Shown here: in pieces, positions 1-64,000 of the stretch
Layout of the letters: each line of letters opens with the position of its first letter
Position numbering within the stretch: position 1 is the stretch's first letter
IMG/VR virus record: IMGVR_UViG_3300023174_000122
Span: 21,344-85,343 of that record
Direction: 5' to 3' (one strand)
Origin: a virus
DNA: 64,000 bases
The notes under the pieces: generated by a model
The model's database searches: none
What the model was told of the DNA's origin: nothing
Seen by the model: only the letters and a program-made list of their open reading frames with translations
Position numbers and translations under genes: made by a program

Positions 1-2
1 CA

Positions 3-3000
3 AAAATATCTAATATAAATCAATTATCCAATGCTGGATCATTTAAAAGTATTACTGGGGCAGTTTTTGAATCAGCAGTAGGGCTTGCTACAGGCTCTTT
101 AAACGAAGGCCGAGCTCAAAATGCACCAATAGATTTTGCTTCGCCAACCACAGAACTTAAAAAATTATTTAATGGACTCCAGGCTTCTCAATATGAAGCA
201 AAAGTTAACTCTAATCCAGATCAAGTTAATAGTGTTGCTCAAAAGATATTAAATCTAGGATTAGTTTCTGGAGGTCTAAAAGGGAAAATAGCTAAACAAT
301 TAGGTCCAGATTATAAAAAAGAAACTAATCAAAAGGTGCTTGGTTTAGAAAGAAACGAGTTGGAAAGGATAAGAGATTCAGGAGGCAAATTAACTCCAGA
401 GCAATCAAATAGATTAACTAGATTAAATAGTTTGAAAAAAAATAAAGCTGCTGCTGGCTTTATACCTAATTTCTCTGCTCTTCAAGAAGCTATGCAAAGA
501 GAACAAGCCGCTGGAATAAATCCAAGTCAAATTAGGGTTGGATCAGATTCATCTTTAGCTGGAAAAGATAATCCATATGGACTTGGAATTTATAATACAA
601 AAGACGAACCAGCAGGATTAAAGCAAGGAATAAATAGATCAAAAGGACATATACCAAATTTTGCTATGCCAGTTGCAACGCCTGGAGCAGGAAGCATACC
701 AGTTCCAGAAATGAAAGAACTTGGAAAAAGCGCGAAAGATGCATCAACTGCTCAAGAAAAACATACCGCTAAAATGCAACTTGCTCAAGGAAAACTACTC
801 GCTTTTGGAATGGGTATGTCAGTTCTTCAAGGCACAATGATGCAATTTGGAGATCAAACTAGCAAATTATCTCAAGTGATGAATTCAGCTACTAGCGTAA
901 TTAGCACAGCTAGTACTGGTCTTGGTACATTTGGCACAGGTAAAGGAGGAATTGCTGCTACTGGAGGAATGTTAGCTATGCAAGGTGTAGCAGGACTATC
1001 TGCTTCAGCAGACAAACCACGCACAACCGAAATAGCAAAATTAAATGCCGATTTAGATAAAATGAGAGAATCTGCTGGAAAATTAGATGGAGTAGTTAGT
1101 CAATTAACTCCAACTTTAAATGATTATGCAGCTGAAATGGAAAAGTCTTTACCAGACCAATCTAAAGTAAAAGAATTTAAATCTGCTATATTAAATAGCA
1201 TATCTACTTTAGGTCCAGAGATGCAACAATCTATAATGAAAAATATATCTTCTCCTAAAGAGGTTCAAGGAACTTTAGCTAAAGCCCAAGAAAAAAGTGG
1301 AGCAGCTCAAGCAGAAAATCAATTATCTACTCAACTAAGTCAAAAACAACTATCAATAAGACAAAATATGGGAGCTCAAGGACAAATTGGCAGAATATTA
1401 ACAGCTGTTCCTGGTATGTCAGGAATAGGAGAGAAGATGATGAATAGGCAAGGCCCAGACAACGCTTTTAGCCAGCAAGAACAGGAATCTATTTCGGGTG
1501 ATTTATTATCTCCATTGACTAAAACTACTGAAGGTACGGTAGCTTTAGCAAATAGTTTAGCTGCTACAGCTGGAAATTCAAATGATTTTTTTAAAAAATT
1601 AGAAAATGTATCTGCTTCCCTTGGAGTAAATACAGAATCTTTTGGAAAATTAAATTCTATTCTTGCTAGTTCTCCACAATCCGCTGGGGCACTTGAAAAA
1701 ACTATAGTAAAAGCTTTAGAAGCTTCAATTAAAAAAGCAAAAGAATTAGCCCAACTTTCTGGTGGAGGAGCTACTACTTCAAAAAATTATACTGGAATTA
1801 GTAAATTATTTGGTAACACAAAAGAAGAGCTTTTACATCCAGCTGGAAAAAGTAGTTATGAAATGGAAACAGCTTCGGCTGGATATCTTTACAATCAAAC
1901 TAAAGATAAACCTGGTTTAGAAAATCTACATGGTGAAGCTGCTGGTCAATTAATGGATCAACTTAATAAAGGTGGAGTTAGTTTAGAGCAAATTGAAAAA
2001 CTTGCGCCAAATTTATCAAAAGATTTTCAAAAAATGGCTAGCAATAGACTAGAAAGACAAAAAAGTGTTATGGGAGATGCTCTTACCGCTGGTGGAGCAA
2101 ATCCAGAAGAAGTAAAAAAATTATTAGAAAATTTTAAACCACCCGATGCTGCTGAGACATTAACAAAAGAACTTTTTGGTGAATTACCAGCAGATATAAC
2201 TAAAATGGGAACTTTTATAGTAGCTCAAACCGCAGAGCAAATCAAATCAAATTCTGCCGCTGTTGCTTTAACAGATGCTTTAACTAACCTTAGAAGTGCA
2301 ATTGAAAAAAATCAAAATCCAACAGCTAATGCGGCAGGATTTGCGGAAAATGCTACAAACCCAGAGACACCTAAACCAGATATCTTAAATAGTGCATTGG
2401 CTGGTGGTGGTATAATAACAGCTATAACTACTGGTGTTGTATCAGCGGTTGGATCTTCTTTGGTTAGTAAAATGCTTGGCACAGCTGCAACTGCTGCTCC
2501 TGCGGTTGGGACTGCTTCGACTACTGCAGTTGGGGCTACTACGACTGGTGCAGTTACAGGTGGGGTTGTTGGTGGTACTGAAGTTGCGGCTGGGGCTGCT
2601 GCTGGTGGTGCTGAAGTTGCAGCAGCTACTGGATTAACTACTGTTCTTGGCACAATAGCCGCTGGACTAGCAGCGTTTGCTGGTGGAGCAGCTGTTGGAT
2701 ATGGAGTAAGTCAAATATCTGCTGGAAAAGATGAGCAAGGCAACGATCAAAACGTGGCAGAGAAGTTGGGGGGTGCTATGTATAATGCCGCACCATCACT
2801 TTTTGGAGGTAATAGTGAACAAGATCAGCAAGCTTTAGACGATGATTATAATAAAAAACTTGCTAAAGAAAACGAACGATCTAAAAAAATAAAACAACAA
2901 AAAGCACTAGAATCCGCTCCAAAAGTAGATCAACAAACTGAAGATCAAGCTAAATCAGCAGAAACAATTGCAAAAAAAGAAGCACCTCAGCAAAATCAAA

Positions 3001-3197
3001 CAACTAATATAAATGTTGCCCCAAGTGTTAGTGTCTCACAAGTTGCCGCTACTGATAAAGCTGAACTTCAAAAAATGATAGAAGCAGAAGTTAAGAAATT
3101 TGGAGAGACTATTATTAAGATCGCAGATGATAGATCAAAAGCAAGATTAAGTGGCACAGTCAATCCCCCACAAGCTATGCAAAGACAGATGGGATAA
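3..3197 (+). CDS. Tail tape measure protein, C-terminal part (5'-truncated by the window edge)
   Basis: The frame is open from base 3, so the GTG at 336 is not the true start. The protein is long, A/Q/K/S-rich and helical, with Gly/Ala-rich hydrophobic stretches and two GxIPNF motifs. Its TMP-like C-terminus (TTNINVAPSVSV) directly precedes the tail genes. Confidence 0.75.
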   Translation, partial: KISNINQLSNAGSFKSITGAVFESAVGLATGSLNEGRAQNAPIDFASPTTELKKLFNGLQASQYEAKVNSNPDQVNSVAQKILNLGLVSGGLKGKIAKQLGPDYKKETNQKVLGLERNELERIRDSGGKLTPEQSNRLTRLNSLKKNKAAAGFIPNFSALQEAMQREQAAGINPSQIRVGSDSSLAGKDNPYGLGIYNTKDEPAGLKQGINRSKGHIPNFAMPVATPGAGSIPVPEMKELGKSAKDASTAQEKHTAKMQLAQGKLLAFGMGMSVLQGTMMQFGDQTSKLSQVMNSATSVISTASTGLGTFGTGKGGIAATGGMLAMQGVAGLSASADKPRTTEIAKLNADLDKMRESAGKLDGVVSQLTPTLNDYAAEMEKSLPDQSKVKEFKSAILNSISTLGPEMQQSIMKNISSPKEVQGTLAKAQEKSGAAQAENQLSTQLSQKQLSIRQNMGAQGQIGRILTAVPGMSGIGEKMMNRQGPDNAFSQQEQESISGDLLSPLTKTTEGTVALANSLAATAGNSNDFFKKLENVSASLGVNTESFGKLNSILASSPQSAGALEKTIVKALEASIKKAKELAQLSGGGATTSKNYTGISKLFGNTKEELLHPAGKSSYEMETASAGYLYNQTKDKPGLENLHGEAAGQLMDQLNKGGVSLEQIEKLAPNLSKDFQKMASNRLERQKSVMGDALTAGGANPEEVKKLLENFKPPDAAETLTKELFGELPADITKMGTFIVAQTAEQIKSNSAAVALTDALTNLRSAIEKNQNPTANAAGFAENATNPETPKPDILNSALAGGGIITAITTGVVSAVGSSLVSKMLGTAATAAPAVGTASTTAVGATTTGAVTGGVVGGTEVAAGAAAGGAEVAAATGLTTVLGTIAAGLAAFAGGAAVGYGVSQISAGKDEQGNDQNVAEKLGGAMYNAAPSLFGGNSEQDQQALDDDYNKKLAKENERSKKIKQQKALESAPKVDQQTEDQAKSAETIAKKEAPQQNQTTNINVAPSVSVSQVAATDKAELQKMIEAEVKKFGETIIKIADDRSKARLSGTVNPPQAMQRQMG

Positions 3198-3203
3198 TTT
3201 AGT

Positions 3204-4883
3204 ATGGCATCTTTTAATATATCTTTAGATTATCCAGAAATTACAAGCGCCACAAAGAGCATAGAAAAAAATCAAGCAAATATATTATTAAAAACCGTAC
3301 AAGATATCACTGTTAAGGGGAATTTACTAGCGATAAATAATCAGTCTGATTATGCCGCAATATGGGATCAAATTAATGCTATAAGTGATAACTCTAGCGC
3401 AAAAAATTGCACTCTTAATTTTGCAAATCTAGTTTCTTACTCTGGAGCTAAAATATTAAATATAAATTTTGATGAAACAAAAAATCAAGACGTTAAGAGC
3501 AAAAACTTTTCTATAACTTTCCAAATATATGAAGCAGTTACAAGTTCGATGTTAACATCATACGGTGTGTCATTAACAGATTTAAAAGATTTAGCAGATG
3601 TTAAAATAACGCAATCCAAAGAAGACAATATGGAGGGAACTAATTTAATAACTTCTGTGAATTTATCTTTTAATGAAAATGCAAGTACCTTTTCAAAAGG
3701 TAGAGCCGAAGCAATTAGTAAAGTTATACTTGCCGCAACAAACGCATTAACTCTTACTGCTTCTAGAACAACTTCTTCTAATATATATGATGAAAAAACT
3801 GCATCTTATACATTCATAGAAACAAAAAACAAATTCCGAGGAAGCTCAGGCGGATTTGCAATTTTAAGATCTAATAATTATAACATTCAAAATAATGGAG
3901 CAATTAATGTAACAGAAACTGAGCAAATAAAAATTGAAAAAAATACTTATACGATAGGTGAACTTTATAGTAAAGCCGATTCAGATGCTAATGCAGCTAG
4001 AGGTAGATGTATAGCTTTTATAAACTTGTATTATAATATATCATATGGAGCTGTTCCATCTCAATATAGAAATGTATGGATTGAATCAAGTAGGCAAATA
4101 ACAGTAGACGAGGCTCCAGGAACAGCTCAATATACAGTATCTATAACTAATGAACCAGAATACGCCAACAATGTTAGAGTAGAGATTGTAAATACTATAG
4201 AAGATCTTAAAAAAGAAGACTCAAAAAGAAAAATAACAAGGGGCACTATAACTGGCATAGGAAGTCCTCCAAATAAAGAACTTGCTCCTGCAAGTAATAA
4301 AAAATTATCATATGCAAAAACTTATTTTGATACTAATTATAAACCTAAATTTGTACAGGCAAAAACTTATACAGATAGGACAAGTGAAGTAAGTGGAGCG
4401 AAATATAAAACTTATATTACAAATGGAGATGTTTCATATAATATAAGTGAAGGCTCTATAAGCTTTAGCCTAACTTATGAAAGTAAACCAACTTTTACAG
4501 TGAAAACTGCGACCATGCTACATGGTTCGGCAGAAATATCAACTGAATCTGCAGTTAATTTAGCAAATCAATTTATCGTAATTGGAGGACTTTCGCCAGG
4601 AGAAGAACTAATACAACAAGGCGCGCAAGCCAAACCAATAAATGAAAACTTAAAAGTGCAAGGTGTTTTCAAAAGTGCCAAGGATTTACAAACTTATATA
4701 TCTACTTTTAAAGATTTAGTAAAAAATGTTTACGCAAACGGAATTATTAGATCAATCAATGTCTCAGCTAATTTAATTGAAAGATCTTTTCAAGCTAGCG
4801 CATCTTGGTTTAAATTTGGTGAATATAGAGAGAGATCATCATTTGAAGCTAAAGTAACCGCAAAAAGTGAAGTGCAAATATAA
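3204..4883 (+). CDS. Putative tail protein (distal-tail-like, beta-rich)
   Basis: 559-aa ORF directly after the TMP, with an alternating S/T/hydrophobic beta-strand pattern. The function is inferred from synteny only. Confidence 0.5.
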   Translation: MASFNISLDYPEITSATKSIEKNQANILLKTVQDITVKGNLLAINNQSDYAAIWDQINAISDNSSAKNCTLNFANLVSYSGAKILNINFDETKNQDVKSKNFSITFQIYEAVTSSMLTSYGVSLTDLKDLADVKITQSKEDNMEGTNLITSVNLSFNENASTFSKGRAEAISKVILAATNALTLTASRTTSSNIYDEKTASYTFIETKNKFRGSSGGFAILRSNNYNIQNNGAINVTETEQIKIEKNTYTIGELYSKADSDANAARGRCIAFINLYYNISYGAVPSQYRNVWIESSRQITVDEAPGTAQYTVSITNEPEYANNVRVEIVNTIEDLKKEDSKRKITRGTITGIGSPPNKELAPASNKKLSYAKTYFDTNYKPKFVQAKTYTDRTSEVSGAKYKTYITNGDVSYNISEGSISFSLTYESKPTFTVKTATMLHGSAEISTESAVNLANQFIVIGGLSPGEELIQQGAQAKPINENLKVQGVFKSAKDLQTYISTFKDLVKNVYANGIIRSINVSANLIERSFQASASWFKFGEYRERSSFEAKVTAKSEVQI

Positions 4884-6409
4884 TGAGCAATATAAGTTTA
4901 CCATATGGTTTTTTAGAAGGCTCAAGTTTAGCTGATAAAAAGATTACAGCTTTTGCTACCAAAAGAATAGAGCCAATATTTAATGGCCCAATTCAATACG
5001 CAAATAAGGTAGTGTTTACAATAGAAGGAGAATATCTTCCTCAAGGAGTTGAAGGGAATATACCTAATCAAGCAACAATTGGTATTAAAACATTTTTAGA
5101 TAGTTTTTCTACATTAAATAATGGTAATTGTACGCTTTCAAGTATAAATTTGAATGAAGCTAATTGGATTGGTCATATTCCATATACTGTAGAATGCGAA
5201 TGCTATAGTTTCATGGATGATAATTTAAATAAGACTATAAATGCTAAAAATGAAATAAGTGTTACCGAAAATATAGATGGAACAATTTCTATTAATAGAA
5301 GTATAGACGTAAGTGCAATATCAATTGCTGGTTCAAATGCTCTAACTAACGCAAAAACTTTTGCTCAATTTCTTAGTGGACAAACATCAAGTTGGAATTT
5401 AAATTACTCTACAAGCTCTAAAAATGGAACTTTTGGTTCAACTGTATTAAATAGTTCTTCAGAAACAGCAGACGTTACTAATGGAAGTTACAGTATACAA
5501 CAAAATTTTACAGCTAATCTCTCAAACACGCATATAAACAAAAAAGCTATAGTAAAAAACAATATAGAAAAACAATCCAGTATTGATGGATTGGCTACGT
5601 TAAATATAAAATCTAGCGTTATAGGAGGAATTAATTCATCTGAACTAGAATTAAAAAGTCTAGCAAAAACAAACGCTTTTTCTCCTCCTGCAGATTTTTA
5701 TTTAATATCAAATACGACTAGTTATGATGATGTCCAAAAAACAATTGAAATTAATACTGTTTATTCTAATGATTTAACTATAACTAAAAATGGAAATAAA
5801 GTCACAAATAGTTTAAGTTTTAATTATGATTTTTTTGCTCAAACTACAAGCGCTTCATTTAATTCTGAATCTAAACCAGCTACAGTAATAAAATCTACTA
5901 ACAATACAAAAGCAGATTTATCTAAAGACATTTCAAAACAAATAAAAGATTATGATCCTTTAGGACAAAATCTTATCTTAGAGGGCGCAAGCGATAGCGA
6001 TAGTATTTTAACCCAATCATCAGCATATTCAGAAAATTATATATCATCTCCTGCTGTGCAAGGTGGTTCGCAAGGTATATCTATGCATGATCTTAGCTGT
6101 AATATTGATTATCAGGCTGGATTTCCACAGAATACTTTTGCACCAATTTTAAGTGGTAAAGGTGAATATTACCTTGAAAATTTAGATTTTGTTAACAATT
6201 CAGTCTTGACTGTTTCAGTGCAAGGAAAATATGTTACTACTCCACCTACCGTAAGCTTTTTTAAAGATTTTGTAACAAGCGGGGAAATAGTCAAATTAAG
6301 CAAAACTTTATTATTAAAAGACGAAATTTCAATTGACCATAAAAATAGAACTTTTAATTATACAAAACAAACCGTTGGAAATGATTCAACCTTCAAGGAT
6401 ATAACATGA
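4883..6409 (+). CDS. Putative tail protein, same beta-rich class as the preceding gene
   Basis: 508-aa ORF coupled by a TAATG overlap. It has similar beta-strand repeats (ISVTENIDGTISINRSIDV vs YNIQNNGAINVTETEQI). Confidence 0.5.
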   Translation: MSNISLPYGFLEGSSLADKKITAFATKRIEPIFNGPIQYANKVVFTIEGEYLPQGVEGNIPNQATIGIKTFLDSFSTLNNGNCTLSSINLNEANWIGHIPYTVECECYSFMDDNLNKTINAKNEISVTENIDGTISINRSIDVSAISIAGSNALTNAKTFAQFLSGQTSSWNLNYSTSSKNGTFGSTVLNSSSETADVTNGSYSIQQNFTANLSNTHINKKAIVKNNIEKQSSIDGLATLNIKSSVIGGINSSELELKSLAKTNAFSPPADFYLISNTTSYDDVQKTIEINTVYSNDLTITKNGNKVTNSLSFNYDFFAQTTSASFNSESKPATVIKSTNNTKADLSKDISKQIKDYDPLGQNLILEGASDSDSILTQSSAYSENYISSPAVQGGSQGISMHDLSCNIDYQAGFPQNTFAPILSGKGEYYLENLDFVNNSVLTVSVQGKYVTTPPTVSFFKDFVTSGEIVKLSKTLLLKDEISIDHKNRTFNYTKQTVGNDSTFKDIT

Positions 6410-9400
6410 AAAATAGTACTAAATATTTTTTAAATAATCTTAGCGTCGGGACCGAGGATTATATATTGCATTATATGTTTGATAGCGATAATTTTAGTGG
6501 AAATTATTACGTATATAATAATTCTACTTATGAAGATTATACTGGATATTATTCTGGATCAAATTTAACCAATAATTTAAATAAACAAACTGGATATTTA
6601 TATTTTACTGGCACAAGTAATTTAAAGATAAACCTTAAAGACTTTCAGAGCGATTCTTATACATTTTTGCTATCTTACGAAAGAACTAACAATAGTCCTT
6701 GTGTGTTATTTTCTAATTTAAATACTGGCGCTAATGGTCAATATTACGGTTTTAATGCTTGTGTTAATAGCTATAATAATCTTTTAATTGAATATTATGA
6801 TTCTAATAAAGAATTAAAATATCTTTCTCCAAAATACAATCTAGACACAAAAGGGATTATTAGCTTTAGGGGTTACGCTGATAATATTTTCTTGAGTTAT
6901 TATAATGCTGCATATGATGATTTATTTACTGAAGCTTTTTCTATTGATAATAATATTTCGCCAAACGTAAGTGGTTTAATAGTCTTGGCTAGCGGAAAGT
7001 TTTCTAACTTACCAAATTATAGTGGCTACATCAAAGACTTTATCTTTATCGACAAAAACATAAATGATTCTCAGTTAAATAAAATTATAGATCAATTCAC
7101 TTATAATTTAAAAACATACTATACTTTTGAGAAAGGCGCAGAATCTTACAGCTATAGTAATTACCCAGAGGATGTTACTCATGTTTTTGATAGTTATGTT
7201 GATGTAACTGGTTGTTTTAATAATACATTTTTAGATAATACTGGAGTAATTTATGGCAGTATAACAGGAAGTAATTATAGTTTAGATCTTACTGGAATCA
7301 CTGGATACAATTTAACTACTCCACAAAATTTATTATTATTAAAAAATAAAATTAAAAAATTTGAATATTTTGGGGATGGAACAGCTTTAGCTTTATTACA
7401 AGATAATACTATTACTGGATGGGGAAGTAATGATCAAGGATCTCTTTATGGAGTTACTGGATACGCTGGACATTGGACTGGATCTCCAGTTGGAAAACTA
7501 ACAAATATAACAGACATATCTTGCAAAAATAATTTTTGCTTTGCCTTAAAAGATGATAATACGGTAACTGGGTGGGGAGATAATGGTTACGGAAAGATAT
7601 ATGGCACAATATTATATACCGATCCAATGAATAACATTTTTACTGGAAATTATAGTGACACTCCACTTGGCCAATTAACAGATATTACTAGTGCTAAAGT
7701 TGGATATAATCATTCATTATTCTTAAAAAATGATGGAACATTAATTATTTGGGGAGATAATAGTTTTAATCAAGTTGCATTTATTAATGATAGAGAGAAT
7801 TTAAATTATCCTCTTAAAATACAAATTACTGGCATATATAATGATTGGAGCTATCTTTCTGGATTAACTTTAAACTATACTGGACAATATAACTCTAAAC
7901 CAGCATATAAATATACCAATGATCTTGAAAATTTTGGTCTTTCCTTATATAACAATACAACTGGCTGGATTTTAGATTATGGTAGTTTATCTGATGTTAT
8001 TGAAATTACTGGTAATACAAGCTTGCCAACAAACAACAATTTAAATATTCCATATCAAATAGTAATTGAAAATAGTCAAGATACAGGAATTAATGGATTA
8101 TATATTTATAGAAGTGTAGATTCAATTTATTGGAAAGATGGCACTAACTCTAATGTGATCATTGGAAATGATGGAGGATATGGTAATAACGTATGGGGTA
8201 TTGAATCTTACGGAGATATAGTTTATTTTAATAGTGGAATTGGTTCGCCAAGTTTATTTCCTTTAACTGGTTGGAGTGGAAATAATGAATTTGATTACTA
8301 TGGTGATATTACTATCAAACCAAAATATGTTCAATTGGATTATGTATATAATAGTGATACTGAAGGAAGATTTACTGGAGTTTTTGAAGAGACTTTGATA
8401 GCTCAATTAACTGGAATATCAAAAATATCTGTTGGAGGATATCATAATGTAGCTTTAAAAGCAGATGGAACTGTAACTGGTTGGGGCGGAGAAGGTCTTG
8501 ACGCAAATCCAAGAGGTGGAAATGGCTTAACTGGAGTATTAGATATTGCTGCTGGAACTACTCATACAATAGCTATATTAAATACTAATAACTCAATAAC
8601 AGGTTGGGGAGATGATATGCATGGTCAAGCTGGTGATCCACTTGGTTTAACTGGCGCAATTCAAATAGATGCTGGATTTAATTTTTCTACTATTCTTTTA
8701 GCAAATAAAAATTTAAATTATTATGGATTAGTAGGATTTGGTAATTTCTTAACAAATGTTAAAAAATATAATAGTTCAGAATATGGAACGTATGCAGAAT
8801 ATATAACTGGTCAACAAGTTAAAAATTTAGTTTCTGGTAACGCTTATTTTAATTATACCATAGAAGTTGAAAGACCGACTATAGTAACAGAAACAATAAC
8901 AACAATAGTTAGTCAAATTTCTGGTTATGAAAATCAACTATTATTTTCTGGAGTAACTGGATACAATACTGGTTGGTATAAAGATATCCCAGATTTTTGT
9001 GGAACAGGATTTCCGCTTTATCTTATTTCTGGTATTATCGGAACTATCACGGGAGATGTATTAACTGGAATTGATATAACCACTTCATCTTCTATTTCTC
9101 AAAGAGTAGTTCTCTCAAATCAAACTTATCAAACTGGATTTTCTTCTGGTATTTACGACTCTCTCAAAACTGGAAATTATATTTATGAATTTAATTATAC
9201 CAATAATGGTAATGATGTTAACGGATTAGAAAATTTATACTTAGATTCTGGTTATTATACTCAACAGTCTAAAAATATTTTAGACAGAGAAAATTGCTTG
9301 ATAACAAATAAAAATACCACCCTAAATTATAATAAAAATTATACTTTAGAGAAGAACATAGAATTCTTAAAAGATTTTGGTGTTGACTTATTATTGATTA

Positions 9401-10059
9401 ATCAACTTATAGATAACAAAGATATAATTGAAATTTACTTATTTAAAATAAATAGCGGCCTAAATGTAGATTTAAATAATTCATTATTAATGAGCAAGTC
9501 TTCTAAAGATTTTAGATTTAATAATAGCGGATTAAATTATTCCGTAAATTTAAATGGTGTAGCTCAAATTACAGGGAGCAATTATACTATATCTAATACG
9601 ACATTAGGTTCTCCAGTTTCATTTTATGAATTTAGTGATAATCTTGATGGGGATTTCATCAAAACTAATGAATTTTTATTAAATTATACTGGTCAGACTG
9701 GTCAAGCTTTATCAACAAAAGACTTTTTATATTTAAATGGTCAAAAATTAATAAGTGGATATCAATATAATTTTGGGTCTTCTGCTGTGAGCTTTGTTAC
9801 TGGAAACATTCCTGTCACAGGATTAATATATGGATTTAATGTGTTGGTTGATTATGTTGTATATACTGGTAATATGTATACTTTTGATTTACCTAGATTT
9901 AGTAAAAATAGTGAATTAATATGGTTAAATGGTATTAAATTAAGATCTGATAGCTATTATGAAATTTCAGAAAATGATTCTTTTTATAATCCAATTTTTA
10001 GTGACAAAACAGCTGTAAATATATATAATAATACGGATAATTATTTTAATGAGTACTAA
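6406..10059 (+). CDS. Tail-associated adhesin-like protein: N-terminal LamG-like domain, RCC1-like propeller repeats, C-terminal LNG repeats
   Basis: RCC1-type repeats (ALKDDNTVTGWGDNGYG; GGYHNVALKADGTVTGWG; AAGTTHTIA) and a LamG-like ending (YSGYIKDFIFIDKNINDSQL). Confidence 0.7.
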   Translation: MKNSTKYFLNNLSVGTEDYILHYMFDSDNFSGNYYVYNNSTYEDYTGYYSGSNLTNNLNKQTGYLYFTGTSNLKINLKDFQSDSYTFLLSYERTNNSPCVLFSNLNTGANGQYYGFNACVNSYNNLLIEYYDSNKELKYLSPKYNLDTKGIISFRGYADNIFLSYYNAAYDDLFTEAFSIDNNISPNVSGLIVLASGKFSNLPNYSGYIKDFIFIDKNINDSQLNKIIDQFTYNLKTYYTFEKGAESYSYSNYPEDVTHVFDSYVDVTGCFNNTFLDNTGVIYGSITGSNYSLDLTGITGYNLTTPQNLLLLKNKIKKFEYFGDGTALALLQDNTITGWGSNDQGSLYGVTGYAGHWTGSPVGKLTNITDISCKNNFCFALKDDNTVTGWGDNGYGKIYGTILYTDPMNNIFTGNYSDTPLGQLTDITSAKVGYNHSLFLKNDGTLIIWGDNSFNQVAFINDRENLNYPLKIQITGIYNDWSYLSGLTLNYTGQYNSKPAYKYTNDLENFGLSLYNNTTGWILDYGSLSDVIEITGNTSLPTNNNLNIPYQIVIENSQDTGINGLYIYRSVDSIYWKDGTNSNVIIGNDGGYGNNVWGIESYGDIVYFNSGIGSPSLFPLTGWSGNNEFDYYGDITIKPKYVQLDYVYNSDTEGRFTGVFEETLIAQLTGISKISVGGYHNVALKADGTVTGWGGEGLDANPRGGNGLTGVLDIAAGTTHTIAILNTNNSITGWGDDMHGQAGDPLGLTGAIQIDAGFNFSTILLANKNLNYYGLVGFGNFLTNVKKYNSSEYGTYAEYITGQQVKNLVSGNAYFNYTIEVERPTIVTETITTIVSQISGYENQLLFSGVTGYNTGWYKDIPDFCGTGFPLYLISGIIGTITGDVLTGIDITTSSSISQRVVLSNQTYQTGFSSGIYDSLKTGNYIYEFNYTNNGNDVNGLENLYLDSGYYTQQSKNILDRENCLITNKNTTLNYNKNYTLEKNIEFLKDFGVDLLLINQLIDNKDIIEIYLFKINSGLNVDLNNSLLMSKSSKDFRFNNSGLNYSVNLNGVAQITGSNYTISNTTLGSPVSFYEFSDNLDGDFIKTNEFLLNYTGQTGQALSTKDFLYLNGQKLISGYQYNFGSSAVSFVTGNIPVTGLIYGFNVLVDYVVYTGNMYTFDLPRFSKNSELIWLNGIKLRSDSYYEISENDSFYNPIFSDKTAVNIYNNTDNYFNEY

Positions 10060-13000
10060 AAATAAAGTAGAAGCTATAACGCTAAATGGAAGCAACCAAT
10101 ATATGGGTGGCAAAATATATTTTTGCAGTTTTAGTCCAAATTTTAGTGAAAAGCCAAGCGAAGTTCAAGTTAATGTGATAAGTGAAAATGGTACATATTC
10201 TAAGCCAAATATTAATTTTAGTGCTCCAGTAAAAGTTAAAATTGGAAAATTAGATCTTGGCGATATGTACCCTTATAAATATAAAAATCGATATTCTTCT
10301 CAAGGAAATATTTTAGAAGTGTCATTTATAGATCCAAGTTTTATTTTAGATAAAATTTTTGTTGGATTAATTGGTAAGCATGGATGGAGTACAACCTTCG
10401 CAAAAGAAATAAAAGAATCAAATGAAAAAACTTTCTCAGAAGCTTTAGGAATACCTAGTAGTAGCAGCAGCAGTAGTAGCAGCGGTGTTGGCGAAGGTAC
10501 TGACATTTATCATAGAGTAACTGATAATTTTTGGTTAATTGGAAGACAATTTCATCCTTGCGATGAAAATAAAGATAATGTCATAACTCATCAAGAAGCA
10601 TATAATGTAGATCCTTGTGATCCATGTCCATCTTGTCCAGAAGATAAATATGAGAATCGTTGCAAAGAATTAGCTTATACAACTATATTTGAAGTAGGAT
10701 ACTGTTTTCAAGATCTAATTGATACGGTTTCAAGTTTTAAGATTAAGCAAGGTTCAACAGACATAACTTTAGAAACTCCTCAAGGATTAACTATAGATCA
10801 ATTAAATAAATTCTATAGAGACTACCACGGACCTTTAAGAGAAGTCTTAACAGCTTGGGCAAATGATTTTGGTCTTAATTGGTATTACGATATAAAAGAT
10901 AAAAAAATTAAATTCATCGATATCTCGTCGAAAGAAATACAAGTAGATGTTAAAACTACAATTGCTAAATATGATAAAAAAAGTCTTATTTCTTATGATC
11001 ACGAAGTATCTGCTGAAAATACTAGTCAACGAGGCGCAATCTCTTGGTATGAAAGGGGTGGAGAAAGAAAAAGCGCAGACTGCTCGAAGGCTAATACGGT
11101 TATACTTTCTGCGCTATATGGGGCCGATTATCTTGGTAATAGAAGTCGAACTCTTCTTAAAGGAGATGACATTAATTCTAATACGGACATAATGGGCTCA
11201 ATATTAAGAGCTTATAACCCATTACTTCGTGAATTATTCTGGCAAAGAGCCGTTTATAAAATGAACAAATCATCAGATCTAATAGATTATATCAATGATT
11301 TTTCTATAGGTGCTGGTAGCAGTAGCAGCAGCAGCAGCAGCAGTGTTCCATTTGGAAGTTTTGGTGATGATAATTATGAATATCAATCATCTAATAATAA
11401 AATACTACCAGAACTAGGAGATATGCAAATTCTTGCAGTTATTGATTGCGGTTTATCTAAAACCGATAAAGAAAAAACAACTTTTCAAAAATTTGCTAAT
11501 GCTCAATATGAAGATCTAACAAGAAGCATGAACACTTACGATAGAATAAAATTTATTCAAAATAGCGGATTTTTTGTTGTTGCGTATATAAATGAAGATA
11601 CTTTAGCTAAAAGGTACGATATGGAAGATGAGCTTTATAGTTTTCTTGGTAAATTTTTTATTAGAGAGCACCTTTTTCGTTTGTGTGGAATCACTGGAAA
11701 TGATGAATTTGTAAAAAATAATACTAACTTAGAGTCTGCTGATGGCACAGCTACTATTTATTCTAAAAAAGATGGTATTGGTAGTCATCCATTAAGTAAA
11801 TATAAATTTTATAAAAGTGGTTATTTAGGATGTATTGTTGGAAGTGGTAATGTATCTACGACAGATCCAAAATCAAATAAAGGAGCTATTGGACAGAGTC
11901 AAGGATTTCAAATGCAGGAAAGACAAGCAAATGGAATAAATACAGTGCAGTTACAAGAAACTCCTCAAAAATATGTTGATGCAGGAGGAAGTGCTGGATC
12001 TATGATATCTCCTGAAAAAGGTAAAGAAAGTATGTCTAGATTTGAGCAAACTGCAATTATTTTAGAGCGAGAACCTAAGTGGTATCCAGAAGTTCAATTA
12101 TTTCAAGATCAATATAATGATTACATTAATAAAAATTTAAGTCAAATGGAATGGAAATTATTTGGAAATAATGGCATGCCTCCTGGATCCGATTGGGTGA
12201 CAACAGCATTTGGAGGAAATACTGGATTTTTAAAAAGTGGAATAGCTGGATCAATTAAAGTATTTGTTGTGGAGACTGGAGATTTTCCTGTATATCCTTT
12301 ATTCCAAGAAGATTTCGGTAGTACTTACTCGCATCCTATAGATCAAACGGCTACCGCTTCCAGAAAAATGCTAAGAAGAGTAGGCGGAAAATATTCTCCT
12401 CAAACTCCAATAGGATTATTAAATAATACATGTCATAAGATTAACTTTGGTAAAAGTAAAACTCTACCAGAAATTTATACTCCACCACATACTTTTGTCA
12501 AATCAACTAAAAAAGATTTAATAGAAAAAGATATTTTAAGTGAAACAAAGTCTCAAGGAGCAGGAGGAGGAGCTAAATCTTGTGATGTAGGTCTAGGAAA
12601 AGAACCTCACAGAGTGCCAGCTTATAGAGTATATGTTTCTCAATCTTTTTCTCAAGCGGTTACATTGCCAAAAATACAAACTGGAGTATTTTCGAATATG
12701 AAATGCGATACTGCCGTAAGAAATTTAAATGTTAGTTATACTAAATTAACTGATGATGATTTTAAAAGCTATACGGGAAGTAACGGTTATGGATGTATTC
12801 CTGATACAAGATATTTAGATGGAATAAATAACGCTTATACTGGGAATGTTTTTTCTAATACTGTACCAGATGATAGTTTGAATATAGAAATCAAAGGTTT
12901 ACCAGATCTTCAAGACTACGCTCAAGAAATTAAGCAAGGTTTAGATAGTGTTAATATACAAATTTCTGATCAAGGCATTAATTCAACTTTGCAATACAGT

Positions 13001-13084
13001 ACAAAAATGGTAAAAGGCATATCTTCAGATTTATTAAAATTCCAAAATTCTAGAAGATTTGATAAAAATGCTAGAGGCATATAA
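10049..13084 (+). CDS. Putative baseplate hub / tail-tip protein with poly-Ser tracts and an EF-hand-like loop
   Basis: 1011 aa. Hub-like segments (LEVSFIDPSFILDK; LREVLTAWANDFGLNWYYD..KIKFID; LDSVNIQISDQGINSTLQY) and position in the tail module. Confidence 0.5.
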   Translation: MSTKNKVEAITLNGSNQYMGGKIYFCSFSPNFSEKPSEVQVNVISENGTYSKPNINFSAPVKVKIGKLDLGDMYPYKYKNRYSSQGNILEVSFIDPSFILDKIFVGLIGKHGWSTTFAKEIKESNEKTFSEALGIPSSSSSSSSSGVGEGTDIYHRVTDNFWLIGRQFHPCDENKDNVITHQEAYNVDPCDPCPSCPEDKYENRCKELAYTTIFEVGYCFQDLIDTVSSFKIKQGSTDITLETPQGLTIDQLNKFYRDYHGPLREVLTAWANDFGLNWYYDIKDKKIKFIDISSKEIQVDVKTTIAKYDKKSLISYDHEVSAENTSQRGAISWYERGGERKSADCSKANTVILSALYGADYLGNRSRTLLKGDDINSNTDIMGSILRAYNPLLRELFWQRAVYKMNKSSDLIDYINDFSIGAGSSSSSSSSSVPFGSFGDDNYEYQSSNNKILPELGDMQILAVIDCGLSKTDKEKTTFQKFANAQYEDLTRSMNTYDRIKFIQNSGFFVVAYINEDTLAKRYDMEDELYSFLGKFFIREHLFRLCGITGNDEFVKNNTNLESADGTATIYSKKDGIGSHPLSKYKFYKSGYLGCIVGSGNVSTTDPKSNKGAIGQSQGFQMQERQANGINTVQLQETPQKYVDAGGSAGSMISPEKGKESMSRFEQTAIILEREPKWYPEVQLFQDQYNDYINKNLSQMEWKLFGNNGMPPGSDWVTTAFGGNTGFLKSGIAGSIKVFVVETGDFPVYPLFQEDFGSTYSHPIDQTATASRKMLRRVGGKYSPQTPIGLLNNTCHKINFGKSKTLPEIYTPPHTFVKSTKKDLIEKDILSETKSQGAGGGAKSCDVGLGKEPHRVPAYRVYVSQSFSQAVTLPKIQTGVFSNMKCDTAVRNLNVSYTKLTDDDFKSYTGSNGYGCIPDTRYLDGINNAYTGNVFSNTVPDDSLNIEIKGLPDLQDYAQEIKQGLDSVNIQISDQGINSTLQYSTKMVKGISSDLLKFQNSRRFDKNARGI

Positions 13085-15177
13085 TGGTAACAAACTCTTT
13101 CATAAGAAGAAATTTTTTAAACCAAACTGGAGATTTTAATACCACTTGGAAAATTTCTGCTAATAATCTTACTGGATCTGGCTCTTTTGGCTTGAGTGGA
13201 GTAGGACAAAATTATTCATTTACAATAAAAAGTGGAGAAATATATGACCCATATAATAAACTGCTTGGTTCATATCAAGTTAATATACCTTTTACTTTAC
13301 AAAATAATATAAATAATTCAAAAGACTCCTTATATTATAATGAATCTCCTAAATTTTTATTTAAAACTAATGATTTTTTTACAAATCATAATTATAATTA
13401 TTTTTTCGTTAATCCTTCTGGCCTAGATATTGATTTTGATTTTTTTATAAAAGGCGAAGCAACTACTTTACAAATTTCCACATTAAATCGTAGGTCTAAA
13501 AATGATAATACTAATGTCATAGTAAATACAATAACTGGTAAAATTGTTAACACGAATAGTAATTTAAATGTAAAAATTTTTGATGGAAATATTCTAGATG
13601 CTCCGCAGTATACATTATCTGGATTTCCACTATCTTTTAATGATACTGGATACTTTTACATAAATTCAGATAGTGGGACAAATAAATTTTTAAATAATAA
13701 CTTAAATTTAGGAATGGTTTTAAACACTAATTTTGGACAAAGCAATTTTAATCTAAATATCGTAAATGAGTATATACCTTTTAGATTTTCTTCACTTTCA
13801 CTAAGTCCAAGCGGGGATATGTCTATAGCCCAAGATCAAACATTAAATGTATTAGCTCAATATGGTACTGATAGTGGTTCGTTTTTAAATATAAAATTAG
13901 AGTATATATCTGGTTCGACTGGATTTTTTACTGGATATCTTCCAGGTACAGGATATGTAACTGATACAATTTATGGGATAATAACTGGATCTGGTTATAT
14001 AGAAAAAATATTAAATTATCCAATCTTATTAACAGGATATAACGCATTCAAATCAAGTTATGATTATTCTGAGGCAACAAATATAAAAATAACTGGTTTT
14101 GCTTATGCTACTGGAGATGTTATATTTAATTATTCTGTGACTGGAACTGGATTAGGTACAGGTTTTGCATATTTAGATATACCTTCTAGTGGAAATATTA
14201 ATGTTCATCTTTCTGGATATGTACCTTATGTAGGAGGTGGACTTTTAAGTTATACAACTGGTAATTTTATAACAACTGGATATTCAGTAGATCAAAGCAA
14301 TGACCCAATAACAATAACTGGATATTCTTCTCAAGTCACAAATTTTATAAACGTAAAATATACTGGAGATATAACTGGAGTATTTTTAGAGAGTGGGCAG
14401 TATAAAAGCAAACTATTTAGTGGATATCATACGTCTTCATATGCTGGACAAAAAATAACCAGCGACCCATATTATTTATTAGCTACTGGATACGCTACTG
14501 GATATAACAAAACTGGAATTGTAGATGCTGATTTTTTTAGATTTTTTGAAGGTGGAAATTATTTTTTTATAAAGAACGCCACAGGAATTTCTGGGTATTC
14601 TCTTATATCTGATTCTGAAAATGTAATTACTGGATTATCAGGCTTATTAAATTGTAAAACTGCAGATCCTATAAAATATTCTGGTATAGCATTAATGTCT
14701 GGGATTAATAAATTTAATCTTTTTGTAGATGAGTGCGATGAAAATCCAATATTCTTTTATTTTCTAGCTACTGGTAAAGCTATTGGAGAAATTAATTTAT
14801 ATTCCGCCTTAGATAATAAAGTGGTTGATGCTGATATATTAAAATTTTTAATTATTGGCGCCAGTGGAAGCAATAAGAACAAATTTGCTAATTTAGAAAA
14901 CTTAAATTATTTAACTGGGAACGCTTATGGAACTGGAATAAGAACTAGGATATCTCATCTTGGAAATACTATAAGTGGAAGTGGATATTTTAGTGGTATT
15001 TTTTCAGAAGGTTCTTGCGAAAATTTAGGCATTTGGGAGCATAATTTTATTGATTTTACAATTACCACTGGTCTTTATCTAACAAATAACTATATATCTT
15101 CTTTTGAAAGTAAAATTATCTCTTCGGAAGAGAATATATCCTCTAATTTCAATAGTATTAAGTTCACTATTCTATAA
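13084..15177 (+). CDS. Virion structural protein, very TG/SG-rich
   Basis: 697-aa ORF coupled to the upstream gene, with about 50 TG/SG dipeptides by manual count. Confidence 0.55.
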   Translation: MVTNSFIRRNFLNQTGDFNTTWKISANNLTGSGSFGLSGVGQNYSFTIKSGEIYDPYNKLLGSYQVNIPFTLQNNINNSKDSLYYNESPKFLFKTNDFFTNHNYNYFFVNPSGLDIDFDFFIKGEATTLQISTLNRRSKNDNTNVIVNTITGKIVNTNSNLNVKIFDGNILDAPQYTLSGFPLSFNDTGYFYINSDSGTNKFLNNNLNLGMVLNTNFGQSNFNLNIVNEYIPFRFSSLSLSPSGDMSIAQDQTLNVLAQYGTDSGSFLNIKLEYISGSTGFFTGYLPGTGYVTDTIYGIITGSGYIEKILNYPILLTGYNAFKSSYDYSEATNIKITGFAYATGDVIFNYSVTGTGLGTGFAYLDIPSSGNINVHLSGYVPYVGGGLLSYTTGNFITTGYSVDQSNDPITITGYSSQVTNFINVKYTGDITGVFLESGQYKSKLFSGYHTSSYAGQKITSDPYYLLATGYATGYNKTGIVDADFFRFFEGGNYFFIKNATGISGYSLISDSENVITGLSGLLNCKTADPIKYSGIALMSGINKFNLFVDECDENPIFFYFLATGKAIGEINLYSALDNKVVDADILKFLIIGASGSNKNKFANLENLNYLTGNAYGTGIRTRISHLGNTISGSGYFSGIFSEGSCENLGIWEHNFIDFTITTGLYLTNNYISSFESKIISSEENISSNFNSIKFTIL

Positions 15178-15185
15178 TGAAACTA

Positions 15186-15191
15186 GTGTAA
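15186..15191 (+). promoter_or_regulatory. GTGTAA candidate late-promoter motif followed by an AGGA-N-AGGA ribosome-binding region
   Basis: Intergenic GTGTAA 25 nt before ATG 15217. The same hexamer occurs in six other short intergenic gaps. Confidence 0.6.
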
Positions 15192-15216
15192 ATACACGAA
15201 GGAAAAAGGAAAAAAT

Positions 15217-16182
15217 ATGTATATTCCAGTGCAATACCCCAGAGATCCTTGTAATCTTCCTATTGAAAGTGGTGAAGCCCCAAATTTTAATTTTACTTTA
15301 GAAAATAAATTAAATTTAGATTACTCTACAAAGCATAAAGTTATAATATATAAAAGTGGCATAAATACTGGATACTGGCCTATATTTGAAACAAATTATC
15401 AAAATAATTTAAACTTTAATTTAAAACTAGACTCTGGGGAGTACAAGACTGAAATTAAGAGCATATACCAAGAAGATAAGACCTATTTAAATTTTTGTAA
15501 TAATGGGATAGAAGTTTTAAATTTTATTGATACATCTATTAGCAATCAATCTGGTTTTAAAGTTTTTAAAACTTCTCTTGAATTATTCTTTGAAGATTTT
15601 TTGAAAGAAAATTCAAAAAACAAAATTGCAAACATTTATTTTGACAATGATCCACAAAATATAACTGGGTTTGATTTTACTAATAGCACTGGAATTTTAA
15701 GAAATTCTTTAACAGGAGTTAAGATTCTAAATTCTTATTTGGACGGTACATCAATCGTAGAAGCTATTCCTTATATAGATCGAGTATCTTGGTCTGAAAA
15801 CAGCAATAATACAATACAAATCGTTAATATTATCACTAATAGTGCCCCATATATAATTGGTGGTACTTCTCCTCGACCAAGTCTAACAGATATTTACTAT
15901 TCTCCACCGTTTGAAATTAGATATAGAACATTAGCGAATTATTTAAATACTTATCTAGGGCCTGAGAGGTCAATTAATTTTATATTTTTTAATAAAAATT
16001 TAAACTTAAATGTAAACGAAAAACAATTTAAATACAATGAAAACCAAGTTAAATTATTTTACAAAACTTTAGCTTTTGAACTAGATGGTTTATTTGGAGA
16101 AAATGAAGTATCTCCTATTATAAAATCTATAAATAACGCTAGAGATATTCAAAAACAAAGAGTAGATTGTCCAGATGAGTAA
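15217..16182 (+). CDS. Hypothetical protein (tail module)
   Basis: 321-aa ORF with an SD-like AAGGAAAAAGGA upstream. No family recognised. Confidence 0.6.
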   Translation: MYIPVQYPRDPCNLPIESGEAPNFNFTLENKLNLDYSTKHKVIIYKSGINTGYWPIFETNYQNNLNFNLKLDSGEYKTEIKSIYQEDKTYLNFCNNGIEVLNFIDTSISNQSGFKVFKTSLELFFEDFLKENSKNKIANIYFDNDPQNITGFDFTNSTGILRNSLTGVKILNSYLDGTSIVEAIPYIDRVSWSENSNNTIQIVNIITNSAPYIIGGTSPRPSLTDIYYSPPFEIRYRTLANYLNTYLGPERSINFIFFNKNLNLNVNEKQFKYNENQVKLFYKTLAFELDGLFGENEVSPIIKSINNARDIQKQRVDCPDE

Positions 16183-19100
16183 ATATCTTACAAGAATAAA
16201 TTCTTCAAGCGGAAATTATGGTGATTCCTTTGGATTGACCACTGCTATTAACGGTGACGGAAAATTAATTTATGTTTATTCTTATGAGAATACTGGAGTT
16301 CACGTTTATTTAAAAAATAATTTTACTAACCAATGGATACCAAGTCATTATATAGATCGTACTGATCAATCCGATCCGATTGGATCTTTACAGATTAAAG
16401 TAAACAATCTTGGAAATATACTTTTATTTTCTGATGAAAAGCGGTTTTGGAGTTACAAAGCCCCAGTATATGATTTTGGATATGACTCCGCCAAAGGAGT
16501 TGTAAAAACAGAATTTATAAATAAATTAGCTATTAATTCAAATGGTAGAAAAATAATCACTAGCACAAAAAAACTAGACAATATTCCTAAAAAAGTTATT
16601 TTATATGATGAAGATAAAACCAGCGTAGCAAATTATGGTTTTACAGACTATTCAAGTCTTAAAGTTAAACAATTCGTTGATCCAACAATGGCAAGTTTAA
16701 ATTGCTATAAAAAAATTGGAGTCGGTCTGGACCACTTTACTGTATTAAAAACCAACGGAAAAGTAACTGGCTGGGGATATGATTATATGGATGCAAATTC
16801 ATTTCCTACTGGATTTACTAATGAAAATGATTTAATCAATGTGACTGATTTAGCATCCTTTGCTTATGGAAATCTTTTGATATACAATAGCGGTACATAT
16901 ACTGGATTGATAACTGGTTTCGGTTATAGCCAACTTTATAATGGAGACCCAAAAAGAACTGTATTTTCTAATATTCCTAAAAATACAGGTTTTACAAAAA
17001 TAGCAGCATTGAATGGTATTGCCTTGGCTATCAATCAGAATAGTGGGACAGTTTTTAATTGGGGAGATGACACCAACATAGATTGGTATAGTTATCCAGC
17101 GATAACACCTGATCAAATACCTAAACCACTACATCCTATAACTGGCGCGGTAGACATTGCATTGGGAGGGAAGCTGGGTCTTTATAATAGATCAACCGTT
17201 TATTTAATTCTTTTAAAAAATAATACTTGCACGGGTTGGGGTTATAAAGATAATGGTCATTTCAATTTTCCATACCGTAATGGTAAAAAAATAAAATCAA
17301 TTTCAGCTGGGATGAAAAATTCTTATTTATTATTTGATGATGGTGTCATACGTGGTTCTCCTGATATCAATGTCGCAGAGGGCTACAATGGTATGATTCC
17401 TTGGGAGTGTTTTGGAAGTGCTACTAGAATTAAAACTTCGAGTAAAGTTTCTTTAATTGATAATGATGATTTTAATCATGGTTTTACAGGACAAGGAGGA
17501 ATTACTACTTTTTATTCCCCATCTAATTACTATGGAGAAGACTACTCATCATTTTTCAAACCTTTTGGTGACAGTAGTCTACTTTATGATCGTCCTGAAG
17601 TTCTACCTTATGAATATACTCCAGCAGAAATAAATTTAAGAAATTCCGTGGATTTTGATTTATTTGATAGAACGCCTGAGGAATACGACGACATCGGTTT
17701 CGGTTTGTATACTAATAATATGTTTCCAGTAACTCATAATTTAAACGCTGTAATCAAAGAAAATGGAAAAATACATACTTGGCTTGGAACTTCAAGTACG
17801 AATGCTTTATCCATAGAGTTTAAGGATCTAAAGTGGGACCCGAATGGCAATGGCTACCCAGAAGAGTTCACCCGAACGATGATGAAAGAAGAATTGCTGC
17901 GTATCCCAGAATCAATACAAGAATGTACTGGCGAGGGTAATATAAATTCTAAGTTTGGAGATTCAATTGCTATGAACTCTGGGAATTTAATTTTTATCGC
18001 TGACCCTAGTTATAATAATACTGGAATTATTTATATATATTCTGAGCAATTAAATTGGGAAAAGACTGGAATAATAACTGGTAGTAAAAATAAAATCAAT
18101 GAATCTTTTGGTGAAAATTTTTATATCACAGATGATGGAAACACTGTTGTAGTGGGTTGCCCAGAGACATTTGATAAATCTGGATCTTTTTATATTTTTC
18201 AAAAAGAAGCAAATTCTTGGCAAGAAAAATTTAATGTTACTGGTTTTAGTGGAGAACATTATTCAGGACTTGGTAGTAAAATTATTATTAATGATTCAAA
18301 AAATTTAATTTTAGTTTCATCTTTAAGTGGATCTGGATCAATACATTTATATACTGGAAATAATCAAGGTTGGAGTGGCATAAGTATGATAAGTAATCCA
18401 TCAAACCCAATCTCTGGATCATGGAATTTAAATACTTTTAATCAATGGACAGCTAGCAAAAATTTAGAAACTTTAATTATACCAGATCCATATTTTAACT
18501 CAGGTGTGCCACAAACAATTTCTACTACAGTACGAATTCAAGAAGTAGCAAAAATAAGTGGAAACGATTTATCTTTCAACGATAATTTTGGTATTAGCTT
18601 AGCCATGAACTCGTCAGGAAATATTGTTGTAGTGGGTTCATATGGAGACGATATAAACGGAATTTCTAACGTTGGTTCTGCTTATATCTTTAATGGAAAT
18701 GGAGCTAATTGGGTTCAAGTAGCAAAGATCACAGGACGTGATGGTAGCGCAAACGATAGCTTTGGCTGTAGCGTAGCAATAAACTCGGGAGGAAATATTA
18801 TCCTTGTGGGCGCAAGTGGCGACTTATCTGGTACTGGTTCAGCTTATATCTTTACTGGAGATGGCGTCAATTGGGCACAAGCGGTAAAGATTACAGGAAG
18901 CAATTCTACTACAAATGGAAATTTCGGTTGTAGCGTAGCTCTAAATGCGTCAGGAGATGTTGCGCTCATAGGCGCAGTCAATGATAATATAATAGACCTT
19001 AGACCAAACTACGAAACCTTGAATTGGTACGGCCTTCAGGAACCCGAGGACGAAAATGGAAACCCAATCCCACCCGTAAACAGAAAACAAGGCGGCTCTG

Positions 19101-20686
19101 CTTATATTTTCACTGGAGATGGAGCTAATTGGAAAGAAGCTATGAAAATTAGACAACCAATGTATACTTCAAGTCAGTTAGACAATGAAGTGGACGACCA
19201 CGACCCCAGGGACGGTACCCCATTCTCATATAAACTATTCACTAATATTTCTGGTAATGCTATTCCATGGATGAACATGTATTACTGGTCAGCCAATGTA
19301 ACATATCGGATGGTCCTTCCAGACGCTTTTGGTTGTAGTGTAGCTCTAAATGCATTAGGAGACACAGCTATTATAGGAGCATCTAATACTCTTTTAGGTG
19401 ACGGAAGTGGCAGGTATTTCCCCCCACCGCACTATGACTCATTTGGTTCACTCAAGGTAAACGGTGGATCTGTATATGTATATACTGGAGCTGGAACAGG
19501 TTGGGCATGGGCTACTCAAATTTTTAAAGACCCAAATGGACCAAATTTTAATTGGAACTTACCTAATGAGCCTTATAACAGTATAGACTATGACGCTGGG
19601 CTATCGGATTACTATGGCCGTTCAGAAGATTTGTTTATAAGTGATTATTATGGAAGTAGTGTAGCTATAAATTCATCGGGAAATATTTTGCTTGTAGGGT
19701 CTTCTGAAGATCTAGTCTCAGTTGCTAGCAATGAAGGAGCAGTATATTCATATACTGGAAATAAAAATAAGTGGAAGCAATCTGCAAAAATAAGTGGAAG
19801 TCAAAACACTGCAAGATCCACAAACCATTTTTTTGGACATAGATTAGCTCTAAATAGCGAGGGAAATACTGCTGTCATAAGTTCAGAGGCAGGAAATTTA
19901 TTTGTTTTTAGCGGTGGCCCAAGTAATTGGACAAAATATCAATATATTCAACCTTTTGTAACTCCAGAGAATTTTGGTAATGCCTTAGCTATTAATAGTT
20001 CAGGAAATGTTTTTGCTGTAGGCGCTCCCAAAAATGATACTTATGGCGAAAATTTTGGCCTCGCTTATATTTTGGCGGATAACTCTTCACCTCAATTTTC
20101 TAATTTTGGTGGCGGTGGCAGTGGTACTCTTTATGTTATTGAGGGAGACTATTTTGGCGATTATATTCCTTTACCTATCAGTTCGAGTAGTTCTTCTTCG
20201 TCTTCTAGTTCTTCGTCTTCTAGTTCTTCGTCTTCTAGTTCTTCGTCTTCTAGTTCTTCGTCTTCTAGTTCTTCGTCTTCTAGTTCTTCGTCTTCTAGTT
20301 CTTCGTCTTCTAGTTCTTCGTCTTCTAGTTTACCTAATTACTTAACTAATCCAAATTATGAAACTTGTAAAAATTGCTGCGGAGTAGCTCCTTCTTTAAA
20401 TATCACTAATTTAAGAAGAAACAATTTAAATAAATTTAATGCAACTTTATCTATAGGGATAGAAAATAAAAATTGCTCTGATATTGTTGATTCTTATAAA
20501 GTATATTCTAATAATGATGTAATTTATGAAAATCTATATTCTGCGACTCCATCAGGGACTTACAATAAAGTAATAACAGTTTTCAATATATCTCCTATTA
20601 ATAACTGGGCAGAAATAAAATTAAAAGTAAATAATATATCAAATATATATCAAATCGCAACTGGTTTTAACGCAAGTTTTTATTAA
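16175..20686 (+). CDS. Large tail fibre/adhesin-like protein with FG-GAP (integrin-alpha-type) and RCC1-like propeller repeats and a 50-Ser linker
   Basis: Repeated FGxSVAxNxxGxxxxVGA...GSAYIFxGxGxxW units, RCC1-like HFTVLKTNGKVTGWG, and a poly-Ser tract near the C-terminus. Confidence 0.75.
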   Translation: MSKYLTRINSSSGNYGDSFGLTTAINGDGKLIYVYSYENTGVHVYLKNNFTNQWIPSHYIDRTDQSDPIGSLQIKVNNLGNILLFSDEKRFWSYKAPVYDFGYDSAKGVVKTEFINKLAINSNGRKIITSTKKLDNIPKKVILYDEDKTSVANYGFTDYSSLKVKQFVDPTMASLNCYKKIGVGLDHFTVLKTNGKVTGWGYDYMDANSFPTGFTNENDLINVTDLASFAYGNLLIYNSGTYTGLITGFGYSQLYNGDPKRTVFSNIPKNTGFTKIAALNGIALAINQNSGTVFNWGDDTNIDWYSYPAITPDQIPKPLHPITGAVDIALGGKLGLYNRSTVYLILLKNNTCTGWGYKDNGHFNFPYRNGKKIKSISAGMKNSYLLFDDGVIRGSPDINVAEGYNGMIPWECFGSATRIKTSSKVSLIDNDDFNHGFTGQGGITTFYSPSNYYGEDYSSFFKPFGDSSLLYDRPEVLPYEYTPAEINLRNSVDFDLFDRTPEEYDDIGFGLYTNNMFPVTHNLNAVIKENGKIHTWLGTSSTNALSIEFKDLKWDPNGNGYPEEFTRTMMKEELLRIPESIQECTGEGNINSKFGDSIAMNSGNLIFIADPSYNNTGIIYIYSEQLNWEKTGIITGSKNKINESFGENFYITDDGNTVVVGCPETFDKSGSFYIFQKEANSWQEKFNVTGFSGEHYSGLGSKIIINDSKNLILVSSLSGSGSIHLYTGNNQGWSGISMISNPSNPISGSWNLNTFNQWTASKNLETLIIPDPYFNSGVPQTISTTVRIQEVAKISGNDLSFNDNFGISLAMNSSGNIVVVGSYGDDINGISNVGSAYIFNGNGANWVQVAKITGRDGSANDSFGCSVAINSGGNIILVGASGDLSGTGSAYIFTGDGVNWAQAVKITGSNSTTNGNFGCSVALNASGDVALIGAVNDNIIDLRPNYETLNWYGLQEPEDENGNPIPPVNRKQGGSAYIFTGDGANWKEAMKIRQPMYTSSQLDNEVDDHDPRDGTPFSYKLFTNISGNAIPWMNMYYWSANVTYRMVLPDAFGCSVALNALGDTAIIGASNTLLGDGSGRYFPPPHYDSFGSLKVNGGSVYVYTGAGTGWAWATQIFKDPNGPNFNWNLPNEPYNSIDYDAGLSDYYGRSEDLFISDYYGSSVAINSSGNILLVGSSEDLVSVASNEGAVYSYTGNKNKWKQSAKISGSQNTARSTNHFFGHRLALNSEGNTAVISSEAGNLFVFSGGPSNWTKYQYIQPFVTPENFGNALAINSSGNVFAVGAPKNDTYGENFGLAYILADNSSPQFSNFGGGGSGTLYVIEGDYFGDYIPLPISSSSSSSSSSSSSSSSSSSSSSSSSSSSSSSSSSSSSSSSSSSSSSSSSSLPNYLTNPNYETCKNCCGVAPSLNITNLRRNNLNKFNATLSIGIENKNCSDIVDSYKVYSNNDVIYENLYSATPSGTYNKVITVFNISPINNWAEIKLKVNNISNIYQIATGFNASFY
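20195..20329 (+). repeat. Perfect 15-nt tandem repeat (TCTTCGTCTTCTAGT x9) encoding poly-Ser
   Basis: Read directly: 135 nt = 9 units, part of a 50-Ser run at 20180-20329. Confidence 0.95.
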
Positions 20687-20693
20687 AATAAAA

Positions 20694-20722
20694 TAGATTT
20701 ATTATTAATATACATATATAAT
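20694..20722 (+). promoter_or_regulatory. Sigma70-type promoter, leaderless
   Basis: TAGATT-N17-TATAAT-N5-ATG(20728). Confidence 0.55.
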
Positions 20723-20727
20723 TTGAT

Positions 20728-21144
20728 ATGGATCAAAAACTATCAGAAAATATTAGTTTAGTTGTTCTCTACTTAATAGAGAGTGACATTGCTTTCTTAA
20801 AGCAATTTAAAAAATTTGTTCCAGTATTCAGCCAAGAAATTGATCAATTTGCCAAGGACCAAACATTAGGCAGGGCTGAGCTAGAAGGTTATATCAAAGT
20901 TAATAACTCAGAAACTATTAATTTTGTTGATAATTTTATTAAAAATAATCCTCAAGTTAAAGTCGATATTGATGAAATTGCAAAAAAATACGCTTCTAAA
21001 GACTTAAGAGGTAAGATATTTAAAATACCCAAGACCGAAGAAGCGTTTCAAAATCTTTTTACTTATATCCATTCAAATAATTCTAAATTTAGGCAATTCT
21101 CTGTTACCTCTGAAGAAGATTCTTGGGTCATATTTTTCCTTTAA
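20728..21144 (+). CDS. Hypothetical protein (non-TG-rich insert in the tail module)
   Basis: 138-aa ORF with its own promoter and a composition unlike its neighbours. Confidence 0.65.
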   Translation: MDQKLSENISLVVLYLIESDIAFLKQFKKFVPVFSQEIDQFAKDQTLGRAELEGYIKVNNSETINFVDNFIKNNPQVKVDIDEIAKKYASKDLRGKIFKIPKTEEAFQNLFTYIHSNNSKFRQFSVTSEEDSWVIFFL

Positions 21145-21160
21145 AATATATCATATTCTA

Positions 21161-21166
21161 GTGTAA
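21161..21166 (+). promoter_or_regulatory. GTGTAA candidate late-promoter motif within an inverted repeat
   Basis: TAGTGTA(21159-21165)...TACACTA(21192-21198), followed by AAGGACAAAGG and ATG 21216. Confidence 0.55.
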
Positions 21167-21215
21167 ATTAGTTGGGATTATATAAAAATCCTACACTAAA
21201 GGACAAAGGTAAAAT

Positions 21216-21632
21216 ATGAGTAATGATTATTTTGAGTTTAATAATATATCTTGTCATGGATTACCATCTTTTATTACTGGGTTAAACTATCAATTGCCAA
21301 CTGGTAAAAACGAGAAGGTTTTTACTAATTTAAAACCTATCGTAACTGGATTTTACAAAAATCAAGATCCTACTAGAAACCCTGATATTATACATGTTTC
21401 CAATTTACCAAATAATATTTTTTATAATACTGGAACAAACTATCTGCAAGGGTATGTTCAAGATCATGGAACTTATAATCTAAAAGTCCATATATTAGAG
21501 TCTGGAATTTTTTGCGAAAAAATAATAATATTAAATGTCATAAATACTGGGTTTAATTATTTATATAAAGTTAATTATCCTATTAACATTGGATTTATAA
21601 AATACAACGCATTACAGAGGTTGGGATTATAA
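21216..21632 (+). CDS. Small structural protein, possibly Ig-like (He_PIG-like)
   Basis: VSNLPNNIFYNTGTNYLQGYVQDHGTYNLKV resembles the putative-Ig GLPxGLxxxxxTGxISGxPxxxGxY pattern. Confidence 0.45.
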   Translation: MSNDYFEFNNISCHGLPSFITGLNYQLPTGKNEKVFTNLKPIVTGFYKNQDPTRNPDIIHVSNLPNNIFYNTGTNYLQGYVQDHGTYNLKVHILESGIFCEKIIILNVINTGFNYLYKVNYPINIGFIKYNALQRLGL

Positions 21633-21634
21633 AG

Positions 21635-21640
21635 GTGTAA
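21635..21640 (+). promoter_or_regulatory. GTGTAA candidate late-promoter motif
   Basis: Intergenic, 22 nt before ATG 21663, followed by AGGAACAAGGA. Confidence 0.6.
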
Positions 21641-21662
21641 TTTATAAATAGGAACAAGGAAA

Positions 21663-22703
21663 ATGGTAGATCAAAGCTATAATGTTCGTACTGGATTAAA
21701 AACTATATATAATATATATAACGGTTTGGGTCAATCCCAATGTTTTTATATTAATAATATAGAAGCGTCTGGTCTTTATTTTGAAAAAGAAAAAAAATAT
21801 CAATTCATTCAAACTCATATATCAAATAATGGTAATCCTTTAAATATTTATCTTGATAAATATGGAAATAAAAAATTAGAAGAATATGTATCAATAAGTG
21901 GTGTAGCTGGAATTGATAGGTATGTTACCGTTTCAATACCAAAAACTTTCACAGAAACAAATACTCTTTATTATGGAAATGAAAGTGGAGATTTTTTTGG
22001 GGCGCCAATTAAACTAATTTCAACTGAGTACTATTTAAAATACAATATAAAACTACTATGTTTTGACGCGTATCATGATAATGAAAAATATATTATACCT
22101 AATAATATTTTAACAAAAAATAAAAATAGTCAATCCTATACCTCTGGAATTTTACCAACTATCAATAAATATAATAATCTTTATGGTGGCCAAGCCCAAA
22201 GCGGTTATCTTACTAATATAAGAACAGATGTTATAAATATAAATGTTCTAGGTGCAAATAAAATTTTTATGAAAGATAATTTTAATTTTGATTTTTTTGG
22301 AAACAATTTAATTTATAAAAAAAATAGTAATAGCATAAATAAAGAGTGGTCTAATTTATATGAACTTTATAATTTAATTTCAGATTTATGTTTTACAGAT
22401 TCTGGGTCATTAAATTCTGGTGAAAATTTTGAAAATTATTATCAATATGGTTATCAGCTCTCTGGATGTGAAGGTTGCATTGATAAGTTGACTTTGACTA
22501 CTGGATATAATAATTTTTATTCTGGTGTTATAACTTTATTTTACAATCCAAGAAAAATCTATAAAAATTATCGTAGTTATCCGCGCATGAACGTCAATTA
22601 TGAGTATTTTTCAAATAAAGATTTTGTAACTTCAAGTTACATTATCGATTCAGGGAATTTTAATTACATTAAATATACAGGGGCTCAAGCTTATTATGTC
22701 TAA
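21663..22703 (+). CDS. Virion-associated protein with a phage tail-type beta domain
   Basis: 346 aa. The segment LYFEKEKKYQFIQTHISNNGNPL...GVAG...V..P....TLYY resembles domains common in phage tail proteins. Confidence 0.5.
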   Translation: MVDQSYNVRTGLKTIYNIYNGLGQSQCFYINNIEASGLYFEKEKKYQFIQTHISNNGNPLNIYLDKYGNKKLEEYVSISGVAGIDRYVTVSIPKTFTETNTLYYGNESGDFFGAPIKLISTEYYLKYNIKLLCFDAYHDNEKYIIPNNILTKNKNSQSYTSGILPTINKYNNLYGGQAQSGYLTNIRTDVININVLGANKIFMKDNFNFDFFGNNLIYKKNSNSINKEWSNLYELYNLISDLCFTDSGSLNSGENFENYYQYGYQLSGCEGCIDKLTLTTGYNNFYSGVITLFYNPRKIYKNYRSYPRMNVNYEYFSNKDFVTSSYIIDSGNFNYIKYTGAQAYYV

Positions 22704-25305
22704 TAAAATATATCAAAAAAATAGAAATAATTTAAGCTACAGGAACAAAAGGCTTTTTTCTAAAACCTATAATAGTATAGAAGACTTTAGCTCAAGTGGA
22801 AAAAATATAAATAATATATATACAGAGGAATATATGACTCAATCTAATAATAGATATAATCATATTCATTCGGGTGAAAAAGTTATAGAGGATATATCTT
22901 TTATACCATTACAAAATTATGTTAAACACATATACACGGGCTTATTTTATGGTAAAGAACCTTACAAATATGCAATTGGAGAATATAATCTTCCAAAAAT
23001 TACTGGAAACTTAATCACAGGAAGTATAAATTATGTGGATTATCAAGCAAAAAGCTATATAACGAATTCAAATGACCCATACTATATTTCTTATATGCCA
23101 AAGTCTGGAGAAAAACATGTTTTATTGTTGGACCTTAATTTGTATGGTTTTGAAGAAGACGCTATTGAAAATTGTGATATAGAATTAAATGCCATGGTTC
23201 TAAAAACTGGCTACTTCCATCAACTACCAAAAGACCCAAGTATATTGAATTTTGAAATTAATGATATAGACCCTATATACTTAGAAACCAATTCTATAAA
23301 TGATTATATAAGAAATAAAAGAGTTCTAAAATCTTGTGATGCTAATAGTTCTATAAGCTATAATGCTAGTTTTAATAGCGATACACCAGGCCTATTTGCT
23401 GATTTAAATTCTGTGGTTTCAGAATATAGATATGTAAAAAATATTGTTACAATATCTCCTCCGTTTGCTAGTAATAATAAAAATATACCTCTTCCATGTT
23501 TGTTCAAACATAATTTTGCAAATGATAATTTATCTTATAATATTGGAGAATATAAATTTTTAGTTTTTGATAGTTCAAATAATTTTTTACAAAGTGGAAA
23601 TTATATTACTGGTACTCAAACTGGATTTTTATATTTTTTACCTCCAGGAACCTATACAACAATAATATCTGGTAATGAAAAAGATTTCTTATATACAGAA
23701 AACAGTTTAAGTGGTAAGAACCAAAACATTGGTTTGGTTTCTATGAAAATTGATTTTATTACTGGAGAAAAATTACAAGAAATTTACATAGAAAATCAAG
23801 ATAAGATTTGGGCTACTTACGCATTAGGCCCAAGAGAATTAGTGTTTGGATCTGGATATAATAGTTTAAATTCACAAGATCCATCAGCTTTTACAATTGA
23901 TTTTGAAAGATCAATCAGTGGAACAATTGAAAGTCCATTTTTATTTTATAAAGAAGTTTCTGGATTATACTCTAATACATGTACGCCAACTATTGCTGTT
24001 GTGGGCGGAAGTAAAGCTGAATGCAAGACTTCGTTCTGTTTGATATGTCAACAAGCTTTTGGAAAAACTATGAATGGATCATCTTACATAGACGTACCTA
24101 AAAAATCTTTACAAGTAGATTTTATAACTAGTTTGAATTTTTTTACTAGTCCAGATTCAGACACGTATAGAATTGTTCTTGATTCTGATTTTAATGCTTT
24201 ATGTTGTTATTGTAAAGAAAAAGGATGTGGAGAAGATGTAGCTGGTCAAGTGCAAACAAAATTAAATCTTGCAAATTTAAAAGCAAGCGGTGCTGAACCA
24301 AGTGGAAACGCAATATATTCTGGAGTATTTTTCTTAGATGATATTAATCCACTAGCAGCTAAATTAAAATATAATATAAATTACTATTCTGGACAAATAG
24401 CAATGAATAGTTTTTATGAAGGAGATAAGATAACGTTCAAGCAGTATCCATTTGATTATGAAAAAGTATTTTTATCTTTATATGGCACAAGGCCAACTAT
24501 AAAAGAATATACTACTGAGTTTATATACTCTTCTAGTGCTATTGGAGATAATTATTTTAACAATAAAAATGATCTAATTAATAAAATTAATCTTAAATTA
24601 GCATCTTCTGGATTATATGTTTGGAAACCATTAAAATATGCAAAAGATCCTCAATATGAATATGCTCCACTTTTGACTGGAATTAATGGTGGAGTCAATG
24701 CTAGCGGAGATGATTTAATAAATATTATTTCATTAAGGAGTGGAAGATTTGGTAGTCATGATATAAAATTAAATCTACAACCTAGACTACAAATTTATAA
24801 TTATCTCGTTCCTAAAATTATAAGGCTTGAAGTTTCAGACAACTATATTGATTGGACTGGGGTTGCTATTTCTGAAAATAGACAACCAATTAATACTTAT
24901 ATTCAAAATCCAAATGCAAATATAGTAAATATTCCATACGATTCAATTGAAAACACAAAATATAAGATTACAAGAGAGATACCAACATCATCAGAAATAG
25001 AATTTAAAGTAGAAGAAGAGGAAGATTTAGAGACTTTATTAGAGAAATTAGCAAGTGGAAATACTAGTGGAAGTGGTACTTTAACTTGCGTAAAAGATCC
25101 TAGTGGAAGTGGAAAATTTTGTGGCACTGGTTTTGTAGATTATTATATTAATAAAACATTTACTTGTGAGTTACCAAAGGAATCTGGTGAAACTGGCAAT
25201 GATTCATCCTCATCCTCCTCATCTTCTTCTAAAAGCAGTGATTCACAGATTTTAACTCAAGAGATTGATAGATTTAGAATAGGATATTATGATTATTTAT
25301 CTTAA
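22696..25305 (+). CDS. Large TG/SG-rich structural protein with a Cys cluster and a partial discoidin-like motif
   Basis: 869 aa. CLIC and CCYC clusters, IRLEVSDNYIDWT, and a 9-Ser tract. Confidence 0.55.
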   Translation: MSNKIYQKNRNNLSYRNKRLFSKTYNSIEDFSSSGKNINNIYTEEYMTQSNNRYNHIHSGEKVIEDISFIPLQNYVKHIYTGLFYGKEPYKYAIGEYNLPKITGNLITGSINYVDYQAKSYITNSNDPYYISYMPKSGEKHVLLLDLNLYGFEEDAIENCDIELNAMVLKTGYFHQLPKDPSILNFEINDIDPIYLETNSINDYIRNKRVLKSCDANSSISYNASFNSDTPGLFADLNSVVSEYRYVKNIVTISPPFASNNKNIPLPCLFKHNFANDNLSYNIGEYKFLVFDSSNNFLQSGNYITGTQTGFLYFLPPGTYTTIISGNEKDFLYTENSLSGKNQNIGLVSMKIDFITGEKLQEIYIENQDKIWATYALGPRELVFGSGYNSLNSQDPSAFTIDFERSISGTIESPFLFYKEVSGLYSNTCTPTIAVVGGSKAECKTSFCLICQQAFGKTMNGSSYIDVPKKSLQVDFITSLNFFTSPDSDTYRIVLDSDFNALCCYCKEKGCGEDVAGQVQTKLNLANLKASGAEPSGNAIYSGVFFLDDINPLAAKLKYNINYYSGQIAMNSFYEGDKITFKQYPFDYEKVFLSLYGTRPTIKEYTTEFIYSSSAIGDNYFNNKNDLINKINLKLASSGLYVWKPLKYAKDPQYEYAPLLTGINGGVNASGDDLINIISLRSGRFGSHDIKLNLQPRLQIYNYLVPKIIRLEVSDNYIDWTGVAISENRQPINTYIQNPNANIVNIPYDSIENTKYKITREIPTSSEIEFKVEEEEDLETLLEKLASGNTSGSGTLTCVKDPSGSGKFCGTGFVDYYINKTFTCELPKESGETGNDSSSSSSSSSKSSDSQILTQEIDRFRIGYYDYLS

Positions 25306-25331
25306 ACATAATAGCATAATTACCATATAAT
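25303..25331 (+). promoter_or_regulatory. Sigma70-type promoter, leaderless
   Basis: TAAACA-N17-TATAAT-N5-ATG(25337). Confidence 0.55.
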
Positions 25332-25336
25332 ATACT

Positions 25337-26497
25337 ATGAAAAGTTTAGATGATATTTTAATAGTGCCTAAATCTAGGACCTTTTCTGCAAATAAGAATA
25401 CATGGTTTAAATATAAGATTGAAGGAATTCAAGGGTATTATTCTAATTTTACAACTCAAATGAGCCATAACACACTTGTTATTACCCCAGATTTATATAT
25501 TGTCGGACATATAAAAACTAACATTGGGTGGAACTATCAGTATGTGTACTTTTACGATAAAGAAAACAGAATTTCACAAATGATTATTGGAGTTTATATT
25601 TTAGATATGAGCTGTGATTCTGAAGAAGCTAGATGCGAAGATTTTAATTTTTCATCAAATCCTTTACCAAATGAAAATGGAAAATGCCCTCCGCATATTA
25701 TTTATATTCAAAATCTTACTTGTTACGGTTGCAAAAAAAATGATGGTAGTCCACCAAGTTTAGATCCAAACGAAGAAACTTGCGAAGAATATGATTTTTT
25801 TAGTAAACCACCAGTATGCGTTGACGGTACTAAATCTACAAAGATAAAAGTTAATTCTTTAGATTGTTATACCTGCGACCCCTATTCTAGTTCATCATCC
25901 TCTTCAGGTCCAGGTCCTAGCCCAGCTCCTAGCCCAAGTCCTAGCCCAAGTCCTAGCCCAGCTCCTAGCCCAAGTCCTAGCCCAAGTCCTAGCCCAAGTC
26001 CTAGCCCAAGTCCATTTCCAATATATCCTCAACCTCAACCTCATCCAGCAGGAAAAAAAGGAGAACCTCCTTGTTGCAGCTGCGCGAAGATGGGATGCCC
26101 AGGCGCTTTACTAACTAGCACCCCAGGTAGATGTAGTTGGCTGTTGAACGAAGAAGTGTGCTGCAGTGCAGGACCTCAACATTGTATAGATGAATTTTCT
26201 GGCTGGGATACCTGCGGCAAGTACTGCATTAAATGCGCTGAAGCATGTGCAAGCTGCTGCAGACCAAACAATGACAATCTTACTTTCTGCTCGAATGGGT
26301 GGCATTATAAAGAGAGAAAATGCGATTGCGGCTGCGACAACGCTTGTTCAGTTAATGAAAAAAAATGCAAGCCTCCTAAACATGCAATGATTCAATCATT
26401 TAACGAAGACAGTTTAATGTTTAGTTTACGTACTCAAGATTTAAAAGACGCTTTTAAATTGCCACCAATTACAATAGATTTTTTTAGTAATGAGTAA
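25337..26497 (+). CDS. Cys-rich protein with a Ser-Pro repeat linker
   Basis: 386 aa: two EExxCE..F.S.P...CYxC repeats, S7, (PSPS/PSPA)x8, then a domain with about 20 Cys in about 100 aa. Confidence 0.75.
   Translation: MKSLDDILIVPKSRTFSANKNTWFKYKIEGIQGYYSNFTTQMSHNTLVITPDLYIVGHIKTNIGWNYQYVYFYDKENRISQMIIGVYILDMSCDSEEARCEDFNFSSNPLPNENGKCPPHIIYIQNLTCYGCKKNDGSPPSLDPNEETCEEYDFFSKPPVCVDGTKSTKIKVNSLDCYTCDPYSSSSSSSGPGPSPAPSPSPSPSPSPAPSPSPSPSPSPSPSPSPFPIYPQPQPHPAGKKGEPPCCSCAKMGCPGALLTSTPGRCSWLLNEEVCCSAGPQHCIDEFSGWDTCGKYCIKCAEACASCCRPNNDNLTFCSNGWHYKERKCDCGCDNACSVNEKKCKPPKHAMIQSFNEDSLMFSLRTQDLKDAFKLPPITIDFFSNE
25916..26011 (+). repeat. 12-nt tandem repeat (CCTAGCCCAAGT / CCTAGCCCAGCT x8) encoding a Pro-Ser repeat
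   Basis: Read directly from the sequence. Confidence 0.9.
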
Positions 26498-28187
26498 ATA
26501 TAATTACGCAAGAATATACATGACAGGATTTAGGAGCGCGCCTATTGAAATAGCAACTCTTACTGAATTTAATAATAATAAAATTTCTTTTGAGCAACGC
26601 CCAATAAATAAAATTAAAATTAAAAACATAACTTTGTTCTCAACTTATAATTTTACTCCAGACCCAGGAACAATTTTGAGTGGGATAAGCTCAATATATG
26701 ATTCTTCTTATTCTGGAGATCTTTATAGCAAAGTCACTGGAATTGGAGAATTTATAGACGTAGGTAGCACAAATTCTTCTGGAATATATTTTGCTTCTGG
26801 ATATCAGACTGGGATATTTATTGATGGACAAAATTTTTATGATACTCATGGAAGACCTGTAACGCCAGTCAATACTAATTTTAGCATAGACTCTTCTAGT
26901 AATGTTAAATATATTTTAAGTGGTATTTTTACTGGATTACAAATTAAAAATAATTATAGTCCTTTAGATGCTGATTTAGAAAAAATTTCATTCTCTGGTA
27001 ATTCTCCAATAGCTTATAGAGAACATTCTTACACTGGAGTATATACTGGAATATCACAAATTAAAGATAATTTTTACAATGAAAATACTAACGTAGTATC
27101 TTTCTTTAAAAACTTTTTTTATACCGTTTATGGAACTGCACCATGGAACACAAGTTTTAATGTCGTAAATGATACATCAAATGGCCCAGGAGAGACTATT
27201 GGTATGGCTATTTTAAATAAAATTTTAAACAATGGCTCTGGATATGCAGATGAAATTAGAAATATAATAGCTAGCGGCAATATACCAAAAGTAAGATTAC
27301 CAAGAAATAATTTAACAGGACGTGCAGTATTGACTGGATTTTTAACAGGTAGAGTCTCACCTGAAAATTTTGGTTTGGGTGGAGTTGGTTCTGGATTTAA
27401 AAACTTTTTAAAATTAATAACTGGCTCTGGAATAAACGCCAAACAAGATTATGGTACAGGATTTTTAAATGCATATAATTATTTAAATTATAATACTCCA
27501 GTAGAGTCCGATTCTATAAATATAGAAGATGATGTTAGTGGTAATTTTTATACTTTAACTTATTCAACTGACCCATTGTTAACAGCTCCTCTTTATTTTA
27601 ATTCAATACAAACTCTTAATAATATTATTAATTCTGGTAGCGGATCTTATGGGGTCTATTCTCAAGTAATTGGAACAAAATTAAAATTAACTTCTGCATA
27701 TTCTGGAGAAAGTGGAAATCTTATACAAATAAATACTTTTGGTTCTGCCACTACTCCCACGCTTCAAAATGGAAATTATTTACTGAGTGGAGAGACTTAT
27801 TACGAATCTCTAATATCTACTGGAGTATTTAGTTCTTTTGTTGGAGGCACGGTTCTTGCTACAGGTCTTATGGCACAAAATTATTCTGATTATATTACTG
27901 GCAATATGACTGGAACTTTAGGAATAAAAACTTTTGCTAATACTTGGGATTTATATTTATCAGAAGATGGTTTATCTTATGCTTATGCTAGTCAAATGAC
28001 TGGTAAAACTACTCCTACTACTGTAGATTATACAACTAATTATATTGATGAAGCTACAATAAATTCTTATATTGTAAAACTTGTATATAAGAATCCTAAC
28101 CCTAGAATATATGATGATATTGTAGCTCTTAAAATAAGAGTAAACAATAATCAACAAATTATCATGAACATAACAGGAGTTGCATAA
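26490..28187 (+). CDS. TG/SG-rich structural protein
   Basis: 565 aa. It shares a motif with the 22696 protein (LKLTSAYSGESGN vs INIISLRSGRFGS). Confidence 0.55.
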   Translation: MSKYNYARIYMTGFRSAPIEIATLTEFNNNKISFEQRPINKIKIKNITLFSTYNFTPDPGTILSGISSIYDSSYSGDLYSKVTGIGEFIDVGSTNSSGIYFASGYQTGIFIDGQNFYDTHGRPVTPVNTNFSIDSSSNVKYILSGIFTGLQIKNNYSPLDADLEKISFSGNSPIAYREHSYTGVYTGISQIKDNFYNENTNVVSFFKNFFYTVYGTAPWNTSFNVVNDTSNGPGETIGMAILNKILNNGSGYADEIRNIIASGNIPKVRLPRNNLTGRAVLTGFLTGRVSPENFGLGGVGSGFKNFLKLITGSGINAKQDYGTGFLNAYNYLNYNTPVESDSINIEDDVSGNFYTLTYSTDPLLTAPLYFNSIQTLNNIINSGSGSYGVYSQVIGTKLKLTSAYSGESGNLIQINTFGSATTPTLQNGNYLLSGETYYESLISTGVFSSFVGGTVLATGLMAQNYSDYITGNMTGTLGIKTFANTWDLYLSEDGLSYAYASQMTGKTTPTTVDYTTNYIDEATINSYIVKLVYKNPNPRIYDDIVALKIRVNNNQQIIMNITGVA

Positions 28188-28188
28188 T

Positions 28189-28884
28189 ATGCCTGCACCA
28201 CAATTTAAATCTATAACTCCTGCTAATCAAAATGCTCGATTTCCTTTTGAAGTAGATATAACAAATGACGGTAATGGAAACTATTTTGCTAATGTCAATC
28301 CTAGCTCCGTTATTTATAAATCTTTAAATTCAAAAGACATGATGGTATATAGCGGATATATTGATCAAGCAACAAATGCTCTTATATTAGCTACCGAAGG
28401 AAGTATCAGTGGACATGTAATAAATGGATTAGGTTCACCAACTAAATTAGATTCAACTAAAGAAAATCATATTATATATTTAGAAGTAGGGATTGGACCA
28501 AATCTTTATGCAACTGGAGCATCAATAAAAGTATCTGATCTCATAAAACCCTGGAGCGGTTATCCAGAATCAATTATCTATAATCCACCTTTAGAATTTG
28601 ATGAAAAAGGTGATTTAAAAAGCAGCGTTATTTATAGAAGACAAACAGCAGCTATTTTTCCACTAGCGTATTTAACAAATGACATAAATCAGGCTGGAAA
28701 AACTGTAATAATTAAAAAATCAGAAACAGACAAAACACCAAAAATTTATAAATTAGTGCAAACGATTGACTATTGTATATTAATGACAACTTTCAATTAT
28801 GATGGAAATCCAGTAGCTTATGGTGTTCCTTTTATGAATCCATTTCTTTGGTATAGTAGTAGTAGTAGCAGTAGTACGAGTTAA
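28189..28884 (+). CDS. Hypothetical tail protein with C-terminal poly-Ser
   Basis: The ORF track starts at TTG 28180, but ATG 28189 is more likely. The protein ends WYSSSSSSSTS. Confidence 0.55.
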   Translation: MPAPQFKSITPANQNARFPFEVDITNDGNGNYFANVNPSSVIYKSLNSKDMMVYSGYIDQATNALILATEGSISGHVINGLGSPTKLDSTKENHIIYLEVGIGPNLYATGASIKVSDLIKPWSGYPESIIYNPPLEFDEKGDLKSSVIYRRQTAAIFPLAYLTNDINQAGKTVIIKKSETDKTPKIYKLVQTIDYCILMTTFNYDGNPVAYGVPFMNPFLWYSSSSSSSTS

Positions 28885-28885
28885 T

Positions 28886-30190
28886 ATGAACGGATTAACG
28901 TCAACAAATTGGAATAACTCTTATGGAATGGAGAATCCAAAAAATATTTTAAATAAAGTAATTAGCCACGGAGCGCTACCAATTAATCAAAATTATGTAT
29001 TTTTTAATAATGGTGCAACAAGATTTATTAATGATTCTAAATTAACTCCAGAAATTAAAAAAGCTTTAGAAGATGAAAGAATAAAAAGAGGTCGTGGTCC
29101 AATACATGGCTCTGGTACGATCAGACCGATTGGATTCACTGAAGCTGAGATGTCTGATTTATTTTATAATTCATATGGTTTAGACGTTAGAATTTCTAGT
29201 GTACCACCTCCTATAGATCCTCTTACTATCGCCCTCTTAACCACGGGAGTAGGAAGTCTAGTGCAACTTCTAGCAGCTATGAGTATTTATTATATATTAC
29301 TTGATGTACTCAGAATTTTTTCTTCTAGTGCTAGTTTTCAATTACCTAAATTAGGATTTTCTGATTTTTACGGTTATGAAGAAAAACCAGTCGACCCTAA
29401 AAGCATTTTAAAAATAATTAATAGAAATTATCCATTGACAAATGATGGCGAATTACCAAATAATAGATTCGTAAATTTATCAAGTCAAGCAGCATTTAAA
29501 AAAATAACAGGAAATTCAAGTTACGATACTACCTTATCTAAGTATCAATTTAATGGGGGAGGAGGTTTTTCTACTGATTTACGTGGAGAACAAATGAAAA
29601 AATATATAGATAATTTATTAGGAAATTTAACAATAGAAAAATCACAAATAAATAAATTAAAAAAATTTTTTCCTAAAGATAGCGCTGCAATAGAAACTGC
29701 TCAACAAAATAAAAAAGCACTTCTAGAAATAATGAAAACTAAAACTAATCTTGGTGCAAATTATATACATGCAGATTTTTTAGATTATGTACCAGTTCTA
29801 CTTTCTTCTAGACAAAAAGGTTATCCTAATAAAGAGAAAGAAAAGTCTATATTTGGTCCATATATATGTAGATCTAAAAGAACATACCTATATTACCCAA
29901 AAATTATAGTTTCAACTGGAGCGATGTCTACTTTAAATTCTCCTCAGTTTTCCAGTATGGAAATCTTAAATCTAGGGGTTACTGTTTTTGGTGGATATCC
30001 AGATTTTTTTAGCACAGCTACTTTTGAAGATCTCGGACAATATATGGGCCTGGTATTAAGGATTGCTTCGTATGGAAGATTACCAATGCTCGGCGGTGCC
30101 TGTAATGTGCTAAATAAAGACCAAGCTTTTAATTTAGGAGCAGCCTTTAATCAAAAGACACAATTCAAAGCAAAATCAGACGGATGCTAA
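28886..30190 (+). CDS. Hypothetical protein with a hydrophobic segment (last gene of the + strand module)
   Basis: 434 aa, with the TM-like stretch LTIALLTTGVGSLVQLLAAMSIYYILL. Its stop overlaps the stop of the convergent gene. Confidence 0.6.
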   Translation: MNGLTSTNWNNSYGMENPKNILNKVISHGALPINQNYVFFNNGATRFINDSKLTPEIKKALEDERIKRGRGPIHGSGTIRPIGFTEAEMSDLFYNSYGLDVRISSVPPPIDPLTIALLTTGVGSLVQLLAAMSIYYILLDVLRIFSSSASFQLPKLGFSDFYGYEEKPVDPKSILKIINRNYPLTNDGELPNNRFVNLSSQAAFKKITGNSSYDTTLSKYQFNGGGGFSTDLRGEQMKKYIDNLLGNLTIEKSQINKLKKFFPKDSAAIETAQQNKKALLEIMKTKTNLGANYIHADFLDYVPVLLSSRQKGYPNKEKEKSIFGPYICRSKRTYLYYPKIIVSTGAMSTLNSPQFSSMEILNLGVTVFGGYPDFFSTATFEDLGQYMGLVLRIASYGRLPMLGGACNVLNKDQAFNLGAAFNQKTQFKAKSDGC

Positions 30191-30987
30191 ATCTTTTTTA
30201 TTCTTTCTATAAGCTCAAATATCTTAGCTTTAGGAATATCATTTAATGAGTTTATTTTTTCAGCATTTTCGAAATTTTCTTTAATTAATTTAATTTTTAA
30301 ATTATCAAACGATATATTCTTTTGTTTCATTATTTTTTCTAAAAGATTAAGCGGAGAAGTAGGGTTTTCTTGAACTTTGTTAGCCTCTTCTAGAAGTTTA
30401 GCGTCTCCAAGTTCTTCTTGAGAAACTATATTAATCTTAAGAAAATTACGTACACATCTTACAAACGCTCTATTCTCAGCAATCGCCGCTAAAAAGAATC
30501 TTGCAAAACTTTTTGTATTATTAACTGTCGCATCAGCTAGTGATTCAAAAATAATTTCATTACCATTTGTTTCGTAATTAGGCGACCAAGTAATCCTACA
30601 GCTTGTAGCAAAATATGTATCTGTGGCAGACACTACATTATATTCTACTTTTGTATAACCACGAATTTGAGCTAATTCTTTAATTCCACCCAAAAGGATA
30701 AGAAGGTCTTTATCTTCTAGTTTAGATACATCTGTTTCTTGAGTCTTTTGACGGTTATTGACGAGATACTCTGTTTTAACCATTTTACGCCAATTTATTG
30801 TACCATCATCATTATATACATAATTGATGCTCTTATCTTCTATTAAGCCGTACTTATTTCTAGAAATTAATTTGGGTGGTACTACTGAAGCTTCTTCGAC
30901 TTTAGATGTTATATGAATAGTGTCACTATTAAGGTCAGAACTATTAGCTGAAACTGTATTTTCCTGAGATTTAATTTTAGGGCTCAT
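30187..30987 (-). CDS. Possible Rad52/Sak-like single-strand annealing protein
   Basis: The ADA...AENRAFVRCVRNFL.I helix resembles Rad52-fold phage SSAPs. This is inference. Confidence 0.45.
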   Translation of the reverse strand: MSPKIKSQENTVSANSSDLNSDTIHITSKVEEASVVPPKLISRNKYGLIEDKSINYVYNDDGTINWRKMVKTEYLVNNRQKTQETDVSKLEDKDLLILLGGIKELAQIRGYTKVEYNVVSATDTYFATSCRITWSPNYETNGNEIIFESLADATVNNTKSFARFFLAAIAENRAFVRCVRNFLKINIVSQEELGDAKLLEEANKVQENPTSPLNLLEKIMKQKNISFDNLKIKLIKENFENAEKINSLNDIPKAKIFELIERIKKI

Positions 30988-30993
30988 TCTAAG

Positions 30994-31022
30994 ATGATAC
31001 CCTGTCTTTAACTTTTTGTCAA
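30994..31022 (-). promoter_or_regulatory. Sigma70 promoter, leaderless
   Basis: TTGACA-N17-TATCAT-N6-ATG(30987). Confidence 0.75.
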
Positions 31023-32198
31023 GTCCATAGAAAATATATAAAATTTATTTGGGTTCTCATTTATTATTTTAATATCATAAAATTCTTGAACATTTTCATT
31101 GATATTTTTAATAGGTTTATTATCGAAAAATGCTTTTTCACTTAAGAAAACTTGACCTTTACTTAATATAAGATTATTAGATTTATAAAATATATTTTTA
31201 TTTGGTTGTAGGGTTATTTTTTCTTCTATCTCTTTGTGCTTTAAAGGAACCTGTATAATTATTCCTTCGTCTATATATGCCATTTTATATTTATTTAAAT
31301 CATCTTTTTCTAGGTATGAATATAATTGATATTTTATATTTAATCTCTTGAGGTCTTTAATGAAGCTTGCACTAGATTCATCTTGGATAAAGTAATTAAC
31401 GCCGAGAATTGCGGCTTTGTTCTGTTTTAAGATATCCAAATCAATAGGCCGATCAGAGGATATAATGCATGGCATTAATTTGAGTTGTTGATTTAAATTT
31501 TTCTCATCAAAAAATAAATCCATTCTAACTACGCCTTGATTTACTGTTTGAGTACGCTCTACAACATGATCAGGTACGATATGAAAAATTTTATTATTAA
31601 ATAATCTACCAAGATAAATAGTATTAATCAATGAAAGTTTATTCTTTATATTTAGAGTTTTTAAAATGCTCTGTGCAATTAGTTCTGGTTTAATATTATT
31701 AATAGCCCTTGGATTTTCGTCAGCTGAATAACTTGGTTTGCTACCATTTCTTTCTGGTTCTAATAAGATCATATCTTCTTCTTTAGTCCAATAAGGTTTT
31801 ACATTAGCTATATTGTTATTACTGTAAACTGCTACTATTTTTTTTCCATATCCAGATGCAATATGAGCTCCAAAGCTATCTGCTCCTACGTGCATTAATG
31901 AATTTTTAATAATATATGCTACTTGTTTGATGTTCGTTTGACCAACTACACTATAGCAATTTTGTAAAATAGGCTCTTTATCTGCGCCAATTTGGACTAT
32001 GGTTATATTATTTTCTCTTAAATGAGGCAAAATTAAATCAACAACTTCTTGCCAATATTCATAATTTTTAGAATTAAATTTGCTATACGGCTGTAAACAT
32101 ATATATTTTTCAAGAGCCAACGGAAAATAAGATTCCAATATAAATGGCTTTCCTATTTTTAATCCAGAAGATGTAGCGTATGATTCTATTAGGTGCAT
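31008..32198 (-). CDS. Glycosyltransferase, GT9 (heptosyltransferase)-like
   Basis: KNYEYWQEV, IVQIG and HVGADSFGAHIASGYGKKIVAVY match the GT9 C-terminal motif. Confidence 0.75.
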   Translation of the reverse strand: MHLIESYATSSGLKIGKPFILESYFPLALEKYICLQPYSKFNSKNYEYWQEVVDLILPHLRENNITIVQIGADKEPILQNCYSVVGQTNIKQVAYIIKNSLMHVGADSFGAHIASGYGKKIVAVYSNNNIANVKPYWTKEEDMILLEPERNGSKPSYSADENPRAINNIKPELIAQSILKTLNIKNKLSLINTIYLGRLFNNKIFHIVPDHVVERTQTVNQGVVRMDLFFDEKNLNQQLKLMPCIISSDRPIDLDILKQNKAAILGVNYFIQDESSASFIKDLKRLNIKYQLYSYLEKDDLNKYKMAYIDEGIIIQVPLKHKEIEEKITLQPNKNIFYKSNNLILSKGQVFLSEKAFFDNKPIKNINENVQEFYDIKIINENPNKFYIFSMDLTKS

Positions 32199-32201
32199 AA
32201 A

Positions 32202-32843
32202 TTAATGAAAATTTTCTCCATATTTAGGTAAAAATGCATGTCTTATTTCTATATTTGGTTCTACTATGATTCTATGTCCAAGAGCTCTAACTTTCTCAAA
32301 AAAAGATACATGATCTAATCTTTTGTCATTAATATCATATATTACTTTTTTATGTAAATGCGCTGGAACGATAAAACATGTGCCTACTGAATGAATCTCA
32401 GTTTTAACATCTCCATTGGATTTATTATAGGGTGGTTTAAAATCAAATTTAATTCCATTAGAATCTATAAAACCATCAATATCATAAAATCTTTTCCAAG
32501 GCCACCAATCATTATCTTCTATATAAACATATGGGGCAACTACTTCTGTCGTTGAAATAGATAACAATTTTTCAATTATATCAAATGGATATTCGACTAT
32601 ATCTGAATCCATCCAAAAAACATGAGTGTAATCATCAGTAAGATTTTCTTCTATTATTTTATTTCTTAATCTAATCAACTTAGCATATCTATGTTCATTA
32701 CCTTCAATATACCCATCATATACGGCTCGATGCTTGTTCTCGAATGTTAAATTATTAAATATATTCTCCGCATTTTGCTTCCAAATAAACCATGCTCCTT
32801 TTGGAGAGATGAGTTGTGGAACAAGCACTTTAATTTCATTCAT
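32202..32843 (-). CDS. GT-A glycosyltransferase, Anp1/Mnn9 (GT62)-like
   Basis: YTHVFWMDSDIVEYPFDIIEKL..VVAP..FYDIDGF..IHSVG, containing a DxD motif. Confidence 0.65.
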   Translation of the reverse strand: MNEIKVLVPQLISPKGAWFIWKQNAENIFNNLTFENKHRAVYDGYIEGNEHRYAKLIRLRNKIIEENLTDDYTHVFWMDSDIVEYPFDIIEKLLSISTTEVVAPYVYIEDNDWWPWKRFYDIDGFIDSNGIKFDFKPPYNKSNGDVKTEIHSVGTCFIVPAHLHKKVIYDINDKRLDHVSFFEKVRALGHRIIVEPNIEIRHAFLPKYGENFH

Positions 32844-34752
32844 CTTTTAAATCGAAAGCTATATTTGTTTTACCATTATGTTGATAATTAAACATTCTTT
32901 GAGTTCCAATGTGTGGTAAAAATGCAATTTCAAAATATCCTTTATGATCTCCAATGCCCTCTAGCCATAATAATTGATCCATTTGTGGTATATATTGAAT
33001 GACTTTATCTACAAAAGGATTGCCTTCTAATATTGAAAAATATTGAGGGTTAGTAGCGACATATAATTTTTTATTTGGATATTGCTTTTTAATTGAAGAA
33101 AACAAACTAGTAGAGATGTATATGTCTCCTATTGACTCTGGCATAACATATAAAACTCTATCTTCTGGTTTTTCTGGACCTAATATTTCTTCAAAACTAA
33201 TTTTTTTATTTTTTTCATTTTCTTGAGCTGCAATTTTTCTGAAATAATTTTCAATATCGTTACGTTTTGCGCCTTTAGCTATTTGTTCAATCCAATACTT
33301 ATGACCATCATCATTGTGATCTACATGACTCATTTTAAGTATATTATTATACATGCAAGTTAGCCATTCTGCATCATCTTTAATTTCTGGTATTTGGAAA
33401 TATGGATCTCTTTGCTCCTCTTTTGCGGAAAAATCATAGTTTGTTTCTGGAGCACTATCAATAAAATCTTCTATAAATTTACCAACAGTTTCAACGGAGA
33501 AATGCTCTATAGTCCACTCTCGGGCTTTTTTGCCCATCTCTTTCTTTTTTAGAGATGGCATATTGTATACTTTATGTATTTGTTTCGCTATTGAAGATGG
33601 TTTAGTAGAAGCTTTTTTAAATTCTGTCCCATGCTCTCTATACTCTGTCCAATCAAGAGCTAAAGACTGAGCATCATCTTCGCACATTTCTTGCCCACAA
33701 CTATAGTCTGTAACTAAAGTTATAAGTTCTGTTAATTTAGCCTCTTGAATAGGAATTTCTTGACCTCCACTAGTAAATGGATGACAATATACATCCATCA
33801 AATTATATACTTCATTTAATTGCTCTTCTGTAATTCCTAAACCTACGTTTGTAGTGATTTGAGATTTTTCGCTACCGCAGAATCTACAATTAACTTCTTG
33901 CCCATGGAATGGTTTAATTTCATAGTCACCACAACTTCTGCATATATAAGTTGTTAGTATTTCCTTTAGGTCAATTCCATATTCTTGAGCTAATCTATGT
34001 ATATTCCATCCTTCTCCCCAATGAGTGTGCAAAAGAAGATATGTATTTTTAATCTTAGGATTCTGTTGTTTCCAAAGAGCATATCCTTCTAAAAGATTTG
34101 GTACGCTTTTTCTAAGCTGGTTTCTAAATACGAAACCAACTATGAATGCGTCTAATGGAATGTTGTTCTTTTTTCTGAGTTCTTCTTTTTTATGATTCTC
34201 TAGCCTATAAAAGTTTTTTGTTTCAATCGGTCCGTGTACAGTTTTAACATGTTTATGCCCTAGATCGTGCATTGCTTTTGTAGCAAAATTACTCCAAATC
34301 CAATAATTTTTAATTTTATCTGCTTTGGTAAGCGCAGATGGTAGAATAGGTAAAGAGTCTAAAGTCGTCCATAATACCGAAGGGATTTTATTAAACCATT
34401 TTTTATCTACTGAAAAATCAATACCCCAAATATCTTGCACGGCTATATAAATATCAGGTTTTTCTTCCTGCATTACTTTATCTAAGTAATGTGCGCCATA
34501 ACTAGCTAACCTAGCTACATTAGGGTCTTTATTTAATTCTTGTAATTCTTGTTGCGAATTAGGTAATGATCCTACGCTTTTCCATGGGGTTCTTTCAAAT
34601 TCTGGATGATGATAAGGTAATCCACAAGAATAATGCACTATGTCATATTTACCCGTATTATATAAATACGATAATAAAGCTTTCGCTGCCCTGCCAAATC
34701 CAGTTTTAGCTAAACTAAAATCAGATTGATATAGTAGTTTCTTTTTTTTCAT
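32836..34752 (-). CDS. Glycosyltransferase GT4 with a C-terminal GT9-like domain
   Basis: TGFGR, RNQLRKSVPNL and VYNLMDVYCHPFTSGGQEIPIQEAK; C-terminal SIGDIY...ILEGNPFVD. Confidence 0.8.
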   Translation of the reverse strand: MKKKKLLYQSDFSLAKTGFGRAAKALLSYLYNTGKYDIVHYSCGLPYHHPEFERTPWKSVGSLPNSQQELQELNKDPNVARLASYGAHYLDKVMQEEKPDIYIAVQDIWGIDFSVDKKWFNKIPSVLWTTLDSLPILPSALTKADKIKNYWIWSNFATKAMHDLGHKHVKTVHGPIETKNFYRLENHKKEELRKKNNIPLDAFIVGFVFRNQLRKSVPNLLEGYALWKQQNPKIKNTYLLLHTHWGEGWNIHRLAQEYGIDLKEILTTYICRSCGDYEIKPFHGQEVNCRFCGSEKSQITTNVGLGITEEQLNEVYNLMDVYCHPFTSGGQEIPIQEAKLTELITLVTDYSCGQEMCEDDAQSLALDWTEYREHGTEFKKASTKPSSIAKQIHKVYNMPSLKKKEMGKKAREWTIEHFSVETVGKFIEDFIDSAPETNYDFSAKEEQRDPYFQIPEIKDDAEWLTCMYNNILKMSHVDHNDDGHKYWIEQIAKGAKRNDIENYFRKIAAQENEKNKKISFEEILGPEKPEDRVLYVMPESIGDIYISTSLFSSIKKQYPNKKLYVATNPQYFSILEGNPFVDKVIQYIPQMDQLLWLEGIGDHKGYFEIAFLPHIGTQRMFNYQHNGKTNIAFDLKDE

Positions 34753-34756
34753 TCTA

Positions 34757-35302
34757 CTACCAAAGATCGCTATCGTCTTTGGGGGTCAAATTTTCAGGTG
34801 CAGACTCTCCTTCTTTTTTATTTTTTAATTTCTTAATAGACTCTATTCTCTGAGATTCAAATACAGAAGTTAAAGAATATGATAGGAACTCTTTTAAAAG
34901 GCGAGCCTCATTGAAATAAAAGCCAATTAAATATGATTGTTTGTTTTCACTATTTTGCTTATCTTCTTTATTAACTGCGTAAGAAAATCCAACTTGTTTT
35001 TCATCTCTCATGTATGGACATAATTTAATTCTAGTAGTCTGCTTCTCTGAAGTATGATACGCTGAAAACTCTGTATTTCTTTCAATAGCGTCTAACATAC
35101 CAGCTGTTTCAGTTAAAGAGAATTTAACTTTAACGCTTTTATTTGGATTATTTTGATTTTCCGAAAATGAACCGATTTTCTTTGCCTCATTCCAAGAGGA
35201 TTGTTTAATTAATGAGCCCCAAATTGAGGCATCTTTTGGATTTACTGTGAAGCTGCAAGCAGTTCCACTATTTTTACTATTAGGTTTGTAGAATGATATC
35301 AT
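34757..35302 (-). CDS. Possible Whirly/PC4-fold ssDNA-binding protein
   Basis: FYKP...ACSF beta-strands with a twice-repeated beta-beta-helix ending in xxxE (KFSLTET, GFYFNEA) and an acidic tail. It sits beside DNA polymerase. This is inference. Confidence 0.4.
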   Translation of the reverse strand: MISFYKPNSKNSGTACSFTVNPKDASIWGSLIKQSSWNEAKKIGSFSENQNNPNKSVKVKFSLTETAGMLDAIERNTEFSAYHTSEKQTTRIKLCPYMRDEKQVGFSYAVNKEDKQNSENKQSYLIGFYFNEARLLKEFLSYSLTSVFESQRIESIKKLKNKKEGESAPENLTPKDDSDLW

Positions 35303-35308
35303 ATAAAG

Positions 35309-35337
35309 ATATTATCTTGAATATGAAACAATGTCAA
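35309..35337 (-). promoter_or_regulatory. Sigma70 promoter, leaderless
   Basis: TTGACA-N17-TAATAT-N6-ATG(35302). Confidence 0.7.
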
Positions 35338-37928
35338 CTATTTTTATCAATCTTTTTTAAATCATTTAATTTCATATATATTTCATGATCTTGGATAGCT
35401 ATTAAATCACCAAATATACAATCGTCTCTTTTAGAACCTTTAACTATCACGATGTTTCCTTCTTCAAAATTCCTATCATTTAATAATTTGTTAGTCTCAA
35501 TATTATCGTTGAATATTAATACACTAATTGTGCTTGTTTCATCTGATATCTTTAGTCTAACATATCTTGTCTTTTTTGTATTTTTAGATATGCCAGAGAA
35601 CACTTCTTCTATTTGCCCAACGAATGCTACTTTAGAGTTTACTGGTTCATCTAATACATCAGATACATATTTAAGATTTTCTCTTTTCTCAGCAAAAATA
35701 TCTTTTAAATTTTTATTGTAAGTATATCCTAGAAGCTTCTTTTCGTAATACCAATTAGCAAAACTTTCGCTTTTGTTATTTTGTTCATATATACTTAAGT
35801 ATGGAGTATACTTTTCTTTGATCGTCTCTAGTCTATTATCTTTAATTACTACTTTATTTTTCTCATCTGTGAACTTATTAAGATGTTTAATAATTTTAAC
35901 TAAATCATAATCAAATTTGTTTGCAAAAGATATGGCATATTTTTTCTCCTTAGAAGTCAACATATTCCACAATTGAACTTCTAATACTATTTTACTTCTT
36001 GATTGATTGAATCCACTAAGTGCTCCAGCTTGAATTAATGCAGATAATGCTCCGATATTTAATCCAGCCTCTTCTGCCGCTTCAAATATTTCAAATTTAT
36101 TAGAGTATTTGTTTCTGAAGCTATTTAATTTTTCTATTGATTTGTCACTAATTCCTTTGATTGATAATAAACCAAATCTAATATCTTTATCCTCTATGGA
36201 GAAGTCCATTTCTGATTTAATAATATGCGGAGGAAGAAGTTTGATTCCGAAGTTATGCATTTCTTTTTGGATCTTAGATATTTCACCAATTGGATCTGGC
36301 TCATTCCTGCTCATCTTTAACAAAGATAAAAAGAATTGTTGAGGATAATTAAACTTAAGATAAATTGTGATTGCTGCTAGTCCAGCGTAAGCTATAGAAT
36401 GTGATTTATTAAATGAGTAGTTGGCAGAATCTTCTAGAATCTTCCATAGAATTTCGCCAACTTCTTTTGGAATTTTATTTTCTTTGCACTTTTGCTCAAT
36501 CTTTTGTTGCCAAGCTTTGATCTCTTCAGTTTTCTTTTTGCCTACAATTCTTCTTAAGATTTCTGCTTCATCTAAAGTAAACCCAATCTTATGAGCCATT
36601 TTCATTAATTGTTCTTGATATAAAGCAACTCCGCCAGTCTCTTTTAAAATTTCATCAAAGAACGGATGAATACTTTCTGATTGTTGATAATTTGTATGAG
36701 CTGCATATTTATCTACGAATTGAAGTGCTCCAGGTCTAGCCAAAGCAAGAACACCACTAAGCTCTTCTAGATTTTTTGGTTTAACTTTTTGACATACTCT
36801 GAAATTAGTTTCTGCTTCAATTTGAAATAAACCATGTGGGGATTTTAACTCTTGTAAATTTCTATAAATAGATTCATGATTTAAATCAATATCTTCTATT
36901 TTTATGTTAATGCTCTTGCAAACATTATCTACCACAGAAACGCTTCTTAAACCAAGAATATCTAACTTTATATTAAAAACGCTTGCCCAATTCATATCAA
37001 AACTAGATACCACTTCTTTATCTGAGGAAAATTCTGTTGGACATATAGTTTCTAGATCATAATATGAAAGCAGTACTCCAGAAGGATGCACTCCTTTGTT
37101 CTTAATCAAATCTCTTAATTTAAGAGCGATTTGGTAAGCTTCTTTATTTTCATCACACCAATCTTTAAACTGCTCAACTTCTACATAAGCTTCTGAAATA
37201 TCTTTTACTTGACCATAGGTTTTAGGAATTAAAGAAGAGATCATTGTCATTTCCTGCTCTGGTTTTTCAGCAACGATTTTACCGCACTCTTTAATAAGCA
37301 ATTTTCCACTTAAGCTATTAAAGGTTAATATTTTACTAGTTTTGCCTTTGAATTTATTTTCAAGATATTGGAGTACTTTTTGACGATTATAATAACAAAT
37401 ATCTAAATCTACGTCACACATCAAACTACCATCTAGATACGTTACTCCATCAACAACCTGCTTTTTAGCACGAATCTTGGATATAAATCTTTCAAAATAC
37501 AGGTCATACTTGACTGGATCGATTCTGGTAACGCCTACTAAATACAATATCAAAGATCCAGCGGCAGAACCTCTGCCTAAACCTACTGGAATATCGCTGG
37601 TTTTACAAAAATGGATAACATCCCATACCAATAATATATAATCAATAAACCCTAACTCTTTTAGGGTATCTAATTCGTGCTTTGCTCTATCAATATACTT
37701 CTTGTAATCCTTATGGGATTTATCGATATTTAAAGTTTTAAACCCATTTAATGCTAAAGCTCTTAAAAAATGATAATTGGATGAATCCTCGCTAATGCCT
37801 AAATGTCTTTTAGAGGCTAGATCAATTTCAAACTCAGGTAATCTTACTCCATGAATATCTAGTTCTGTATCTTCGAATTTATCTGAAAATTCTTTGATAT
37901 CGGAATAATTATGAGTCTTCATTTTCAT
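35334..37928 (-). CDS. dnaE: DNA polymerase III alpha subunit, polymerase core lacking the PHP domain
   Basis: GLGRGSAAGSL, FERF, DVDLD, HPSGV, KLDILGL, RPG, YQEQ, YSFNKSH, RFGLLSIKG and a C-terminal OB fold. The start is probably ATG 37928 or 37922. Confidence 0.95.
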   Translation of the reverse strand: MKMKTHNYSDIKEFSDKFEDTELDIHGVRLPEFEIDLASKRHLGISEDSSNYHFLRALALNGFKTLNIDKSHKDYKKYIDRAKHELDTLKELGFIDYILLVWDVIHFCKTSDIPVGLGRGSAAGSLILYLVGVTRIDPVKYDLYFERFISKIRAKKQVVDGVTYLDGSLMCDVDLDICYYNRQKVLQYLENKFKGKTSKILTFNSLSGKLLIKECGKIVAEKPEQEMTMISSLIPKTYGQVKDISEAYVEVEQFKDWCDENKEAYQIALKLRDLIKNKGVHPSGVLLSYYDLETICPTEFSSDKEVVSSFDMNWASVFNIKLDILGLRSVSVVDNVCKSINIKIEDIDLNHESIYRNLQELKSPHGLFQIEAETNFRVCQKVKPKNLEELSGVLALARPGALQFVDKYAAHTNYQQSESIHPFFDEILKETGGVALYQEQLMKMAHKIGFTLDEAEILRRIVGKKKTEEIKAWQQKIEQKCKENKIPKEVGEILWKILEDSANYSFNKSHSIAYAGLAAITIYLKFNYPQQFFLSLLKMSRNEPDPIGEISKIQKEMHNFGIKLLPPHIIKSEMDFSIEDKDIRFGLLSIKGISDKSIEKLNSFRNKYSNKFEIFEAAEEAGLNIGALSALIQAGALSGFNQSRSKIVLEVQLWNMLTSKEKKYAISFANKFDYDLVKIIKHLNKFTDEKNKVVIKDNRLETIKEKYTPYLSIYEQNNKSESFANWYYEKKLLGYTYNKNLKDIFAEKRENLKYVSDVLDEPVNSKVAFVGQIEEVFSGISKNTKKTRYVRLKISDETSTISVLIFNDNIETNKLLNDRNFEEGNIVIVKGSKRDDCIFGDLIAIQDHEIYMKLNDLKKIDKNS

Positions 37929-38139
37929 CTTCCTCTTGCTCTTTTTCAATTTTATCTATTTCTTCGTTAAAAACGTGCAAGCCTTTTGCTAGGATTTTCA
38001 TAGAGGCTCGATCTTTTAAACTATAAAAGACATCTGCTTTGCCCTTCTTCTTACCCTTTTCTATTGTTATAAGAAGATACTCTATACCATGATCTTCTAA
38101 ATTCTGTATGGTATCATAAACATTATCTAATGAGCCCAT
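37909..38139 (-). CDS. Hypothetical protein
   Basis: 76-aa ORF filling the gap within the replication operon. Confidence 0.6.
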   Translation of the reverse strand: MGSLDNVYDTIQNLEDHGIEYLLITIEKGKKKGKADVFYSLKDRASMKILAKGLHVFNEEIDKIEKEQEEDENEDS

Positions 38140-38140
38140 T

Positions 38141-38779
38141 TTATACCTCTATCTGCCATTTTAATTTGTTCCAAACTTTTAAATTCAAATCAAGATCATT
38201 TATTGCATCGTGAAGACTTTCATAATCATGCTCTATGCCATTCTCTTTACCCAAAAAGGTCAAAGAGCTTTTAACGTTTTTCTTTCTGGTATTAAGAATT
38301 TTATATTGATATTCAAGTAAATCATCTTTAGGCGTATAAATAGAATTATACTTAATGCCTCTTGCTACGGCATTAGTATCTATGATTTTATTCATTAAGC
38401 CTTTCCAATTCGATTGCATAGTTTTATAATATTCTTTTATAAGATAAATGTCAAATCCTAAAATATTATGTCCAATTATATAATCTGCATTATCGAGCCA
38501 ATCTTTTATAGTAGGAAATACTTCTTTTGGATCAAATCCTTCTTTCTGAACTTTTCTATGATCATATCTTGTGATCCTCGCAGCATCTTCACTTATCTTC
38601 AAATCTGTATCCCATTTTAAATAGAAATTTTTCTGGTCTATCTTCTTGTCACCTTTAACTTTTATCATTGCTATTTGCCAAGGAATATTGTGACAAAAAT
38701 TAAGGCAAAGATTAAATGTTTCGCAATCTATAAAAACTATAGTCTTATCCTTATCGTATCTTAAAAGATGCTCGTCCAT
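38141..38779 (-). CDS. dnaQ: DEDDh 3'-5' exonuclease (Pol III epsilon-like)
   Basis: FIDCET, IIGHNILGFD, IDT and HDAINDL motifs. Confidence 0.85.
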   Translation of the reverse strand: MDEHLLRYDKDKTIVFIDCETFNLCLNFCHNIPWQIAMIKVKGDKKIDQKNFYLKWDTDLKISEDAARITRYDHRKVQKEGFDPKEVFPTIKDWLDNADYIIGHNILGFDIYLIKEYYKTMQSNWKGLMNKIIDTNAVARGIKYNSIYTPKDDLLEYQYKILNTRKKNVKSSLTFLGKENGIEHDYESLHDAINDLDLNLKVWNKLKWQIEV

Positions 38780-39526
38780 TTAACTCCTTTTATTAATGCT
38801 TTCAAAACAAAATTCATTACTTGACATATGATCTAAATTAGGTTTGTTTAAAATGCTTCTATTGTTAATGCACCTAAAAGTTAGGTAAGCTTTAAAATCT
38901 TCTCTTGAATTATAAAAAATGCTTTGTGCTTTATATATTTTTAGATCATTTTTTTCTGCAAAAGATAAAGCCCTTTGTTTTACTAGCGAATCAAATGGTA
39001 GATCATTATCTTCTATAAAGAATATAGGCTTCGTAAAATCAAACTGAGGAATACAAAGACTATTCTTAAGAGTATTATTAAATATAAAAGAATCATAAAA
39101 AGGTATACATAAAATTAAATCATCAGTCCAATTTTTAGAAATTGTTTCATAATCCAATCTTGGTTCATAATAAAAACCTTCTTTTGATGCGATGCTGTAA
39201 AGCTTTGTTAACCGCTGGTATCCTTCTTTATTTTTAAAAAATAAAATAATCTTTGAAGATTTGGTCTTTGACTCTTCGGATTTATCGCTCATTGATTCGG
39301 TAACAGATATTCTTAATCCATAATTTAATTTGATATTATTTTTACGACAATTAGAATAAGCTTCAAGAAATGAAGACATGTTATCTTCTACTAGATAAAG
39401 CTCTTTCATTTTGTTTTGTTTACAGATTTGGATAATAGAATCTGGATAATCATCTTTTTCGTCTTTATCTTCAAGTGTCAAAATAGACCTACCCAAAGAA
39501 TAGTGAGATTTAAACAGCGGTATCAT
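38780..39526 (-). CDS. Stand-alone PHP domain of DNA polymerase III alpha (degenerate metal ligands)
   Basis: KSHYSLGRSIL, IKLNYGL, NKEGYQRLTKLYS.A..EGFYYEPRLD align by eye with the DnaE N-terminus. Confidence 0.85.
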   Translation of the reverse strand: MIPLFKSHYSLGRSILTLEDKDEKDDYPDSIIQICKQNKMKELYLVEDNMSSFLEAYSNCRKNNIKLNYGLRISVTESMSDKSEESKTKSSKIILFFKNKEGYQRLTKLYSIASKEGFYYEPRLDYETISKNWTDDLILCIPFYDSFIFNNTLKNSLCIPQFDFTKPIFFIEDNDLPFDSLVKQRALSFAEKNDLKIYKAQSIFYNSREDFKAYLTFRCINNRSILNKPNLDHMSSNEFCFESINKRS

Positions 39527-39533
39527 TTATATT

Positions 39534-39562
39534 AGGTTAACAGCAATTTTATAAAAAATCAA
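39534..39562 (-). promoter_or_regulatory. Sigma70-type promoter, leaderless
   Basis: TTGATT-N17-TAACCT-N7-ATG(39526). Confidence 0.5.
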
Positions 39563-40509
39563 TCTAAAAAATTATCTTTCTTTGGGCTGCCTTGTTCGTT
39601 ATTAAATTTTGGGCATCCTTCGTACTTTCTTGTTTCTATTTTAAATCCATCAATATTTTTAAAATCATTATTTAAGCTGGTTTCTATGACCTCTCCACCT
39701 TGATTTATTTTAACATAATAATCATAAGAAGCTTTATATGGGCAGACCCAAGATCCTATACCACACATCCATTTATTCTTTGGACTATCTACTGCAAAAT
39801 TAGCCCTTGCGCTTTCTTCATCAAAATTATTTATATATTCATTAATATGCTCTAAGTAATATTCAAAACCTTTGATCTGTTCGTCATTAAATGAAAGCTC
39901 TTGAGTAGGCTTTTTGGGAAATCTAAGGAAAAGGAATTTAACTATGGGTTTTAATTTAGGCCAAAGCTTTTTGCTTGCTAGACTATACATCATCGCTTGG
40001 ATATTGGCTTCAAGCTCATCTCCTCGGAATTTATATTTGGAGCTCTTGTAGTCGATTATATGCATTTCTTTTTTGATTTTAATGGGCTTATCCATAAACC
40101 CACGAATATGATATTTAGGTTGGTCATTTTGAATATTAAAGGCATACTCTGGTTTCACTATCTTTCCATTTTCCCCAAAGAAATCTTCTTTAAGTCCGAC
40201 TAGAATCATTTCATCTAATAGTTCATAATTGGATTCAGCCAGACCCACTTTCAAGGATAATTTTTTAACTAATTTAGATATGCCTTTGCTACCATTAATT
40301 GCATTATTTTTAATTATGATATCATAATGTCTTTTATGTCTTTCTTTTAATAGTAATTCAAAAACTGTATGACAAATCGTACCTCTCAAAGCTCCTTCAT
40401 TCTGAGCTTGAGGAATTTTATCATGATAATTGTTCCAGTAAACCCAAGAACATGTTTCAAGGGTTTTTATTCTAGAGGCTGATAAAACTTTTAAAGCGCT
40501 TTTTTCCAT
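39559..40509 (-). CDS. PD-(D/E)XK nuclease (RecB/AddB/Cas4-like exonuclease)
   Basis: LSASRIKTLETC, GTICH, RGFMD, IIDYKS, QAMMY and a C-terminal Cys cluster. Confidence 0.85.
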   Translation of the reverse strand: MEKSALKVLSASRIKTLETCSWVYWNNYHDKIPQAQNEGALRGTICHTVFELLLKERHKRHYDIIIKNNAINGSKGISKLVKKLSLKVGLAESNYELLDEMILVGLKEDFFGENGKIVKPEYAFNIQNDQPKYHIRGFMDKPIKIKKEMHIIDYKSSKYKFRGDELEANIQAMMYSLASKKLWPKLKPIVKFLFLRFPKKPTQELSFNDEQIKGFEYYLEHINEYINNFDEESARANFAVDSPKNKWMCGIGSWVCPYKASYDYYVKINQGGEVIETSLNNDFKNIDGFKIETRKYEGCPKFNNEQGSPKKDNFLD

Positions 40510-41396
40510 TGAAGTATTTCCTCTCTTGTCATCTCTCCAAAATCTTTTTTAACGGGTAGGGCGATTTTGAGTTGTCGTTGATCAAAGTATCTTTTAAGTC
40601 TAGAATAGATTTTATCTGCTCCAATATTTCCTGCCATATTTTTATTTGAATCATTATTCAAACTAATATATATCTTTTTAATATCTAATTTGAGCATATG
40701 ATTTAATATGGGCAAACTGAGACTAGTGCCGAAGGTAACTAAAACATTTTTAACGCCACTTTGCCATAAATTTAACATATCTCCTACGCTCTCTACCAGT
40801 ATTACTTCTCTTTGTTCTTGCAGTATAGAATCATTTAAAAATAATGGATATAAAAAGTCGCTTTTTTCTCCAAGATGTTTCCATTTTATCTTAGATATAT
40901 TTGTAACATCTCTACCAGAGAATCCTATGATATTATTTTTTAAATTGAAAATAGGAAAAACATATCTATTCTTCATTTTACCAGCGTGGGCTACACCACC
41001 TTTAAATTGAGATATAGTTTCTTGGGTTATATTTCTATTGATCCAGTAATCGTGCCGATTCTCTAGTCTATCTAAAATGTTTATATCAAAACTTTTTGCA
41101 GATTTAATTAAAGGCTTTTCTACATCTGAAGCAATTTGAGATATGAAATTTTTATTTTTAAGCCATTGTTTGGCTTCATCAACGTCATCTAATTTTAAAG
41201 TTAATTTGACTAATGAATTTAAATCGCCACTTATGTTTTGTTTAAAGTCAAACCAGTTGCCACTATTTTTTTCTATTTTTAATACTGTATCGTTATCACT
41301 ATCTCTATATAGTGGTCTTGTTCGGTATTCCTTACCATGGTCTTTCAACTTGTATCCTAAATCCGTAAGGACTTGAAAGACGTTTAATTCTTCCAT
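40491..41396 (-). CDS. dnaG: DNA primase (DnaG-type, Toprim)
   Basis: RYVFPI...IIGFSGR, KWK, VILVESVGD and SLNND motifs. Confidence 0.85.
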   Translation of the reverse strand: MEELNVFQVLTDLGYKLKDHGKEYRTRPLYRDSDNDTVLKIEKNSGNWFDFKQNISGDLNSLVKLTLKLDDVDEAKQWLKNKNFISQIASDVEKPLIKSAKSFDINILDRLENRHDYWINRNITQETISQFKGGVAHAGKMKNRYVFPIFNLKNNIIGFSGRDVTNISKIKWKHLGEKSDFLYPLFLNDSILQEQREVILVESVGDMLNLWQSGVKNVLVTFGTSLSLPILNHMLKLDIKKIYISLNNDSNKNMAGNIGADKIYSRLKRYFDQRQLKIALPVKKDFGEMTREEILQWKKAL

Positions 41397-42040
41397 TCTA
41401 ATGCCTCTGCTATTACTGGAAAGTTATTTATGAATATTTTTTTACATTCATCAGCAATCAATCTGTGTTCTTTTTGGGTGTTCTCTTGAGTTCTTAATTC
41501 AATATAGTGAATCCAACTTCTTAAAGACCCTTTCATATACATTGTAGTTTGCGTTGTTAATGGTAAAACCATTCTTGCAACTTCTTTAGCTATCCCATTA
41601 TCAATCATTGTTTGATAACAATGCTCCGACAAAGAAAGAGATTCTGCTAAAAGTGCATTTAAATTATTAAACTCTGGATGATTTTTAGGTAAAAGATCTT
41701 CTCCAACTTGCCTATTCTTACTTCCTTGAAGTCTTAACTCTACGTCTTCGTAATCGGTGGCTTCGCTATATCTTTGTGAAAATTCTTGGAAGCTAAATGA
41801 TCTATGCCTTAAAATTTGAGCAGCAATTCCACGGCTAGTTTTAATTTCAACGCACATATCAACAAGCTCAAATGGACTCCAATGCTTATGTTTAATTAGA
41901 AATTTTAATAGTTTTGGAGCGCTTTCAAGATTCATTTGATTAGACGGATTGCTAACTCTAGCACAAAATGCAACTAAATCTTCTGCATTTTTAATTTCTT
42001 TAATCTCTGGTTTTGTTACTGATACTAAATTTACGTTCAT
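41384..42040 (-). CDS. thyX: Flavin-dependent thymidylate synthase
   Basis: HWSPFE, RHRSFSFQEFSQRY (ThyX motif) and EVARMVLP. Confidence 0.95.
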   Translation of the reverse strand: MNVNLVSVTKPEIKEIKNAEDLVAFCARVSNPSNQMNLESAPKLLKFLIKHKHWSPFELVDMCVEIKTSRGIAAQILRHRSFSFQEFSQRYSEATDYEDVELRLQGSKNRQVGEDLLPKNHPEFNNLNALLAESLSLSEHCYQTMIDNGIAKEVARMVLPLTTQTTMYMKGSLRSWIHYIELRTQENTQKEHRLIADECKKIFINNFPVIAEALEWKN

Positions 42041-43521
42041 AGTATTTCTCCATCATTTTGATTAGAATCATTAAGTTCGTAACGCTCTCTTTGAGAAGCG
42101 GATACATCGTTCAAAGAACCGCGCTCTTCAATATTAAAATTTTCTACTTGATAATTCAAGTAATTCTGCGCCCATGTTTCTTTGCCAGTGCAATCTAATC
42201 TTCTAACTAGATCTTGGTGACCCGCAGCATCTTTACCTTGAAATCTAGTTTTTGTTGGTATCAATTTATGCGTACCAAATGCTTGACCATCTAAAGCAAG
42301 CTCATCTAAAGTTTTTCTTCTAAAGATTGCTACAAAAGAAGCAAACCATTGAAGTCTATCTGATAAAGAGATTACTGAGCTATCGTCAACTACCTCTGCA
42401 CCTTTTCTATTAAAGCTTTCTCCAGTTCTATTTAATTGCATCGCAGTAATAACTGGACATTGAATCTCTTCTGATATCCTTTTAAGTTTATCAATTTTAT
42501 CTCCAATAGCTTGGTGCTCTGCCCAATTTTGACCGACCTTTTCTCCAGTTAATTTTATATAATCGTAAGCAATCATAGCTTGATTTCCTCTGCCAACTTT
42601 TGAAAGATACCATCTGCGGATAATAGAACAAATTTGATCTATGTTTTTGTTACCGACATGATAATGAAAATATTCATACTTCTTTACCTTGCTCCAAGCT
42701 TCTCTTACTTTCCTTGTCATCTCTTCATTTTTACGCCAGTTACCAGTTTCAAGATACCAAACTGGTACTCCGCTCAAAGATGCAACCATTCTTAATTGAA
42801 TATCTACAGTTTGCATTTCGGTATCTAGAATTAAAGTTTTAGTTTTGTTCTTGGGATTAATAGCGGTCTTAAAGCAAATATCATTAAGCCAAGTCGACTT
42901 TCCTTGGCCAGGTCTACTAGCGATAGCATAAATATTACCATTTTTCAAACCACCATACATTCTATTAAATTCTGAATATGGAGTGATTAGTCCAGTTTCA
43001 TCTTTAGGTGTATTTCCTCTTTCTTCGATAAGATCTTCTACTCCTTCGAAAATATTAATTGGTATATCATTTTCAGAATAAGAGGATATTTTTTTGTTGT
43101 ATATGCCATCTATCTTACCAATAATCTCATCTAATGAATCTTCTGCATTTTTAGTAACATATTCTTTAAGATTATCTGCTGTTTGACAAAGCTCTCTTCG
43201 AACTCTAAATTTAATTAATTCCTTGCAAGCTGTCATAGTAGCTTCTTCTGTGATCTGAGAAAAGGTTAAATTATCTATATAATCAAAAATATTAATTTCA
43301 TCTTTAAAAGATATGCCTAAGTTCTTTATCTTTTCTGCTAATAAGACTTTATCTACATTTTCGCCTTTATATTTGACATTCTTAAATACTGAATAAATAG
43401 TAGAATGGACATCATTAAAGAAGTCATTTTCAGATAAAAAGACATCAATATCAGCGAATAAATCTTGATATTTTAATAAACCGCTAAGAACATGGCGTTC
43501 TACTTGTAAGGAGTAAATCAT
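42037..43521 (-). CDS. dnaB: Replicative DNA helicase
   Basis: ASRPGQGKS Walker A, TEM, YDYIKL, QLNR and KTR motifs. Confidence 0.93.
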   Translation of the reverse strand: MIYSLQVERHVLSGLLKYQDLFADIDVFLSENDFFNDVHSTIYSVFKNVKYKGENVDKVLLAEKIKNLGISFKDEINIFDYIDNLTFSQITEEATMTACKELIKFRVRRELCQTADNLKEYVTKNAEDSLDEIIGKIDGIYNKKISSYSENDIPINIFEGVEDLIEERGNTPKDETGLITPYSEFNRMYGGLKNGNIYAIASRPGQGKSTWLNDICFKTAINPKNKTKTLILDTEMQTVDIQLRMVASLSGVPVWYLETGNWRKNEEMTRKVREAWSKVKKYEYFHYHVGNKNIDQICSIIRRWYLSKVGRGNQAMIAYDYIKLTGEKVGQNWAEHQAIGDKIDKLKRISEEIQCPVITAMQLNRTGESFNRKGAEVVDDSSVISLSDRLQWFASFVAIFRRKTLDELALDGQAFGTHKLIPTKTRFQGKDAAGHQDLVRRLDCTGKETWAQNYLNYQVENFNIEERGSLNDVSASQRERYELNDSNQNDGEIL

Positions 43522-43530
43522 TCAATATAT

Positions 43531-43559
43531 ATGATACCAAACTAAAAATTAAAAGTCAA
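43531..43559 (-). promoter_or_regulatory. Sigma70 promoter, near-leaderless
   Basis: TTGACT-N17-TATCAT-N9-ATG(43521), with TG just upstream of the -10. Confidence 0.7.
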
Positions 43560-43562
43560 GTT

Positions 43563-43835
43563 TTAACTATCCTCGTCATCATGTTCTTCATCTTCTTTTT
43601 CGTTATTTCTATTAATTAAATCTGTGGTAGCTTCAAAGTTTAATTGATCAACGCTTTGGCCCCATGTATTTAAATAATATAAAAGAGCCATAGCATTTAT
43701 TTGATTATCAAATTTTGTATATACTTGGGGTTCGCCTTTTGCAGAGAAATTAAATAAAATATACCCACCATAACTGCACTCGTCAATCTGTTTTAATAAA
43801 GACTCTGGAAAGTTAAATTTTTTCTTATTAGTCAC
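43563..43835 (-). CDS. Hypothetical protein with an acidic tail
   Basis: 90-aa ORF with a GTG start 9 nt after GTGTAA. Confidence 0.65.
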   Translation of the reverse strand: MTNKKKFNFPESLLKQIDECSYGGYILFNFSAKGEPQVYTKFDNQINAMALLYYLNTWGQSVDQLNFEATTDLINRNNEKEDEEHDDEDS

Positions 43836-43844
43836 TATAAACTT

Positions 43845-43850
43845 TTACAC
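43845..43850 (-). promoter_or_regulatory. GTGTAA candidate late-promoter motif
   Basis: GTGTAA-N9-GTG(43835). Confidence 0.55.
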
Positions 43851-44270
43851 TTAAATGATAAGTACTCCACACTTTTCTTCTATATATTGTGGTGATAAAT
43901 TTTGAAGGTCATCTTCGTAAAGTTCTAAGAATTTAAATTGATTTGAGTCTATCCATTTTTCTTTCTTTACATCTCTTTTAATGCTCTCAAGATACTTTAA
44001 TCTAGAATTATCATGAAAGAATTTATTAAATGATTCATGCTGTGCTCCTTGTATCTCAACAGCTATCTTTTTCGTTGCATTTAATAAGTCTATCTTAAGC
44101 ATGCTTCCATAAACTGGGAATTCTTCGTAAACTATATTATTCTTCCAATAAGGGTAAAAAAATGATTTAAACTTATATTGAAGTTTGCTTCTACTTTTAG
44201 CCTCCCAATTTATTAAGTATCTTCTGACGTTTTTGTTAACGAGTTTTCCGTTAACATTTAAAAGTCTCAT
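43851..44270 (-). CDS. Vsr/DUF559-like PD-(D/E)XK endonuclease
   Basis: YEEFPV...KIDL...IAVEIQGAQH...KRDVKK motif. Confidence 0.75.
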   Translation of the reverse strand: MRLLNVNGKLVNKNVRRYLINWEAKSRSKLQYKFKSFFYPYWKNNIVYEEFPVYGSMLKIDLLNATKKIAVEIQGAQHESFNKFFHDNSRLKYLESIKRDVKKEKWIDSNQFKFLELYEDDLQNLSPQYIEEKCGVLII

Positions 44271-45412
44271 AAAGCTAGAGCATTGATAAATTTATTATAA
44301 AAGAAATCTACTATAGGTTTATTATCTTCTAAATAGGACCTAAGATTATCTATACCTTGGTGCTGTTTTTTTAATTCTAAATTTTCTTTTTTAAGCTCTT
44401 CTACAATATCATCTGTAAAAGTAACCCATGCTCCTTTGGCAGCTGCGAACTCCCAAGAAAGAATTTGGTCAATAACCTCATACTCTCTCCATACCGAAGA
44501 ACCATCTTTTCTGCCATACTTAATCGGGTACTGAACTTTAGAATTAGTAGTTTCGTTGGTGGACTTTTTAATAATAATTTTAACATTATGTCCAATTATC
44601 TTATTCTTTGTTTGATCGTATCTTTCATTTGGTTTTTCAAGTATAAGGTCTTTGCCAAACTTTGGTTCAAATTCGAGAATCCAATTTGCAAAATGTAATA
44701 ACGCATTTCCACCAGTTGCAGTTGTTTGTCTAATATCTTTATTTGCAGCGTATGGGTCAAGCTTAATATCTGAACGAACTTGACTAATGAATATCGCCAT
44801 ATGTCCACGTTTAGAAAGAGCTAATGATATTTTTTTCATAAGCATTGAAGATATTACTGCTCCTCCTGCAACCTTTGTCGCTTCTGTCATACTTTTAAGA
44901 CTATCCCCTTTAGTCATTAAACCATCGACCGAGTCCAATATAAACATATACCTTTTGCCTTCATCATTATTTTGAATGAGATCTTTCATAAGCTCCGAAA
45001 CTGTTTCGAAAATATTACATTCGAAAACGAAACATGTGCCGTCTTCCCATTCTTCAGCAGAAGTTACAAACTTTATACCAGACCTCTCTTTAATCTCTTT
45101 GCTTAATCTTCCTTCGGCTTTAAATAATAAAGCTTTAGAGTCCTTTACGGTCTTTAAGAAATTTTTCATTACCTCTAGTGCTTCTGAAGTTTTTCCACCC
45201 TCATTCATTCCAATAAATCTATGCAATCCTGGGCATAGTCCTCCACTAGTTGCAATATCTAAATTTAGGCTTCCAGTAGAGACTTTATAGTAAATCTCTT
45301 CTTCATAATTATAATGATCGTCTTTATTTTCTTTTAAAAATGAAGATAATCTGCTTTTTGCGCTCGGTCCAGTATCTTGTACTGGTTCTTGATCTTTAGG
45401 TTTTCTTCCCAT
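44267..45412 (-). CDS. recA: RecA/UvsX-like recombinase
   Basis: STGSLNLDIA..GG, Walker A GMNEGGKT, ILDSV, FISQVR and TGGNALLHFA. Confidence 0.9.
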   Translation of the reverse strand: MGRKPKDQEPVQDTGPSAKSRLSSFLKENKDDHYNYEEEIYYKVSTGSLNLDIATSGGLCPGLHRFIGMNEGGKTSEALEVMKNFLKTVKDSKALLFKAEGRLSKEIKERSGIKFVTSAEEWEDGTCFVFECNIFETVSELMKDLIQNNDEGKRYMFILDSVDGLMTKGDSLKSMTEATKVAGGAVISSMLMKKISLALSKRGHMAIFISQVRSDIKLDPYAANKDIRQTTATGGNALLHFANWILEFEPKFGKDLILEKPNERYDQTKNKIIGHNVKIIIKKSTNETTNSKVQYPIKYGRKDGSSVWREYEVIDQILSWEFAAAKGAWVTFTDDIVEELKKENLELKKQHQGIDNLRSYLEDNKPIVDFFYNKFINALAL

Positions 45413-45746
45413 AGTTTATAAATTCTAACAGGCTTTTAGGTTTTTTGCAAACTTTTTTATCTTCCCCAATTTTTATTTCTTGTATTTCGAATTTAATTGG
45501 TTTATCTAGCTCTAGATTATCTTTGATTTTTTCCATAGCTATAAACTTCTTACCATCTTCTGTTAAAAAGAACGCTAAACTAGGTAGGTTAGCAGGCTTT
45601 AGCCCATTCCAAAATGAATAACCTTTATATGTTTTGATTAGCTTTTGAGCTATTTTAATCTCTCTTGGCCAATCTACTTTTTGATTAACGTATTTTTTAA
45701 TTATAAATTGACAAAGTTTATGTGGAGTAAGTTTTTTACTAGACAT
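45396..45746 (-). CDS. Hypothetical protein
   Basis: 116-aa basic ORF overlapping the recA start. Confidence 0.6.
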   Translation of the reverse strand: MSSKKLTPHKLCQFIIKKYVNQKVDWPREIKIAQKLIKTYKGYSFWNGLKPANLPSLAFFLTEDGKKFIAMEKIKDNLELDKPIKFEIQEIKIGEDKKVCKKPKSLLEFINYGKKT

Positions 45747-45774
45747 CTTATATTTATAATATAAGTTTATATTT

Positions 45775-46752
45775 TTAGCAAGTTTTATTTTTATAATATT
45801 TTATAGTTTTCAATATGCCATCTTTAAATGAGGTAGCAGGAAACCAATTTAATTCTTTATTGATTTTAGTATTATCTATTGCGTATCTAAAATCATGCCC
45901 CTTACGATCTTCTACAAAAGATATGTAATCTTGTGGGTTAAGATTCATAGCCTCGCAGATATCATTAATAATCTCTAAGTTTGTTTTTTCACAATTTCCG
46001 CCAATATTATAAGTTTCTCCAATTTTACCATTATTTAATATGAGCCACACTGCTTCACAATGATCCTCAACATAAATCCAATCTCTTATATTTTTTCCAG
46101 TACCATAAACAGGTATTTTTTTATTATTTAATATAGAATTAATAACAACTGGTATGAATTTTTCATTATGCTGATTTGAACCATAATTATTAGAGCAGTT
46201 AGAGATTGTAGCTAATACTTTAAAAGTATGATGATAAGCTCTAACTAACATATCACTAGCAGCTTTTGAAGCCGAATATGGCGAATTTGGAGCATAAGCT
46301 GTTGTTTCCATAAATTTACCTTGTTCCCCTAAACTACCATAAACTTCATCAGTGGAAATGTGATGAAATCTGATTTCTGGAAAATCCCTAATAATTTCTA
46401 ATAAGTTAAATGTTCCTAATGCGTTAGACTTAAAAAATCTTCTTGGATCAGTTATTGAATTATCTACGTGTGTTTCTGCTGCAAAATGAACTATATGAGT
46501 TATTTTATTTTCTTTTAATATATTTTTAAATTTTTTAATTTCTATAGGAATTTCTAAATTCTCCAACCAAAAATCTTCAAATCTATATTTAATATTGTCT
46601 TTAAAGAAATCTGCGTTTTTTATATTTGCTGCACCATAATATTTCCCTGCAGTATCTATATTTACCAAAAGGTCTACTTCTTTTTTATTGATTATATATT
46701 TAATAAAATTAGAACCAATAAAACCAAGACCACCAGTTACCAAAATATTCAT
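45775..46752 (-). CDS. rfbB: dTDP-glucose 4,6-dehydratase
   Basis: TGGLGFIGSNF, HFAAETHVDNSI, ISTDEVYG, PYSASKA, RDWIYVEDH and GHDFRYAID. Confidence 0.95.
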   Translation of the reverse strand: MNILVTGGLGFIGSNFIKYIINKKEVDLLVNIDTAGKYYGAANIKNADFFKDNIKYRFEDFWLENLEIPIEIKKFKNILKENKITHIVHFAAETHVDNSITDPRRFFKSNALGTFNLLEIIRDFPEIRFHHISTDEVYGSLGEQGKFMETTAYAPNSPYSASKAASDMLVRAYHHTFKVLATISNCSNNYGSNQHNEKFIPVVINSILNNKKIPVYGTGKNIRDWIYVEDHCEAVWLILNNGKIGETYNIGGNCEKTNLEIINDICEAMNLNPQDYISFVEDRKGHDFRYAIDNTKINKELNWFPATSFKDGILKTIKYYKNKTC

Positions 46753-47888
46753 GAATAGTTTTCTATATCTGATTTTACCATTTTTTCTATTAAATTATCA
46801 AATGAAACTTTTGGCGCCCATCCTAATTCTTCTCTGGCTTTTGTAGAATCTCCAAGTAATAGTTCTACTTCTGCTGGTCTATAAAATTTAGGATTGATTT
46901 GGACTAGAGTTTTGTGGTCCAAAACATACATTAAATGTTCGTTTTGACCAATCCAATCGCCTTTAATTCCAGCAATAGCAAAAGACTTCTCTACAAATTC
47001 TTTAATTGTATGAGTTTCATTTGATGAGAATACATATTCTTTAGGAATTCCATCATAATTTTTATTATAAATATCTTGATTTAACATCATCCAAACGCCT
47101 TCAATAAAATCTTCGGCATCACTCCAGTCTCTTTTGGCTTCCATATTTCCTAGTTCAAGTGGAAGAAATTCTTCATTATTTTTTAATGCGTGATAAATTC
47201 TAGATACATTTTTAGTAATTTTTCTTGTTACGAATTCTTCACCACGCCTTGTTCCTTCATGATTAAATAGCCAACCTTGAATAGCATATAAATTATAAGA
47301 ATCTCTATATACTTTAATCAGTTGTCTAGAGGCTGCTTTACTTGCTCCATAAGGACTTCTTGGCCTAAGAGGATGTTTTTCGTCTTGAGGAGTATAAAGT
47401 ACATTTCCGAACTCTTCACTAGATCCAGCTTGATATAGTCTACAGTTTGACTTGTATAGTCTAATAGCTTCAAGAATATCAAGAACTGCCGTAGAATTCG
47501 TAGCCCAAGTTTGGCGAGCAAAATCCCAGCTGCTTGCTACAAAACTTTGTGCTGCAAAATTAATAAAATAATCTGGTTGAAGTTTTTCTACTGTTCTAGC
47601 GATGGCATGAGAATCATTTAAATCAAAATTAATCAAATGAAATCTATCAGAATTAATATGTTTAATATTCTTATGATTATATACGCTCAGTCTTCTAACT
47701 CCGCCAAATATTAAAAGATCAGTATTCTTTAATAAAAAATCTACCATATGACTTCCATCTTGACCAGTTACCCCAGTAATAACTACAGTTTTTCTACCTT
47801 TTATTATTTTTGCTGCATCTTCGATGTTTAAGATATTAGCAGTATCTATCTTTTTGCCATAATAGGTTTCTTTAAAATTTTGGCTCAT
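46749..47888 (-). CDS. gmd: GDP-mannose 4,6-dehydratase
   Basis: ITGVTGQDGS, AAQSFV, PRSPYGASK, FNHE..RRGEEFVTRKIT and YRPAEVELLLGD. Confidence 0.95.
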   Translation of the reverse strand: MSQNFKETYYGKKIDTANILNIEDAAKIIKGRKTVVITGVTGQDGSHMVDFLLKNTDLLIFGGVRRLSVYNHKNIKHINSDRFHLINFDLNDSHAIARTVEKLQPDYFINFAAQSFVASSWDFARQTWATNSTAVLDILEAIRLYKSNCRLYQAGSSEEFGNVLYTPQDEKHPLRPRSPYGASKAASRQLIKVYRDSYNLYAIQGWLFNHEGTRRGEEFVTRKITKNVSRIYHALKNNEEFLPLELGNMEAKRDWSDAEDFIEGVWMMLNQDIYNKNYDGIPKEYVFSSNETHTIKEFVEKSFAIAGIKGDWIGQNEHLMYVLDHKTLVQINPKFYRPAEVELLLGDSTKAREELGWAPKVSFDNLIEKMVKSDIENYS

Positions 47889-47893
47889 TAGTT

Positions 47894-48454
47894 TTAATTT
47901 TTAAAAATTACTAAAAGTCCTCTTTGACATCTTTCTTGAGGTAAAGAGTTTTTATTAAAAAGATAATGATGAATGTTTCTTTTTTTACAAATTTCATATA
48001 TCTCTCTTAAATTAATAAAAGACGCAAATTCTTCAACGATATTGATGTCATGATAAATTAATATACCTTTATCATTAAGAAGATTGTCGTAAACGTGTTC
48101 AAACCATTGATTTGTACTGTGATGGTCTGCATCGCTCATAATAAAATCGAATTTTTCTTTAGTAGAGAAAACGAATTCTTTTTCATTCATAGTGATGATT
48201 TCGGCTTTTTTACCGTAGGCTTGCGTTACATTTTGTGGAATTTGATGGCCCCAATCTATCCAATTATCTACTATTGTAAATTTTGGATTGTTTTTATTAT
48301 ATTCAATGCCAGCTAAAATTGCATCACAACTTCTGCCACCTCCAAGGCCAAGTTCTAAAATACTAGATGGTTTTTGACTAACAATTAAACCTTGAACTAA
48401 ATGAGCATGAGCTAGATCTATTTTAACTGTTTCGTTGCTTCTAAAATCTTGCAT
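47894..48454 (-). CDS. Class I SAM-dependent methyltransferase (Methyltransf_24-like)
   Basis: ILELGLGGG, FDFIMSDADH and GILIYHD. Confidence 0.8.
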   Translation of the reverse strand: MQDFRSNETVKIDLAHAHLVQGLIVSQKPSSILELGLGGGRSCDAILAGIEYNKNNPKFTIVDNWIDWGHQIPQNVTQAYGKKAEIITMNEKEFVFSTKEKFDFIMSDADHHSTNQWFEHVYDNLLNDKGILIYHDINIVEEFASFINLREIYEICKKRNIHHYLFNKNSLPQERCQRGLLVIFKN

Positions 48455-48488
48455 ATTTTTATCTAGGACTAGAATGAGTCATTTTAAT

Positions 48489-48517
48489 ATTCTATACCTT
48501 CTAAAGTTAAAATTCAA
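48489..48517 (-). promoter_or_regulatory. Sigma70 promoter preceding a 7-codon uORF
   Basis: TTGAAT-N17-TAGAAT-N6-ATG(48482), encoding MTHSSPR*. Confidence 0.55.
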
Positions 48518-48521
48518 TTAT

Positions 48522-49289
48522 TTATTTTGAATTTTGTATCAAATTATTTAAACTGTCTTCTATTGGTGTTAAATGCAAATCAGGAATATATTTATAGTTG
48601 CCAGTATACTTTAAATTATTATCGTTTTGTATAATAATATCACTTTTAGAATTAGATATATTTTTAATAATTTGAGCTATATCACTTAATTTATATTTTT
48701 TTTCATATACGCAATCAATTTCTTCATATTCTTCTGAGTTGTTAATTATGATTAAATCAATTAAATTAATTAAATCATTAATATAATATATATCAAAAAA
48801 TAAATTTTCCCAAATTACTATATCCTCATTTTTTAAACATTTTTCTATAGTTGAGTATACAAAAGAATCCTTCATGCCTAGTTCACCAAAAACATTAAAT
48901 ATTCTTAAATTTTTTATATTTTCTTTATCCTTAATTAGTGACGTACAAATCTTTTTACTCAAACCATAAAAAGTATCTTGTTTATATATTTCTGCTCCAC
49001 TAGAAAAAGTTATTAACTTTGTATTTTTCTTTTTAAAATTTAAAACATTATCTAATATTTTAATATTATTATAAAAGTCTTTTTCTGTATCTATTTTAAT
49101 TCTTCTCCCGCCCTTTACAGCAGAATTAATAATAAAATCAAAATCGTTAACGCTCAAATAGTCTTTTACTTTTTTAGCGTCAGTTAGATCTAGCTCTGAA
49201 CTAGTTGGATAAGATAAAGCGTATTTGTTTAATTTAGATATAGAACTTTTACCTACGAATCCAGAACCGCCAGCAACTAGAATTTTCAT
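48522..49289 (-). CDS. NAD-dependent sugar epimerase/reductase
   Basis: GGSGFVG, FSSGA, YGLSK and LRIFNVFG. Confidence 0.85.
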   Translation of the reverse strand: MKILVAGGSGFVGKSSISKLNKYALSYPTSSELDLTDAKKVKDYLSVNDFDFIINSAVKGGRRIKIDTEKDFYNNIKILDNVLNFKKKNTKLITFSSGAEIYKQDTFYGLSKKICTSLIKDKENIKNLRIFNVFGELGMKDSFVYSTIEKCLKNEDIVIWENLFFDIYYINDLINLIDLIIINNSEEYEEIDCVYEKKYKLSDIAQIIKNISNSKSDIIIQNDNNLKYTGNYKYIPDLHLTPIEDSLNNLIQNSK

Positions 49290-49766
49290 TTATCTTTTTA
49301 AACTTAAAAAGCATGGTTGATTATTATTTAATAATTCTGGTAAGCACTCTGTCATTTCTTTTTCATCTTCAGGCCAATACTGTTTTATGTTTTTAAAAGT
49401 ATCTAAATACTGTTTTATATCGTCCATCCAATGACTAATTCCATCGTGCTCATAGTCCTTATCTCTACCACTACAAATTAATTTAACTGGAATATTTTCA
49501 TAATTTATATATGTTCTAATTATTTCAAATGGTCTATAAATTAAAAAAGTACCTATAGAATAAACAACAGGTATCTTGCCTTCGAGGGCTAATCCGCATG
49601 CAACCCCCATCATAGAAAATTCTGCTGCTTGGCAATTTAAAAATCTATCTGGATAATCAGATATTATCTTATCAAAACCTCCATAGCCAAGATCTCCAGT
49701 CAATGATAATATCTTATCATTCTGGCTCATATTTCTATGTAATTCTTTGAAAAATGTTCTACGCAT
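49290..49766 (-). CDS. Transketolase-like protein, pyrimidine-binding subunit (short)
   Basis: MRRTF, LTGDLG, RFLNCQAAEFSMMGVACGLALEG and GISH. Confidence 0.85.
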   Translation of the reverse strand: MRRTFFKELHRNMSQNDKILSLTGDLGYGGFDKIISDYPDRFLNCQAAEFSMMGVACGLALEGKIPVVYSIGTFLIYRPFEIIRTYINYENIPVKLICSGRDKDYEHDGISHWMDDIKQYLDTFKNIKQYWPEDEKEMTECLPELLNNNQPCFLSLKR

Positions 49767-49935
49767 CTTTTTTATCTACTTCAAAAGCAAATGCATTCGT
49801 ATGTATACAATTTGGAAAAACATCTGATAGTATATTTAAATTATCTCCATCGAAAACCCCAATTTCTAAATAGTTCAGAATGTCGTTTGATTTTAGTTTT
49901 TCTAAAAGATATCTATGAATGTGGTGTGCTAACAT
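49759..49935 (-). pseudogene. Internally deleted methyltransferase remnant
   Basis: 58 aa carrying only SAM motif I (YLEIGVFDG), located between the two transketolase subunits. Confidence 0.5.
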
Positions 49936-50548
49936 ATGTATTGTGCTCCTCTTGCGATAAAAGATTATAATGACCAGATAAGCCTTTGACAAAAGAAAAC
50001 TTCTGATAAATATAATCCGTTAATCTTATTTCTATATTCTGATGTAAATTTTTTAATTTTTGAATAATTTCATATTTATCAAATTCCGCTAAAGCACTAT
50101 ATCCATTCACATTGGCATATATTTTCAAATTATTTATTTTATATTTATTGACTATATTAAAGGTCTCGTAAATACTGCCTTCAAACATTTCTCCATCGCT
50201 TATCAAGCAATAGACATTTCTAGTTTTATCTGCTAACGCCATACCGCATGCTGCAGGTAGCCCACAACCTAAACTTCCAGTTGAATAAAAAATTTTATTT
50301 TCTAAATCTCTATTTGGATGAACGCCATGTTTCTCATGAAGTGCTTCTGCGTTGATTCCGTAATATTTTTCTAGAACTACATACAGAGCTAATCCTGCGT
50401 GTCCATTACTTAATATAAACGGTTCATTTTCTTTTTTAACAGAATAAATTTCATCTATAATACCAACAGAACTTAAGTTGCTAGACAAATGAGATAGTTT
50501 GCGGTTATAACTTATTTCTAAAATTCTTTTTTCTAGTTTATTAATCAT
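49913..50548 (-). CDS. Transketolase-like protein, ThDP-binding subunit
   Basis: HLSSNLS, FILSNGHA, HP, STGSLGCG and SDGE..EG..N (GDG-X-N variant). The likely start is ATG 50548. Confidence 0.9.
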   Translation of the reverse strand: MINKLEKRILEISYNRKLSHLSSNLSSVGIIDEIYSVKKENEPFILSNGHAGLALYVVLEKYYGINAEALHEKHGVHPNRDLENKIFYSTGSLGCGLPAACGMALADKTRNVYCLISDGEMFEGSIYETFNIVNKYKINNLKIYANVNGYSALAEFDKYEIIQKLKNLHQNIEIRLTDYIYQKFSFVKGLSGHYNLLSQEEHNTYVSTPHS

Positions 50549-51230
50549 ATATAATTGCTGCAGAATATATTTCTGCAAGATACATTCTTTGTTGAAGAGT
50601 AGTGCCTGGCCAATGAATTAAAAAGTCTCCTTGCGACCATTGGCCGTTATTGCCATAAAAATCTTTGCCTTGTCTGTAATGACTTAAACTATTAATGCTT
50701 CCATGAAAATTGGTTTCTGGATAAAGCCTGTAATCGTACGAGTTTATCATTTTTTGAGGAAGTATTTTTGTTATCTTTTTGATATGTTCGTTTTGAGCTA
50801 TAAGATCTATTATAGCTTGTTGCTCTGCCCATGCATCATTTGCATATTTAGGGTAAAGACTAATTATATTTGAAAAAAATGCTCTTGAGCTTATTGTATT
50901 TTTTATAATAAATGAATCTACGTTTATATTATTTGCGTCCGTCGATACAAAGAAATCGTGTTCAGCGTCTATTAGGTCTGTAATTTTTATACTAAAATTA
51001 GTTATTAGCGTGTCCACTCCGCACCAATACAATAAATCGCATTTATTGTTCTCTAGTAACTCTAAGCTCCTATATATTTTTTCAAAACCTAAATTTGAAA
51101 ATTTAAAATCTGATAGTCTTTCTTCAAAAAGATAATTATGTTTTTTGCAATATTCTATTTTATTTACAGAGGTTACGTCTCTGAGAGATTTGTAGTTGTC
51201 TTTTGACAATGTGAATATCATTGTTCTCAT
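50541..51230 (-). CDS. Glycosyltransferase GT34 (GMA12/MNN10)-like
   Basis: NKIEYCKKHNY, DTLITN, D.NNINVDSFIIKN, EQQAI and W..GDFLIHWPG. Confidence 0.8.
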   Translation of the reverse strand: MRTMIFTLSKDNYKSLRDVTSVNKIEYCKKHNYLFEERLSDFKFSNLGFEKIYRSLELLENNKCDLLYWCGVDTLITNFSIKITDLIDAEHDFFVSTDANNINVDSFIIKNTISSRAFFSNIISLYPKYANDAWAEQQAIIDLIAQNEHIKKITKILPQKMINSYDYRLYPETNFHGSINSLSHYRQGKDFYGNNGQWSQGDFLIHWPGTTLQQRMYLAEIYSAAIIYD

Positions 51231-51565
51231 GATTTGAATTCTTTTATTTTAGTGTTAAAATACTTTTTTTGTAATTCGTGTTTTTTATTATATCTTAACA
51301 TATTAGCTTCGTCTACTTCTTTTGCCGTTATTGAACCGTACCTAGCTTTTTCAACTGCATCAAATGTAATCTTATTAGCGTCAATCATTTCATGATATTC
51401 TTTTGAATTGATAATTTCTTGCATTGCATTTTCACCAATTTGTTCTTTTATATAATCTAAACACTCTTTCCAATAAGGTTCGACTTGTTGATTTATATTC
51501 TTCTTTATATGAAGGATACTTAAGTAATCAAATGCATAAGCTTCATCGACTAATAGATTAATCAT
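51227..51565 (-). CDS. Helical hypothetical protein typical of phage glycosyltransferase clusters (DUF6165-like)
   Basis: DYLSILHIK...N..R...K pattern. The start is ATG 51565, after TAGATT-N17-CATCAT. Confidence 0.5.
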   Translation of the reverse strand: MINLLVDEAYAFDYLSILHIKKNINQQVEPYWKECLDYIKEQIGENAMQEIINSKEYHEMIDANKITFDAVEKARYGSITAKEVDEANMLRYNKKHELQKKYFNTKIKEFKS

Positions 51566-51582
51566 AGTATATGATGTATAAT

Positions 51583-52500
51583 TTAAAAGATTAAATCTAA
51601 ATAATTTTCTTTCCAAAATGGATAGACTTCTCCATTAAGAGCTTTTTTTATAATATCATAGGATAGCTTCGGCACTAGCTTAGATTCGTTATCTTGATGA
51701 AGATGTACATTCTGAGGATATAGCCAATTCATATCTGATATCTGTATATCCTTTAAAACTGGCAAGACCACATCTGAAGCGTTTATTGGAATATTTATAA
51801 TGATTATAGACTTAATATCAAAACACGCAGCTAGGTTCATAAATCCACTATTTAAGCCTATAAAGTATTCGCAAGTAGAAAGTTCTTCTATTGAATCTAT
51901 TATTGATTTACCACAAAAATTAGAGCAATTTTGTAATCCAACTGATTCACCACCAAACTCTACAAATGAATATTGTGAATTTGACGTTATAAATTCATTT
52001 ATCATTTTAATATTTTCTGGGTATATTTGCCTTGGTTTGGGGTGTGAATTTAATGAGAAGGCACTTACCCCTGTGCTTAAATGTATACCAATTTTATTTT
52101 TAATTTTTTGCTTGTTTGTGTTTAAATAAGATTTAGGTTTTGCATGTATTGGCAAATTAAGAAATCTACGCATCTTTTGTATAAGATGCCCACTACCTAG
52201 ATTATAAAACTCCAAAAGCTCTACTCTTAAAAAATCATCGCTTTGAACATGGTTAGACTCTTTGAATTTATTAAAATGTAAAATGTCTGCAAAATGCTTA
52301 GATTGACTAAATATATTCAAATTGCTTCTTGTATTTTCATCTTTAAATAGAAGATGACTTAAAGTGACAGCGTCTCCAATTCCTTGATTATAGTTAACTA
52401 TATTTGTATAGCGGGAGTAGCCTTTAACTTTATCTATATTATTCTTTGAAGACTCTAGCCTAGAATAGTATGATAGTATATAATCTTTTATATCATTCAA
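51583..52500 (-). CDS. GT9-like glycosyltransferase
   Basis: GIGDAV and FIGLNSGFMNLAA. The probable start is TTG 52500, 8 nt after a perfect promoter. Confidence 0.7.
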   Translation of the reverse strand: MNDIKDYILSYYSRLESSKNNIDKVKGYSRYTNIVNYNQGIGDAVTLSHLLFKDENTRSNLNIFSQSKHFADILHFNKFKESNHVQSDDFLRVELLEFYNLGSGHLIQKMRRFLNLPIHAKPKSYLNTNKQKIKNKIGIHLSTGVSAFSLNSHPKPRQIYPENIKMINEFITSNSQYSFVEFGGESVGLQNCSNFCGKSIIDSIEELSTCEYFIGLNSGFMNLAACFDIKSIIIINIPINASDVVLPVLKDIQISDMNWLYPQNVHLHQDNESKLVPKLSYDIIKKALNGEVYPFWKENYLDLIF

Positions 52501-52508
52501 GATAATAA

Positions 52509-52537
52509 ATTTTATCTTAAACAAGATTACAAGTCAA
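52509..52537 (-). promoter_or_regulatory. Sigma70 promoter, leaderless
   Basis: TTGACT-N17-TAAAAT-N8-TTG(52500). Confidence 0.7.
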
Positions 52538-52542
52538 GCAGT

Positions 52543-53184
52543 TTATACTAATGTCAAAAGATATTTTAATTGATTTAGCGAACCAAGCATTTCATCTCTT
52601 ATATTTAATAAATCTGAATCTTGAACTTTATCTAGCATATCATTCAAACTAATCAAAAATCTAATATAATTATTTGTTAATCCAAGAAAATCTGTATCTT
52701 TATAGTTAGCAAGAGTAAGATTAAATGTACCAGCAGCGATTACTCTACCATATTTGCCCATGTATGTTTCAATGAATTCATCAGTATTTTCCATCAAACT
52801 ACTTACAATTTCGTCAAATGATTTATGTTGTGAAAATGAGGTTGTTTGCCAATGTAAGATTTTATATTGGTGTTGCATTTGCAGAAGAGTTGTCTGAATT
52901 AATTCGCCCTTACCATTGTTTTCTGCTTTAATTTCTTTTACTTCTGAGGCTGGTGCAGTTACTGCTGTATTTATTGGTTCTTTAATTTTATTAATATTTT
53001 TAATATCTTCTGTAAAATCTACTTCAATTTCGTTAGCTTTAGATTTGTTTTTTGGATGGCTAAAAGTATTAAGACAAATTGCTACTTTTTGATCATTTGG
53101 CATTTCATCTTCTTTAAGGGAATGCATGCAACGCCCCATATAGTCGTTTTGTTTTTCGTTATCTTTTCTTTGAGGTATAGGCAC
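52543..53184 (-). CDS. Dps/ferritin-like protein (DUF5856-like) with an N-terminal extra domain
   Basis: HWQT.SFSQHK.FD...DEFIE..MGKYG...DLLNIRDEM...LKYLLTL. Confidence 0.8.
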   Translation of the reverse strand: MPIPQRKDNEKQNDYMGRCMHSLKEDEMPNDQKVAICLNTFSHPKNKSKANEIEVDFTEDIKNINKIKEPINTAVTAPASEVKEIKAENNGKGELIQTTLLQMQHQYKILHWQTTSFSQHKSFDEIVSSLMENTDEFIETYMGKYGRVIAAGTFNLTLANYKDTDFLGLTNNYIRFLISLNDMLDKVQDSDLLNIRDEMLGSLNQLKYLLTLV

Positions 53185-53192
53185 ATCAGCTA

Positions 53193-53198
53193 TTACAC
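53193..53198 (-). promoter_or_regulatory. GTGTAA candidate late-promoter motif
   Basis: GTGTAA-N8-GTG(53184). Confidence 0.6.
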
Positions 53199-53199
53199 G

Positions 53200-53775
53200 T
53201 TATTTACATGGGTTAGCTATACTATTAGAAGTATTATTAATCTCATTAAATATCACTTTGGATAAAGCGTCGGCTTCTATATAGTAAGTCAATTCTAAAC
53301 CATTATTCCAATAATACCTATCATCTTTTTTATAGAATCTATTGGTATAATCATCTTTTCCAACTATATAACAAGGTCTAACTATTGAATAGTTTTTAAT
53401 GTTATCTATAATAAAATCTTCGCACTCTTTTTTATTATGAGCATATCTAGCCATTTCATACATATCTGGACTTACATTTTGAAATGGGATACCTTCAACC
53501 GCGCTAGTTGATATAAATATATATCTATTAAACTTTAAAGACTGATAAGTATTTTTAAATTGATTTAAATTATAACAAGAAAAGTCAACTACAACATCAT
53601 ATTCTTTATTTTTTATATTGAAGCAATATTTTTCATTGTCTCTATCTATAATAATATCTGGAGTTTTTGTAATTCCTCTGTTGGCTAGAATTAAGTTATA
53701 GTCACTATTAAGAGATACATAGTCTACAAAATTCTTACCTACGAATTTACTACCGCCGAGTATTAGGATATTCAT
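53200..53775 (-). CDS. NAD-dependent epimerase/dehydratase family protein (short)
   Basis: GGSKFVG, NRG, YIFIST, YAHNK and RP..IVG. Confidence 0.8.
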   Translation of the reverse strand: MNILILGGSKFVGKNFVDYVSLNSDYNLILANRGITKTPDIIIDRDNEKYCFNIKNKEYDVVVDFSCYNLNQFKNTYQSLKFNRYIFISTSAVEGIPFQNVSPDMYEMARYAHNKKECEDFIIDNIKNYSIVRPCYIVGKDDYTNRFYKKDDRYYWNNGLELTYYIEADALSKVIFNEINNTSNSIANPCK

Positions 53776-54363
53776 TTATAGAATTCTCCAGTATCTGTTT
53801 TCAATTACTTCAAATTTTTTATTATTTTCTAAACAATATTGATTCACAGCTTTCGCTACATCTGGCGCAAAAACAAAGTCGTCTCCAAAAATAACACCAT
53901 TCGGACTTAAAAGATTTGAATAATTATTTATGTCTGCATATACATCTTCATACATATGAGATCCGTCTATATATATTAAATCTGCTTTGAGATTCATGTC
54001 TTTAAATTTTTTATAATAAAATAAAGAAGTATTTGGACATGGAACTATATAGTCTTCACATTTTTCAAAAAGAATATTATTAAGAAATTTGTAATAAATT
54101 TGAGGGTAACCATTTTTTAAATCTTCTTTTTCTAAATCCCAAGTCCCTAAAAAAGTATCGACGCAGTATATTTTGCATTTGATATTATTTCTTTTTAAAA
54201 TATTAGCCATATTAATAGCTGACTGCCCCTTCCAAGTACCCACTTCTATAATAACTTTAGGTTCAACTTGCAAATCTAAAATAAGTTTTTCAAAAATTGG
54301 ATGATCGCCACCCCAACCAGTTAAATCTCTTGCAAAAAATGGTAAATCTTCGTAAATGCTCAT
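53776..54363 (-). CDS. Class I SAM-dependent methyltransferase (Methyltransf_24-like)
   Basis: IEVGTWKGQS, CVDTF, DLIYIDGSHMY and GVIFGDD. Confidence 0.88.
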   Translation of the reverse strand: MSIYEDLPFFARDLTGWGGDHPIFEKLILDLQVEPKVIIEVGTWKGQSAINMANILKRNNIKCKIYCVDTFLGTWDLEKEDLKNGYPQIYYKFLNNILFEKCEDYIVPCPNTSLFYYKKFKDMNLKADLIYIDGSHMYEDVYADINNYSNLLSPNGVIFGDDFVFAPDVAKAVNQYCLENNKKFEVIENRYWRIL

Positions 54364-54374
54364 TACTAATAGTA

Positions 54375-55130
54375 CTAACTAATGTTATGATTGTGCATTA
54401 TATTTAAAATATCGTCGATAGTTTTAAATGTTTTAATATTTTTATTTTGATGCCAATTCAAAACAGAAAGATTTTGTTCTTTCCATTCCCAATAATAAAT
54501 ATAAGTTGGAATACCAATACTTGTGGCTATATGCGCCATGCCACTAGTTATCCCTATAAAAATTTTAGATTCAGATAAAGTCTTAATTGAGTTCGTGAGT
54601 TCTCCTTCGTGTTCTCCTACTATAGTAGCTTTGTAATTTTTTAAACATAACATTTTTCTATATATATCATTTTTAAAGTCTGAAGAAATATTTCTATGGT
54701 TATCTATCCAATTTGGTTTTGCTACTTCGTATATGCCTTTATTTTGATTATAAAATTTTGATTCTATTTGGATGCTGATTTTATTTATGTTATTTAAATT
54801 TTTCTTTAATTTAGTAGGCACTGGTAGATTATTACAAAACAATGCGCTCTCTGGTATAGTAAAGGATCTAGTAAATTCATTATGTTGATTTTGAGGTTCA
54901 TCTACTATTTCAATTTCTGCTCCAAAAGAATCTAAAAGATTAAAACATTCTTTTATTTTTTCTTCGTAATTATGATTATAGTTTGTTTTAAAGTTTTCAA
55001 AACTATAAGGATATTTTGATATATAAACTTTACTTTTATTTTGTTTGCTCAAAAGAATTACTCCGCTTGCTATTAGCCAAATATCACCTAAATGAGCTCC
55101 ATCTGCAATTCCATAGATTTTTTTATTCAT
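54375..55130 (-). CDS. GT9-like glycosyltransferase, paralog 1
   Basis: GAHLGDIWL and FIGITSGMAHIATSIGIP. The likely start is ATG 55130. Confidence 0.7.
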   Translation of the reverse strand: MNKKIYGIADGAHLGDIWLIASGVILLSKQNKSKVYISKYPYSFENFKTNYNHNYEEKIKECFNLLDSFGAEIEIVDEPQNQHNEFTRSFTIPESALFCNNLPVPTKLKKNLNNINKISIQIESKFYNQNKGIYEVAKPNWIDNHRNISSDFKNDIYRKMLCLKNYKATIVGEHEGELTNSIKTLSESKIFIGITSGMAHIATSIGIPTYIYYWEWKEQNLSVLNWHQNKNIKTFKTIDDILNIMHNHNIS

Positions 55131-55131
55131 A

Positions 55132-55863
55132 TTAATTATATATGATACCGTGCTCATTGAAAATATTTAATATATCTTCAAATGTTTTAAATTTTTTAAT
55201 ATTTTTATTTTTATGAAATTGATCCAAATATATATCTTCATTTTGTTTAAAATCATATAAATAAACTGGTATTCCAACACTAGATCCAATATGAGCCATT
55301 CCACTATCAATACCTATAAATATATTTGATTCAGCTATTTTGTTAATAGAGCTTTCTATTCCAATATGCTCTCCAACAGAATTTATTTTTAGATTTTGAA
55401 AACTAATAAAATTAAGAAAAATTTTTTCTAATTCTAGATATGAAATATTTCTGTATTCATTTTGTGCGCTATTTTTTCTAGAGGTATAAATCCCTTTTTC
55501 TTTATCAAAAAATAATGAAGCTAGTTGTAAAGATATAGTATTCTTGTCTTTAGGTTTGTGTTTAATTTTTGTAAATACAATAGGATCTTCATTTAAAAAA
55601 GCTCCTCTGCTTATTGGAAAGTGAATAGTATTTTCATCATATTGATTTTGAAAATCATCAACTATTTCAATTTTTGCTTCTGTTGTGTCTAAAACATTTA
55701 AACATTCTATAATAATATCTTTTCGATCATAATTTTCGTAATCTGCGTATCTAGACAAATAGATTATTTCTTTATTTTTTTTACTATACAATATAGCAGA
55801 ACTTATAGATAACCATATATCTCCAAAATGCGCTCCTGGATGTAATCCATAAATTTTTTTCAT
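55132..55863 (-). CDS. GT9-like glycosyltransferase, paralog 2
   Basis: GAHFGDIWL and FIGIDSGMAHIGSSVGIP. Confidence 0.72.
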   Translation of the reverse strand: MKKIYGLHPGAHFGDIWLSISSAILYSKKNKEIIYLSRYADYENYDRKDIIIECLNVLDTTEAKIEIVDDFQNQYDENTIHFPISRGAFLNEDPIVFTKIKHKPKDKNTISLQLASLFFDKEKGIYTSRKNSAQNEYRNISYLELEKIFLNFISFQNLKINSVGEHIGIESSINKIAESNIFIGIDSGMAHIGSSVGIPVYLYDFKQNEDIYLDQFHKNKNIKKFKTFEDILNIFNEHGIIYN

Positions 55864-55864
55864 A

Positions 55865-56722
55865 TTATTTTACAAAGTATTGATTACAAAAGCTTAGTAA
55901 TGCTAGGATAACTGTTGGTGCGAAGAACCATAACCTTAAAAAAATTAGCATTCCAAAATGTAAACCTAGTGCGCAAAGAATGGCGAGAGGTCTTGTCTCT
56001 TTTAAAAAGAAAAGAATTGGTGAAAAAAATTGAAAACACATCGTTCCATAATTTAAAGTTTTTGCAATAAATAAATTTAAAAACATGCTTTTGCATATTC
56101 TTCTTCCCCATGATTCAGATAAAGCAGCATTTCTTAAGGCTAATCCTTCTTGCCAGTATTTGTCTTTAAGTTTGTGTATGCTGGAAAGAAAATAACTACT
56201 TATAACTGTAAGCTGTATGATTCTTAAGCTCCAGCCATCTATGGTCTCGAGATTAGAAGAAAAGCCTAAAAAATAATCAATTGAATATTTAGAGCCACAA
56301 TCTATTAATAGTAATGAAAATAACATTACTCTAGCAAATACATCTGCATCACTAAATATTATTGGCATTATTCTAGCTTGTAAAGATGAGTAAGTAATAA
56401 AAAAAATTAATATTGATAAATTTGTTAGAAAACCAAAAATAGAAGTTAAACCAGAAACTACGAATAAAAATAAAATAATAATTTGGGCTAGCTCTGATCT
56501 GAGTATAAATCTAAAATTAAATAGCGAACTTTGCCTTATGTAGGCTCTGTCGTAAAAGACTGAACTGTATAAACCATTTGGTTTAGAAAAAAGAATGACA
56601 TACCTAAATATAAATAGAAACGAAGACAAAAAATATCCGCAATATAATATTCTTAATATTGCAGCAAAATAACTGGATATTTTATATTCAAAGAAAAAAT
56701 TATATATATCTAAAGCGCTCAT
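55865..56722 (-). CDS. HTTM-domain multi-pass membrane protein (vitamin K-dependent carboxylase / SdpB-like)
   Basis: LRI...GFLT...YSID...LRIIQ...YFLSSIHKL...W.EG.AL...LHFG pattern, with 6-7 TM segments. Confidence 0.8.
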   Translation of the reverse strand: MSALDIYNFFFEYKISSYFAAILRILYCGYFLSSFLFIFRYVILFSKPNGLYSSVFYDRAYIRQSSLFNFRFILRSELAQIIILFLFVVSGLTSIFGFLTNLSILIFFITYSSLQARIMPIIFSDADVFARVMLFSLLLIDCGSKYSIDYFLGFSSNLETIDGWSLRIIQLTVISSYFLSSIHKLKDKYWQEGLALRNAALSESWGRRICKSMFLNLFIAKTLNYGTMCFQFFSPILFFLKETRPLAILCALGLHFGMLIFLRLWFFAPTVILALLSFCNQYFVK

Positions 56723-57230
56723 CGAAGTTTTTATCTTCCAGCTTCCAAGAAAATATTAATTCCTCTTTTATTGGTTTTGATCTATTTTTTACTATTTCGT
56801 CTGTTTCAAAAGAGCTGTAAAGTGATGAAAAAATTTCAAAAGAAAGTAATTGATCGTTACGATTATAAAAATACGCTTCAATTTTTTCTTTAAAATAATC
56901 ATTCATAAATGCATTGAAATTATAAAAAGTATAATTAAAAGCCAAATGTTGTCTTACAAAATGTGGCCCTATATAAAAATTCCCAATTTTTTCATCTTTT
57001 CTTAAGTACCATACTTTTTTAGAATGCAAAGAAATTCCTACTAGTTTAATATCTCTGAATTCATTATTCATTCCTAAAAAAAGAGCAAAAGAAGAAAAAA
57101 ATCTGCTCATCTTTACAAAAGGGTCTCGTTTTTTTAAAAGTTCAATATCTGTTTGTATAGTGTTAATTAATATTTCTTGAACCAAAAAAAATAAATATAA
57201 TGAAATTATAATAATTTTAAAAAAAATCAT
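56700..57230 (-). CDS. Membrane-anchored partner of the HTTM protein (SdpA/DUF5819-like, tentative)
   Basis: N-terminal TM helix and an FALF motif. It overlaps the HTTM gene start. Confidence 0.45.
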   Translation of the reverse strand: MIFFKIIIISLYLFFLVQEILINTIQTDIELLKKRDPFVKMSRFFSSFALFLGMNNEFRDIKLVGISLHSKKVWYLRKDEKIGNFYIGPHFVRQHLAFNYTFYNFNAFMNDYFKEKIEAYFYNRNDQLLSFEIFSSLYSSFETDEIVKNRSKPIKEELIFSWKLEDKNFDERFRYI

Positions 57231-57236
57231 ATCTAA

Positions 57237-57944
57237 TTATTTATTACGTTTAATTAAATCAACTTCAGTAGATGTAGTAATAAGTTTATTTTTAGTTTTA
57301 AAGAAAAATGTTTGATATAGTCTTCCTTCTTCAAAGATGTTTGAAAATCCATCAGCTCCACTGTGAGGTTTTTGAGATCTACAAAGAATCAATCTATTAT
57401 AAACTGCACCTAAAGAGTCTATTAATTTCCAATTTTCTTTAGAAGTCATCCAATCGTAATTATTTTTCTTATTAATATTTTCCCATAAAAATAGTCCAGA
57501 ATCAATTGGCGCTTGTGGATTTAAATAAATTAAACCTACCCAATCATTATGCTCTAGCGAATTCCACCAATCGGTTACATGGTTATGAACAGCATCTCCT
57601 AATTTCTGACCAACTAATGGTTTTATATGAAATGTGCAATTCCATTTTGGGCTTTTTTTTGGTTCTTCATGATTTCTTTTGCCATCACTATCATATGGGT
57701 GTTTAGGCCTAGTCCTTTGCCAATTTTCTCTATCTAATTCCTCTCCAGTTAAGAATTCTAAATTTTTAATTAGACTTTCTGAAGATTTGAATGGGCAGTC
57801 ACGCCATTCTTTAAAATTATTTGCATACCAATCTTCTGTGCCGTAAGGTAAATATCTATCAAATGTTAGTTCATGTAAAGCGTACTGTCTTACTTTATCT
57901 GGATCTTTATAAAAATTTTCTGCAATAATGATATCTTTTTTCAA
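57237..57944 (-). CDS. 2OG-Fe(II) oxygenase (DUF6445-like)
   Basis: IAENFYKDPDKVR, HV.D, GLIYLNP, YNRLIL..H and RLYQTFF. Confidence 0.8.
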   Translation of the reverse strand: MKKDIIIAENFYKDPDKVRQYALHELTFDRYLPYGTEDWYANNFKEWRDCPFKSSESLIKNLEFLTGEELDRENWQRTRPKHPYDSDGKRNHEEPKKSPKWNCTFHIKPLVGQKLGDAVHNHVTDWWNSLEHNDWVGLIYLNPQAPIDSGLFLWENINKKNNYDWMTSKENWKLIDSLGAVYNRLILCRSQKPHSGADGFSNIFEEGRLYQTFFFKTKNKLITTSTEVDLIKRNK

Positions 57945-58831
57945 GTTAATAAATCTCCTAAAGTTTGATTAAAGTATTCAAAATAAGTTGGACTAGACTC
58001 AAGGTCATAAAATTCTTCTTTTTTCCACCGTTCAAAAGTAGACCCTGTTTCTTTTTTCTTTTTCTTTATAGCCTCTAGGTTTCTTTTAATAATATAGTTG
58101 GGGTCGCTATGAAACCAGTGAACTATTGCACTTCTATCAAATTTTGCACCAATATATCCATGATATGAATACGGACAAACTTCAAAAGCAAATAGTCTGT
58201 TATTTACTGGTTTTACTTCTTTTACCAATGAATCTGACTCGTAATTAGTATATACTCCTGTGCCTCCACCATCTTTTTCTTCTAAAGGAGACTTATTGTT
58301 TAAGTAGTAAATAATCGCTATTTGTCTAGCAATTTTAGATGTATTTGGTTGTAAATTTTTAGAGTCATCTTGGTATTCGCAATCTACACCTGTTAATTTT
58401 ATTTTTTTATTTTTGTCGTTGATTGCAGAACAAATACCAAGATCTGCATGAGACCAACCATCTCTAGAAGGTTTTTCTTTTGATCCTTTATGTAAATGCA
58501 CTGACATAGCTAAGTGTTGATTTAATTCAACGCCAAAAAGTTGGGCTATAAAATCTTTATATACTTCTTCTGCAAAAAAATTATATCCGTCTGTGAGATC
58601 TTGTTCTTTTAACCCGTATATGTAAGCGTCATAGAGCAATTCTCCAGGACCTATTTTTCCAGCAGGTTTTTCTGTTTTTAAAATAAGAGATGCAAATTTT
58701 TTACATAATTTATTATAGATCTCTTCTGTAAAAAAATTATCTATTATAGCGTGATTATAAGGCTCGCTAAATTTTTCTATTTTAATATTTTCTGATATAT
58801 AAGGGTGACAGGTTATGGGTACAGAGTCCAT
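57941..58831 (-). CDS. 2OG-Fe(II) oxygenase (prolyl-hydroxylase-like)
   Basis: HxD (HAD), AIIYYLN, GGGT, PVNNRLFAF...SYHG and R..I..W. Confidence 0.85.
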   Translation of the reverse strand: MDSVPITCHPYISENIKIEKFSEPYNHAIIDNFFTEEIYNKLCKKFASLILKTEKPAGKIGPGELLYDAYIYGLKEQDLTDGYNFFAEEVYKDFIAQLFGVELNQHLAMSVHLHKGSKEKPSRDGWSHADLGICSAINDKNKKIKLTGVDCEYQDDSKNLQPNTSKIARQIAIIYYLNNKSPLEEKDGGGTGVYTNYESDSLVKEVKPVNNRLFAFEVCPYSYHGYIGAKFDRSAIVHWFHSDPNYIIKRNLEAIKKKKKETGSTFERWKKEEFYDLESSPTYFEYFNQTLGDLLT

Positions 58832-58836
58832 AAAAG

Positions 58837-58871
58837 ATTATATTGGACAAGGCTTATTTTTTCAATATAAT
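58837..58871. promoter_or_regulatory. Overlapping bidirectional sigma70 promoters
   Basis: Minus strand: TTGAAA-N17-TATAAT-N5-ATG(58831). Plus strand: TTGGAC-N17-TATAAT-N6-ATG(58878). Confidence 0.65.
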
Positions 58872-58877
58872 AATAAT

Positions 58878-58952
58878 ATGACCATTTCTACTAGTTTAAT
58901 TTGTTTTGCTGTATTGGTTTATATATATTATTTAGTAGAAAGAGTTAAGTAA
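58878..58952 (+). CDS. Unannotated 24-aa hydrophobic membrane peptide MTISTSLICFAVLVYIYYLVERVK
   Basis: It fills the largest intergenic gap, has its own leaderless promoter, and consists of a single TM helix plus a charged tail. Confidence 0.55.
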   Translation: MTISTSLICFAVLVYIYYLVERVK

Positions 58953-58955
58953 AAA

Positions 58956-60239
58956 TTAATAAATAGCGTATTTTTGGTTTAAATAAGTTTCAACTTGCTG
59001 GCGTTCTGTTAAGGTTAATGTTCTATTATAAATTACTATTTCACATACATATGAATCAGATGCCTCTTCGTTCCCACCATTCCAAATTCCTCCACCAACT
59101 GATATTCCATTTAAAATAACTGTTGAATTAGAAGCACCGCTAGATTGTGAAACTCCATTTTGAGAAAAATCAAAAGTTGTATTTGGATCAGAAAATGCAG
59201 TTGTAATTAAAAAATCTGTTGAAGTTTGCTCTCCTTCAGCAAGCCACCCATTATCTCCTCCACCATAAAATCTATTACTATAATTACCCCATGTTCCAAT
59301 TAAAACATTACCAAAATAAGATGAAAATATTCTTCCAGTATTTGTTGATTTTTGTTTTGTAACTGAAAAGAAAGTAAATCCAGTAAGACCAAAACTAGTG
59401 TTACTTAATCCTGTGTTACTACCAACTATAAACTCTATTGCTGGTTTTCCATTTAAAAAAGAAGAAACAAAAGTTGGCGCATTTTGATTATCTGGAGTTA
59501 ATACAATACTATTTCCACTTTGATCTGCCCACTCAGTTACATAGTCTGAATTTGCTGTTGAAGTTGTAATGCTTCCGCTGATAGAACCAACTGGATAGAA
59601 TGCAACTGACGATGTTGTTGGAGATCCAGTTCCATTTACCAAAGTCCAAGCTCCAGAATAATTTGCGTTTGTATTTGTGGCTAGTAACTCGGTTGAATTG
59701 TCTAGATTAAAAAGGTTCTCTCCATTTATAAAATAAGGAAGTTTTACAAAACCCTCCGAATCTTCGTATGCGCCGAAAGTGTATGTTCCATTTGCAGGCG
59801 AATAGTCATCAGTAAATCCAGTAATAACCACTTGATTAAGACGCTGACCAAGTATACTCCAGCTTTCTCCATTGGATGAAGAAAATCCAATCGTATTTGA
59901 AATAACATATAAGAAAAATTGTTCTTCGTTAGAATCCCAAATTATTGTGTATCCATTTGTGGAAGATAGAGTATAATTATTAACTCTATATCCCTCATAG
60001 TTAAATGTCGGAACAGTTGTTGCCGTATATGTTCCATTAACACTTGGATTGCTTGTTCCAGATATTATAATCTCTGAGATATAATTAAATGAGAATTTGC
60101 TTACCCCAGCGTCAGCTTTCAACCAAAGAGATAATCCACCTAAACTTGATGGAAGAAAAGAAGCTCCTTGTCTTGGAATTTTGAAGGTTGTATTTTTTTT
60201 AAAATTTAAGTTTGCTTGTTTTTTAACTGTAAAAGACAT
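58956..60239 (-). CDS. LamG/concanavalin-like virion accessory protein
   Basis: LSLWLKADAG...VTEWADQSGN...NGKPAIEF...EIVIYNRTLT..ERQQVETYLNQKY. Confidence 0.8.
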   Translation of the reverse strand: MSFTVKKQANLNFKKNTTFKIPRQGASFLPSSLGGLSLWLKADAGVSKFSFNYISEIIISGTSNPSVNGTYTATTVPTFNYEGYRVNNYTLSSTNGYTIIWDSNEEQFFLYVISNTIGFSSSNGESWSILGQRLNQVVITGFTDDYSPANGTYTFGAYEDSEGFVKLPYFINGENLFNLDNSTELLATNTNANYSGAWTLVNGTGSPTTSSVAFYPVGSISGSITTSTANSDYVTEWADQSGNSIVLTPDNQNAPTFVSSFLNGKPAIEFIVGSNTGLSNTSFGLTGFTFFSVTKQKSTNTGRIFSSYFGNVLIGTWGNYSNRFYGGGDNGWLAEGEQTSTDFLITTAFSDPNTTFDFSQNGVSQSSGASNSTVILNGISVGGGIWNGGNEEASDSYVCEIVIYNRTLTLTERQQVETYLNQKYAIY

Positions 60240-60247
60240 AAATTATA

Positions 60248-60253
60248 TTACAC
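60248..60253 (-). promoter_or_regulatory. GTGTAA candidate late-promoter motif
   Basis: GTGTAA-N8-ATG(60239). Confidence 0.6.
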
Positions 60254-60519
60254 TACTGTTTTAAGTAGTTTTTTATATCTTTTATTAGCTTTTTTCTCTT
60301 ATTGTGTTCTAATACTGTTACAAAAGTGGCAACTGATATTGGAAAAAATATCCTAAGAAAGAACTGAAGGTGATCTTCTCTACTTAATAAATCAAAGTAA
60401 TTAATATAAAGGTCACTTAGCCCCCAAAATGTGAAAAGCATTGCTGGAATAAATGTAATGAAAAAGAACTTATCATAAGTTTTTAAATTAATCCACCAAT
60501 TTTTTATTTTCATCGCCAT
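60253..60519 (-). CDS. Small two-TM membrane protein
   Basis: 88 aa with two hydrophobic helices and a basic C-terminus. Confidence 0.6.
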   Translation of the reverse strand: MAMKIKNWWINLKTYDKFFFITFIPAMLFTFWGLSDLYINYFDLLSREDHLQFFLRIFFPISVATFVTVLEHNKRKKLIKDIKNYLKQ

Positions 60520-60527
60520 ACATAGGC

Positions 60528-60533
60528 TTACAC
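60528..60533 (-). promoter_or_regulatory. GTGTAA candidate late-promoter motif
   Basis: GTGTAA-N8-ATG(60519). Confidence 0.6.
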
Positions 60534-60537
60534 ATTA

Positions 60538-60870
60538 TTAAATTGGAGTTGCTTGATATGGAACTCCATTTGATAATACTGGTGGTACTTTATATTGAGA
60601 ATCTGTTGGAGTAGACGAAGCTCCAGAGGCTGTGTCTGGAGAACTAAAAGTAGAGAATTGAAATTCTTTTTCCATGTTAACATCATTTTCATTAACCTCT
60701 ATTTGCTTAGACATACCGTTAACTTCTAGAGCTACTGGGCTTTTATGACCTGATACATTAAGCATCATTTCGCCTTGTTCATTTTTAGTTATTTTAATTC
60801 TTATTTGATCTTCTGTATAAGAATAAGTTGTTAATAGAAATGCCGCTAATAGTATTATTGTTTTTTTCAT
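60538..60870 (-). CDS. Secreted hypothetical protein
   Basis: Signal peptide MKKTIILLAAFLLTTYSYT and an S/T/P-rich tail. Confidence 0.65.
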   Translation of the reverse strand: MKKTIILLAAFLLTTYSYTEDQIRIKITKNEQGEMMLNVSGHKSPVALEVNGMSKQIEVNENDVNMEKEFQFSTFSSPDTASGASSTPTDSQYKVPPVLSNGVPYQATPI

Positions 60871-61193
60871 AAGGTTTTATATATTGGGGTTTGGAAAACA
60901 TTGGATTTATTTTTTAAACGTACTTGTTTCATGGTATAACCTATCATCACATACAAAGGTTCTTCTGAATTTGTAGGCTTTGCAGGTTTGCCTAGACTTA
61001 AAATATATTTATGGCTATCATGGCCAATAGGTTCTGCGCTCTGGGTAAAGCAAGAACCTTCATCTGTTACATATTCAAAATCCATGCCATAATTATCTAT
61101 TTGTTGTTTTACTAAAAACGGATGAGGACTATAAACTGTATAAAAAATACTAATTGCAATACAAATGCCCACGATAAAAGGTATCTTATTCAT
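60867..61193 (-). CDS. Membrane-anchored hypothetical protein
   Basis: N-terminal TM helix. It is coupled to its neighbours by 4-nt start/stop overlaps. Confidence 0.6.
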   Translation of the reverse strand: MNKIPFIVGICIAISIFYTVYSPHPFLVKQQIDNYGMDFEYVTDEGSCFTQSAEPIGHDSHKYILSLGKPAKPTNSEEPLYVMIGYTMKQVRLKNKSNVFQTPIYKTL

Positions 61194-61408
61194 TGGATTG
61201 TAAAAATAGAATACCTACCTTTGCCTAAGCATTGGTAATAGTATCTATACTTCTCTTCTCCAACTTTATGAACTCCAAAAACTTCATCTTTAAAGTAATC
61301 CTTTAAACTAACTGTGTCGTGATCTCCAACATGTTTTTTGATCCAAGTAGAAACTTCACCAACGTTTCCTTCAAAGACTACTACTTTTCCATGACTTGTG
61401 TATTGCAT
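61190..61408 (-). CDS. Hypothetical protein
   Basis: 72-aa ORF overlapping both neighbours. Confidence 0.5.
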   Translation of the reverse strand: MQYTSHGKVVVFEGNVGEVSTWIKKHVGDHDTVSLKDYFKDEVFGVHKVGEEKYRYYYQCLGKGRYSIFTIQ

Positions 61409-61647
61409 TTTTCTGTTCCACTTGCTGTTTGTATATCTAAATTATTTTTAGTTTGTTTAGCTATTATTGATCCTATCATACTTAATATAAGAACGCAAGC
61501 AAAAATTAGAGCATAATGTGTTTTTTCTTGGGCTTTCTTCTTAGCCCTATATTGATGGAAATTACTTATGAAGGCTTCTGTATCTCTTTTTGAGGGAAGA
61601 CTTTTTTCATAATTACTTAATAATAAGTTTCTCATATGATTATCCAT
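61381..61647 (-). CDS. Single-TM hypothetical protein (anti-sigma-like topology)
   Basis: A cytoplasmic N-terminus, a basic patch, then the TM segment YALIFACVLILSMIGSII. Confidence 0.55.
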   Translation of the reverse strand: MDNHMRNLLLSNYEKSLPSKRDTEAFISNFHQYRAKKKAQEKTHYALIFACVLILSMIGSIIAKQTKNNLDIQTASGTEKCNTQVMEK

Positions 61648-61656
61648 TGCTTTATT

Positions 61657-62316
61657 CTATCTGGCTTTTGTGTCAGATTCTAATATTACACTACCATCTG
61701 TTCTTAAAAGATTTCTTGTGCTTCCATGTGGATTTTTAATTGTTTTATCTAAAGCACCACTAGAATGATTAGTAAAAGCTTTGGTAAAGTCAACTAAGAA
61801 ATAATCATTTGTATCTAATGCTAATATTTTTTTAGAATTTTCTATACCATATTCACCACCTGCTCCTCCAAAACAAGATCCTCTTTTCCAAATAGTAGGA
61901 TGTTGTTCGTTGTGTGCAGGACAACTAAATACTGTATTTGCTTTCTTTTTTTTACCTGTATATGTAACAGGAATATAGTTAGTGAGATAATATTCTATGT
62001 TAGATTTATCAACTACATTTTGAGTTGTGCCACCAAATCTACTATCGCTAATAAATGTATTAATTGTTTGACCATCTGGACCTGGAGGCAACCAACCATC
62101 ATTTTCTGCTGCAAATAATAAAATACTTGTACCCACTTGTTTCATATTCGAAGCACAAGCAGCTTGAGACGATTTACGTTTTACTGCACCAAAAGCAGAG
62201 AATGATAAGCTCATTACGAATGCCATTATGACTATTACAACTGTCATTTCAACTAATGTGAAACCAAAAAATTTTAATAATTTTGGACGTTTTAAAAGCG
62301 TGTTGGGAGTTTGCAT
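61657..62316 (-). CDS. Prepilin-type N-terminal cleavage/methylation protein with an H-X9-DG domain (PVC-type pseudopilin)
   Basis: GFTLVEMTVVIVIM, A.CASNMKQVG..I..F..ENDG.LP, F.CP and C-terminal HGSTRNLLRTDGSV (H-X9-DG). Confidence 0.9.
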   Translation of the reverse strand: MQTPNTLLKRPKLLKFFGFTLVEMTVVIVIMAFVMSLSFSAFGAVKRKSSQAACASNMKQVGTSILLFAAENDGWLPPGPDGQTINTFISDSRFGGTTQNVVDKSNIEYYLTNYIPVTYTGKKKKANTVFSCPAHNEQHPTIWKRGSCFGGAGGEYGIENSKKILALDTNDYFLVDFTKAFTNHSSGALDKTIKNPHGSTRNLLRTDGSVILESDTKAR

Positions 62317-63998
62317 TTGTTTCTCCTCACGATTCTAAGGCCTATCAAAACACTAGCACCACCTAATAGAAGTGAAAATGTAGAAGGTTCTGGAATAACA
62401 TTTACTACTCCATCTGTGGTAAAACTATTAGCATCCCATTTCAAATTTGAATTAGCAGTATCTAAATTAGGTAATGCTGCTAGTAATGTATTAACATCAA
62501 ATGCAGATGCTTCGATTGACGCAAAATTAAATAAATCGTAACTATCATTCATTTGAAATGAGTAATTATCTAATGTTTCAAATGTCCATGATGTATTAGC
62601 CCCTAATGTTAACAAACTACTTACATTGATAGCATCGTAGGTGGTACCTCTGGTAGTTGGTGCGCCTAATTGGAATTGGAATGTTCCGTTACTTCCATTT
62701 AACTCATAAGCAGTTAGCAGACCAGGACTATTGCCAGGTGCCACAGTACCACCATTTAGAGTTAAGCCCTGCACACTACCAGAGCCACCTAATGTACCTC
62801 CTGTATTTACTAAAACATCTCCTGCACTTCCATTTACTGATAGTAAACTTCCATTGATAGTTGTACTACCAATATTACCACCAGAATTTACTGTTGCTGT
62901 ACCAGAATTGACGATAACAGTTCCAGCTGTTCCTTCTACTAATAATGTGCCACCACCTACAGTACTAGTACCCAAAAGACTACCGCCTGATTTTACATTG
63001 AGTGTGCCACCAGTATTAACTGTTGATATACCAGTTCTTCCATATACATCTAATGTGCTACCATTTATAGTTGTGATACCAGAATTGCCACCAGAATTTA
63101 CTGTTGCTGTACCAGAGTTGACAACAGTCTGTCCAACTGATCCTGATATCAACAAAGTGCCACCATTAACAGTAGCTTTCGAAGATGTACCACCTGTCTT
63201 TACATCAAAAGTACTGCCTGTTGCAATAGTTGTTTCACCTACTGTACCACTATTGAGCAAGCTTCCTCCTGTGAGAGTAGAGTTACCAAGAAACCCTCCA
63301 CTATAAACTGTAGCAGTTCCTGCAGACATGGAGAATGTACTGCCAGTTCCTCTCAAGTCCAAAGTACCACCACCTTGTGTTATTGTACCAGTTGTACCAT
63401 CTACTGATACTGTAGTGGTGACGCCGATAGAGAAATTACCAATAGTCCCAGTGCTATCAACTATTAAGTTTCCTGCGTTAGCAGTTATATTACCAGCTGT
63501 ACCTTTAACTCTTAAAGTTCCACCTGATACTATCGCAGCACTAGAAGCAATAGAGCCAGCAGTATCAACTACAAATATACCATCTTGTATGGTAGTGTCT
63601 CCATTATAAGAATTGACTGCTTGAAAAGTTGCTGTTCCAGTTCCTGATTTGGTTAAACCTCTGAGCGCAGACCCTGTATTGAGTAAGGAGCCCTTAAAGA
63701 GAAAATCTCCCACACCACCTACAACGCTTGTATCTGCAACTGTTCCTCCAATATCTAATGTTCCATCAAATTGCACAGTTAAATTGGTACTGTTATTGAA
63801 CAATCTTCTGCCACCACTTGAACCTGTAGATACAGTGAGCGTATTGGCACTATTAGTAAACTGCAGTAATGTTTTGTATCCTCCATGATTGGTAAAGTTC
63901 ATATTATTACCTTGATATTGATTCATAACATAAGTAGTAACAGCAGCAGAATTAGATCCTGCTAGATCCAATGTTCCCATAGTAGAAAGACTGGTTGA
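62292..63998 (-). CDS. PEP-CTERM surface protein with autotransporter-associated beta-strand and AIDA-like repeats (5'-truncated)
   Basis: GLTKSGTGTATF...NSYNGDTTIQDG, GGTLGGSG...VAPGNSPG and C-terminal IPEPST-TM-RR. The frame stays open past ATG 63980 to the window edge. Confidence 0.92.
   Translation of the reverse strand, partial: STSLSTMGTLDLAGSNSAAVTTYVMNQYQGNNMNFTNHGGYKTLLQFTNSANTLTVSTGSSGGRRLFNNSTNLTVQFDGTLDIGGTVADTSVVGGVGDFLFKGSLLNTGSALRGLTKSGTGTATFQAVNSYNGDTTIQDGIFVVDTAGSIASSAAIVSGGTLRVKGTAGNITANAGNLIVDSTGTIGNFSIGVTTTVSVDGTTGTITQGGGTLDLRGTGSTFSMSAGTATVYSGGFLGNSTLTGGSLLNSGTVGETTIATGSTFDVKTGGTSSKATVNGGTLLISGSVGQTVVNSGTATVNSGGNSGITTINGSTLDVYGRTGISTVNTGGTLNVKSGGSLLGTSTVGGGTLLVEGTAGTVIVNSGTATVNSGGNIGSTTINGSLLSVNGSAGDVLVNTGGTLGGSGSVQGLTLNGGTVAPGNSPGLLTAYELNGSNGTFQFQLGAPTTRGTTYDAINVSSLLTLGANTSWTFETLDNYSFQMNDSYDLFNFASIEASAFDVNTLLAALPNLDTANSNLKWDANSFTTDGVVNVIPEPSTFSLLLGGASVLIGLRIVRRNKCKLPTRF
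62878..63116. repeat. 29-nt direct repeat, 210 nt apart, within the beta-helix coding region
   Basis: CCACCAGAATTTACTGTTGCTGTACCAGA at 62878-62906 and 63088-63116 (peptide SGTATVNSGG). Confidence 0.8.
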
Positions 63999-64000
63999 CC

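What the first reader, a model, noticed from the sequence alone, without database searches (positions are those of the whole stretch)
55865..58871. Phage operon: two 2OG-Fe(II) oxygenases, a membrane partner and an HTTM (VKGC/SdpB-like) protein, leading into GTs
Seen: one promoter heads four tightly coupled genes that continue into the GT9 pair. The HTTM protein keeps the Lys of the YFxxxxxKL...W..G motif and the later His. Established: HTTM domains occur in vitamin K-dependent carboxylase, in Bacillus SdpB (with SdpA) and in linaridin CypH, all of which modify peptides. Inference: an undescribed phage-borne protein or peptide modification system combining hydroxylation with membrane-based carboxylation, epimerisation or dehydration. 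Candidate substrates are the divergent 24-aa peptide, the Cys/SP-rich protein, or host surface proteins.
Basis: partly seen in the sequence, partly recalled or inferred. Interest (0 to 1): 0.75.

Follow-up and report, generated by a model that had tools for sequence, protein, structure and literature searches.

The report
Phage split carboxylase-like membrane enzyme pair
An uncultivated freshwater phage carries a two-gene membrane enzyme related to the core of the human vitamin K-dependent carboxylase; it sits beside two separate oxygenase genes in a swap-in cargo slot, and its target is unknown.

Summary
All four genes are real, tightly packed and under purifying selection, on a phage contig from lake water.

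- **Gene D (55865-56722) is an HTTM protein.** It passes Pfam's cut-off. Its model matches only human GGCX in the PDB (TM 0.62-0.70). It keeps the equivalents of GGCX K218, W223, R276, H287 and F299, but not the Glu-binding N159/H160.
- **Gene C (56700-57230) is D's constant partner.** It is a single-pass membrane protein that always lies upstream of D and overlaps it. In size and order the pair looks like bacterial DUF5819+HTTM pairs. However, C matches neither DUF5819 nor SdpA by HMM or profile comparison.
- **Genes A and B are 2OG-Fe(II) oxygenases** with intact metal triads in this window.
- **The "four-gene system" is two modules.** Related phages carry A-B-C-D (2-3 loci), C-D alone (3) or A-B alone (3). 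Of 53 relatives, 34 have nothing at this site.
- **The 24-aa peptide is not a dedicated substrate.** It is a conserved backbone gene found in at least 82 viral contigs.
- **The "GT9 pair" is not confirmed.**

Best reading: C+D form a split, quinol-dependent GGCX-like enzyme that acts on an unknown extracytoplasmic substrate. Three HTTM queries found no match in 50,697 deposited phage genomes. This scan has noted the same module before on other phage DNA.

The parts
55865..56722 (-). Gene D: 285-aa HTTM-domain polytopic membrane protein, the catalytic subunit of a GGCX-like enzyme
   Evidence: Pfam HTTM 2e-7, above cut-off. AF2 model pLDDT 84.6. The top 15 Foldseek PDB hits are all human GGCX, TMq 0.62-0.70, prob 1.0. 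Profile against PDB sequences: GGCX at 1e-5, with K184 aligned to K218. Invariant residues K184, W190, G193, R244, H255. dN/dS 0.14.
56700..57230 (-). Gene C: 176-aa single-pass membrane partner of D (N-terminal TM helix plus an alpha/beta domain). It overlaps D by 23 nt.
   Evidence: Always immediately upstream of D, in 7 pairs across 6 loci. AF2 pLDDT 84, TM helix at residues 2-25. The family has only 23 representatives among 1.8 billion proteins. No Pfam, PDB or BFVD match. hhalign against DUF5819: prob 3.8%. dN/dS 0.31.
57237..57944 (-). Gene B: 235-aa DSBH oxygenase of the DUF6445 / phrog_1644 family (named 'minor coat protein' in some records)
   Evidence: phrog_1644 at 3.4e-19. DUF6445 at 0.0068, below cut-off. 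H132-x-D134...H194...R208 is invariant with 3 cyanophage homologues. Homologues sit next to annotated 2OG-Fe(II) oxygenase genes in phages S-WAM2 and S-SRM01. dN/dS 0.07. One lake metatranscriptome contig covers 57560-57801.
57941..58831 (-). Gene A: 296-aa 2OG-Fe(II) oxygenase of the P4H / OGFOD1-Tpa1 type
   Evidence: Pfam 2OG-FeII_Oxy_3 at 2.7e-7 and 2OG-FeII_Oxy_4 at 1.5e-6, both above cut-off. The closest solved sequence is OGFOD1, weakly (0.011). H128-x-D130, H224 and R233 are kept in L031's copy and lost in L004's copy.
58837..58865 (-). Promoter-like TTGAAA-17-TATAAT match upstream of A (unproven)
   Evidence: An 11/12 consensus match, but such matches are not enriched over shuffles. 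The -10 box ends 5 nt before the ATG.
58881..58955 (+). Conserved 24-aa hydrophobic micro-gene; left anchor of the cargo hotspot, not specific to C-D
   Evidence: Conserved at full length in L002, L003, L004 and L031. 82 IMG/VR stretches match, 70 of them exact 24-codon ORFs.
54375..55863 (-). Genes E (55132-55863) and F (54375-55157): paralogous proteins of unknown family (44% identical).
   Evidence: No Pfam, NCBIfam, PHROG, PADLOC or PDB-sequence hit. Only a local motif is shared with the 313-aa glycosyltransferase-like gene. L005 and L111 each carry one copy.
53200..54363 (-). Genes G (53776-54363, Methyltransf_24) and H (53200-53775, short SDR-like): further cargo of the same island
   Evidence: Pfam Methyltransf_24 at 4e-18; weak NAD_binding_10 and Epimerase hits. 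They travel with A-B in L038, L093 and L111, and H follows D in L031.
52543..53184 (-). Gene I (DUF5856): right anchor of the cargo hotspot
   Evidence: Pfam DUF5856 at 2.9e-16. Present in 53 of the 82 loci that hold the 24-aa gene, and within 300 nt of it in 34 of those.

Best explanation
Genes C and D together encode a split, two-subunit membrane enzyme of the vitamin K-dependent carboxylase (GGCX/HTTM) type. D is the polytopic catalytic core. C is a single-pass subunit whose extramembrane domain most likely stands in for the luminal "clamp" part of GGCX.

By analogy with GGCX, the conserved Lys (K184) would deprotonate a reduced quinone, the host's menaquinol. Reaction of that quinol with O2 would then generate a strong base. 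The base would abstract a proton from a substrate on the outer face of the cytoplasmic membrane, possibly followed by CO2 addition.

The substrate is not a GGCX-type glutamate site, because the Glu-binding Asn/His pair is not kept.

The pair is optional phage cargo. It sits in an insertion hotspot between a conserved 24-aa micro-gene and a DUF5856 gene, in a large group of freshwater phages. A and B are cytoplasmic 2OG-Fe(II) oxygenases that form a second cargo module, which assorts independently of C-D. In this phage the two modules happen to lie side by side, together with a methyltransferase, an SDR and two genes of unknown family.

**Shown:** fold, residue conservation, obligate C-D pairing, purifying selection, modular distribution.
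**Inferred:** the C-D complex, quinol use, topology, chemistry and substrate.
For: - **D is HTTM/GGCX-like.** Pfam hit above cut-off. The only structural matches are GGCX chains, TMq 0.62-0.70. Profile match to GGCX at 1e-5, aligning K184=K218, W190=W223, G193=G226, Q/E231=D263, R244=R276, H255=H287 and F267=F299. The roles of these residues come from PMC12647623. The invariant set is shared with the HTTM proteins of two Bacteroidota DUF5819+HTTM pairs.
- **C is D's obligate partner.** It lies upstream of D and overlaps or abuts it in every locus (7 pairs). Identities of C and D fall together: 64/78, 36/47, 36/46, 33/41, 29/38, 28/34 %.
- **Same size, order and coupling as bacterial pairs.** DUF5819 (192 or 218 aa) plus HTTM (286 or 290 aa) in L021 and L022. 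D against L021's HTTM: E = 6e-10.
- **Published model for such pairs.** AF3 modelling of DUF5819+HTTM as a split GGCX-like complex, with MloH as a fused bacterial carboxylase (bioRxiv 10.64898/2026.08.19.745780).
- **A fused form exists.** The weak, Pfam-negative HTTM-family hit P0034 carries a TM helix and a W-x-L-F-x-P domain after its HTTM-like part.
- **Purifying selection.** dN/dS is 0.14 for D and 0.31 for C.
- **Modularity.** C-D without A-B, A-B without C-D, and 34 of 53 sites empty. A lake metagenome joins 53183 to 58876, skipping the block.
Against: - C has no detectable sequence or fold similarity to DUF5819, SdpA or the GGCX luminal domain. No HMM hit appears for any of 23 family members. 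hhalign gives prob 3.8%. Foldseek finds nothing in the PDB or BFVD. The "clamp substitute" role therefore rests on architecture alone.
- The GGCX residues N159/H160, which bind the Glu substrate and help trap CO2, align with D125/A126 and vary within the family. Carboxylation is therefore not implied.
- No complex model, topology test, quinone evidence or substrate was obtained.
- The host is unknown, so the presence of menaquinone is assumed.
- The only RNA evidence is one short contig in gene B.
Confidence: 0.6

Rival explanations
1. A, B, C and D act in sequence on one protein or peptide: cytoplasmic hydroxylation, then membrane-based carboxylation or another HTTM reaction. The glycosyltransferases act afterwards.
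For: The A-B-C-D order with overlapping junctions is kept in a phage whose copies are only 36-57% identical (L031). B-C-D is kept in L005. A-type and C-D genes are also neighbours in L004.
Against: - C-D occurs with no A or B anywhere on a 136-kb, 87%-complete record or on a 93-kb record.
- A-B occurs with no C-D in three loci; in L111, B is followed directly by the E/F-type gene.
- L004's A copy has lost its HxD and distal His, and L031's B copy has lost its HxD.
- 2OG oxygenases work in the cytoplasm, whereas the GGCX-type active site is extracytoplasmic.
- All these loci are one syntenic hotspot in related phages, so a shared gene order may simply be inherited.
Confidence: 0.15
2. C+D are an SdpAB-like or linaridin-like maturation pair for a ribosomal peptide toxin or signal, with a phage-encoded precursor nearby.
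For: HTTM proteins occur in the sdpABC operon and in linaridin clusters (PMC9927463). A weak language-model lead points to a cluster in which 11% of members carry SdpA (score 0.76). A conserved 24-aa hydrophobic ORF lies 1.6 kb away.
Against: - No SdpA HMM hit on the contig at E <= 10, nor in any C-family member.
- The 24-aa gene is present in at least 82 viral contigs. Among the 82 fetched stretches, only three carry C-D.
- No other conserved small ORF accompanies C-D across L002, L003, L004 and L031.
- No linaridin-type alpha/beta hydrolase or peptidase is seen.
Confidence: 0.1
3. C+D act on the quinone itself: an epoxidase or oxidase without a carboxylation substrate. This would reprogramme the host's quinone pool, respiration or redox state during infection.
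For: The quinol-deprotonating Lys and the pocket residues are kept, while the Glu-binding residues are not. From my own knowledge, not checked here: the Leptospira GGCX orthologue is reported to epoxidise vitamin K without carboxylating.
Against: A dedicated, conserved and faster-evolving partner domain (C, dN/dS 0.31) fits substrate recognition better than a substrate-free reaction. The F299-equivalent CO2-pocket residue is kept.
Confidence: 0.1
4. The pair is a non-catalytic membrane protein complex, for example for superinfection exclusion or envelope remodelling, that merely retains the HTTM fold.
For: It is optional cargo in a moron-like hotspot next to other membrane and surface genes.
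Against: The catalytic Lys, His, Arg and Trp are invariant across phage copies that are only 34-78% identical, and dN/dS is 0.14.
Confidence: 0.05

Closest known systems
Bacterial DUF5819 (PF19136) + HTTM (PF05090) two-gene modules, modelled by AlphaFold 3 as a split GGCX-like complex (bioRxiv 10.64898/2026.08.19.745780)
   Same: A small protein with an N-terminal TM helix (about 180-220 aa) lies immediately upstream of, and translationally coupled to, an HTTM protein of about 285-290 aa. I saw this directly in the Bacteroidota loci L021 and L022. The HTTM residues K, W, G, R and H are invariant across both sets. The two partners share a faint W-x-(L)-F motif at the same distance after the TM helix.
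   Different: The phage partner C does not match the DUF5819 HMM or profile. Its family is tiny: 23 representatives, all from metagenomes. No close relative of D was found in one genome each of 185,579 prokaryote species. The phage HTTM has no DCC1-like C-terminal domain. The genes are carried by a virus.
[quoted passage not shown]
   Same: The fold of the membrane core matches (TMq 0.62-0.70). Equivalents of K218, W223, G226, R276, H287 and F299 are kept.
   Different: D is 285 aa against 758 aa and has no luminal domain. N159/H160 are replaced by D/A and vary within the family. No propeptide-binding region can be identified. About 15% sequence identity.
Bacillus subtilis SdpA/SdpB (with SdpC) and the paralogous YitP/YitO/YitM
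   Same: An HTTM membrane protein encoded next to a small partner gene.
   Different: No SdpA (PF17418) match at E <= 10. No SdpC-like precursor is linked to the pair.
MloH, the fused bacterial vitamin K-dependent carboxylase of malonomycin biosynthesis (cited)
   Same: A prokaryotic HTTM enzyme with a partner-like domain. It shows that the fold can carboxylate something other than Glu.
   Different: MloH is fused and sits in a PKS-NRPS cluster. The phage pair is split and has no such context. I made no direct sequence comparison.
Cyanomyophage DUF6445 / phrog_1644 ('minor coat protein') genes that neighbour 2OG-Fe(II) oxygenase genes
   Same: Gene B belongs to this family. It again sits next to a second 2OG oxygenase gene.
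   Different: Identity is only 23-33%. The cyanophage copies lie among tail and head genes, with no HTTM nearby.

Membership tests
HTTM domain family (PF05090) | Match to the family HMM above Pfam's gathering score | tested here: met
   31.3 bits against a 27.7-bit cut-off, E = 2e-7; 32 bits in the six-frame search. L002's copy scores 51.8 bits.
GGCX-like vitamin K-dependent carboxylase | Fold of the polytopic membrane core | tested here: met
   The top 15 Foldseek PDB hits are all GGCX, prob 1.0, TMq 0.62-0.70. The next non-GGCX hit has E = 3.8.
GGCX-like vitamin K-dependent carboxylase | Catalytic Lys (K218) and neighbouring W223/G226, plus R276, H287 and CO2-pocket F299 | tested here: met
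   The HMM alignment to GGCX chains maps these to K184, W190, G193, R244, H255 and F267, all invariant or nearly so.
GGCX-like vitamin K-dependent carboxylase | Glu-substrate binding pair N159/H160 | tested here: not met
   These align with D125/A126. The family shows SDAD, TGGD and SAAE at this position. Residue roles are from PMC12647623.
GGCX-like vitamin K-dependent carboxylase | Luminal clamp / propeptide-binding domain in the same protein | tested here: not met
   D ends after the membrane core at 285 aa. Whether C supplies this function is unresolved.
GGCX-like vitamin K-dependent carboxylase | Quinol-, O2- and CO2-dependent carboxylase or epoxidase activity | not testable with these tools
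   Needs biochemistry.
DUF5819 (PF19136) | Match to the family HMM or profile | tested here: not met
   No hit at E <= 10 for C or for L002's C. None on the whole contig. None for 23 family members at E <= 1. hhalign against a 19-sequence DUF5819 alignment gives prob 3.8%, E = 0.011, over 32 columns only.
DUF5819 (PF19136) | Architecture and context: N-terminal TM helix plus a domain of about 150 aa; gene directly upstream of an HTTM gene and coupled to it | tested here: met
   compared with L021 and L022 and the preprint.
DUF5819 (PF19136) | Same fold as DUF5819 / the GGCX clamp region | tested here: inconclusive
   Foldseek of C's model finds nothing in the PDB or BFVD. The pdb_via and pdb_via_wide libraries were unavailable.
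SdpA (PF17418) / SdpAB-SdpC system | SdpA HMM match | tested here: not met
   No match at E <= 10 on the contig, and none in the C family. The only lead is a language-model score of 0.76.
SdpA (PF17418) / SdpAB-SdpC system | Linked SdpC-type precursor gene | tested here: not met
   No small ORF is specific to C-D loci. The 24-aa gene is a backbone gene of at least 82 contigs. No SdpC HMM was run.
2OG-Fe(II) oxygenase superfamily (gene A) | HMM match and HxD...H...R ligands | tested here: met
   PF13640 and PF13661 above cut-off. H128-A-D130, H224 and R233 are conserved with L031's copy. The HMM match covers only the C-terminal half, so the HxD assignment rests on the alignment.
2OG-Fe(II) oxygenase superfamily (gene B, DUF6445/phrog_1644) | HMM match and HxD...H...R ligands | tested here: inconclusive
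   DUF6445 scores 16.8 bits, below its 24-bit cut-off, whereas phrog_1644 scores 3.4e-19. The triad H132/D134/H194 plus R208 is invariant in 4 sequences but lost in L031's copy. No PDB sequence hit.
GT9 glycosyltransferases (genes E, F) | Match to Glyco_transf_9 or any glycosyltransferase family | tested here: not met
   No hit in Pfam at E <= 0.1, or in NCBIfam, PHROGs, PADLOC or PDB sequences. There is only a 29-column local motif match to gene J.

The most novel reading that the evidence does not exclude
A virus encodes a working quinol-dependent, GGCX-type enzyme. During infection it would use the host's menaquinol and O2 to carboxylate, or otherwise modify by carbanion chemistry, an exported phage or host envelope protein or glycan. 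This would be vitamin K-type post-translational chemistry in a phage-bacterium interaction. The fast-evolving partner C would act as the exchangeable substrate-recognition subunit.
Probability: 0.25. Interest if true: 0.85.

Novelty: new variant of a known kind. Interest (0 to 1): 0.6.

Why it matters
HTTM/GGCX chemistry is known from animals and from one bacterial natural-product enzyme, and split DUF5819+HTTM pairs in bacteria have only just been modelled. A compact phage version (285 + 176 aa) is conserved and under purifying selection. It is optional cargo in a defined hotspot, which makes it a tractable minimal system. It could show what bacterial HTTM pairs do, how the small subunit contributes, and whether phages use quinol-driven chemistry to alter the cell envelope.

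It also exposes a well-defined cargo hotspot in a widespread group of freshwater phages.

Tried and rejected
- **C against known folds and families:** Foldseek found nothing in the PDB or BFVD. The PDB-sequence profile search gave nothing. Pfam was negative for all 23 family members. The ESM Atlas gave only unnamed clusters and a 0.76 lead to an SdpA-containing cluster.
- **hhalign:** C family against DUF5819 and against the C-terminal domain of the fused protein P0034. Each time only the same short W-x-L-F region aligned, never significantly. I rejected this as proof of homology.
- **The search for related loci:** the C alignment had no stretch conserved enough to search with. Three distant C-family representatives gave no viral loci. 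D's alignment in genome contigs found nothing.
- **gmd query:** I used the phage's gmd gene only to obtain bacterial genome handles. Its best hit, a 1-kb "Proteobacteria MAG" contig from Lake Lanier at 87% identity, is probably a mis-binned phage fragment and is not host evidence.
- **Deposited phage genomes:** tblastn of three HTTM queries against 50,697 genomes gave no match.
- **PADLOC:** no defence-system match apart from a generic 2OG domain.
- **Reads:** the runs were contigs only, so they give no transcript ends or expression levels. Joints with short sides (21 nt) were ignored. I report the single 244-nt RNA-library contig in gene B only as a hint.
- **Positive-inside topology reasoning** for D was ambiguous and I dropped it.

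Full report
**Setting.** The window is the right-hand 64 kb of an 85-kb IMG/VR virus record, with a CheckV completeness estimate of 56%. It is a phage:
- DNA polymerase (phrog_405, 8e-155), a tail-fibre match and a virion structural match;
- DnaB helicase, primase, ThyX and a RecA-like protein;
- many sugar-nucleotide and transferase genes, including gmd, an rfbB-like dehydratase, GT34 and methyltransferases.

Near-identical DNA is present in lake and freshwater metagenomes from several independent studies.

**The observation.** The junctions are a 4-nt overlap, a 6-nt gap and a 23-nt overlap. The same tight packing continues through E, F, G, H, I and J, so nothing marks off a four-gene operon.

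A good -35/-10 match lies at 58865-58837. However, such matches are no commoner here than in shuffled sequence (53 found, 63 expected), and its -10 box ends only 5 nt before the ATG.

**Gene D is a GGCX-like HTTM protein.**
- Pfam HTTM scores above its cut-off (2e-7).
- An AF2 model (pLDDT 84.6) matches only human GGCX in the PDB. The top 15 hits have prob 1.0 and TMq 0.62-0.70; the next non-GGCX hit has E = 3.8.
- A profile of the phage family finds GGCX chains at 1e-5. Converting chain numbering to full-length numbering (+31) gives this mapping:

| GGCX | Gene D |
|---|---|
| K218 | K184 |
| W223 | W190 |
| G226 | G193 |
| D263 | Q231 (Q or E in the family) |
| R276 | R244 |
| H287 | H255 |
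| F299 | F267 |

- K184, W190, G193, R244 and H255 are invariant across 13 phage copies and two bacterial HTTM proteins. F267 is nearly invariant.
- According to PMC12647623, K218 deprotonates the hydroquinone, F299 and H160 trap CO2, and N159/H160 hold the substrate Glu.
- The phage family does not keep N159/H160: they align with D125/A126, which vary.

The quinol-activating machinery is therefore conserved, and the GGCX-type glutamate site is not.

**Gene C is D's obligate partner, but its family is unresolved.**
- C has an N-terminal TM helix (residues 2-25) followed by an alpha/beta domain (AF2 pLDDT 84).
- An exhaustive HMMER search of 1.8 billion representatives found only 23 relatives, all small proteins from metagenomes.
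- None of them hits any Pfam family. Six-frame searches of the contig with DUF5819 and SdpA find nothing at E <= 10.
- Foldseek finds no match in the PDB or BFVD.

To test DUF5819 properly I fetched real DUF5819 genes from Bacteroidota genomes (2 of 301 genomes). In both, a DUF5819 protein of 192 or 218 aa lies directly upstream of a 286- or 290-aa HTTM protein. That is the same size, order and coupling as C-D, and D matches that HTTM at 6e-10.

A 19-sequence DUF5819 profile against the C family gives only prob 3.8% (E = 0.011). The aligned stretch is the W-x-L-F motif that follows the TM helix. The same short stretch aligns with the C-terminal domain of a 512-aa fused form, P0034, a weak and Pfam-negative HTTM-family hit.

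C therefore works like DUF5819 in architecture and context, but membership is not shown. The preprint 10.64898/2026.08.19.745780 models DUF5819+HTTM as a split GGCX-like complex. That is the closest described system.

**Genes A and B.**
- A is a P4H/OGFOD1-type 2OG-Fe(II) oxygenase. Its H128-x-D130, H224 and R233 are conserved with the L031 copy.
- B belongs to DUF6445/phrog_1644. Its H132-x-D134...H194...R208 is invariant with three cyanophage homologues. In S-WAM2 and S-SRM01 those homologues sit beside annotated 2OG oxygenase genes, with no HTTM nearby.
- The ligands are not universally kept. L004's A-type copy lacks the HxD and the distal His. L031's B has Y-K-N in place of HxD.

| Gene content | Loci |
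|---|---|
| A-B-C-D | the window; L031 (77.6-kb contig; 57/49/36/46% identity; all junctions overlapping) |
| (?)-B-C-D | L005, which is cut by the contig end |
| C-D alone | L002 and L003; no A or B anywhere on the 136-kb (87% complete) and 93-kb records |
| Two tandem C-D pairs, a methyltransferase and a degenerate A | L004 |
| A-B without C-D | L038, L093, L111; in L111, B is followed directly by the E/F-type gene |

C and D are never apart: 7 pairs in 6 loci.

**A cargo hotspot.** It is conserved at full length in L002, L003, L004 and L031.
- A degenerate DNA pattern for it hits 82 IMG/VR stretches. Seventy are exact 24-codon ORFs; the rest are longer variants or lie at locus edges.
- It is a backbone gene. 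The 88-aa TM gene accompanies it in 65 of the 82 loci, and the DUF5856 gene I in 53.
- In those 53 loci, the distance from the 24-aa gene to gene I is 45-300 nt in 34. It is about 600 nt, with an Hsp20 gene, in six. It is 2-5.7 kb only where cargo of the A-H type is present.
- In the window the distance is 5.7 kb.
- A lake metagenome contains contigs that join 53183 to 58876, skipping the whole block.

The A-H block is therefore optional cargo at a defined hotspot, with A-B and C-D as separately assorting modules. The 24-aa gene is not a dedicated precursor.

**Selection.** Window versus L005, by Nei-Gojobori:

| Gene | B | C | D | F | G | H | I |
|---|---|---|---|---|---|---|---|
| dN/dS | 0.07 | 0.31 | 0.14 | 0.14 | 0.14 | 0.15 | 0.18 |

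All genes are under purifying selection, and C is the least constrained. dS ranges from 0.10 (I) to 0.85 (D), which indicates a mosaic history.

**Rarity.**
- D has no PHROG.
- Three HTTM queries give no tblastn match in 50,697 deposited phage genomes.
- D's alignment found no close relative in one genome each of 185,579 prokaryote species.
- Full-text searches found no paper on a phage HTTM.
- Earlier notes of this scan describe the same module in other phage contigs and reached the same two-module reading. I treated them as leads only.

**Mechanism.**
- *Shown:* the fold and the catalytic residues of the quinol-activating core; an obligate small membrane partner; selection; modular cargo behaviour.
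- *Inferred:* C and D form one enzyme. It uses host menaquinol and O2 to generate a strong base at the outer face of the membrane. It acts on a substrate other than a GGCX-type Gla site, possibly one of the exported proteins this phage group encodes (signal-peptide proteins, a PEP-CTERM protein, a pseudopilin).
- Whether the outcome is carboxylation, epoxidation alone or other chemistry is open.
- A and B most likely hydroxylate cytoplasmic targets independently.

**Not confirmed.** E and F as GT9 enzymes, and a single promoter for the four genes.

**Limits.** Two structure-alignment libraries were unavailable. No complex prediction was possible. RNA evidence is one 244-nt contig in gene B from a lake metatranscriptome.

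Noticed in passing
window 58881-58955 (+): A 24-codon ORF encoding a hydrophobic micro-protein with a conserved Cys9 and a C-terminal E-R-x-K. It is conserved in at least 82 IMG/VR contigs, 70 of them as exact 24-aa ORFs. It is a backbone gene of a large freshwater phage group, and its function is unknown.
   Followed up: partly
window 53184-58880, and 53 IMG/VR loci (L027-L111): An insertion hotspot lies between the 24-aa gene and the DUF5856 gene. It is empty (45-300 nt) in 34 of 53 relatives, holds an Hsp20 gene in six, and holds 2-5.7 kb of variable modification genes in a few. Lake-metagenome contigs join 53183 to 58876.
   Followed up: yes
L004 5460-8993 (IMGVR_UViG_3300032266_001600): Two tandem C-D pairs are separated by a methyltransferase-like gene. 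An A-type protein follows that has lost its HxD and distal His.
   Followed up: partly
L031 7382-8098 (IMGVR_UViG_3300021091_005330): This phage keeps A-B-C-D, but its B copy has Y-K-N where the HxD metal ligands should be. It may be an inactive oxygenase.
   Followed up: no
window 58956-60239 (-): The 427-aa Ser/Thr/Gly-rich protein upstream of A matches a virion structural PHROG in its C-terminal half. It is itself variable: a metagenome contig joins 58952 to 60260 without it, and only 12 of 82 related loci carry a homologue.
   Followed up: partly
window 52543-57944 compared with L005: Synonymous divergence between two close relatives varies eightfold along the island (dS 0.10 for gene I, 0.77-0.85 for B, C and D). 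This points to recombination between lineages within the island.
   Followed up: partly
window 60253-63998 (-): A run of membrane and exported proteins: an 88-aa TM protein, a 110-aa signal-peptide protein, a prepilin-type pseudopilin and a PEP-CTERM repeat protein. Parts of it recur in related phages (homologues in 65, 27, 4 and 15 of the 82 loci). It hints at a PVC-type host and at possible envelope substrates.
   Followed up: partly
L007 (RFNV01000013.1, 1052 bp): A 1-kb contig binned into a Lake Lanier "Proteobacteria" MAG encodes a gmd that is 87% identical to the phage's. It is probably a mis-binned phage fragment.
   Followed up: no
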